IMG/VR virus record: IMGVR_UViG_2913167280_000007 | Location: 1 to 5,947 of that record | DNA length: 5,947 bases | DNA from: a virus | Lineage: Duplodnaviria > Heunggongvirae > Uroviricota > Caudoviricetes | Strand: one strand, 5' to 3' | Part shown: positions 1 through 5,947 of the stretch, piece after piece | How positions within the stretch are numbered: position 1 is the stretch's first letter | How the letters are laid out: every line of letters begins with the position of its first letter | Position numbers and translations under genes: made by a program | The notes under the pieces: generated by a model | The model's database searches: none | Seen by the model: the letters and a program-made list of their open reading frames with translations, nothing else | Told to the model about the DNA's origin: nothing

Positions 1-2073
1 CGGGCTTGGGGGCACTCCAGTGCAAGTCTCAGTAATTCGCGTCAGGTCGTTCAAGATGATACCGGGCTGTGGTGGTTTTACACCGGAGCATTTCCATTGT
101 TCGTAACTCCTGGAACAAATCCAGCTCTAGATCCTCTTTGGTATTGTGTAGGATTGCTAAATGGTAAGGAAGTAAATGATCTTTCTTCATGGTGCGATGT
201 GGTCTCCAACGTTGATGTAACCAGCCAGATTAGCAAGTATTTCAGAACCCTTTCTTACCTAAAATTTAACGCGATTTGTTACGGTGAAATTAAGATCTCA
301 TCTCAGGTAAGCACATTTGATGTTGCTTATGATATGAGCAAGTTAACCATCAACTTAGACCTTTCTGTTGTTGATACCACAATCACAAATAATGGATCTG
401 TTCTCCGAGTTACTGAACCAAATGAACAAGTTTTAACTGGGTTTAATGCTGGGTTAACTAGTATCAATCAGGATACGTCAAGCATTTTACTGCAATTTGG
501 GCAATGCACATTTTCCTATGTTGCTGAAGATAATGTGAATGACAGGGCTTATCTCAGATCAACTGGACAGGTAATCAGAAAAACAGATACACTGGTGCTT
601 ACTGCGACTGACAGAAGCATTTTCAGGAGCACACCTTCACTTTATGCATTGAATGGAACGGTTACCGCGAGCGTTAAACCATTAACTAATCGCATTACAT
701 GTTATCTGCCAAAAGTTGTATTAACAGGATCTTACCCTGGTACAGCACGCATAGAAAATATCGTTCAGTGTAGCAGGAATAATGTGAAATTTATTGGTGG
801 TGCATATGACCACCGCTCAACATCTATGGTAGCACACTCTTTTTTATCCATTTCGCAATGTGCATTCATAGAGATCGAATCCTTGCTGGCAAGTAATAAC
901 TTTGCAGAAAGCAGTCAGTACGCAATAAGCCTGTTTAGCACTGCATTTGTTCACATCCATAACTGTGCATTCCCTTACGGGTGGGCATTTGTTGATGGCA
1001 ATTTTATGCGCGACACAGTCATCGAGAAATGCACCATTGCTAATGCCTTTGGTGCTCATGCGATGGCCTGGAACATGACAGTACGAGATTGTAAGTTGCA
1101 GGGGGTAACCAGCAACGTTGACTTTACTACTATTGCTGGCGGCATCCATCTTACTGGAGGTGGGCAACTTCTTGTGGAAGACATCGAGTACTGGTACTCA
1201 GGTGGTGCAGCAGCAGCAGAATATCTAGTAGGGTGCAGACAGGATTACGGTCAGGGGTGGGAAGGGGATGTAACTGTAAGAAGAGTTAAAGTGTATGCCA
1301 ATGGGCTACCAAACCCTTTTATTCTGGTATATATGGCAGGTGGTTACCCGAATACTATGGATTATACGCGCCCGTATGCTTATCTCGGTAAGAAGATAAT
1401 TGTTCAAGACGTTACCATATACAAAGCTTTGATTGACCGCGCGCCAGCAAGCGTGATCATTGCACCTGTATGGTTCGCAAACCCTTCAAGTCCATCAATG
1501 CAATGGCGCCTTGCAGATGATGTTCTTATCGAGCGCATTAAAGCTGATGTTTCAGGATTTGGCGGCCTGAGGCTGAACCTTCAGATCCCAGGGGTGAAGA
1601 CAACTAATTACGTAGCTAAAACAGTGAATTTCACCGTTCGGGAATGTGATTTTACTACTGGTGGGATCACAATGAGCCTGGCCCAACCAGGCTCTGATGG
1701 GTCAAATATAACAAACCGGGTTCTTTTCGAAGATAATATTGGACCAGTATCAGGTACTCTCAGTGGAACTGTGAACGATAAATGGGAATTTAGGCGCTGC
1801 ACTATTGGAGCGCTTAACTCAGCAGGGAGCTTAAACGCCATAAAGGTATACCTAAAAAACTGCGATATCTCTGCTGCTTTGTGTGGAGGATCTAGCAGTG
1901 GTGAACAATGGTATTATTACGATAGCCATATCACTACGGCATCAACCGTTGATCTTGGCTCCCGTGCCGTTTACTGCCATGGTAATACCTGCCCTGTTGG
2001 AGGGGCTATCTCTGGGCGGACTCAGCCAGAGTGGTGGGAGTACAGAGATACGTCTATCTTTAGAACATCATAA
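1..2073 (+). CDS. Tailspike / tail-fibre protein, C-terminal receptor-binding portion (5'-truncated by the window edge; the listed ORF 97..2073 is the same frame, which is open from base 1)
   Basis: Frame 1 has no stop from base 1 to TAA at 2071-2073, so the gene starts upstream of the window. The product is rich in N/T/S/G/V with many short alternating hydrophobic repeats and scattered Cys, which is compatible with a parallel beta-helix fold (inference). It sits directly upstream of an O-antigen-modifying acyltransferase and a lysis cassette, as in epsilon15-like phages. Its stop is followed immediately by a strong terminator. No specific homologue was recognised by eye. Confidence 0.55.
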   Translation, partial: RAWGHSSASLSNSRQVVQDDTGLWWFYTGAFPLFVTPGTNPALDPLWYCVGLLNGKEVNDLSSWCDVVSNVDVTSQISKYFRTLSYLKFNAICYGEIKISSQVSTFDVAYDMSKLTINLDLSVVDTTITNNGSVLRVTEPNEQVLTGFNAGLTSINQDTSSILLQFGQCTFSYVAEDNVNDRAYLRSTGQVIRKTDTLVLTATDRSIFRSTPSLYALNGTVTASVKPLTNRITCYLPKVVLTGSYPGTARIENIVQCSRNNVKFIGGAYDHRSTSMVAHSFLSISQCAFIEIESLLASNNFAESSQYAISLFSTAFVHIHNCAFPYGWAFVDGNFMRDTVIEKCTIANAFGAHAMAWNMTVRDCKLQGVTSNVDFTTIAGGIHLTGGGQLLVEDIEYWYSGGAAAAEYLVGCRQDYGQGWEGDVTVRRVKVYANGLPNPFILVYMAGGYPNTMDYTRPYAYLGKKIIVQDVTIYKALIDRAPASVIIAPVWFANPSSPSMQWRLADDVLIERIKADVSGFGGLRLNLQIPGVKTTNYVAKTVNFTVRECDFTTGGITMSLAQPGSDGSNITNRVLFEDNIGPVSGTLSGTVNDKWEFRRCTIGALNSAGSLNAIKVYLKNCDISAALCGGSSSGEQWYYYDSHITTASTVDLGSRAVYCHGNTCPVGGAISGRTQPEWWEYRDTSIFRTS

Positions 2074-2103
2074 AAAAAATGGCCCGTTAAGGGCCATTTT
2101 TTT
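2074..2103. terminator. Bidirectional rho-independent terminator between the convergent tailspike and acyltransferase genes
   Basis: A-run 2074-2079, GC stem GGCCC (2081-2085), loop GTTAA, stem GGGCC (2091-2095), T-run 2097-2103. Read on either strand this gives a hairpin followed by a U-tract. It lies between two convergent stop codons. Confidence 0.75.
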
Positions 2104-3247
2104 AGATAGTTGTTGTATTCTTTTTTAGCAATGTTGCGCTTAGGTTTTTCCCAGTTTTTATGAATGGGGTTTCAACCATTTTGTATGTAATTATTGATGC
2201 TATTACAGTAACAAATAATATCATCGGGAATAAAGCATAGAATTCTGTTCTGGTAACGCCATAAAAATCATAAATATTAAAAACAGTAAATGCTGAGTAC
2301 AGTATAAATCCATGAGTAAGGTATATGCTGTAGCTTATGTCTCCTAAATAAACTAGGCCATTTTTGCGAAGAGCGCCAAAGATATCATTTCCAGATGAAA
2401 TTAAAATGAAAAGCATTCCAACAAGCAGCATTTGATATAAAGAGTAGCTAGGAGTCTGTGTAAATGCTATGGCGCATATAATAATTGCAAAAATAGAACA
2501 TGTATTACTTTTTAAGAAATTGATTTTTAGCTTAGTCACGTAATATGCAATCCCACCTATCGCAAATAAAATGAATAGCTCGTAGCGCACAGACGTTGCA
2601 TAAAGACATAAAATCAAAACAACAGCGGACAGTGCGCCGTATATTTTTGAGGAACCACCTTTTTTAATGATAAGGCTTAGTAGTGGGAGTGATATGTAAA
2701 ACAGAGCCTCATAGAATAAAGTCCACTGCACGCCGCTGATGCTTCTGCCAATGTTGTACCCATTAAGAGGCTGAAGGAAGAAAGCCATTCCGGCAGCTAA
2801 AGATTTAACAAGAGAAGATAGCGAGGTCTCCCCATCATATGTAACAAAGTAAACGCTGTATATTATTGCCAGCATGAGGATGTATAATGGATATATTCTG
2901 AATATCCTGCCAGCCGCTAACTCAGGCCACGATCTTACACCTTTAGATATTTTGCCTACAAAAAGGTACCCGGTAATCATGAAAAAAAGTGAAACAGGAA
3001 TTGATCCAAGATTTCCAACAAATAGACTATTTACTGCCCATGTTCCTTCAGCCTTCCAGTTGTACGTCAAGACGAAGTGATGAAGAAGCACCATTGGTGC
3101 CAATAGCCCTCTGAAACCATCAATAGTTATGTTTCTGTTATTGCTGGTATTTATTTCAGCAGAGTTAAAAACAAAGCTTGCAACGACAATGCAGATCGTA
3201 AAAATTGTGATTAATACCAAATTATCGAAGTACATCATTCTCGCCAT
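2102..3247 (-). CDS. Acyltransferase family 3 integral membrane protein, probable O-antigen / polysaccharide O-acetyltransferase (serotype-conversion moron)
   Basis: The 381-aa product is hydrophobic with multiple predicted TM segments. It carries the family signatures R-x-x-x-x-D-G-x-R-G...H-H ('RNITIDGFRGLLAPMVLLHH') and F-F-x-I-[ST]-G-[YF]-L ('FFMITGYLF'), as in OafA/Oac-type acyltransferases. GC is roughly 30%, far below the neighbouring lysis genes. It is on the opposite strand between the tailspike and the lysis cassette. The start codon is uncertain (ATG at 3245-3247 or the ATG ATG at 3233-3238) and no clear SD is present. Confidence 0.8.
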   Translation of the reverse strand: MARMMYFDNLVLITIFTICIVVASFVFNSAEINTSNNRNITIDGFRGLLAPMVLLHHFVLTYNWKAEGTWAVNSLFVGNLGSIPVSLFFMITGYLFVGKISKGVRSWPELAAGRIFRIYPLYILMLAIIYSVYFVTYDGETSLSSLVKSLAAGMAFFLQPLNGYNIGRSISGVQWTLFYEALFYISLPLLSLIIKKGGSSKIYGALSAVVLILCLYATSVRYELFILFAIGGIAYYVTKLKINFLKSNTCSIFAIIICAIAFTQTPSYSLYQMLLVGMLFILISSGNDIFGALRKNGLVYLGDISYSIYLTHGFILYSAFTVFNIYDFYGVTRTEFYALFPMILFVTVIASIITYKMVETPFIKTGKNLSATLLKKNTTTI

Positions 3248-3392
3248 TGTAAAAAGTAAATAAACATTTTATCACCCTTTAGGTAATTTCGATAGGAACA
3301 ATCCGAACGAAATCTATCCGTATAAGGATTATCATGTATCATAAACTCACAAACTAAGGGGGGTTCATTATGCATACTTTACGGTGGTCACT
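3248..3392. promoter_or_regulatory. Divergent intergenic region, expected to hold the acyltransferase promoter (leftward) and the lysis-cassette promoter / RBS (rightward)
   Basis: A 145-bp AT-rich non-coding gap between divergently oriented genes. It contains a strong SD-like AAGGGGGG (3354-3361) and -10-like hexamers (TATAAG 3321-3326; TGTATCAT 3335-3342), but no convincing -35/-10 pair at canonical spacing. The call rests on position only. Confidence 0.3.
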
Positions 3393-3797
3393 ATGTCTGC
3401 ATCCATGACGGTTTCAGACATCAATCATGGGCTTAGCTTGTGTGCTCTTGGTGCCTGGTTGGTTGGCGTTCCGTCTGAGGTGGTGATCGGTGGTCTGGCG
3501 GGTGCGGTAATTTTTGTTACCTTTGCGGCAGAGTATCCGATAAAGCGGCGCTTGCTCCTGGCTGTCATCAGCTTCTTCTGCGGCCTCCTCTTCTACAAAC
3601 CAACGGCAACCATTCTCATTGGCTTCGCAGCCATCCTCCCCGGCGTAACATCTGACATGTTCGAAAAAGGTGTTGTGTTCTCTGCCGGTGCTTTCGTCTC
3701 TTCAATCGTGGCTGTCAGGTTTGGCGTCTGGTTGTATCACCGTTCTGAAAATCCGCGCGACCTTATCCCGGGGAGAAAAGACGATGACCAGTCCTGA
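3393..3797 (+). CDS. Small multi-pass membrane protein, putative holin / holin-associated protein (first gene of the lysis cassette)
   Basis: ORF in frame with GTG 3384, ATG 3393 and ATG 3405. ATG 3393 has a GGTGG SD-like element 5 nt upstream. Product is about 134 aa with 3-4 hydrophobic helices and a charged C-terminal tail (RSENPRDLIPGRKDDDQS). Its stop TGA (3795-3797) overlaps the start of the next gene. Position immediately upstream of the endolysin supports a lysis role. Start codon is uncertain. Confidence 0.5.
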   Translation: MSASMTVSDINHGLSLCALGAWLVGVPSEVVIGGLAGAVIFVTFAAEYPIKRRLLLAVISFFCGLLFYKPTATILIGFAAILPGVTSDMFEKGVVFSAGAFVSSIVAVRFGVWLYHRSENPRDLIPGRKDDDQS

Positions 3798-4071
3798 ACT
3801 CATTCTTAACGCTGTTATCTGCGGCGCTATAGCCATTCGCGTTCTTCTGTTTCGTCGTGACGGGTCACGCCATCGCCGCTGGGGTGGATGGCTCGCATAC
3901 CTGCTAATTGTCTCCGCCGCCAGCGTCCCTATCCGCACATTCTATGGCTATTACATCAGCGCAGATTGGTCAGAGGTAATCATTAAAGCGGTGTTCCTTG
4001 CTGCGCTTATTAAAACCAAGGGGAATGTGGTTCAGATATTCAAATTAACGAGGTCTCAACATGGACATTAA
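3784..4071 (+). CDS. Small membrane protein, putative holin (95 aa)
   Basis: ATG 3784 is preceded by SD GGGAGA (3771-3776). Product MTSPELILNAVICGAIAIRVLLF...: two or three TM helices, a positively charged loop (RRDGSRHRRWGG) and a basic C-terminus. The 5' end overlaps the previous gene by 14 nt and the 3' end overlaps the endolysin start (ATGGACATTAA). The listed ORF start at 3670 is an upstream in-frame extension with no RBS. Confidence 0.55.
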   Translation: MTSPELILNAVICGAIAIRVLLFRRDGSRHRRWGGWLAYLLIVSAASVPIRTFYGYYISADWSEVIIKAVFLAALIKTKGNVVQIFKLTRSQHGH

Positions 4072-4687
4072 CCAGTTCCAGCGCGCTGCTGGTATCAGTA
4101 CTGAGCTGGCGACGCGCTGGCATCCACACATTACCGCCGCCATGCAGGAGTTTGGCATTACTAATCCTGACGATCAGGCGATGTTTATCGCGCAGACCGG
4201 GCATGAGAGTACAGGCTTTACGCGCCTGGTGGAGAGCTTCAACTACAGCGTTGCTGGTCTTGCTGACTTCATTCGCACCGGGCGCATTACTCAACAGCAG
4301 GCGAATGCGCTTGGCCGCCGCCAGGGTGAGCCGTCGCTTCCTCTGGAGTGCCAGCGTGCGATCGCCAATCTGGTGTACAGCAAGCGCATGGGAAACAAGG
4401 GCCCGACTGATGGATGGTTCTACCGTGGGCGTGGGCTTATTCAGATCACTGGCCTGAACAATTATCGCGCCTGCGGGAACGCTATCAAAGCCGATCTGGT
4501 GTCTCAGCCTGAACTGCTGGCACAGGATGCGTATGCCGCCCGCAGCGCTGCCTGGTTCTACTCTGTGAATGGCTGCCTGAAATATACCGGTGACCTGGTG
4601 CGAGTCACGCAGATTATCAACGGTGGCCAGAACGGAATTGATGACCGCCGGGCGCGCTATGCTGCTGCGAAAAAGGCGCTGGTATGA
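4061..4687 (+). CDS. Endolysin, glycoside hydrolase family 19 (chitinase-like lysozyme)
   Basis: 208 aa. SD ACGAGG (4048-4053) lies 7 nt before ATG 4061. Motifs 'DQAMFIAQTGHESTGF', 'GRGLIQITGLNNY' and 'VTQIINGGQNGIDDR' match the GH19 catalytic core as I recall it from epsilon15-like Salmonella phage endolysins. No N-terminal TM or signal-anchor, so it is a canonical holin-dependent soluble endolysin. The stop overlaps the Rz start (ATGA at 4684-4687). Confidence 0.9.
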   Translation: MDINQFQRAAGISTELATRWHPHITAAMQEFGITNPDDQAMFIAQTGHESTGFTRLVESFNYSVAGLADFIRTGRITQQQANALGRRQGEPSLPLECQRAIANLVYSKRMGNKGPTDGWFYRGRGLIQITGLNNYRACGNAIKADLVSQPELLAQDAYAARSAAWFYSVNGCLKYTGDLVRVTQIINGGQNGIDDRRARYAAAKKALV

Positions 4688-5184
4688 TTTTGGCATTCAT
4701 AAAAGCGTACTGGAGGCAGCTGATCATTGTTGTGTTGCTCTCTGCGCTGGTAGTCGGTGGCATCGTTGCATGGAAGGTTCACGGCAGCCAACAGTATGAT
4801 GCCGGATATGCACAGGCAAAGGCAGACCGTAAAGCCGAAGATGATAAAACTCGCCAGAAGGATGAGCAGGAGAAAGCGACCAATGAACGTGAAGCTCAGC
4901 AAAGGATCGACCAGGCGCGCAATGATGCTCTTGATGCTGCCGCTCGCGCTGGCAGGTTGCAGCAGCAGCTCATTGCCATCGACAAGCAGCTCAGGCAGTA
5001 TAACGCCACTGTCGGCGCTGGGCCGTCAGCCGCAGACACCGGAATTTTGCTTGCCGACGTGCTCCGCCAATCTCTCGAAAGAAACCGAGTCCTGGCAGAA
5101 TACGCTGACCGGGCAGCCGAAGCCGGGCGGGTCTGCGAACGTCAGTACGACACCCTGACGAAACAGGTCACAGTTTCCCGGTGA
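4684..5184 (+). CDS. Rz: Rz-like i-spanin (inner-membrane spanin subunit)
   Basis: 166 aa. N-terminal TM helix (LIIVVLLSALVVGGIVAW), then a charged periplasmic domain predicted to be coiled coil (rich in A/E/K/R/Q) with a single Cys near the C-terminus. Translationally coupled to the endolysin, and it contains the embedded +1-frame Rz1 gene. Confidence 0.85.
   Translation: MILAFIKAYWRQLIIVVLLSALVVGGIVAWKVHGSQQYDAGYAQAKADRKAEDDKTRQKDEQEKATNEREAQQRIDQARNDALDAAARAGRLQQQLIAIDKQLRQYNATVGAGPSAADTGILLADVLRQSLERNRVLAEYADRAAEAGRVCERQYDTLTKQVTVSR
4922..5158 (+). CDS. Rz1: Rz1-like o-spanin (outer-membrane lipoprotein), embedded in the +1 frame of Rz
   Basis: ATG ATG at 4922-4927 begins MMLLMLPLALAG|C: a short signal peptide with lipobox L-A-G-C. 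The mature part is Ser/Pro/Thr-rich with further Cys (EFCLPTC), as is typical of Rz1. It lies entirely inside Rz. The listed ORF 4757..5158 is the same frame with a non-coding upstream extension. Confidence 0.8.
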   Translation: MMLLMLPLALAGCSSSSLPSTSSSGSITPLSALGRQPQTPEFCLPTCSANLSKETESWQNTLTGQPKPGGSANVSTTP

Positions 5185-5300
5185 CGGTATATAAAACGGT
5201 ACGCCAAAAAACGGATTTAATAAAGTTGTTACCATTCAATTGGTTATGCTTACCGTAAATAATTGAGTGGAATGATTTAATTCCTGCACTATGAATGAAC

Positions 5301-5330
5301 AAAACCCTCTGTTGCTACAGAGGGTTTTTT
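5301..5330 (+). terminator. Rho-independent terminator ending the lysis operon
   Basis: AAAA (5301-5304), stem CCCTCTG (5305-5311), loop TTGCTA, stem CAGAGGG (5318-5324), T-run 5325-5330. It lies about 120 nt downstream of the Rz stop. Confidence 0.7.
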
Positions 5331-5407
5331 ATATTGCTGACTAAAGTTAGCAATATAAAAAAGCCTGTAATCCTCACGAATCATAGGCTTGAAGTTACTG
5401 ACAGCGA

Positions 5408-5947
5408 TTAATTAAACCAACTGTCCGATTTATTCTCTTCTGCTTTACCCACGCTTTTCATCAAATCGCGACCACCTTCTGTCACATTCCTGTTAGCGTC
5501 AGCTTCAGATTGCACGACATCAGTTTGCGCGGCTTTGTGCTTCAGCTCCTGATCGATAAATTCGTTCTCGCGCTTAACGCGGGCTTCTTCTTTCGCCAGC
5601 GCCAGTTTTTGTTTCTGAATCTCTAAGCTGCGCAGCTCATCTTCATAACTTTGATCGCGTTTTTTATCCGCAGTGGCTTCGGCGTCCAGTTTATCCTGGC
5701 GAGCTTTCTTATCCGCTGCTGCTGCCGCCGCTCTTTTATTGGCGGCGGCCTGAGCGTTTGCGCGACGCTGTTTCTCTTGTTGAATTTCCCTGTTGCGCTC
5801 CGCGACCCATTCGTCATGCTGCCTTTGCTCTTCATTTTTACCTTGCTGTTCCGCTTCTGCGACAGCCGAGAGTTGATCCTGCAATGATGAGGCGGCAGCC
5901 GGATAGCTTAAGGAGGCTAAGATGGCGCAAAGAAAAACTTTCTTCAT
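5408..5947 (-). CDS. Secreted (Sec signal peptide) highly charged coiled-coil protein of unknown function; candidate moron at the lambda bor position
   Basis: 179 aa. N-terminal MKKVFLCAILASLSYPAAASS looks like a signal peptide with an A-x-A type cleavage site. The remainder is E/K/R/Q/A-rich, predicted helical or coiled coil, and includes a poly-Ala tract (RAAAAAADKK). The start ATG is at the very window edge (5945-5947). It converges on the lysis operon. No family was recognised. Confidence 0.6.
   Translation of the reverse strand: MKKVFLCAILASLSYPAAASSLQDQLSAVAEAEQQGKNEEQRQHDEWVAERNREIQQEKQRRANAQAAANKRAAAAAADKKARQDKLDAEATADKKRDQSYEDELRSLEIQKQKLALAKEEARVKRENEFIDQELKHKAAQTDVVQSEADANRNVTEGGRDLMKSVGKAEENKSDSWFN

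What the first reader, a model, noticed from the sequence alone, without database searches (positions are those of the whole stretch)
1..5947. Mosaic late region: AT-rich receptor / surface-modification module fused to a GC-rich lysis module
Bases ~1-100 are about 54% GC. The rest of the tailspike is about 40%, the acyltransferase about 30%, and the lysis cassette about 55-60% (estimated by eye over 60-100-nt samples). The sharpest change falls at the two terminator-flanked boundaries of the acyltransferase gene. This suggests the receptor-binding domain and the acyltransferase were acquired horizontally as cargo on a conserved phage backbone. The order tailspike, O-antigen modifier, holin, GH19 endolysin, Rz/Rz1 matches what I recall for epsilon15-like phages (epsilon15, phiV10, SPN1S).
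Basis: partly seen in the sequence, partly recalled or inferred. Interest (0 to 1): 0.45.

Follow-up and report, generated by a model that had tools for sequence, protein, structure and literature searches.

The report
ε15-like prophage end with swapped tailspike cassette
This is the right-hand end of an ε15-type prophage sitting next to the guaA gene of a non-coli Escherichia; its host-recognition tailspike and a neighbouring O-antigen acyltransferase gene were swapped in as one block from other phages, which is a well-known way for such phages to change host range, so the finding is real but ordinary.

Summary
Measured GC is 44% for the tailspike body, 36% for the acyltransferase, 55% for the lysis genes, 35% for the att spacer and 50% for yfgI. 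The strongest step is at base 3381. Only one end of the acyltransferase gene has a terminator.

That block (tailspike body, bidirectional terminator, reverse-strand AT3 acyltransferase) has no relative in ε15 or phiV10. It is collinear at 77% with P22-like E. coli prophages, and the same gene pair also sits in a baseplate-type phage.

ε15, phiV10, BUCT554 and an E. coli prophage have the same gene order and GC pattern, each with different O-antigen genes in the slot.

- Bases 1–19 are the end of an ISEc24 insertion sequence that splits the tailspike gene at its anchor/body joint. The conserved anchor lies outside the window.
- Bases 5262–5277 are the attR core, a copy of the guaA 3′ end.
- Bases 5408–5947 are the host gene yfgI.

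Verdict: a new member of a known kind (Uetakevirus prophage with a serotype-conversion slot). Interest is low to moderate.

The parts
1..19 (.). Right terminal inverted repeat of an ISEc24-like IS3-family element (…GGGGGCACTCCA). The rest of the IS lies upstream of the window and contig start.
   Evidence: L017 carries the same prophage at 99.83% and has the full 1.23 kb IS at L017 4721-5951. That IS is 99.2% identical to annotated ISEc24 copies. The independent assembly L018 starts 10 nt deeper in the IS. GC is 74%.
20..2073 (+). Tailspike body, the receptor-binding β-helix part, equal to residues 198-882 of the restored protein. It is cut off from its ε15-type anchor by the IS.
   Evidence: Amino-acid identity to tailspikes that carry other anchors is 84% (P22 head-binding PF09008), 72% (PF18668, baseplate phage) and 31% (Ackermannviridae TSPs). 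The AF2 model has pLDDT 83, and its best PDB neighbours are β-helix tailspike depolymerases.
2073..2103 (.). Bidirectional intrinsic terminator shared by the convergent tailspike and acyltransferase genes.
   Evidence: A perfect 13-bp inverted repeat flanked by an A-run and a T-run. Folding energy is -19.3 and -18.6 kcal/mol on the two strands, with z -6.2 and -7.2.
2102..3247 (-). Stand-alone AT3 (Acyl_transf_3) membrane acyltransferase of 381 aa (378 by the NCBI start); a putative O-antigen O-acetyltransferase.
   Evidence: Pfam PF01757 at E 3e-31, full length. It is 34% identical to Sf101 OacB. The motifs FRGLLAPMVLLHH, FFMITG and RIYPLY and about 9-10 hydrophobic segments are present. An exact match is WP_165383338 / RZN40112 from Escherichia sp. 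E2593.
3248..3392 (.). Divergent intergenic region belonging to the ε15-type backbone. It holds the upstream signals for the reverse-strand cargo gene and for the lysis operon.
   Evidence: Backbone homology starts at 3249 (BUCT554, SPNIS2, PAT1). The region is conserved among Uetakeviruses that carry AT3, gtrABC or oac cargo. A promoter-like site lies on the minus strand at 3275-3246. There is no terminator.
3393..3797 (+). gp23-like membrane protein (Phage_holin_8), the first gene of the lysis cassette.
   Evidence: Pfam PF16931 at 7e-11. It is syntenic with ε15 gp23 and phiV10 p27.
3784..4071 (+). Holin (Phage_holin_3_7), 95 aa.
   Evidence: Pfam PF05449 at 4e-27. It is syntenic with the annotated holins of ε15 and phiV10.
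4061..4687 (+). GH19 endolysin, 208 aa.
   Evidence: Pfam PF00182 at 5e-11. The DNA is 74-82% identical to the endolysin genes of ε15, SPN1S and TL-2011b.
4684..5184 (+). Rz-type i-spanin (DUF2514), 166 aa.
   Evidence: Pfam PF10721 at 2e-42.
4883..5158 (+). Rz1 o-spanin lipoprotein, embedded in Rz in the +1 frame.
   Evidence: It has the lipobox LALAGC and is near-identical to the annotated Rz1 of ε15 and phiV10.
5185..5261 (.). AT-rich phage arm of attR, the remnant of attP.
   Evidence: Homology to ε15 and phiV10 continues to 5277-5279. In those phages this stretch carries the annotated IHF and Int sites between Rz and int.
5262..5277 (.). att core ATTGAGTGGAATGATT, a copy of the last codons of guaA. 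It has one G fewer than the canonical core.
   Evidence: K-12 homology starts at 5262 and phage homology ends at 5277-5279. The canonical core attgagtgggaatgatt of phiV10, ε15 and ZX5 is given in PMC9782041.
5301..5328 (.). Host bidirectional terminator of the guaA-yfgI spacer. A similar copy exists in the phages' attP regions.
   Evidence: Folding energy is -18 kcal/mol on both strands. It is conserved in K-12.
5408..5947 (-). Host chromosomal gene yfgI (DUF5384), complete. The window ends at its start codon.
   Evidence: Pfam PF17358 at 2e-61. It matches 5,419 of 5,426 E. coli genomes and is 93.3% identical in DNA to K-12 yfgI. The source contig continues with yfgH, yfgG, pdeF, ppx and ppk.

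Best explanation
The window is the right end of a Uetakevirus (ε15/phiV10-like) prophage, integrated at the 3' end of guaA in a non-coli Escherichia (Escherichia sp. E2593 / E10V5).

A conserved ε15-type backbone lies on both sides of a roughly 3.2 kb replaceable cassette. On one side are the virion genes and the tailspike N-terminal anchor. On the other are the intergenic control region, two holin-type genes, the GH19 endolysin, Rz/Rz1 and attP. The cassette is the tailspike body, a bidirectional terminator and a reverse-strand AT3 acyltransferase gene.

The cassette was acquired by recombination from another phage lineage. Its closest known copies are in P22-like E. coli prophages. The left joint falls at the short anchor/body linker motif (…AFDxxG|S/T-A…). 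The right joint falls at the start codon of the acyltransferase gene.

Inferred mechanism:
- In virions, the β-helix tailspike binds and depolymerises a particular O-antigen.
- In lysogens, the AT3 protein acetylates that O-antigen so the same tailspike no longer works. This gives serotype conversion and superinfection exclusion, as shown for phiV10 Oac and Sf6 Oac.
- The low GC of the cassette (36-44%, against 55% for the lysis genes) travels with it and is typical of O-antigen genes.

In this lineage an ISEc24 element has since split the tailspike gene exactly at the anchor/body joint. The prophage therefore probably cannot make adsorbing virions, while the acyltransferase gene remains intact.

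What is shown: composition, homology breakpoints, gene identities, the IS, and the att site. What is inferred: the acetylation target, the tailspike's enzymatic activity, the exclusion function, and the direction of transfer.
For: Backbone:
- L017 12-4607 matches ε15 15897-20498 at 77.5%.
- The tailspike anchor, aa 1-199, is 67-75% identical to ε15, phiV10 and J6, and the homology stops at aa 199-200.
- Window 3249/3270/3317-5279 is 74-82% identical to Uetakeviruses.

Cargo:
- There is no DNA match for bases 1-3300 or 20-3300 in 50,697 phage records or 5,426 complete E. coli genomes.
- Window 70-3129 is collinear at 77.4% with the P22-like prophages L008-L011. Identity runs 67-85% in 200-nt bins, with no step at the gene boundary.
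- The same convergent gene pair occurs in the baseplate phage L001, with the body at 72% and the acyltransferase at 55%.

The slot:
- It holds oac in phiV10, an O-antigen polymerase plus inhibitor in ε15, gtrABC in BUCT554, two hypothetical genes in J6 and another AT3 in L025. All are on the reverse strand, and all show the same GC pattern.
- The intergenic region is conserved right up to the cargo start codon.

Gene functions:
- Pfam hits.
- OacB similarity.
- AT3 motifs.
- β-helix depolymerase fold.
- Published roles of phage Oac proteins (PMC9558356; the phiV10 record note).
- Tailspike RBD exchange with a genus-conserved anchor, and variable DNA downstream of the RBP gene in Lederberg- and Uetakeviruses (PMC10408124).

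Att site.

IS.

The arrangement is identical in four independent assemblies.
Against: - No experiment links this acyltransferase or this tailspike to any O-antigen. The acyltransferase is only 34% identical to the nearest characterised enzyme (OacB) and has no detectable similarity to phiV10 Oac.
- Body and acyltransferase are not strictly linked. The L004-L007 prophages pair a 78%-identical acyltransferase with a 45%-identical body.
- The direction of transfer (P22-like to ε15-like, or the reverse) is not determined.
- The tailspike anchor and the IS body are documented in L017, a near-identical prophage from another assembly. In the window's own contig only 19 nt of the IS are present.
- No clean target-site duplication flanks the IS (GTA|IS|GTG), so a simple insertion is not proven.
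Confidence: 0.8

Rival explanations
1. The GC differences reflect protein-level constraints, not foreign origin. On this view an integral membrane protein rich in Ile, Phe, Leu, Asn and Lys and a β-helix protein are AT-rich for coding reasons, and the region is vertically inherited.
For: GC2 of the acyltransferase is low at 36%. Every Uetakevirus shows the same pattern in this slot.
Against: GC3 is also low: 36% for the acyltransferase and 38.5% for the tailspike, against 50-65% for the lysis genes. The two holin-type membrane proteins have 49-53% GC. The homology breakpoints are independent of composition.
Confidence: 0.05
2. The cassette was joined to the ε15-type anchor by recombination between two ISEc24 copies, or by an IS-adjacent deletion. 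In that case an intact hybrid tailspike never existed, and the body plus acyltransferase are IS-associated debris rather than a working phage module.
For: The IS sits exactly at the anchor/body homology switch, at aa 197/198. No clean target duplication is seen. Relatives with the same anchor type (P0126, P0127) carry about 53 extra residues at this point.
Against: Removing the IS restores an in-frame 882-aa ORF. Its joint (…AFDDQG-SASLSNSRQVVQDDTGLWWFYTG) has the same motif and spacing as uninterrupted relatives with other anchors. The right-hand joint at 3247-3249 has no IS. The other ISEc24 copies examined all lie at a single site and also lack an obvious duplication, so the missing duplication is uninformative.
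Confidence: 0.1
3. The mosaic is an assembly artefact, a chimeric contig joining unrelated pieces at a repeat.
For: The window starts at a contig end inside a repeat (the IS).
Against: The same 5,947-base arrangement occurs at 99.8-100% identity in four independent assemblies. In one of them (L017) it lies inside a 169 kb contig that spans the IS and the upstream phage genes.
Confidence: 0.01

Closest known systems
Escherichia phage phiV10 (Uetakevirus), region tailspike - oac - lysis cassette - attP/int
   Same: Identical gene order and strands. The ε15-type tailspike anchor is 73% identical. A reverse-strand AT3 gene sits between the tailspike and the lysis genes. The lysis cassette is 74% identical in DNA. 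The att core at the guaA 3' end is the same. The GC pattern is the same (oac 31%, body 42%, lysis 53-55%).
   Different: The tailspike body and the acyltransferase have no detectable similarity to those of phiV10. Here the tailspike gene is broken by an IS, and the att core lacks one G.
Salmonella phage ε15 (type Uetakevirus)
   Same: The backbone is collinear at about 75-77% on both sides of the cassette. The anchor is 75% identical. The lysis cassette and the attP position are the same.
   Different: ε15 carries an O-antigen polymerase (gp21) and a polymerase inhibitor (gp22) in the slot, not an acyltransferase, and its tailspike body is unrelated.
P22-like (Lederbergvirus-type) E. coli prophages L008-L011, and Shigella phages Sf6 and Sf101 (tailspike next to oac/oacB)
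   Same: These hold the closest copies of the cassette: tailspike body 84% aa, acyltransferase 77% aa, collinear DNA 77%, the same convergent arrangement with a short spacer, and a position at the prophage end. Sf101 OacB is the nearest characterised acyltransferase, at 34%.
   Different: They have a P22 head-binding N-terminal domain instead of the ε15 anchor, a different backbone (gp16, gp20 and gp7 ejection proteins) and different integration sites.
Ackermannviridae tailspikes (Dickeya phage RC-2014/Limestone group, Enterobacter phage EspM4VN)
   Same: They are the nearest tailspikes in sequenced phage genomes, at 31% over nearly the whole body, E 3e-84.
   Different: These are lytic myoviruses with a PF18668-type N-terminus and no adjacent acyltransferase.

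Membership tests
Uetakevirus (ε15-like) prophage | Collinear nucleotide homology of structural genes upstream of the tailspike | tested here: met
   L017 12-4607 matches ε15 at 77.5%, and also BUCT554 at 77%. This DNA lies outside the window, in a 99.8%-identical prophage.
Uetakevirus (ε15-like) prophage | Lysis cassette in the order gp23-like membrane protein, holin, GH19 endolysin, Rz with embedded Rz1 | tested here: met
   Pfam hits. The DNA is 74-82% identical. Rz1 is near-identical.
Uetakevirus (ε15-like) prophage | ε15-type N-terminal tailspike anchor | tested here: met
   Residues 1-199 are 67-75% identical to ε15, phiV10 and J6. The anchor lies upstream of the window and is separated from the body by an IS.
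Uetakevirus (ε15-like) prophage | Integration at the 3' end of guaA with core attgagtgggaatgatt | tested here: met
   The core lies at 5262-5277 with one G missing. Host homology starts there, and yfgI follows.
Uetakevirus (ε15-like) prophage | P4-type integrase at the other prophage end | not tested
   It lies outside the window and outside the loci fetched.
AT3 (PF01757) O-antigen O-acetyltransferases of temperate phages (Oac/OacB type) | Full-length Acyl_transf_3 domain without a fused SGNH domain | tested here: met
   PF01757 at E 3e-31, covering profile positions 3-325 of 326. The protein is 381 aa.
AT3 (PF01757) O-antigen O-acetyltransferases of temperate phages (Oac/OacB type) | Conserved AT3 motifs: the TM1 Arg/His motif, FFxI(S/T)G and RIxPxY | tested here: met
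   FRGLLAPMVLLHH (aa 45-57), FFMITG (aa 88) and RIYPLY (aa 117) were read from the sequence. Assigning them as AT3 motifs rests on my own knowledge of the family.
AT3 (PF01757) O-antigen O-acetyltransferases of temperate phages (Oac/OacB type) | About 10 transmembrane helices | tested here: inconclusive
   A crude hydropathy scan gives 9-10 segments. No dedicated topology predictor was available.
AT3 (PF01757) O-antigen O-acetyltransferases of temperate phages (Oac/OacB type) | Acetylates the O-antigen and blocks the cognate phage | not testable with these tools
   Inferred from position and from the phiV10, Sf6 and Sf101 precedents.
β-helix tailspike depolymerases | Modular protein: genus-specific anchor plus an exchangeable body | tested here: met
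   The same body is found behind ε15-type, PF09008 and PF18668 N-termini.
β-helix tailspike depolymerases | Right-handed parallel β-helix fold | tested here: met
   The AF2 model has pLDDT 83.3 and pTM 0.84. Foldseek hits are 8x8m (E 1e-15, TMq 0.60), 7w1c, 4ru4, 4ru5 and 4y9v. The Pfam Beta_helix hit is sub-threshold only.
β-helix tailspike depolymerases | Polysaccharide-cleaving active site and substrate | not testable with these tools
   There is no sequence-level PDB relative, and the catalytic residues are not assignable.
ISEc24 (IS3 family) | Near-identity to annotated ISEc24 and TG…CA terminal inverted repeats | tested here: met
   99.2% identity over 1,231 bp in L017. The inverted repeats are TGGAGTG…CACTCCA. 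Window 1-19 is the right end.
ISEc24 (IS3 family) | Short direct target-site duplication | tested here: inconclusive
   The flanks are GTA and GTG. The reference copies fetched all lie at one site and show none either.

The most novel reading that the evidence does not exclude
The tailspike body, its shared bidirectional terminator and the convergent AT3 gene form a self-contained cassette that recognises a receptor and then masks it. The cassette moves as one unit between unrelated temperate-phage chassis: ε15-like podovirus, P22-like podovirus and a baseplate-bearing phage. It docks at a conserved linker motif on one side and at a chassis-resident promoter on the other. On this reading, host-range switching and superinfection immunity are transferred together in a single recombination event.
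Probability: 0.4. Interest if true: 0.4.

Novelty: new member of a known kind. Interest (0 to 1): 0.3.

Why it matters
It is a clean, well-delimited example of how temperate phages of enterobacteria swap their receptor-recognition hardware. It also shows that the O-antigen-modifying gene can travel with the tailspike body across phage genera.

That co-transfer is useful for predicting host range and serotype conversion from prophage sequence, and for engineering reporter or therapeutic phages on the phiV10/ε15 chassis.

It does not change current understanding. Exchange of the tailspike's receptor-binding domain (RBD), serotype-conversion slots next to tailspike genes, and guaA integration of Uetakeviruses are all documented.

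The IS-broken tailspike alongside an intact acyltransferase is a small illustration of a decaying prophage that still keeps a host-beneficial gene.

Tried and rejected
- Megablast and blastn of the left half (1-3300 and 20-3300) against phages and complete E. coli genomes found nothing.
- A genome-contig scan with the acyltransferase found no relative.
- An exact look-up of the NCBI 378-aa acyltransferase failed. The 381-aa version found the source contig.
- The Rfam and tRNA scans of the window were empty, so integration is not at a tRNA.
- A PDB sequence search with the tailspike body was empty. The fold search was informative instead.
- I tried to settle whether the IS made a target-site duplication by fetching other ISEc24 copies. 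All of them (three chromosomal, one plasmid) sit at the same site next to an integrase gene, so they were uninformative.
- I considered bases 1-100 as the conserved tailspike N-terminus and rejected it. The anchor ends upstream of the IS.
- I considered a terminator at 3248-3383 and rejected it.
- I considered an assembly chimera and rejected it.

Full report
**Origin of the window**

The window is identical to the first 5,947 bases of NCBI contig RHJM01000019.1 (assembly GCA_004212315.1). The exact acyltransferase protein is recorded for Escherichia sp. E2593 and E10V5, which NCBI lists as 'unclassified Escherichia'.

The same 5.9 kb occurs at 99.8-100% identity in three further assemblies. 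One of them, L017 (GCA_004745395.1), lies inside a 169 kb contig and supplies the DNA upstream of window base 1. All ten differences between the window and L017 are one-base homopolymer insertions in L017, which look like sequencing errors.

The host genes yfgI and yfgH are 93% and 96% identical to E. coli K-12. That fits an Escherichia lineage outside E. coli proper.

**Check of the observation**

The compositional mosaic is real.

|---|---|---|
| 1-100 | 54.0% (1-19: 74%; 20-100: 49%) | about 54% |
| Tailspike 101-900 | 39.1% | about 40% |
| Tailspike 901-2073 | 46.6% | about 40% |
| Whole tailspike ORF | 44.1% (GC3 38.5%) | about 40% |
| Acyltransferase 2102-3247 | 36.4% (GC3 35.6%) | about 30% |
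| Spacer 3248-3383 | 32% | not given |
| Lysis cassette 3384-5184 | 55.2% (GC3 50-65% per gene) | 55-60% |
| Spacer 5185-5407 | 35% | not given |
| yfgI 5408-5947 | 50% | not given |

- Segmentation places change-points at 2054, 3381 (by far the strongest), 5187 and 5466.
- The acyltransferase estimate was too low and the lysis estimate roughly right.
- The steps at 5187 and 5466 were missed.
- Only one terminator flanks the acyltransferase gene. It is the perfect bidirectional hairpin at 2073-2103, between the convergent tailspike (+) and acyltransferase (-) genes.
- The 3248-3383 side shows no terminator-like structure. It is a divergent upstream region.

**Anatomy**

Pfam assigns the following:
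- Acyl_transf_3 to 2102-3247 (-)
- Phage_holin_8 to 3393-3797
- Phage_holin_3_7 to 3784-4071
- Glyco_hydro_19 to 4061-4687
- DUF2514 (Rz) to 4684-5184
- DUF5384 (YfgI) to 5408-5947 (-)

An embedded Rz1 lipoprotein gene at 4883-5158 is near-identical to the annotated Rz1 of ε15 and phiV10.

The long ORF at 1-2073 is a tailspike body:
- It is 31% identical over its whole length to Ackermannviridae tailspikes.
- It is 84%, 72% and 56-57% identical to metagenomic and prophage tailspikes that carry other N-terminal domains.
- Its AlphaFold model (pLDDT 83, pTM 0.84) matches β-helix tailspike depolymerases best.

*Left end.* In L017 an ISEc24-like IS3-family element of 1.23 kb lies directly upstream of window base 20.
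- It is 99.2% identical to annotated copies and is present in 889 of 5,426 E. coli genomes.
- Window bases 1-19 are its right inverted repeat.
- The contig of the source assembly, and that of L018, break inside this repeat.
- Upstream of the IS lies the first 197 codons of a tailspike gene. These are 67-75% identical to the ε15, phiV10 and J6 anchors, and the homology stops at residue 199-200.
- Removing the IS joins anchor and body in frame into an 882-residue protein.
- So the conserved anchor lies entirely outside the window. The GC-rich first bases are IS sequence, not backbone.

*Right end.*
- Homology to ε15 and phiV10 stops at 5277-5279. Homology to the K-12 guaA-yfgI region starts at 5262.
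- The overlap, ATTGAGTGGAATGATT, is the published attP/attB core of phiV10, ε15 and ZX5 at the 3' end of guaA (PMC9782041), with one G missing.
- Bases 5262-5947 are therefore host DNA, and the window crosses attR.

**Homology breakpoints**

ε15-type backbone:
- L017 12-4607 is collinear with ε15 at 77.5%.
- Window 3249 (BUCT554, SPNIS2, PAT1), 3270 (phiV10) or 3317 (ε15, J6) to 5279 is 74-82% identical to Uetakeviruses.

Cargo:
- Between these two stretches the window has no DNA relative in 50,697 phage records or 5,426 complete E. coli genomes, even with blastn.
- Window 70-3129 is collinear at 77.4% with the P22-like prophages L008-L011.
- That alignment runs through the tailspike body, the terminator and the acyltransferase gene. 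Identity is 67-85% in 200-nt bins with no step at the gene boundary.
- At protein level the acyltransferase homology reaches codon 6.
- The cargo therefore runs from the anchor/body joint to the acyltransferase start codon, about 3.2 kb.

The same convergent pair in other settings, compared with the window:

| Context | Body identity (aa) | Acyltransferase identity (aa) |
|---|---|---|
| P22-like prophages L008-L011 | 84% | 77% |
| Baseplate-bearing phage L001 | 72% | 55% |
| P22-like prophages L004-L007 | 45% | 78% |
| Uetakevirus-like prophage L025 | 43% | 29% |
| T7-like prophage L026 (fused AT3-SGNH) | 44% | 25% |
| phiV10 | no hit | no hit |

- In L004-L007, DNA homology to the window resumes only at about base 1955.
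- The chromosomal flanks of L004 and L008 are 100% identical to E. coli.
- The pair is thus often, but not always, inherited together, and it has crossed phage genera and Escherichia species.

**The slot is a known, general feature**

The annotated records show the same layout in each phage: tailspike (+), reverse-strand O-antigen genes, gp23-like protein, holin, endolysin, Rz/Rz1, attP.

| Phage | Slot content |
|---|---|
| phiV10 | oac ('acetylates the host O-antigen; functions in superinfection immunity') |
| ε15 | O-antigen polymerase plus α-polymerase inhibitor |
| BUCT554 | gtrABC |
| J6 prophage | two unnamed genes |

All show the same GC pattern: body 42-45%, slot genes 26-41%, lysis genes 51-60%.

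The intergenic region next to the slot is conserved up to the cargo start codon, whatever the cargo. This suggests that the upstream signals belong to the backbone.

The literature states that RBDs are exchanged across genera while anchors stay genus-specific. It also states that Lederberg- and Uetakeviruses are variable downstream of the RBP gene (PMC10408124). Phage AT3 proteins such as Sf6 Oac and phiV10 Oac acetylate the O-antigen and block the cognate phage (PMC9558356).

**Mechanism**

Shown:
- The mosaic structure, the breakpoints and the identities of all genes.
- The IS disruption and the attR junction.

Inferred:
- The tailspike body depolymerises a specific O-antigen.
- The AT3 enzyme acetylates that O-antigen in lysogens, giving serotype conversion and exclusion of the same phage type.
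- The two were acquired in one recombination. The left joint used the linker motif (AFDxxG / F-x-x-G-S/T-A, seen in all anchor types). The right joint lies at the slot boundary.
- The IS insertion has since inactivated the tailspike, leaving a probably non-infective prophage that retains the conversion gene.

**Rivals**

- Coding constraints alone cannot explain the low GC3 or the breakpoints.
- Vertical inheritance is contradicted by the nearest relatives lying in P22-like phages.
- An assembly chimera is excluded by four concordant assemblies.
- IS-mediated joining cannot be excluded, because the IS sits at the joint and no clear target duplication is seen. It is disfavoured by the in-frame, natural-looking joint and by the IS-free right boundary.

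**Verdict**

- This is a new member of a known kind: a Uetakevirus prophage carrying a new tailspike-body and AT3 combination in the usual serotype-conversion slot.
- The cross-genus co-transfer of body plus acyltransferase and the IS at the module joint are the only mildly unusual aspects.

Noticed in passing
window 1-19 (and L017 4721-5951): The window and contig start inside the right inverted repeat of an ISEc24-like IS3 element. The IS splits the tailspike gene exactly at the anchor/body joint (residue 197/198). No clean target-site duplication is visible (GTA|IS|GTG).
   Followed up: yes
window 5262-5277: The attR core is ATTGAGTGGAATGATT, one G short of the canonical attgagtgggaatgatt found in ε15, phiV10, J6 and K-12. 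It might impair excision. It is identical in all assemblies of this prophage.
   Followed up: partly
window 5321-5373: The guaA-yfgI spacer carries a 39-nt insertion relative to K-12 and E. coli J6. It forms a 22-nt-arm palindrome (5321-5342 / 5345-5366, 91% complementary) overlapping the terminator's T-tail. It could be a small repeat element or a second hairpin.
   Followed up: partly
window ~1955-3129 vs L004-L007: A second group of P22-like E. coli prophages shares the acyltransferase (78% aa) and the last ~120 nt of the tailspike gene at 80% DNA identity, but its tailspike body is only 45% identical. This marks a recombination breakpoint inside the 3' end of the tailspike gene, so the acyltransferase can also move without the body.
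   Followed up: partly
P0126, P0127 (L025 7001-9811; L026 7001-9790): Intact tailspikes with the same ε15-type anchor and a related body (41-48%) carry about 53 extra residues (…NAIVILPPDGSASDVLIELAKP…KFADGG) exactly where the window lineage has the IS. The shorter joint here could be an alternative recombination joint or a deletion.
   Followed up: partly
L026/L027 7001-11689: A T7-like Enterobacter hormaechei prophage (SLT internal virion protein, different holin and lysozyme) has a related tailspike body followed by a convergent AT3-SGNH fusion acyltransferase of 618 aa. This is the same architecture in yet another phage chassis.
   Followed up: no
window 3249-3383: This intergenic region is conserved among Uetakeviruses that carry quite different cargo (AT3, gtrABC, oac), right up to the cargo start codon. 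It includes a GTGATA -35-like element for the leftward gene, so the slot seems to supply its own upstream signals.
   Followed up: partly
window 70-470 vs 870-1670: Within the tailspike body, identity to the P22-like copies is 67-68% at the 5' end and 80-85% in the middle. GC also differs (39% for 101-900 against 47% for 901-2073). This hints at a further sub-mosaic or at different constraints on the N-terminal subdomain and the β-helix core.
   Followed up: no
window 3238-3247: The start codon of the acyltransferase gene is ambiguous. The ORF allows 381 aa (ATG at 3247), NCBI's RefSeq record uses 378 aa, and a Logan gene call gives 377 aa. The predicted -10 element overlaps the first ATG.
   Followed up: no
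window 20-3300: The cargo block is absent from all 5,426 complete RefSeq E. coli genomes, even by blastn. Yet its closest relatives sit in read-assembled chromosomes whose flanks are 100% identical to E. coli. The module seems rare and perhaps tied to an uncommon O-antigen.
   Followed up: partly

What the first reader, a model, noticed from the sequence alone, without database searches (positions are those of the whole stretch)
1..2073. Tailspike with a probable domain-swap junction near base ~100 and an unrecognised receptor-binding domain
The first ~100 nt of the window match the GC-richer backbone composition, then the gene becomes AT-rich. Tailspikes classically join a conserved particle-binding N-terminal domain to an exchangeable receptor-binding and glycan-degrading domain. 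The ~650-aa C-terminal part has beta-helix-like composition, but I could not match it to any known tailspike (P22, Sf6, HK620) by eye. It may encode a new glycan specificity or depolymerase activity, and may be functionally linked to the acyltransferase next door.
Basis: inference. Interest (0 to 1): 0.55.

Follow-up and report, generated by a model that had tools for sequence, protein, structure and literature searches.

The report
Prophage tailspike with paired O-acetyltransferase
This is the receptor-binding part of a prophage tailspike, a beta-helix enzyme that probably cuts an acidic surface sugar polymer, and it travels between very different phages with a neighbouring sugar-acetylating gene; the swap point proposed at base ~100 is not where the modules join.

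Summary
Bases 1-2073 are the 3' 690 codons of a tailspike gene. It is cut at its 5' end because window base 1 is the end of the source contig. The backbone is an epsilon15/phiV10-like prophage beside host yfgI.

The module is rare: 49 hits at E<=0.001 among 1.84 billion cluster representatives, and no curated family. It occurs behind at least three unrelated virion-anchor domains, in five kinds of temperate backbone plus lytic phages.

A junction at base ~100 is not supported. Every relative, including annotated Ackermannviridae tailspikes, aligns continuously across it. Base 100 lies inside a conserved neck connector (aa ~6-56). The epsilon15-type anchor should end about 50-60 nt upstream of the window. 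Real mosaic signals lie at nt ~200-410 and ~495.

The link to the acyltransferase is supported by synteny. A convergent Acyl_transf_3 gene follows the spike in all six kinds of temperate context with this gene examined besides the window (one Erwinia phage has gtrABC). It is co-inherited with the closest relatives.

Verdict: a new member of a known kind.

The parts
1..2073 (+). Tailspike gene, 3' 690 codons plus stop. The 5' end is missing because the contig ends at base 1.
   Evidence: Open frame from base 1. The window is identical to the end of RHJM01000019.1. It is 31% identical over aa 6-690 to annotated Ackermannviridae tailspikes. There are 12 relatives of 823-961 aa.
16..168 (+). Neck connector, aa ~6-56, with the motif GLWWFYTG..P..V.PG..P..D..WYCVGLLNG. 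It is shared by spikes with different anchors and different bodies. The proposed junction at base ~100 falls inside it.
   Evidence: Conserved in all relatives whatever their N-terminal domain. Also present in Salmonella phage Mutine TSP aa 513-571 and Escherichia phage KKE7M TSP aa 196-255, where similarity to the window fades within the next ~40-80 residues and the bodies are unrelated. The model shows short strands here, with pLDDT ~80.
169..2070 (+). Right-handed parallel beta-helix body and C-terminal beta region, aa 57-690. Probable polysaccharide lyase.
919..921 (+). Codon of Tyr307, candidate catalytic Tyr, aligned with Tyr528 of K64-ORF41.
   Evidence: HMMER and hhalign both align it. 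K64-ORF41 numbering was checked. Invariant in 16 family members down to 21% identity. Catalytic role of Tyr528 taken from PMC11652154.
1057..1059 (+). Codon of His353 in the invariant G-x-HAMAWN motif, candidate catalytic His, aligned with His574 of K64-ORF41.
   Evidence: Aligned by HMMER. The Tyr-to-His spacing is 46 residues in both proteins. Invariant. hhalign shifts this stretch by about one rung, so the assignment is less secure.
1237..1239 (+). Codon of Arg413 in the motif R-x-DYGQGWEG, candidate carboxylate-neutralising Arg, aligned with Arg628 of K64-ORF41.
   Evidence: Aligned by HMMER and hhalign. Invariant.
2074..2101 (.). Bidirectional intrinsic terminator between the convergent tailspike and acyltransferase genes: A-run, GGCCC-GTTAA-GGGCC hairpin, T-run.
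   Evidence: Sequence. Fold -19.3 kcal/mol, z -6.7, and none of 200 shuffles folds as well.
2102..3247 (-). AT3-only membrane acyltransferase, 381 aa. Probable O-antigen or capsule O-acetyltransferase. It is the AT-richest gene of the window (36.4% GC).
   Evidence: Pfam Acyl_transf_3 109 bits against a cut-off of 31. PHROG 3333 'O-acetyltransferase', E 8e-55. About 10 hydrophobic segments, and motifs DGFRG(43), HH(56-57), FFMITG(88) and RIFR(114). GC. 73% identical to the partial gene after P0001 and 55% to the gene after P0002.
3393..5184 (+). Backbone lysis cassette (context only): holins at 3393-3797 and 3784-4071, GH19 endolysin at 4061-4687, Rz-like i-spanin at 4684-5184, and an embedded Rz1-like lipoprotein at 4922-5158.
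   Evidence: Pfam hits. Gene calls. 74-82% nucleotide identity to TL-2011b, phiV10, epsilon15 and SPN1S. Lipobox LAGC.
5408..5947 (-). Host yfgI-like gene (DUF5384). The prophage end lies between 5185 and 5407.
   Evidence: Pfam DUF5384, 207 bits. It is followed in the contig by yfgH-like, yfgG-like (DUF2633), pdeF, ppx and ppk genes, which are 88.7% identical to E. coli.

Best explanation
Bases 1-2073 encode the distal 690 residues of the tailspike of an epsilon15/phiV10-like temperate podovirus. The prophage is integrated next to yfgI in a non-coli Escherichia-like host. The missing 5' part (about 245 codons, inferred from P0007) would encode the epsilon15-type virion anchor.

The in-window part has two sections. 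The first is a short conserved neck connector (aa ~6-56). The second is a right-handed beta-helix with a C-terminal beta region. This part binds the host surface polysaccharide, either O-antigen or capsule. It most likely cleaves the polymer by beta-elimination at a uronic acid, using Tyr307, His353 and Arg413, as the K64-ORF41 and K1 capsule lyases do.

The convergent AT3 gene at 2102-3247 acetylates that same polysaccharide in the lysogen. This masks the receptor against superinfection and against loss of progeny on cell debris, as shown for Sf6 Oac and phiV10 Oac.

Spike body and acyltransferase form a two-gene cassette. It is AT-rich, has one shared bidirectional terminator, and has moved between P22-like, epsilon15-like and myovirus backbones. 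The conserved neck is the likely recombination handle.

Shown here: gene identity, fold, modular distribution, synteny and invariant residues. Inferred: lyase chemistry, the substrate, and receptor masking.

The overall confidence of 0.65 combines about 0.97 for 'beta-helix tailspike module', about 0.85 for 'the anchor junction is not at base ~100', about 0.7 for the functional pairing with the acyltransferase, and about 0.55 for lyase chemistry.
For: Backbone and truncation.

Fold:
- Model pLDDT 82.7.
- Foldseek top hits are 8x8m (K64-ORF41), the K1 lyase 7w1c, LKA1 gp49, phi297 gp61 and AP22 gp54.

Catalytic residues:
- K64-ORF41 is a beta-elimination lyase with Tyr528/His574/Arg628 (PMC11652154).
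- Its numbering was verified on MG835568.
- These residues align with window Y307/H353/R413 (hhalign agrees for Tyr and Arg).
- All three are among only 18 invariant positions in 16 relatives down to 21% identity.

Modularity:
- The same module follows PF09008, PF18668 and epsilon15-like or T7-like-prophage N-termini.
- The neck is shared with unrelated spikes.

Cassette:
- blastn of window 70-2566 against the P22-like contig L004 gives 77% identity and spans both genes, up to that contig's end.
- Acyltransferase identity tracks spike identity: 84%/73% for L004 and 72%/55% for L005.
- An AT3 gene follows the spike in L003, L004, L005/L009, L006, L007/L008/L010/L011 and L013/L014.

Precedent for masking: Sf6, phiV10 and BTP1 (PMC9558356). 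phiV10 and TL-2011b have the same spike, Oac, lysis order.
Against: - Sequence similarity to the lyase is marginal (HMMER E 0.001-0.002, 13-14% identity).
- The His alignment depends on the method.
- No model coordinates were available to check active-site geometry.
- The host polysaccharide is unknown, so a uronic-acid substrate is untested.
- More distant members of the spike family carry non-orthologous AT3 or AT3-SGNH genes, or gtrABC. L003 and L007 have 78% identical spikes but unrelated acyltransferases. So the neighbouring position is also a general slot for O-antigen modifiers, not only a co-inherited pair.
- The anchor domain of this particular gene was never seen.
Confidence: 0.65

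Rival explanations
1. One reading: a recombination junction at about base 100 joins the conserved epsilon15-type particle-binding domain (nt 1-100) to a foreign receptor-binding domain.
For: - GC is 55% in nt 1-96 against 38% in the next 300 nt, equal to the backbone's 55%.
- The epsilon15-like relative L003 shows the same composition step at the homologous place: upstream 0.50, this segment 0.51, next 300 nt 0.42.
- At nt 40-99 the window agrees more often with epsilon15-like or T7-like-prophage relatives than with its closest relatives overall: 10/4, 14/5 and 9/2 informative sites. Amino-acid identity over aa 14-33 is 70-75% against 45-50%.
- The contig breaks exactly at base 1, as it would at the edge of a repeat.
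Against: - Continuous alignments cross base 100 in all relatives, including annotated tailspikes.
- nt 1-100 have no similarity to phiV10 or TL-2011b tailspikes, which carry the conserved anchor.
- aa 33 lies mid-strand in a folded, widely shared neck.
- The GC3 excess is not significant (p 0.11).
- The maximum chi-square breakpoints fall at nt 321-413 (aa-level estimate aa 63-92) and at nt 495, not at 100.
Confidence: 0.12
2. The spike is a glycoside hydrolase (endoglycosidase), like the P22, Sf6, HK620 and CBA120 spikes, and uses invariant acidic residues (for example D332, D415, E421) rather than a lyase triad.
For: - Most characterised O-antigen tailspikes of enterobacterial temperate phages are hydrolases (background knowledge).
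- D332 and D415 are invariant in the wide alignment, and E421 in the closer one.
Against: - The best and longest fold match is to a lyase (557 aligned residues against about 300 for hydrolases), and the next tailspike hits are lyases too.
- Tyr, His and Arg are invariant and align with the lyase residues.
Confidence: 0.25
3. The adjacency of the acyltransferase is positional only. The site between the tailspike and the lysis or att region is a general landing slot for morons, and this acyltransferase acts on a glycan unrelated to the spike's receptor.
For: - The slot holds different things in different relatives: AT3, AT3-SGNH or gtrABC.
- L003 and L007 have 78% identical spikes but unrelated acyltransferases.
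- The lytic relative has nothing in the slot.
Against: - Every occupant is an O-antigen or surface-glycan modifier.
- For the three closest spikes the acyltransferase is orthologous, and nucleotide similarity runs through both genes across different backbones.
- There is experimental precedent in Sf6, phiV10 and BTP1.
Confidence: 0.15

Closest known systems
Klebsiella phage SH-Kp 152410 K64-ORF41 capsule depolymerase (PDB 8x8m), with the related K1 lyase (7w1c), LKA1 gp49, phi297 gp61 and AP22 gp54
   Different: Identity is only 13-14%. The anchor is a T7-type gp17 N-terminus in a lytic Autographivirus. The target there is a Klebsiella capsule. That spike has no partner acyltransferase. The His alignment depends on the method.
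phiV10 tailspike plus Oac, TL-2011b spike plus O-acetyltransferase, and epsilon15 gp20 (Uetakevirus-type prophages)
   Same: The backbone and gene order match: spike, O-antigen modifier, holins, GH19 endolysin, spanins, then the prophage end. The lysis cassette is 74-82% identical. The logic of a spike paired with a receptor-masking acetyltransferase is the same.
   Different: The receptor-binding parts are unrelated. The acyltransferase is only about 25% identical to phiV10 Oac over a short stretch. TL-2011b's Oac is co-directional with the spike rather than convergent.
Tailspikes of Ackermannviridae phages EspM4VN and Dickeya RC-2014/phiDP10.3
   Same: They are true sequence homologues of the whole in-window part (31% identity over aa 6-690), and they are annotated as tailspikes.
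   Different: They are lytic myoviruses with multi-spike complexes and PF18668-type N-termini. They have no acyltransferase partner.
P22, Sf6 and HK620 tailspikes
   Same: They share the modular plan of an N-terminal head-binding domain, a neck and a beta-helix. The closest relative P0001 (84%) carries the P22 head-binding domain PF09008 and sits in a P22-like gene order. Serotype-conversion genes lie next to the spike.
   Different: The body fold matches only distantly (Foldseek E 1e-3 to 7e-3). Those enzymes are endoglycosidases, not lyases.

Membership tests
Right-handed parallel beta-helix tailspikes / depolymerases (pectin-lyase-like fold) | Beta-helix fold of the receptor-binding body | tested here: met
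   Model pLDDT 82.7. All top PDB and BFVD matches are beta-helix spikes.
Right-handed parallel beta-helix tailspikes / depolymerases (pectin-lyase-like fold) | Match to Pfam Beta_helix (PF13229) above the gathering score | tested here: not met
   17.1 bits against a cut-off of 25.9. No NCBIfam hit.
Right-handed parallel beta-helix tailspikes / depolymerases (pectin-lyase-like fold) | Gene sits in the tail-spike slot of a phage, behind a virion-anchor domain | tested here: met
   Shown for the relatives. For the window gene itself the anchor lies outside the contig.
Right-handed parallel beta-helix tailspikes / depolymerases (pectin-lyase-like fold) | Homotrimer in the virion | not testable with these tools
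   Only a monomer could be predicted.
K64-ORF41 / K1-type tailspike polysaccharide lyases | Catalytic Tyr, His and Arg conserved | tested here: inconclusive
   Tyr307 and Arg413 are aligned by HMMER and hhalign. His353 is aligned by HMMER only. All three are invariant.
K64-ORF41 / K1-type tailspike polysaccharide lyases | Significant sequence or profile homology | tested here: inconclusive
   hmmsearch E 0.0012. hhalign probability 93.8%, E 1.8e-7. 13-14% identity.
K64-ORF41 / K1-type tailspike polysaccharide lyases | Beta-elimination products from a uronic-acid polysaccharide | not testable with these tools
   Needs the purified enzyme and the host glycan.
Epsilon15/phiV10-type tailspikes | Conserved N-terminal anchor of about 225 aa | not testable with these tools
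   The 5' end of the gene lies beyond the contig end. Relative P0007, in the same kind of prophage, has the anchor (72% identical to phiV10 over 227 aa).
Epsilon15/phiV10-type tailspikes | Receptor-binding part related to the phiV10 or TL-2011b spikes | tested here: not met
   No significant alignment. The epsilon15 spike itself was not compared directly.
AT3 (Acyl_transf_3) O-antigen acetyltransferases (neighbouring gene) | Pfam PF01757 above the gathering score, a multi-pass membrane protein, and conserved Arg/His, FFxI(S/T)G and RxxR motifs | tested here: met
   109 bits against a cut-off of 31. About 10 hydrophobic segments and the motifs. Which motifs define the family is from background knowledge and PMC9558356.
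AT3 (Acyl_transf_3) O-antigen acetyltransferases (neighbouring gene) | Acetylates the spike's receptor glycan | not testable with these tools
   Inferred from synteny and from precedent.

The most novel reading that the evidence does not exclude
The spike body and the AT3 gene are a self-contained 'recognise-and-mask' cassette that moves between unrelated phage morphotypes. On the spike side the conserved neck serves as a universal splice site. A shared bidirectional terminator separates the two genes. The body would found a previously uncharacterised family of O-antigen or capsule lyases, with a glycan specificity not yet described in Escherichia.
Probability: 0.3. Interest if true: 0.45.

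Novelty: new member of a known kind. Interest (0 to 1): 0.3.

Why it matters
Tailspike bodies set phage host range and are a source of depolymerases for typing and therapy. This one belongs to a small family with no curated model: 49 hits at E<=0.001 among 1.84 billion cluster representatives. Its probable lyase chemistry can be tested directly.

The family also gives a clean natural example of one receptor-binding module being reused. It appears in P22-like, epsilon15-like and T7-like podovirus prophages, in a myovirus prophage, in siphovirus prophages, and in lytic Ackermannviridae. In temperate phages the neighbour is nearly always a glycan modifier. That helps in predicting the serotype conversion and the receptor of a prophage together. 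None of this changes current concepts.

Tried and rejected
- Megablast and blastn of the spike DNA against the phage and complete E. coli collections found nothing.
- The search for related loci in the species-representative genomes found no relative.
- I searched for proteins or DNA sharing only the neck, which would have fixed the junction. All four attempts failed:
  - A 66-aa protein search returned no candidates.
  - A degenerate DNA pattern for DDTGLWWFYTGAFP in genome contigs gave 0 hits.
  - The pattern G-x-WWFYTG-xx-P in metagenome contigs gave one chance hit in a Bacteroidetes-like contig, L016.
  - The same pattern in viral contigs returned only the loci already known.
- The source assembly accession is not mentioned in the paper library, so the host species is inferred only from 88.7% identity of ppk-ppx-pdeF to E. 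coli.
- I considered a frameshift or another reading frame to explain the divergent first 12 residues. I rejected it because the other frames give no better match (inspection).
- I considered whether nt 1-100 are the epsilon15-type anchor. I rejected it.
Full report
**What is in the window.** Frame 1 is open from base 1 to a stop at 2071-2073. The window is identical to the first 5947 bases of record RHJM01000019.1 of assembly GCA_004212315.1, so base 1 is a contig end and the gene is cut at its 5' side. The features downstream are:
- a hairpin terminator at 2074-2101;
- a convergent Acyl_transf_3 gene at 2102-3247 on the minus strand;
- two holin genes, a GH19 endolysin and an Rz-like spanin with an embedded Rz1-like lipoprotein;
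- an AT-rich gap;
- a yfgI-like host gene at 5408-5947 on the minus strand.

The contig continues with yfgH-like and yfgG-like genes, pdeF, ppx and ppk, which are 88.7% identical to E. coli. The lysis cassette is 74-82% identical to TL-2011b, phiV10, epsilon15 and SPN1S. These phages have the same order of spike, O-antigen modifier and lysis genes. The window is therefore the right end of an epsilon15/phiV10-like prophage in a non-coli Escherichia-like host. The species assignment is inference.

**The observation.**
- nt 1-96 have 55.2% GC. The next 300 nt have 38%, the rest of the gene 43.6%, and the lysis genes 55.2%.
- Only 2.2% of 96-nt windows elsewhere in the gene reach 55.2%.
- The step is real but weak. 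Third-position GC is 16/32 against 0.38 elsewhere (p = 0.11).
- The excess is mainly in codon positions 1 and 2, which reflects the Trp/Gly/Ala/Arg-rich peptide.
- The homologous 96 nt are also GC-richer than what follows in two relatives on other backbones.

**What the protein is.**
- A search of 5.8 billion clustered proteins found 12 relatives.
- An exhaustive search of 1.84 billion cluster representatives with aa 57-690 found 49 hits at E<=0.001 and 13 at E<=1e-30.
- No curated family reaches threshold.
- In annotated phage genomes the best matches are tailspikes of Ackermannviridae phages EspM4VN and Dickeya RC-2014, at 31% identity over aa 10-690 and 6-690.
- The AlphaFold2 model (pLDDT 82.7, pTM 0.85) is almost all beta.

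**Probable chemistry.**
- A review lists K64-ORF41 as a beta-elimination lyase with Tyr528, His574 and Arg628 (PMC11652154). I confirmed those residues in the phage record.
- Two HMMER profile alignments place them on window Tyr307, His353 and Arg413.
- hhalign (probability 93.8%) agrees for Tyr and Arg but shifts the His stretch by about one rung.
- The Tyr-to-His spacing is 46 residues in both proteins.
- In a 16-member alignment reaching 21% identity only 18 positions are invariant, and these three are among them.

I therefore favour a polysaccharide lyase acting on a uronic-acid-containing O-antigen or capsule, at about 55% confidence. A hydrolase is the main rival.

**The junction.** The same ~690-residue part is joined to several N-terminal domains:
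- a P22 head-binding domain (P0001 at 84% identity, and P0008);
- PF18668 N-terminal domains (P0002-5 and P0009-12);
- N-termini of the epsilon15/phiV10 type (P0007, 72% identical to phiV10 over 227 aa) or of a T7-like prophage (P0006).

In all of these, homology to the window starts at window aa 5-13 and runs on without a break. Further points:
- blastn aligns window 43-344 to the epsilon15-like locus and 70-2566 to the P22-like locus.
- Window aa ~6-56 carry the motif GLWWFYTG..P..V.PG..P..D..WYCVGLLNG. This stretch recurs in spikes with unrelated bodies: Mutine TSP aa 513-571 and KKE7M TSP aa 196-255. It is a shared neck connector, and base 100 (aa 33) lies in its middle.
- phiV10 and TL-2011b spikes have the epsilon15-type anchor but nothing similar to window aa 1-33.
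- The anchor ends near aa 227-230 in P0007, and window aa 8 matches P0007 aa 253. So the anchor junction should lie about 50-60 nt upstream of base 1.

Mosaicism does exist inside the window:
- Identity to the P0001 gene steps from 0.64 to 0.80 at nt 495 (maximum chi-square 48.9).
- Informative sites switch from 'epsilon15-like relative or undecided' to 'P0001/P0002-like' at nt 321-413, or at aa 63-92 in the amino-acid version (permutation p <= 0.002).
- At nt 40-150 the counts lean to the epsilon15-like relatives, but they are small.

A crossover somewhere in or just after the neck is plausible. A domain junction at base 100 is not shown.

**The acyltransferase link.**
- The neighbouring gene is an AT3-only membrane protein with the usual motifs.
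- Nucleotide similarity to the P22-like contig runs through the spike body, the terminator and into the acyltransferase, until that contig ends.
- Acyltransferase identity follows spike identity for the closest relatives: spike 84% with acyltransferase 73% in the P22-like contig, and 72% with 55% in a myovirus prophage.
- A convergent AT3 or AT3-SGNH gene follows the spike in the epsilon15-like, P22-like, myovirus, siphovirus (two kinds) and T7-like prophage contexts.
- An Erwinia P22-like phage has gtrABC there instead, and a lytic SU10-like phage has nothing.
- L003 and L007 have 78% identical spikes but unrelated acyltransferases.

So the slot is also refilled independently. In all cases it holds a surface-glycan modifier. 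This matches the established Sf6, phiV10 and BTP1 cases, where acetylation blocks the spike of the same phage (PMC9558356).

**Verdict.** The finding is a real and fairly rare tailspike module with a probable lyase mechanism and a partner acetyltransferase. The specific claim of a junction at base ~100 is not supported. It is a new member of known kinds (a beta-helix depolymerase spike, and AT3 seroconversion). It is of moderate-to-low general interest, but it is a useful example of module reuse across phage types.

Noticed in passing
window 1 (contig end): The source contig ends exactly where the module shared by all relatives begins. An assembly break there would be expected if the upstream anchor-coding DNA is repeated in that genome, for example in a second related prophage.
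   Followed up: partly
window ~495 (aa ~165, motif LQFG-x-CTFSY): There is a sharp identity step against the closest relative, from 0.64 to 0.80. P0002 and P0003 are identical up to this same motif and diverge after it. This suggests a recurrent internal recombination point between an N-proximal subdomain and the main beta-helix.
   Followed up: partly
window 2074-2101: A perfect A-run, GGCCC-loop-GGGCC, T-run hairpin sits between the convergent spike and acyltransferase genes. It looks like a bidirectional terminator (-19.3 kcal/mol, z -6.7).
   Followed up: yes
window 2102-3247: The acyltransferase gene has the lowest GC of the window (36.4%, against 55% for the lysis genes). The spike body is intermediate at 43.6%. 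Both look foreign to the backbone.
   Followed up: partly
window 4922-5158: An Rz1-like o-spanin is embedded out of frame in the Rz-like gene. It has a signal peptide with the lipobox LALAGC. It is not among the gene calls of the source record.
   Followed up: partly
window 3393-3797 and 3784-4071: Two holin-family genes (Phage_holin_8 and Phage_holin_3_7) overlap by 14 nt. The second overlaps the endolysin start by 11 nt.
   Followed up: no
window 5185-5407; L022 8426-10001: The prophage-host boundary is an AT-rich gap before yfgI. The deposited TL-2011b 'phage genome' also contains DUF5384 (yfgI-like) and DUF2633 (yfgG-like) genes, so that record probably includes host flank.
   Followed up: no
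L003 versus L007: The spikes are 78% identical over 926 aa, but the acyltransferases next to them are unrelated (a 356-aa AT3 against a 618-aa AT3-SGNH). The modifier has been replaced without replacing the spike.
   Followed up: partly
L011 5260-8042: In this IMG/VR contig the homologous spike is split into two ORFs (5260-6561 and 6726-8042). This may be a pseudogene or a sequencing error.
   Followed up: no
L012 7506-10253: In an Erwinia P22-like phage the spike is a 34% relative, and a gtrA / GT2 / 493-aa gtrC-like operon follows it instead of an acyltransferase.
   Followed up: no

Follow-up and report, generated by a model that had tools for sequence, protein, structure and literature searches.

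The window, by which we mean the whole 5,947-nucleotide stretch that was analysed, spans the right end of a prophage of the epsilon15/phiV10-like kind (Uetakevirus), located at guaA/yfgI in a non-coli Escherichia. Its features are collected in Table 1. The host-derived part is 90-95% identical to prophage-free E. coli (5419/5426 genomes). Between the tailspike gene and the lysis cassette lies an acyltransferase-3 (AT3) gene, which, as a sequence-only reading of this DNA had stated, occupies the strand opposite to all of its phage neighbours. The one other minus-strand gene, encoding a DUF5384 protein, was considered as a second antisense moron and rejected, as it is the host gene yfgI.

Table 1. 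Coordinates of genes and other features in the window
Feature	Position	Strand	Basis or remark
Tailspike gene, 3' part	1-2073	+	690 aa of receptor-binding domain; open from base 1, truncated at the window's left edge
Shared mobile block	70-3129		Tailspike receptor-binding domain, terminator, and AT3 minus its first ~39 codons
Predicted bidirectional intrinsic terminator	2074-2101	both	Hairpin fills the entire 28-nt gap between the convergent tailspike and AT3 stop codons
AT3-only acyltransferase gene	2102-3247	-	Intact ORF, 381 aa; alternative starts 3238 and 3235
Best candidate sigma-70 promoter for AT3	3246-3275	-	GTGATA, 18-nt spacer, TACAAT; consensus scans only
Intergenic regulatory region of the phage backbone	3249-3392		Alignment with BUCT554, SPNIS2, phiV10 and epsilon15
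Lysis cassette	3393-5184	+	Pfam matches and synteny with phiV10 and epsilon15
Holin-like membrane protein	3393-3797	+	Lysis cassette
Holin	3784-4071	+	Lysis cassette
GH19 endolysin	4061-4687	+	Lysis cassette
Rz-like spanin	4684-5184	+	Lysis cassette; lipoprotein frame embedded
Host chromosome, including guaA 3' end/attR	5262-5947		Prophage-free E. coli genomes align from ~5262 onward
Host terminator	5301-5328		Within the host chromosome part
Host gene yfgI (DUF5384)	5408-5947	-	Host chromosome part

The AT3 protein is identical to WP_165383338.1/RZN40112.1, and the NCBI annotation also includes a 378-aa form that starts at 3238. The profile search that had been suggested as a check was significant: Acyl_transf_3 (PF01757) is the single Pfam domain of the protein and is matched from profile position 3 to 325 of 326 (E 3.3e-31; 109 bits against a cut-off of 31). 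A match to PHROG 3333, 'O-acetyltransferase', was also found (E 8e-55). The AT3 family is marked by an R-X10-H motif in the first core transmembrane helix and by an RXXR motif (PMC9833829), represented here by R46 with H57 and by R114-I-F-R117; the former motif and both arginines of the latter are invariant among 117 aligned homologues. In the AT3 family, the RXXR motif is placed at the cytoplasmic face of core helix 3. All of the motifs that the sequence-only reading had named are present, as R38...D43-G-F-R46-G...H56-H57 and F88-F89-M-I-T-G-Y-L95, and by its sequence the gene is confirmed as an intact member of the family.

The AF2 model of the protein (pLDDT 95, pTM 0.93) is an all-helical membrane protein of 11 long helices, one N-terminal and about ten forming the core, with no SGNH domain. 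Because that domain is missing, transfer to the acceptor would fall to the AT3 domain, either by itself or together with an unknown partner; the question of how transfer is completed by an AT3-only protein that lacks an SGNH partner is described by the field as unresolved (PMC9558356), and the tailspike/AT3 pair described here suits that question. A Foldseek search of the model against the PDB, which offers no solved AT3 structure for comparison, returned nothing significant, only weak matches to HGSNAT (probability 0.77, TM 0.31). PDB sequence searches with the AT3 protein and with the tailspike gave no matches, and the structure search of BFVD gave one, to a nameless viral protein of 637 aa.

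The gap between the two convergent genes is occupied by a perfect hairpin, with 13-nt arms (2073-2085 and 2091-2103) that are 100% complementary and a 5-nt loop. Its predicted folding energy is -21.1 kcal/mol on the plus strand and -19.6 kcal/mol on the minus strand (z -5.9 and -6.1 against shuffles), and because an A-run lies on one flank and a T-run on the other, the structure is terminator-like in both directions. The bidirectional terminator that had been noticed at the 3' end of AT3 is, therefore, well supported, and the GGCCC-TTAAC-GGGCC core of the hairpin is identical in P22-like copies of the locus. A consensus terminator scan of the window missed the hairpin at this position, probably because the A and T runs pair and so lengthen the stem. 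The description of the gene as terminator-insulated is accurate for its 3' end only, as there is no terminator on its 5' side. Similarly, AT3 has the lowest GC content among the genes of the window (36.4%, versus 44.1% for the tailspike and 49-58% for the lysis genes), but two intergenic regions are equal or lower (32% and 35%), so that the claim of the lowest value in the window holds for genes alone.

Compared with its sister copies, the AT3 gene has a dN/dS of 0.08-0.14 with synonymous sites near saturation, a pattern that indicates purifying selection. These values bear on the suggestion that AT3 currently does nothing and persists as a silent or decaying passenger. Its rarity in databases and a promoter match that is only weak could be cited in favour of that view. 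Such a low ratio despite near-saturated synonymous sites, an intact ORF in which every catalytic and conserved residue has been kept, and a conserved terminator make that explanation extremely unlikely.

The regulatory region upstream of AT3 is, as the alignments show, part of the phage backbone. Its sequence is kept no matter which cargo the adjoining slot carries, be it gtrABC (BUCT554), oac (phiV10) or gp21/22 (epsilon15), and also aligns with SPNIS2. The candidate promoter has 9/12 consensus matches, and such sites are no more frequent in the window than in shuffles; as the match is only weak, expression of AT3 in the lysogen is an assumption of our model. Transcription from this site might conceivably give a near-leaderless mRNA, starting at about the ATG at 3238. 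Phase variation of the Dam/OxyR type is known in gtr and oafB operons; it was rejected for AT3, there being no GATC between 3198 and 3484. A small upstream gene resembling epsilon15 gp22 was also considered, as a 46-aa ORF on the minus strand (3235-3375), and is very unlikely to be coding because related phages differ there by single-base indels.

The position of the gene is informative. An experimentally characterized oac gene (PMC9558356, PMC11854483) lies in exactly the same slot and orientation in the tailspike/lysis interval of phiV10, in agreement with the earlier reading, which gave acetyltransferase genes beside the tailspike as a known seroconversion strategy. Other O-antigen modifiers in the same slot are gp21/22 of epsilon15 and the gtrABC genes of BUCT554 and of E. 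coli prophages at guaA/yfgI. In all of these Uetakevirus relatives, as in the window, the slot lies antisense between the tailspike gene and the conserved pre-lysis intergenic region; the cargo in the epsilon15 and gtrABC carriers is a polymerase with an inhibitor, or glucosylation functions, whereas here it is acylation. Because the slot holds O-antigen modifiers in relatives, synteny supports the reading of AT3 as a seroconversion gene.

The resemblance to phiV10 Oac, an O157 antigen acetylase that confers superinfection immunity, extends to genus, slot, antisense orientation, Pfam family and proposed role. Nevertheless, phiV10 Oac is a 338-aa protein without an extra N-terminal helix, whereas the 381-aa AT3 protein has one, and the phiV10 oac-tailspike gap is 12 nt with no hairpin, as against 28 nt that are all hairpin in the window. 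Outside the family motif the two sequences have almost nothing in common, and a relationship to phiV10 Oac was rejected on the basis of pairwise BLASTP (E 0.004 over 84 aa). A tblastn search with AT3 at E 1e-5 found only five phage records, neither phiV10 nor Sf6 among them. Sf6 Oac belongs to a different AT3 lineage, and the P22-like int-oac-tailspike arrangement (cf. Sf6 Oac) houses sister copies of AT3, at 77-78% identity, in E. coli prophages. The comparison with Oac-type proteins that the sequence-only reading had drawn thus stands at the level of the Pfam family and fails at the level of the phiV10/Sf6 lineage, to which full-length similarity is absent.

The closest characterized relative is instead OacB of the Shigella flexneri phage Sf101, which shares 34% identity with the AT3 protein across 98% of the length and carries out 3/4-O-acetylation of RhaIII and 6-O-acetylation of GlcNAc. 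Mutagenesis has identified R47, H58, W71, F98, R116, R119 and S146 as critical in OacB (PMC8952252), and all seven are conserved in the AT3 protein, as R46, H57, W70, F96, R114, R117 and S142. Both proteins have an AT3-only architecture with an extra N-terminal helix, and both genes are convergent with, and directly follow, the tailspike gene. The carriers differ, Sf101 being P22-like with oacB between int and the tailspike gene, whereas the window is epsilon15-like with the gene between tailspike and lysis genes; the host O-antigen is also a different one. We rejected orthology with OacB at only 34% identity, and for the same reason neither the sugar, nor the position, nor even the acceptor class can be transferred from OacB. 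Salmonella OafA and OafB (GtrC family II) share an AT3 domain with R-X10-H and RXXR (PMC9833829); unlike the window protein, they are AT3-SGNH fusions. An AT3-only protein with no fused SGNH domain, encoded beside the tailspike on a temperate phage, has the architecture and genomic setting of the Oac/OacB type.

The lineage is sparsely represented. Among 50,697 deposited phage genomes it is absent save for the 34%-identical OacB, none of 5,426 complete E. coli genomes is matched by the AT3 DNA, and a single-protein scan of species-representative genomes with AT3 found no relative. A profile scan of the same representatives found relatives of no more than 44% identity, mostly chromosomal genes of Pseudomonas, Acinetobacter and Moraxella. 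The distant homologues (35-44% identity) are chromosomal and without a link to phages, one of them lying between lepA and rseC in Pseudescherichia, and many Pseudomonas copies are labelled only generically as 'peptidoglycan/LPS O-acetylase'. There is likewise no NCBIfam model, and no curated equivalog match, for either AT3 or the tailspike.

AT3 proteins of other bacteria modify enterobacterial common antigen, LPS core, capsule and osmoregulated periplasmic glucans. One of these surface or periplasmic glycans, rather than the O-antigen, might be the acceptor here: the functions known in the family are diverse (PMC9558356), distant relatives of AT3 are chromosomal genes with generic annotations, and no curated equivalog narrows the assignment. 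A capsule stays among the candidates, since the tailspike itself may have a target other than the O-antigen. Against this, the slot is given over to O-antigen modifiers in every relative examined, AT3 is co-inherited with the tailspike receptor-binding domain, and the nearest characterized protein, with all of its critical residues conserved, is an O-antigen acetyltransferase. On balance, another glycan seems distinctly improbable as the target.

The tailspike gene gives a weak Pfam Beta_helix match. Its product is 84% identical to the tailspikes of P22-like prophages, 72% identical to those of myovirus-type prophages and 31% identical to those of Ackermannviridae phages. In blastn, the block in the window aligns in one piece (3061-3063 columns, 77% identity) with four P22-like E. 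coli prophages (L010-L013), and outside the block the window and these prophages are unrelated. Divergence at synonymous sites from one of them, L010, is similar for AT3 and the tailspike (dS 1.7 and 2.2). The tailspike receptor-binding domain and AT3 therefore appear, from this block structure, to have been inherited as one recombination unit. To speak of AT3 as inserted between backbone genes is accordingly misleading, since the unit acquired is 3.06 kb long and includes the receptor-binding domain. The term moron remains apt insofar as the gene has its own terminator and a deviant GC content (36% versus 49-58% for the backbone lysis genes), but not in the sense of a solitary insertion, and the tailspike part of the block is itself low in GC (44%).

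The same pair also occurs in E. coli prophages of the P22-like kind and in a Hafnia prophage of the myovirus type. Hosts of sister modules are Escherichia sp. E2593/E10V5, E. coli strains with QMN21159.1 and EFF9872385.1, and Hafnia paralvei with WP_130961767.1. In every context that was read for AT3 relatives of at least 50% identity, the gene is convergent to, and directly follows, another gene, which encodes a homologous tailspike at all loci but L017, a truncated contig in which the neighbour is unrelated to the window tailspike. Four more distant members of the tailspike family were looked up, and all four are followed by an O-antigen modifier, either AT3-SGNH or gtrABC. That an acetylase gene can adjoin the tailspike gene has been noted previously (PMC3303846). 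Tailspike and AT3 identities are 84 and 77% in one pair and 72 and 55% in another. The pair is broken at loci L003-L006, where AT3 is 78% identical and the tailspike only 45% identical, which means that one AT3 type can adjoin rather different tailspikes.

Our data are consistent with a model, to which we assign a probability of about three in four, in which the gene encodes an inner-membrane, AT3-only O-acyltransferase that O-acetylates the host O-antigen, changing the serotype and excluding the prophage's own phage. In the lysogen, a promoter in the conserved intergenic region of the backbone would drive leftward transcription of AT3, opposite in direction to the late genes, and the bidirectional hairpin would stop this transcription as well as ending that of the tailspike gene. 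The 11-helix protein would bind cytoplasmic acetyl-CoA in a central pore through R46, R114 and R117. By way of H57, close to the periplasmic side, it would then hand the acetyl group on to a hydroxyl of a sugar in the O-antigen repeat. The neighbouring beta-helix tailspike would bind or cleave acetylated O-antigen less well, as a result of which the lysogen would change serotype and resist superinfection by the same phage and by phages using the same receptor. Since AT3 and the receptor-binding domain are inherited together, recognition and masking would stay matched on moves between phage lineages.

Two variations on this model concern the acyl group and the beneficiary. Some AT3 proteins take other acyl-CoA donors. 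A non-acetyl group, such as succinyl or propionyl, might thus be transferred, and the wording of a review, 'acylation, most commonly acetylation', leaves room for it; the characterized phage-borne O-antigen AT3 enzymes are, however, all acetyltransferases (PMC9558356), and we consider a different donor very unlikely. Alternatively, the O-antigen could indeed be acetylated while the gain is that other phages are kept out, or that the host evades immune or serum defences, the prophage's own tailspike tolerating the modification. O-antigen acetylation alters antigenicity and phage interactions generally (PMC9558356), O-antigen modification by the Kapi1 prophage can affect host competitiveness (PMC8787464), and the broken pair shows a similar AT3 beside a divergent tailspike. 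Yet acetylation prevents infection by the phage's own kind in the two comparable cases that have been studied, Sf6 Oac and phiV10 Oac (PMC11854483, PMC9558356), and matched specificity is the simplest account of why AT3 is so tightly linked to the receptor-binding domain, which leaves a benefit other than self-exclusion unlikely. Kapi1 was rejected as a related case, its modifier being unidentified and not an AT3 of the window kind. Exclusion of the phage's own kind through acetylation of the O-antigen is, therefore, the explanation that we favour.

When a phage-encoded enzyme acetylates the O-antigen, the serotype, vaccine epitopes and susceptibility to phages are altered. Modification of the O-antigen from this slot is a well-known strategy in a well-known genomic place, and the AT3 gene, a real but ordinary find, does not overturn current understanding. 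What it adds is an uncharacterized AT3-only lineage that travels with a tailspike receptor domain between unrelated phage types. Its value lies more in the arrangement than in the enzyme, as the same pairing of tailspike domain and AT3 is found in three phage architectures and represents a compact system for studying how receptor recognition and masking stay matched. Receptor domain, bidirectional terminator and AT3 may together form a self-contained 'recognise-and-mask' cassette that is swapped whole between tail architectures and host genera, a proposal for which we judge the odds to be roughly even. If it is true, a new receptor specificity would automatically bring the matching masking enzyme, and the matched pairs of graded divergence, together with the broken one, would be a natural series for studying the co-evolution of glycan-cleaving and glycan-modifying proteins. 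The proposed carriers are an epsilon15-like podovirus of cryptic Escherichia, P22-like podoviruses of E. coli and a contractile-tail prophage of Hafnia paralvei.

The window covers the right end of a prophage and the adjoining host DNA, since it joins a Uetakevirus-like lysis cassette (DNA 73–77% identical to that of epsilon15, phiV10, SPN1S, BUCT554 and other Uetakevirus phages) to sequence matching the host genes guaA and yfgI. The yfgI (DUF5384) region had matches at 90–95% identity in 5419 of 5426 complete E. coli genomes, and prophage-free E. coli genomes align from about position 5262, the 3′ end of guaA, onward; the prophage therefore stops about 80 nt past the spanin gene. Identity of 90–95% at the host end is below that usual within E. 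coli; this and the NCBI name 'unclassified Escherichia' point to a host that belongs to Escherichia outside typical E. coli. The deposited genome of phage TL-2011b (L099, NC_019445) seems to continue into host DNA at 7426–9171, where gp54 (DUF5384) and gp56 (DUF2633) occupy the places of yfgI and yfgG in E. coli chromosomes, and gp55, annotated as a DNA methyltransferase, occupies the yfgH position.

Features of the prophage end and the adjoining host chromosome
Feature	Position	Strand	Basis
Tailspike frame, open from base 1	1–2073	+	ORF call
Acyltransferase-3 (AT3) gene, 381-aa ORF	2102–3247	−	ORF call, Pfam
Holin-like membrane protein, lysis cassette	3393–3797	+	ORF call, Pfam
Holin, lysis cassette	3784–4071	+	ORF call, Pfam
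GH19 endolysin, lysis cassette	4061–4687	+	ORF call, Pfam
Rz-like spanin, lysis cassette	4684–5184	+	ORF call, Pfam
Host chromosome: guaA 3′ end (att core region), terminator (5301–5328), yfgI	5262–5947		E. coli genome matches
DUF5384 gene, host yfgI	5408–5947	−	ORF call, Pfam, E. coli genome matches

The AT3 gene does lie opposite to the neighbouring phage genes, as the sequence-only reading had described; the other minus-strand gene, DUF5384, belongs to the host. The same reading gave the AT3 gene the lowest GC content in the window, which is true among genes (36.4%, against 44.1% for the tailspike part and 49–58% for the lysis genes) but not of the whole sequence, as two intergenic regions are equally AT-rich.

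Membership of the acyltransferase-3 family, proposed from motifs, was borne out by the Pfam Acyl_transf_3 profile (E 3.3e-31; 109 bits, where the gathering score is 31; 323 of the 326 profile positions covered), and the PHROG family 'O-acetyltransferase' matched at E 8e-55. An acyl donor other than acetyl is possible but unlikely. The motifs on which the proposal rested are present (D43-G-F-R46-G, H56-H57 and F88-F89-M-I-T-G-Y-L95), as are R-X10-H and RXXR, which are taken to define AT3 domains (PMC9833829) and are both invariant across 117 aligned homologues. The nearest characterised relative is OacB, the O-antigen O-acetyltransferase of Shigella phage Sf101, which is 34% identical (98% of the length aligned). 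Alanine mutagenesis of OacB found seven residues to be essential (PMC8952252), and all seven are kept in the AT3 protein, as R46, H57, W70, F96, R114, R117 and S142. A tblastn search of 50,697 phage records at E 1e-5 gave matches in three phages only: Sf101 (OacB), a Pseudomonas phage and ESSI2_ev239. Kinship with the Oac of phiV10 was rejected, as the BLASTP match covers 84 residues with an E-value of 0.004.

The 117-homologue alignment gave a confident AlphaFold2 model (pLDDT 95, pTM 0.93), which has an all-helix core of about ten helices plus an N-terminal helix and lacks an SGNH domain; for OacB, too, the predicted topology has 11 helices. To our knowledge, there is no solved AT3 structure. 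A fold search with the model returned nothing beyond weak matches to human HGSNAT, which fit a published proposal of a shared fold for HGSNAT and AT3 proteins (PMC12423673). The reading frame is intact, and dN/dS of 0.08–0.14 against sister copies (synonymous sites being near saturation) shows that purifying selection acts on the gene; that it is dead is very unlikely.

In relatives of the prophage, the space between tailspike gene and lysis cassette holds differing O-antigen modifiers. The gene found there is oac in phiV10 (record text 'acetylates the host O-antigen; functions in superinfection immunity'), the O-antigen polymerase-like gp21 with the polymerase inhibitor gp22 in epsilon15, and gtrABC both in Enterobacter phage BUCT554 and in an E. 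coli prophage at guaA/yfgI; a second E. coli prophage at guaA/yfgI has unannotated genes of 372 and 79 aa, and SPNIS2 has acyltransferase fragments. All of these are antisense; TL-2011b carries an O-acetyltransferase on the plus strand, the same as its tailspike. The 144 nt from the cargo start codon to the first lysis gene (3249–3392) can be aligned across these phages whatever the cargo, so the regulatory region is part of the backbone and the swap boundary is the cargo start codon. Action of the enzyme on a glycan other than O-antigen is possible but poorly supported, as both this location and the linkage to the tailspike speak against it.

Close relatives of the AT3 protein are rare, amounting to a handful of clusters among 5.8 billion proteins. 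The gene's DNA had no match in 5,426 complete E. coli genomes in near or distant search modes, and among species-representative genomes a single-protein scan found no relative of the protein and a profile scan none above 44% identity. The protein itself is 100% identical to RZN40112.1, TLI81244.1 and WP_165383338.1 (NCBI; Escherichia sp. E2593 and E10V5), which are labelled plainly 'acyltransferase'. In every readable locus of relatives with at least 50% identity, the AT3 gene is convergent with, and directly after, another gene, which is a homologous tailspike except at L017, where a 51% relative on a truncated contig has an unrelated convergent gene after it. Identities to the window are 84% for the tailspike and 77% for AT3 in P22-like prophages of E. 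coli (L010–L013), 72% and 55% in a baseplate-bearing (myovirus-type) prophage under the NCBI name Hafnia paralvei (L014, L015 and L018), and 45% and 78% in P22-like prophages at the argW/yfdC site (L003–L006), which have the order int-AT3-tailspike as in Sf6.

With L010–L013, a single blastn alignment of 3061–3063 columns at 77% identity spans positions 70–3129, with no similarity outside it. It comprises the tailspike receptor-binding domain, the hairpin between the two genes and all of the AT3 gene but its first ~39 codons. The dS values of the two genes against L010 (1.7 and 2.2, both close to saturation) are similar, which fits joint inheritance. The gene had been described as inserted; its slot between tailspike and lysis genes stands, but what is shared is a block of about 3 kb that includes the tailspike receptor-binding domain. 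Our comparisons indicate that this putative recognise-and-mask block occurs in phages of three architectures, in hosts from at least two genera. The DNA at 3130–3248, whose first ~39 codons of the gene encode the extra N-terminal helix, is unlike both the P22-like sister modules and the Uetakevirus backbone. The right-hand recombination junction of the block falls somewhere within this interval.

DNA homology with L003–L006 does not go beyond the AT3 gene, the hairpin and the final ~120 nt of the tailspike gene, pointing to a breakpoint within the 3′ end of the latter. A benefit of the AT3 gene other than self-exclusion is compatible with pairs of this type, in which the AT3 genes are similar but the tailspike beside them has diverged strongly. 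A 44% AT3-only homologue (L019, 3238–4395) lies alone between lepA and rseC in Pseudescherichia, with no phage genes nearby, and is possibly a chromosomal relative, or the source, of the phage-borne clade. Given this locus and L017, the linkage of AT3 and tailspike does not extend past the close clade. NCBI already carries a generic annotation of the gene, and the kind of system and the slot are both known; the 3-kb block is the one aspect beyond the textbook case, and specialists would not find it surprising.

The tailspike receptor-binding domain is rare (twelve clusters found), and the N-terminal adaptors joined to it come in three kinds: P22 head-binding, Tail_spike_N, or neither of these. 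Its best matches in deposited phages are Ackermannviridae tailspikes of about 31% identity. All four of the more distant members looked up (31–57% identity; loci L102, L103/L104, L105 and L106/L107) are followed by a convergent O-antigen modifier. In three loci, from Enterobacter prophages of siphovirus-like or podovirus-like type, it is AT3-SGNH, whereas a P22-like prophage of Erwinia has gtrABC; the siphovirus-like tails carry a tape-measure and an NlpC/P60 gene. A GC-rich hairpin is present in almost all convergent tailspike-modifier gaps examined. Thus, tailspike, convergent O-antigen modifier and shared terminator form a general arrangement.

In the window, the convergent stop codons are 28 nt apart, and this gap is taken up by a perfect 13-bp hairpin (A7-TGGCCC, loop GTTAA, GGGCCA-T7), with folding energies of −21.1 (plus strand) and −19.6 kcal/mol (minus strand) and z about −6. 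It had no entry in a consensus terminator scan of the window, probably because its A and T runs pair together. The AT3 gene, described as terminator-insulated, is bounded by this predicted terminator at its 3′ end and by none at its 5′ end.

The reading of the gene as a probable O-antigen acetylation (seroconversion) moron gains support from synteny and from the conservation of experimentally defined residues. Judging from gene order, it would be expressed leftward in the lysogen, with transcription ending at the hairpin that would also stop late tailspike transcription. Acetyl-CoA would enter the AT3 pore from the cytoplasm and be held by the conserved arginines, and near H57 the acetyl group would be handed to a periplasmic-side acceptor; in AT3-only enzymes, the AT3 domain would carry the transfer through on its own (PMC9833829, PMC9558356). 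By analogy with Sf6 and phiV10, acetylation would then hinder the tailspike and block superinfection.

The best promoter-like match for the gene (GTGATA-18-TACAAT, 3275–3246; a consensus match only, of a kind no commoner in the window than in shuffled sequence) would put the transcript start near the ATG at 3238, the start of the 378-aa form at NCBI. The gtr and oafB loci are known for Dam-dependent phase variation; the AT3 upstream region has no GATC and so no sign of it.

Five Uetakeviruses share a conserved long hairpin, at 3330–3409 in the window, which falls on a site annotated in epsilon15 as an RNase III target. Its fold is weaker in the window than in relatives (z −1.5), and it shows almost no covariation because the Uetakevirus sequences are so alike. 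In it, sequence further upstream pairs with a strong Shine-Dalgarno-like AAGGGGGG (3357–3364) and with an ATG at 3371, the first codon of a 12-codon frame (MHTLRWSLCLHP) that overlaps the beginning of the holin-like gene at 3393. Within the spanin gene, an embedded +1 frame at 4757–5158 (plus strand) with a lipoprotein-type signal, LPLALAGCSSSS, corresponds to the embedded frame that phiV10 and epsilon15 have annotated as an Rz1-like o-spanin.

Follow-up and report, generated by a model that had tools for sequence, protein, structure and literature searches.

A conserved mini-ORF in the leader of the epsilon15-like lysis cassette: probably a small translational control element

The control of lysis genes is well worked out for phages lambda, P22, 21 and MS2. 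Translational coupling via a short upstream cistron is known from overlapping operon junctions, from the MS2 lysis gene and from mok-hok of plasmid R1, while IS10 and IS50 employ fold-back inhibition of read-through transcripts. RNase III processing hairpins occur in phage mRNAs, as in the R sites of T7 and the N leader of lambda, and in lambda S and P22 gene 13 a dual-start control of the holin is combined with an sdi stem-loop. The epsilon15 group includes phiV10, SPN1S and many prophages of Salmonella, E. coli, Klebsiella and Enterobacter, and in the literature searched we found no description of this leader or of lysis regulation for this genus.

We have analyzed the leader of the lysis cassette in a 5,947-nt stretch of viral DNA, referred to as the window (positions 1 to 5,947 of IMG/VR record IMGVR_UViG_2913167280_000007; Table 1). 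As in the coupled systems, a short ORF with its own start codon and a strong Shine-Dalgarno sequence (SD) crosses the next ribosome-binding site and terminates close to the next start, from a few to about 20 nt away; the peptide appears unimportant, and the product of the downstream gene is a small membrane protein for killing or lysis. Unlike in those systems, the main gene is itself equipped with a good SD and the mini-ORF is part of the 3' arm of a hairpin with a promoter-like module, and unlike in hok/sok no antisense RNA was found. The 12-codon, out-of-frame upstream ORF proposed in the initial annotation is indeed present. Its frame (3370 mod 3 = 1) differs from that of the membrane-protein gene (3393 mod 3 = 0), it spans the ATG at 3393-3395, and its TGA, located 13 nt past ATG 3393 and within the range of reinitiation, overlaps the ATG at 3405-3407 as ATGA. 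The claim that its SD is the best in the region also holds, with a duplex energy of -11.6 kcal/mol against the 3' tail of 16S rRNA, but the coordinates had to be corrected: AAGGGGGG does not occupy 3354-3361, and the gap to the ATG is 6 nt (TTCATT) rather than 8. Note that in the window alone the mini-ORF is not significant, since three ATGs have an SD at or below -11 kcal/mol, where dinucleotide shuffles yield 1.3 +/- 1.5. What places it beyond chance is its conservation among related leaders.

Table 1. Positions of leader elements and lysis genes within the window
Feature	Position	Strand	Remarks
Operator-like palindrome ATCACC-CTTTA-GGTAAT	3271-3287		Putative; resembles 'repressor' sites annotated in epsilon15
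Degraded copy of the conserved fold-back hairpin	3318-3387	+	19 of 26 consensus pairs kept
Promoter-like module CGTATAAGGAT-N7-TATCAT	3319-3342	+	-10-like hexamer at 3337-3342; predicted transcription start at about 3349
Mini-ORF SD AAGGGGGG	3356-3363	+	Extended form CTAAGGGGGGT at 3354-3364
Leader mini-ORF	3370-3408	+	12 codons, MHTLRWSLCLHP; ATG 3370-3372, CAT ACT TTA CGG TGG TCA CTA TGT CTG CAT CCA, stop TGA 3406-3408
Main-gene SD GGTGGTC	3383-3389	+	Within the mini-ORF; duplex with GAUCACC of the 16S tail at -10.2 kcal/mol
First lysis-cassette gene, epsilon15 gp23-like membrane protein	3393-3797	+	Pfam Phage_holin_8, E = 6.9e-11
In-frame ATG (Met5)	3405-3407	+	Overlaps the mini-ORF stop as ATGA; minority variant
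Phage_holin_3_7 holin	3784-4071	+	Lysis cassette
GH19 endolysin	4061-4687	+	Lysis cassette
DUF2514 Rz-like spanin	4684-5184	+	Lysis cassette

A scan of the genome collection with the gp23-like protein returned three loci only, and in complete E. coli genomes its relatives were found only at 80% identity or less, so that E. coli is not the source of the window. The comparison drew on 108 distinct leaders of phages and prophages of the epsilon15 type (Uetakevirus) and on 71 leaders of type A. The mini-ORF is present in 100 of the 108, accompanied by a strong SD in 96 cases and by a weak one in four, and judged by this alignment it is a conserved feature of about nine in ten epsilon15-like relatives. 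In the 96 leaders with a strong SD its ATG lies 22-23 nt 5' of the main ATG, and the reading frame comprises 12 codons in 82 of them, 14 codons in the other frame in 12, and six codons in the remaining two; one of the weak-SD variants is a mere start followed by a stop (ATG-TGA, one codon). The stop always falls between -4 and +23 relative to the main ATG, and the mini-ORF always reaches or crosses the ribosome-binding site of the gene that opens the lysis cassette. All 71 type-A leaders carry the mini-ORF ATG. The SD, TAAGGGGGT or TAAGGAGGT in the relatives, is positioned 4-7 nt before it, a spacing that is held despite indels. The 5' half of this SD sits in the unpaired apical loop of the hairpin described below, and in type-B leaders the SD is mostly or wholly unpaired, yet still reads AGGAGG or AGGGGG, so that its conservation goes beyond base-pairing. 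Mean pairwise identity amounts to 89% for the leader versus 77% for the coding sequence.

Exceptions do occur. In three lineages (ZX5-type, L144 and L146) the ATG has become ATA, a change that also improves pairing in the hairpin, and relatives without the upstream ORF that keep its SD, which the initial annotation had named as evidence against a leader role, are found in part, as two of the three (L144 and L146) retain the G-rich run. The ZX5-type, L144 and L146 phages evidently function without the ATG of the mini-ORF.

The peptide itself is not conserved, as the mini-ORF uses two frames, encoding MHIKRWSLCRTR in one and MHINGGKHVSSTNQ in the other, and has 6, 12 or 14 codons or is reduced to ATG-TGA. 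An architecture that is kept while frame, length and peptide vary is consistent with translation as such being what counts, by coupling or gating, and on these comparisons the mini-ORF is probably a small translational control element. The initial annotation had spoken of a strongly ribosome-bound leader peptide with a possible control of lysis timing, and both properties are putative. A sensing function in the manner of trpL, ermC, tnaC or secM finds no support, since neither a conserved peptide nor a terminator/antiterminator alternative is present; arrest motifs and regulatory codons were likewise not found in the mini-ORF, and a scan of positions 2000-3500 revealed no terminator-like site at the mini-ORF or 3' of it.

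What had been missed is the context, for the mini-ORF is embedded in a conserved hairpin together with a promoter-like module. The lysis cassette needs a promoter of its own, because the genes 5' of it are divergently oriented and the tailspike gene is followed by a terminator. The pattern of the module, CA[TC]A[TA]NNGG[TA]T-N7-TANNAN, has exactly three matches in each of epsilon15 and phiV10; every one is on the + strand, and in both phages the three sites precede the head, tail-fibre and lysis operons. Across the 71 type-A leaders the hexamer reads TAT-N-AT; its fourth position varies freely and its last T never changes, even though the hairpin partner of this T does vary and the consensus fold leaves it without a pair. 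Hexamer and first ATG are 26 nt apart both at gp3, a real gene, and at the lysis mini-ORF. Note that a simple sigma-70 scan did not call a promoter at the module, where the -35 region is poor. The palindrome upstream of it is conserved in the leader alignment and shares the motif ATTACC-N5-GGTAAT that the epsilon15 record gives for 'repressor' binding; in epsilon15 and phiV10 this operator motif is located 28-40 nt upstream of every promoter-like module. The transcription start is predicted from the position of the hexamer alone, and the native leader that would begin there is predicted to be unusually unstructured in comparison with shuffles in three type-A relatives (z +1.35 to +1.75). In the window the native leader can form a small 7-bp stem between ATGTCTG (3393-3399) and CAGACAT (3416-3422), to which no statistical weight attaches.

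In the relatives the promoter-like module constitutes the 5' arm of a fold-back hairpin of 26-28 pairs, whose 3' arm comprises the G-run of the SD, the ATG of the mini-ORF and the SD of the main gene. The median energy is -28.5 kcal/mol for the + strand versus -13.8 for the - strand, and in epsilon15 the helix is continuous over 22 bp, with -35 kcal/mol and z = -5.6. In the consensus hairpin 92.3% of the cells are paired, compared with 36-53% when the partners are slid, and the covariation score of 0.211 exceeds the 0.167 obtained in shuffles, none of 500 reaching the observed value; ten pairs have changed on both sides. At its base, the hairpin joins CCAY to the GGTGG of the main SD, a sequence shared by all 71 type-A leaders. 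Since the hairpin also engages the mini-ORF ATG and the G-run in base pairs, their conservation could in part reflect structure. The copy in the window, at -11 to -13 kcal/mol, z = 0.14 and a longest uninterrupted run of 7, has decayed to chance level, while SD, ATG and stop of the mini-ORF are retained. The Rfam 15 covariance models gave no match at E <= 1 on the leader of the window, epsilon15 or phiV10.

The arrangement resembles that of IS10 and IS50: the 5' arm carries a -10-like hexamer and the 3' arm a ribosome-binding site with its start codon, the SD G-run being paired there along with the mini-ORF ATG and the main SD, so that only transcripts entering from outside would fold. It differs in that the protected genes are prophage lysis genes rather than a transposase, and in that the start codon belongs to the mini-ORF. 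In the 5' UTR of IS200 tnpA the SD AAGGGGGU, nearly equal to the mini-ORF SD found here, is sequestered in a stem-loop and preceded by a single-stranded C/A-rich stretch (PMC4513863).

We consider it an even call that the mini-ORF opens the lysis mRNA at its 5' end as a leader cistron, feeding or tuning translation of the first gene, while the hairpin silences read-through transcripts. The elements are ordered 5' to 3' as operator, module with its TATCAT hexamer, a C/A-rich stretch, the extended SD, mini-ORF ATG, GGTGGTC, main ATG and mini-ORF stop (Table 1), and from this layout we infer where transcription starts, that the mini-ORF is translated, that ribosomes reinitiate and that read-through RNA is silenced. 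Transcripts from the phage promoter would start about 7 nt past the hexamer, so that the ribosome-binding site of the mini-ORF would be the first element on an open leader. Ribosomes would load there, traverse 12 codons across the main ribosome-binding site and terminate just past the main ATG, and most initiation of the gp23-like protein would come from terminating ribosomes that restart at 3393; in the window and a minority of relatives a restart at the ATGA, position 3405, may also be possible. The following genes, which overlap at every junction of the cassette (3784/3797, 4061/4071 and 4684/4687, the last as ATGA), would then be translated in turn. The effect on the main gene may be of either sign, boosting or throttling. 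Because the promoter half is complementary to the half with SD and ATG, any transcript arriving from upstream would fold, in the relatives into a hairpin of about 28 pairs. This hairpin would bury the mini-ORF ATG along with the main SD, presents a plausible substrate for RNase III and may keep the lysis genes silent in the lysogen by the fold-back logic of IS10 and IS50. In the window it has decayed, with the mini-ORF retained. More tentatively, and possible rather than probable, the leader may be a fail-safe: with a -10 region complementary to the ribosome-binding site of the leader cistron, only transcripts from the regulated promoter would be translatable, whereas read-through from lysogenic-conversion or host genes would fold, be sensitive to RNase III and remain silent, and the leader cistron would meter ribosomes into the holin-endolysin-spanin cassette.

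RNase III might, on the other hand, be the actual purpose of the hairpin. The mini-ORF would then be a by-product, its G-run and ATG kept for pairing, and a cut in the stem would remove the 5' arm, perhaps along with the upstream SD, and free GGTGGTC for initiation at 3393. The epsilon15 record does label the hairpin stretch 'RNaseIII, mRNA processing', but this annotation is a prediction, and no cleavage data were found in the literature searched. As in known processing hairpins, a helix of at least 20 bp lies directly 5' of a gene whose ribosome-binding site falls within the 3' arm or adjoins it, and the covarying, continuous 22-bp helix of the relatives satisfies the demand of the enzyme for about 20 bp or more of nearly continuous dsRNA; the helix in the window does not, being too interrupted for a good substrate, and still SD, ATG and stop persist there with pairing at chance level. 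The position of the mini-ORF ATG and the G-run within the stem, the strength of the main SD and the ATA lineages, of which ZX5-type and L146 keep a recognisable but weaker stem, all agree with processing. Unlike in known RNase III hairpins, however, the loop contains a consensus SD, and both the loop half of this SD and the type-B SDs are conserved without being paired, while the module of the 5' arm is shared with the starts of the head and tail-fibre operons, which have no such hairpin. We regard this explanation as unlikely.

A second alternative grants that the mini-ORF is translated but assigns it a negative effect: the stronger of two ribosome-binding sites would compete with and occlude the main one, and elongating ribosomes passing over the main site again and again would hold synthesis of the gp23-like protein at a low and fixed rate, or the 5'-proximal ribosome would mainly stabilise the mRNA in the manner of a STAB-SD. 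The two start sites are 23 nt apart, less than one 30S footprint, the mini-ORF SD surpasses that of the main gene (-11.6 versus -10.2), and the native leader is predicted to hold no structure that would require melting. GGTGGTC is a good site, so that the main start is not SD-less, and in leaders devoid of the mini-ORF the duplex energies show no stronger main SD and lend no support to the idea that a better SD compensates for its loss; taken together, this gives no indication that the main gene depends on the mini-ORF. Stops ranging from 2 nt before the main ATG, in phiV10, to 23 nt after it are also ideal for reinitiation, and we judge this second alternative to be quite improbable. Note that the stop position is not in itself evidence of selection, because both alternative frames stop early after the main ATG regardless: xTA-ACx, ATG-ACx or CTG-ACA at codons 5-6 yields a stop even where the mini-ORF uses the other frame or is absent.

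A third alternative, the specific form of the reading in the initial annotation, places the control in the ATGA overlap, by which the leader would be coupled to ATG 3405 and select between Met1 (3393) and Met5 (3405), a dual start like that of holin and antiholin. Of the two elements for which the initial annotation had looked to conservation, the upstream ORF is maintained as described, but the overlap is a minority trait and not the conserved junction: an ATG at this codon is found in the window and in 17 of the 108 leaders, Buttiauxella and the closest relatives of the window among them, and the other 91 have CTA, TTA, GTA or CTG. The annotated gp23-like homologues are all 405 nt long and start at the equivalent of 3393, where relative L071 has a GTG, and by this sequence comparison ATG 3393 is the true start of the gene. 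As in lambda S and P22 gene 13, RNA structure and an alternative initiation site are found just 5' of the first lysis gene. Unlike in lambda S, the extra start is out of frame and opens a separate peptide, and the in-frame pair is no counterpart either, since the protein alignment places only Ser-Ala-Ser between Met1 and Met5, with no Lys or Arg that would be unique to the longer form. What is conserved is the mini-ORF, not the overlap, and a dual start of this kind seems very unlikely.

Other candidates were rejected: a frameshift fusion of the mini-ORF with the gp23-like protein (a slippery heptamer is not conserved, and both alternative frames are used by the mini-ORF), a conserved micropeptide (codon 3 is free, two frames are used and lengths range from 1 to 14 codons), a need for translation of the mini-ORF to melt structure over the main ribosome-binding site, at least in three type-A relatives (where the native leader is predicted to be less structured than shuffles), and a minus-strand ORF of 46 aa at 3235-3375 that starts at an ATGCAT palindrome and is broken by 1-nt indels in relatives.

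The reading as a leader cistron bears on a problem of these prophages, whose lysogenic-conversion genes have to be active in the lysogen. Its practical use is limited, in that the gene start is fixed at 3393 and a feature annotated solely as 'RNase III' in one GenBank record receives an explanation. Natural mutants are at hand in the ATG-to-ATA, six-codon and start-stop variants and in the decayed hairpin of the window. With operator, promoter-like module, covarying hairpin and leader cistron, conserved above the level of its genes, the leader is a compact candidate for a device that may silence lethal genes located beside lysogenic-conversion genes and meter the first lysis protein.

The window covers the right-hand end of an epsilon15-like prophage (genus Uetakevirus), with BUCT554, phiV10, Tyrion, SPN1S and epsilon15 as the nearest phage records (68-76% identity across this stretch); the best match in E. 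coli complete genomes does not exceed 80% identity. The tailspike and acyltransferase genes converge on a two-way intrinsic terminator that lies between them (AAAAAAAATGGCCCGTTAAGGGCCATTTTTTT, 2074-2101), and the sole Rfam near-match, Bp1_162 (E = 0.43), is merely this terminator hairpin. The Rz-like gene contains an embedded Rz1-like ORF in the +1 frame (about 4874-5158) with a lipobox-like LALAGC (translation of ORF 4757-5158), resembling the embedded Rz1 annotated in epsilon15 and phiV10. Non-coding positions 5185-5400 after the spanin gene hold a terminator-like hairpin (AAAACCCTCTG...CAGAGGGTTTTTT, about 5303-5330) before the opposite-strand host gene, and by analogy to the attP region after Rz in epsilon15 they are probably the prophage/host junction.

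Features of the window and copies of the promoter-like module in two related phages
Feature	Genome	Position	Strand	Remark
Tailspike gene	window	97-2073	+	followed by bidirectional terminator
Acyltransferase serotype-conversion gene	window	2102-3247	-	
Operator-like palindrome	window	3271-3287		ATCACC-CTTTA-GGTAAT; matches epsilon15 'repressor' motif
Promoter-like module	window	3319-3342	+	hexamer TATCAT, 3337-3342
gp23-like membrane-protein gene	window		+	first of four lysis-cassette genes; Pfam Phage_holin_8, E = 6.9e-11
Holin gene	window	3784-4071		lysis cassette; Phage_holin_3_7
GH19 endolysin gene	window	4061-4687		lysis cassette
Rz-like spanin gene	window	4684-5184		lysis cassette; DUF2514
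Host gene	window	5408-5947	-	DUF5384
Promoter-like module	epsilon15 (L095)	2988, 19940, 24751	+	
Promoter-like module	phiV10 (L176)	3308, 20921, 24739	+	

The mini-ORF that the initial annotation placed ahead of the membrane-protein gene is present, with ATG 3370, 11 further sense codons and TGA 3406-3408 (MHTLRWSLCLHP); as described, its frame differs from that of the gene, it crosses ATG 3393 and it overlaps ATG 3405 as ATGA. Its Shine-Dalgarno (SD) sequence is indeed the strongest in the region, with a duplex energy of -11.6 kcal/mol against the 16S 3' tail, but its position is 3356-3363, a rightward shift of two bases from the original assignment, and six bases separate it from the ATG. 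Note that three combinations of strong SD and ATG were seen in the 6 kb versus 1.3 +/- 1.5 in shuffles, which is insignificant alone. ATG 3393 has a good SD of its own (GGTGGTC, 3383-3389, -10.2), and all annotated homologues start at its equivalent and are 405 nt long. The protein alignment begins cleanly at this Met, and one metagenomic relative, L071, has GTG there. A perfect 7-bp inverted repeat (ATGTCTG / CAGACAT, 3393-3399 with 3416-3422) would pair this start codon with codons 8-10; it is partially conserved in the closest relatives and carries no statistical weight.

For comparison 175 loci, from phage records, genomes of Buttiauxella, Pseudocitrobacter and Superficieibacter, and two protein-seeded IMG/VR scans, were reduced to 108 distinct leaders. 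In 82 of these a strong-SD ATG lies 23 nt upstream of the main ATG and opens a 12-codon ORF with its stop at +14. Twelve leaders from an E. coli clade (type B) have the ATG 22 nt upstream in the other frame, with 14 codons (MHINGGKHVSSTNQ) and a stop at +21, and in two (phiV10 and L036) six codons end 2 nt before the main ATG. The SD is weak in four, and the mini-ORF is absent from eight: the ZX5 type, L144 and L146, all three with ATG changed to ATA, and BUCT711, which lacks a leader altogether. In L151 from IMG/VR (leader about 378-383), one of the four weak-SD leaders, it is reduced to an ATG-TGA start-stop, a natural minimal variant useful for experiments. Position and SD of the mini-ORF are kept, and frame, length and peptide are free, a pattern that fits selection on translation through the main ribosome-binding site. 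Codon 5, position 3405 in the window, is ATG in only 17 of the 108 leaders, the others having CTA, TTA, GTA or CTG, and the ATGA overlap initially taken as the key junction is therefore a minority variant.

In the epsilon15 GenBank record the 63 nt directly before gp23 are labelled 'RNaseIII, mRNA processing', and this stretch folds into a continuous helix of 22 bp (-35 kcal/mol, z = -5.6) for which Rfam holds no family. RNAalifold found 26 pairs in 71 type-A leaders. As evidenced by a 28-pair model on 91 distinct leaders, 92.3% of cells are paired, compared to 36-53% with slid partners; ten pairs show changes on both sides, and the covariation score of 0.211 (0.167 in shuffles) was reached by none of 500. 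The numerous G-U pairs and the median fold energies of -28.5 kcal/mol for the + and -13.8 kcal/mol for the - strand mark this as an RNA-level structure of the + strand. Its 3' arm contains the start codon of the mini-ORF, the G-run belonging to that ORF's SD and, at the base of the helix, the main SD (GGTGG with CCAY); the apical loop includes C/A-rich AACTAA together with the 5' half of the mini-ORF SD. In type B the 5' arm is distinct in sequence (TATCATGCRTRATG) yet still complementary, and most or all of the SD (AGGAGG or AGGGGG) is unpaired, but nonetheless conserved.

The window is an outlier, retaining 19 of 26 consensus pairs at -11 to -13 kcal/mol (z = 0.14), whereas in L015 and L017, the closest relatives at 92-93% protein identity, the hairpin is intact at -28 to -30 kcal/mol. 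The window's identity to its closest relatives is 78-81% in the hairpin region versus 80-86% in the gene, while outside this lineage the leader exceeds the gene in mean pairwise identity (89% versus 77%). Constraint on the hairpin thus appears relaxed in the window's lineage, with SD, ATG, stop and main SD intact. ZX5-type leaders show the reverse: the mini-ORF is lost, but the hairpin persists in reduced form, with one pair compensated and one wobble pair changed to Watson-Crick. The two features are separable.

Genes upstream of the cassette are divergent in the window, as they are in six of the 11 phage records fetched (epsilon15, phiV10, Tyrion, SPN1S, BUCT554 and PAT1), and a terminator ends the tailspike gene in the window and epsilon15; the cassette therefore needs its own promoter. 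The pattern CA[TC]A[TA]NNGG[TA]T-N7-TANNAN has exactly three matches in each of the epsilon15 and phiV10 genomes, against about 0.04 per genome expected by chance, as calculated by hand from its information content. The copies precede the head operon (gp3), the tail-fibre gene and the lysis cassette, each 28-40 nt downstream of the palindrome ATTACC-N5-GGTAAT, annotated in epsilon15 as a 'repressor' site in the immunity region and before late operons. From the -10-like hexamer to the first ATG there are 26 nt, both for the real gene gp3 and for the lysis mini-ORF. In the alignment of 71 leaders the hexamer reads TAT-N-AT, with any of the four bases, uncompensated, at position 4; its last T, unpaired in the consensus fold, is invariant while the hairpin partner varies. 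A simple sigma-70 scan did not call the module site because of its poor -35 region, and a regulator-dependent promoter seems likely. The shared module is a candidate phage-specific late promoter, annotated in neither the epsilon15 nor the phiV10 record. In ZX5, repressor over-expression cut holin and endolysin transcripts by >99.9% (PMC9782041), which is compatible with repressor control of the lysis leader region, but no proof of it. In the window the operator-like palindrome shares bases with the -35-like hexamer (GTGATA, 3275-3270) of a minus-strand promoter predicted for the acyltransferase gene, and this single site could thus regulate both divergent units. The predicted -10 hexamer TACAAT of that strand (ending at 3246; region 3235-3247) abuts the first acyltransferase ATG at 3247, so that the true start may be a downstream Met (MARMMY...).

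Transcription starting some 7 nt past the hexamer (about 3349) would yield a native lysis mRNA that lacks the 5' arm and begins with the C/A-rich stretch, the near-consensus SD and the mini-ORF. Ribosomes translating the latter may terminate between 2 nt before and 23 nt after the main ATG and restart there, may instead compete with the main site at a distance of 23 nt, or may stabilise the mRNA 5' end. An effect on lysis timing is possible. All cassette junctions overlap (3784/3797, 14 nt; 4061/4071, 11 nt; 4684/4687, ATGA), which suggests cassette-wide translational coupling, and ribosome entry at the leader could thus spread along the cassette. Only transcripts from upstream would contain both arms, fold, hide the mini-ORF ATG and the main SD, and present a putative RNase III substrate. 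The same fold-back logic neutralises outside-promoter transcripts in IS10 and IS50, where likewise only transcripts entering from outside would fold. IS200 conceals a near-identical SD (AAGGGGGU) in a stem of its 5' UTR that follows an unpaired, C/A-rich stretch (PMC4513863); the lysis leader has almost the same SD, with a C/A-rich stretch ahead of it.

The main rival explanation, that the mini-ORF is incidental to the RNase III hairpin, retains appreciable weight, as ATG and G-run are base-paired in the hairpin and three lineages dispense with the ATG. Mini-ORF translation is not needed to melt structure, since 93-99% of shuffles have more structure than the predicted native leader in three type-A relatives (z +1.35 to +1.75). 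The stop position is no sign of selection, as almost every sequence has stops in both alternative frames soon after the main ATG. A conserved micropeptide or sensing leader peptide is ruled out by the variable frame, length and peptide.

The observed ORF holds up and the leader element is real; the initial idea of a leader ORF gating initiation finds partial support, although it chose the wrong coupling point and missed the hairpin and promoter context. Its ingredients are each known elsewhere; new, as far as we found, is their combination ahead of a phage lysis cassette, undescribed in the literature we found save for the one-line 'RNase III' annotation. Two of the fetched phage records, PAS61 and TL-2011b, have the conversion genes on the same strand. 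Silencing read-through into the holin and endolysin genes would be sensible for a prophage whose neighbouring serotype-conversion genes must be expressed in the lysogen.

Follow-up and report, generated by a model that had tools for sequence, protein, structure and literature searches.

The closest described relatives of the locus analyzed here are the lysis cassettes of the Uetakevirus phages epsilon15 (gp23/gp24), phiV10 (gp27/gp28), SPN1S, and BUCT554, whose protein families and cassette order are those of the window, by which we mean the whole 5,947-nucleotide stretch of DNA that was analyzed. Each carries two adjacent genes for small membrane proteins of different families, which we call A (upstream) and B (downstream), ahead of a gene for a GH19 endolysin. 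In the epsilon15, phiV10, and SPN1S records, A is annotated as a "membrane protein" and B as a "holin", and Center for Phage Technology records label both as "holin/antiholin". Our literature search, which covered the holins of SPN1S and epsilon15 as well as the Pfam/InterPro identifiers, returned no experimental work on the epsilon15-like pair.

Both families also occur in the same order, directly 5' of the endolysin gene, in the P2-like Burkholderia phages KS5, KS14, and KL3 and in Ralstonia phage RSA1 (ORF12/ORF13). These phages differ from the window prophage in having a P2-like virion, an endolysin with a peptidoglycan-binding domain, and an A protein that lacks helix 4 of the window protein. 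The Burkholderia A protein was named "putative antiholin" from its position and its number of transmembrane (TM) segments, and the DUF754 protein beside it was named the "holin" (Lynch et al. 2010, PMC3091744). A further relative is AlpB/AlpC of Pseudomonas aeruginosa (PA0908/PA0909), encoded by the alpRABCDE locus for self-lysis upon DNA damage, in which the two families, their adjacency, and their order are again those of the window. The alp locus is chromosomal and domesticated, is controlled by AlpR and AlpA, and continues into tail-related genes (AlpD being a tail terminator); the locus as we recovered it has no endolysin or spanin genes, and in the literature the alp pathway uses the pyocin endolysin Lys. 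Here the published labels are putative holin for AlpB and anti-holin for AlpC (Pena et al. 2021, PMC7969949). Database labels for the roles of the two proteins thus contradict one another, although the two-gene holin module is very common, and the question of roles is general to the family rather than special to the window.

Among better-known lysis systems, P2 Y/LysA provides a functional analogy only, as a class I holin with a separate multi-TM protein that affects lysis timing. P2 Y belongs to Phage_holin_3_2, the endolysin gene stands between the two P2 genes, and LysA is dispensable; we rejected homology to LysA and Y on hhalign probabilities of 0.6% and 0.2%. Lambda S105/S107 shares with B a 3-TM, N-out/C-in layout, a basic C-terminal tail, and the task of releasing a soluble endolysin, but its dual start is without counterpart in A or B and its Pfam family is different. 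The phage Mu gp19/gp20 pair, proposed as holin and antiholin and shown to be dispensable, falls outside these families and is irrelevant here. That normal hole formation or timing can depend jointly on two distinct small membrane proteins has precedents in phages of Gram-positive hosts, in SPP1 gp24.1/gp26, PBSX XhlA/XhlB, and mycobacteriophage Ms6 Gp4/Gp5, all of which are unrelated in sequence to A and B.

The lysis cassette of an integrated epsilon15-like prophage

The window is the end of an integrated epsilon15-like (Uetakevirus) prophage. Its order of genes is that of the Uetakevirus lysis cassette, with a tailspike gene, a slot for conversion genes, and then A, B, the GH19 endolysin, and Rz with an embedded Rz1, and the gene calls of the public contig whose first 5,947 bases make up the window (GCA_004212315.1, RHJM01000019.1) agree with those made here. 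The features are as follows.

97-2073: beta-helix tailspike, truncated at the contig start
2102-3247, minus strand: O-antigen acyltransferase, a lysogenic-conversion gene of low GC
3326-3392, plus strand: conserved, promoter-like leader 5' of gene A, from sequence comparison; function putative
3370-3408, plus strand: mini-ORF of 12 codons, MHTLRWSLCLHP, from sequence; translation putative
3393-3797 (ATG 3393 to TGA 3797), plus strand: gene A, 134-aa inner-membrane protein, Phage_holin_8 (PF16931; Pfam 6e-11, phrog_198 6e-33)
3784-4071 (ATG 3784 to TAA 4071), plus strand: gene B, 95-aa inner-membrane protein, Phage_holin_3_7 (PF05449, formerly DUF754; Pfam 1e-27, phrog_217 1e-33)
4061-4687 (ATG 4061), plus strand: soluble GH19 (chitinase-like) endolysin, 208 aa (Pfam Glyco_hydro_19; phrog_181 "endolysin" 1e-86)
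4684-5184, plus strand: Rz-type inner-membrane spanin subunit (DUF2514), 166 aa (Pfam 2e-42; phrog_312 "Rz-like spanin" 2e-54)
4883-5158, plus strand: Rz1-type outer-membrane lipoprotein spanin subunit, 91 aa, from translation and start context
5301-5328, plus strand: intrinsic terminator-like hairpin (12-bp stem and T run) closing the lysis operon
5408-5947, minus strand: host gene yfgI (DUF5384)

The junction between prophage and host lies between Rz and yfgI. The same junction, with yfgI, is found in E. coli genomes, some of which carry a related prophage at this site, and the neighbors on the source contig are host genes. Since host DNA follows Rz at the position where epsilon15 and phiV10 have their integrase, we conclude that this is the end of an integrated prophage, and in this the window element, integrated beside yfgI, differs from those relatives. 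The Uetakevirus cassettes share with the window the 14-nt overlap of A and B, the conserved leader, and the mini-ORF, at about 75% nucleotide identity. The upstream conversion genes vary: BUCT554 has gtrABC, epsilon15 encodes an O-antigen polymerase and an inhibitor, and phiV10, like the window, has an acyltransferase. The cassette is a routine one of an already annotated kind, with proteins that share 67-94% identity with phage proteins already in the databases; the window genes should be annotated as an epsilon15-like prophage lysis cassette.

The initial annotation had described two tandem, overlapping membrane-protein genes ahead of the endolysin, and its coordinates, sizes, and overlaps (14 nt between A and B, 3784-3797, and 11 nt between B and the endolysin, 4061-4071) were all correct. 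Both are real genes rather than chance ORFs, as judged from scores above the Pfam gathering cutoffs, PHROG matches, hundreds of homologs, and the public record. Its suggestion that the two are paired membrane proteins governing lysis timing is supported, while its term "atypical" has to be given up: A and B each fall into holin families already established in Pfam and PHROG, and their arrangement is the standard, widespread cassette of epsilon15, phiV10, and SPN1S.

Downstream of the pair, the endolysin begins with the hydrophilic stretch MDINQFQRAAGISTELATRWHPH and carries no N-terminal signal, TM, or signal-arrest-release (SAR) segment; its epsilon15 homolog is annotated in the record as similar to the SPN1S endolysin 4OK7. 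The absence of an export signal means that a holin forming large holes is needed, rather than one forming pinholes, and a pinholin/SAR-endolysin system was rejected on the lack of a TM segment at the endolysin N-terminus. The endolysin and Rz genes overlap by 4 nt (ATGA). The Rz1 gene is embedded in Rz in the +1 frame and encodes the lipobox LALAG|C; its length of 276 nt and its embedded position are as in the Rz1 genes of epsilon15 and phiV10.

B has the Shine-Dalgarno sequence GGGGAG, which is part of the 3' end of A. The overlaps had been taken as evidence of a tightly coupled stoichiometry. This is true of B, the endolysin, and Rz; A, in front of which the mini-ORF is located, may be an exception. 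The leader upstream of A contains a -10-like TATCAT at 3337-3342 (TATGAT in relatives), followed by ACTCAC..AACTAAGGGGGG. About 60 nt 5' of A are conserved beyond the level of coding DNA among the window, epsilon15, phiV10, and BUCT554, and the same conservation is seen across 84 epsilon15-like loci. An "RNaseIII" site is annotated at the leader in the epsilon15 record, and a scan for consensus sigma-70 promoters gave no plus-strand promoter upstream of A.

The mini-ORF has a strong Shine-Dalgarno sequence, AAGGGGGG, at 3356-3363. Its reading frame differs from that of A; it spans both the weak Shine-Dalgarno sequence of A (GGTGG) and its ATG at 3393, and ends in a TGA (3406-3408) that overlaps an ATG at 3405 as ATGA. 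A Shine-Dalgarno sequence and ATG placed 22-23 nt before the ATG of A are present in 83 of the 84 epsilon15-like loci (23 nt here, from 3370), the spacing being kept even where the sequence varies. The arrangement is absent from 16 other lineages, in which A has a strong ribosome-binding site of its own. From its placement, the mini-ORF, if translated, may set the amount of A relative to B.

Families and predicted topology of A and B

Protein A matches Phage_holin_8 (PF16931) over residues 1-121 with 43 bits (gathering cutoff 26.4) and phrog_198 "holin" at 5.8e-33. Its homologs number in the hundreds and are widely named "putative holin", and it is 67-73% identical to its counterparts in epsilon15, phiV10, and BUCT554. 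Hydropathy and AlphaFold together support a multi-helix membrane protein, the AlphaFold model (pLDDT 73) having helices at 7-23, 28-44, 50-66, 68-79, and 94-118. Helix 4 is absent from the proteins of the D3-like phage, KS14, and AlpB, and is thus not a separate membrane crossing. Across the family, the loop between helices 2 and 3 averages 2.2 Lys and Arg residues, and the tail 3.8 Lys and Arg against 1.8 Asp and Glu; by the positive-inside rule, this loop and the tail would both be cytoplasmic. The C-terminus of A had been noted as acidic, which is accurate for the last residues of the window protein (...GRKDDDQS) but not for the family, whose tail is net basic.

Conserved family motifs of A are IG-x-[FL]AGA, S60, G64, and G99-A100. 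The best conserved of these, IG-x-[FL]AGA, sits in helix 2 and is of the helix-packing type, with small residues. A 10-sequence alignment across lineages shows no variation at G33, G37, A38, S60, G64, or A100 and almost none at G99, and the same residues are visible in an 18-sequence alignment that includes AlpB. Among these 18 family members, helix 1 has no basic and about 0.11 acidic residues per protein and consists to 63% of Gly, Ala, Ser, and Thr. We attribute the published disagreement between three and four TM segments in A to this weakly hydrophobic first helix. In its composition, helix 1 resembles SAR domains, a resemblance that we treat as a lead.

Protein B matches Phage_holin_3_7 with 96.3 bits (cutoff 25.4), its residues 8-87 aligning with all 80 positions of the profile, and phrog_217 "holin" at 1.1e-33. 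Its hydropathy cores lie at 9-18, 40-47, and 68-76, and a low-confidence AlphaFold model (pLDDT 55) has helices at 4-26, 33-53, and 63-77 plus a basic C-terminal helix. The protein has a net charge of +8, and its loop (RRDGSRHRR) and tail are both basic, bearing out the earlier description of these regions. In 16 members of the family, the first loop averages 3.75 and the tail 3.44 Lys and Arg residues, the N-terminus is acidic or neutral, and the second loop is acidic. Conserved motifs are RxGxxHR, in the loop placed in the cytoplasm, and RGN, which closes TM3. These features predict three TM segments with the N-terminus out and the C-terminus in, as in class I holins, and by family and topology B is a candidate holin. 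The two checks proposed with the initial annotation that can be carried out on sequence assigned A to PF16931 and B to PF05449 and predicted a multi-helix A and a three-TM B (hydropathy and AlphaFold, with low confidence for the B model).

Several searches gave null results. A Foldseek comparison of the A model with the PDB found no match below E = 1, and A, B, and the endolysin matched no NCBIfam model. Against the PADLOC defense-system models, neither A nor B had a match at E <= 0.01. That A and B might be paralogs was considered and rejected (hhalign probability of 1%). A dual start of the lambda type is absent from both genes: B has a single start, and in A no Lys or Arg lies between M1 and M5, the latter being Leu in epsilon15, phiV10, and BUCT554. 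Any regulator must consequently be a separate protein.

Spread of the A-B pair

A tblastn search of 50,697 phage records found B in 235 records, with hosts that include Ralstonia, Klebsiella, Pseudomonas, Escherichia, Salmonella, and Burkholderia, and A in only 56. We attribute the smaller number for A to its faster divergence, although it could also hide cassettes that have B only. A profile search with a mixed A alignment recovered epsilon15-like proteins only. With A as the query, phmmer across the whole sequence library gave no more than 36 clusters at 50% identity, many consisting of fragments; the full-length ones that were looked up are "putative holins" of Morganella and Yersinia. The B protein of the D3-like phage, used as a query, had 3 matches.

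From outside the epsilon15 group, 16 phages were fetched: Pylas (N4-like, Schitoviridae), a D3-like Pseudomonas phage, mEp390 and ENT39118 (lambdoid, Hendrixvirinae), RSA1, KS14, and M16-3 (P2-like, Peduoviridae), Seifer and MA12 (Casjensviridae), Brookers (P22-like, Lederbergvirus), and phiP27, EPP-1, YpM_44, yong2, Smarc1, and 118970_sal3. All 16 have an A-type gene of 106-144 aa directly 5' of a B-type gene, and Pfam confirmed PF16931 for six of six upstream proteins tested and PF05449 for six of six downstream proteins. Profiles built from these phage sequences were then run on all fetched loci. A followed by an adjacent B was found in every one of 100 loci reached through B, and B lay directly 3' of A in 174 of 176 loci reached through three A proteins, the other two contigs ending too early. 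This amounts to 274 of 274 loci with room for both genes, which speaks strongly, if not exhaustively, for obligate linkage; the set is redundant and was reached by similarity, so that solo A or solo B genes may occur elsewhere. The junctions are tight, with an overlap of 1-14 nt or a gap of 3 nt, in all loci with an annotated B (every locus but L098), annotated starts being taken into account.

The endolysins beside the pair vary and include GH19, muramidase, peptidoglycan-binding-domain, and M15 peptidase types, and the spanins vary too. The occurrence of the same pair beside differing endolysins and spanins indicates that lysis cassettes exchange the two genes as a single unit. The pair is present in virulent N4-like phages as well. 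In comparison with BUCT554, A is 73% and B 94% identical, and this gap suggests that recombination can exchange the partners, lending less support to tight, co-evolved contacts between them.

Roles of the two partners

We consider it very probable that A and B together are the holin module of the window prophage. Within this, our preferred reading, to which we assign a probability of roughly 0.7, is that the pair works as a unit in which A is an indispensable hole-forming subunit and B its obligate partner. The initial annotation had stated that which partner makes the hole is not evident from the sequence, and we agree. What bears on the question is the genetics of the alp locus, the link to which was made at the sequence level. 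The alpB forward primer of Hynen et al. 2021 (Table S2), used to recover the locus, matches four metagenome contigs and has no match in the genome collection, where an 18-mer of the reverse primer gave chance matches only. In each contig the gene right after the primer, corresponding to AlpB, belongs to PF16931 (153 bits) and the next, corresponding to AlpC, to PF05449 (104 bits). A LexA-like repressor and a small HTH protein are encoded 5' of alpB, as expected for AlpR and AlpA. The primer match and gene order indicate that the four contigs probably derive from P. aeruginosa. AlpB and AlpC share little sequence identity with the window proteins, which agrees with the 20-37% found between other lineages.

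Within the A family, genetic evidence of a holin function exists for AlpB alone (Hynen et al. 2021, PMC8131026). As reported there, an in-frame deletion of alpB combined with a deletion of hol abolishes explosive lysis dependent on Lys, and either holin alone suffices for lysis. For the single mutants, the authors describe restoration of microcolony formation by each holin gene in trans, with alpB alone doing so for the alpB mutant. The same redundancy of holins appears in a later study (PMC12360855). These results show that an A-type protein is needed for endolysin release, unlike an antiholin, and exclude an unrelated function. Their transfer to the window prophage is by analogy, and on this basis A is predicted to have holin activity.

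Most database labels imply a different division of roles, in which B acts as the sole holin and A as an antiholin that inhibits lysis until the proper time. Annotations favor B as the holin, Lynch et al. (2010, PMC3091744) gave A the antiholin label, and the layout predicted for B is the canonical one of class I holins, with three TM segments in an N-out/C-in orientation and basic residues in a loop and the tail. A also resembles the P2 antiholin LysA in having 3-4 TM segments, and in epsilon15-like phages the mini-ORF may lower translation of A relative to that of B. Against this division, A has no detectable homology to P2 LysA, and separate antiholins are usually dispensable and patchy in occurrence, whereas A is present in every locus examined. 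Loss of an antiholin should, moreover, advance lysis, whereas the joint loss of alpB and hol abolishes it and the single alpB mutant is complemented by alpB in trans (PMC8131026), AlpB being an A-family protein. We therefore regard a purely inhibitory A as unlikely. The earlier remark that B looks more holin-like stands as far as predicted topology goes, but it does not make B "the" holin, since the AlpB genetics render A more than an accessory.

The possibility had also been raised that A has an unrelated membrane function, such as superinfection exclusion, and is merely co-transcribed with the lysis genes. Accessory genes do occur in this region, the O-antigen acyltransferase conversion gene being directly 5' on the other strand. 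A nevertheless matches a holin family and no PADLOC defense model, was accompanied by B in all loci examined, and stands beside B and the endolysin in virulent N4-like phages as elsewhere; its relative AlpB is required for lysis. An unrelated function for A is on these grounds extremely improbable.

There remains the nature of the obligate partner in our preferred reading. B could be purely the antiholin of a hole-forming A, as in the AlpB/AlpC labels of Pena et al. 2021. The AlpB genetics fit A as the holin, and the absence of a dual-start motif means that a regulator has to be a separate gene. B is, however, the better conserved partner and has a holin-like topology, and it is kept with A even in the domesticated alp operon that lacks endolysin and spanin genes. 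A purely inhibitory B is accordingly a possible but less favored form of the preferred reading, and its share is contained in the 0.7 rather than added to it. Because B is never lost, has a holin-like topology, and is retained in the domesticated alp operon, we lean slightly toward B as a co-holin that would act in a heteromer with A. It is the co-occurrence of the two genes that suggests B is required, and a heteromer of the two is likewise proposed. Our search of the literature found no experiments on AlpC or another B-type protein.

Under the preferred reading of A and B as a unit, lysis would proceed as follows. Both proteins would be made from one late transcript by coupled translation, which we propose because the ribosome-binding site of B lies inside the end of A, and would insert into the inner membrane and accumulate there. 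At a set time, A and B together would permeabilize the membrane, and the holes would be large enough to pass the signal-less GH19 endolysin to the cell wall, after which the Rz/Rz1 spanin would break the outer membrane. The epsilon15-like pair, with its E. coli and Salmonella hosts and a well-characterized endolysin, would be convenient for settling which partner forms the hole.

A more speculative extension, which we think improbable, is that the pair constitutes a two-subunit holin with a built-in trigger. The composition of helix 1 in A matches that of SAR domains, for example TMD1 of the phage 21 pinholin, and for this reason A could switch its topology from four membrane spans to three, with B holding or releasing it. 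If true, lysis timing by a single heteromeric mechanism would be common to epsilon15-like, N4-like, P2-like, lambdoid, and P22-like phages and to the Alp cell-death pathway of P. aeruginosa, and the conserved mini-ORF would set the ratio of A to B in epsilon15-like phages.

Possible exchange of holin partners and the leader ahead of gene A

Comparison of the candidate holin pair in the window (3393-4071) with that of the related phage BUCT554 (L003 4144-4828) showed 94% protein identity for B, the Phage_holin_3_7 gene, against only 73% for A, the Phage_holin_8 gene. This difference suggests a recombination breakpoint within or between the two genes, and thereby that A and B are swappable partners inside the epsilon15-like group. 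Gene A is itself preceded by a leader:

3326-3408: conserved leader and mini-ORF, with a strong Shine-Dalgarno sequence

The mini-ORF (3370-3408; 12 codons) lies out of frame with gene A, spanning its weak Shine-Dalgarno sequence and start codon, and its stop overlaps the Met5 codon of A as ATGA. This arrangement precedes A in 83 of 84 epsilon15-like loci and was not found in lineages outside that group. The leader and mini-ORF may control translation of A or, alternatively, may correspond to what the epsilon15 annotation marks as an RNase III site.

A probable serotype-conversion slot and the host junction

Further features were identified on either side of the lysis genes:

2102-3247, minus strand: Acyl_transf_3 O-antigen acetyltransferase gene of low GC content (35-39%)
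5185-5947: prophage/host junction, after Rz
5301-5328: terminator-like hairpin, between Rz and host yfgI

The acetyltransferase gene is flanked by the tailspike and the lysis cassette, and the equivalent position holds the oac immunity gene in phiV10, O-antigen polymerase and inhibitor genes in epsilon15, and gtrABC in BUCT554; the region thus looks like an exchangeable serotype-conversion slot. A second genome, GCA_004745395.1 (L324 2276-5628), encodes an A protein identical to that of the window. Its prophage has only a truncated upstream acyltransferase gene (163 aa), with an IS-type transposase fragment close by, so the slot is decaying in that prophage.

Past the hairpin, yfgI (DUF5384) is 90-95% identical to E. 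coli, which makes the host Escherichia-like, though probably not a typical E. coli. The yfgI junction also carries a related prophage in some E. coli genomes.

B-type genes in other loci

In the public records of phages MA12, ENT39118 and 118970_sal3, the B-type gene lacks any annotation, being encoded in an unannotated gap between the 'holin' and the endolysin. In the alp locus of P. aeruginosa (L144 3892-4900 region), AlpD has a match to a phage tail-terminator family and AlpE a weak one to a Dit-like tail protein, so that the operon looks like a remnant in which a holin pair is joined to tail genes. AlpD is the F-pyocin cap according to a 2026 preprint.
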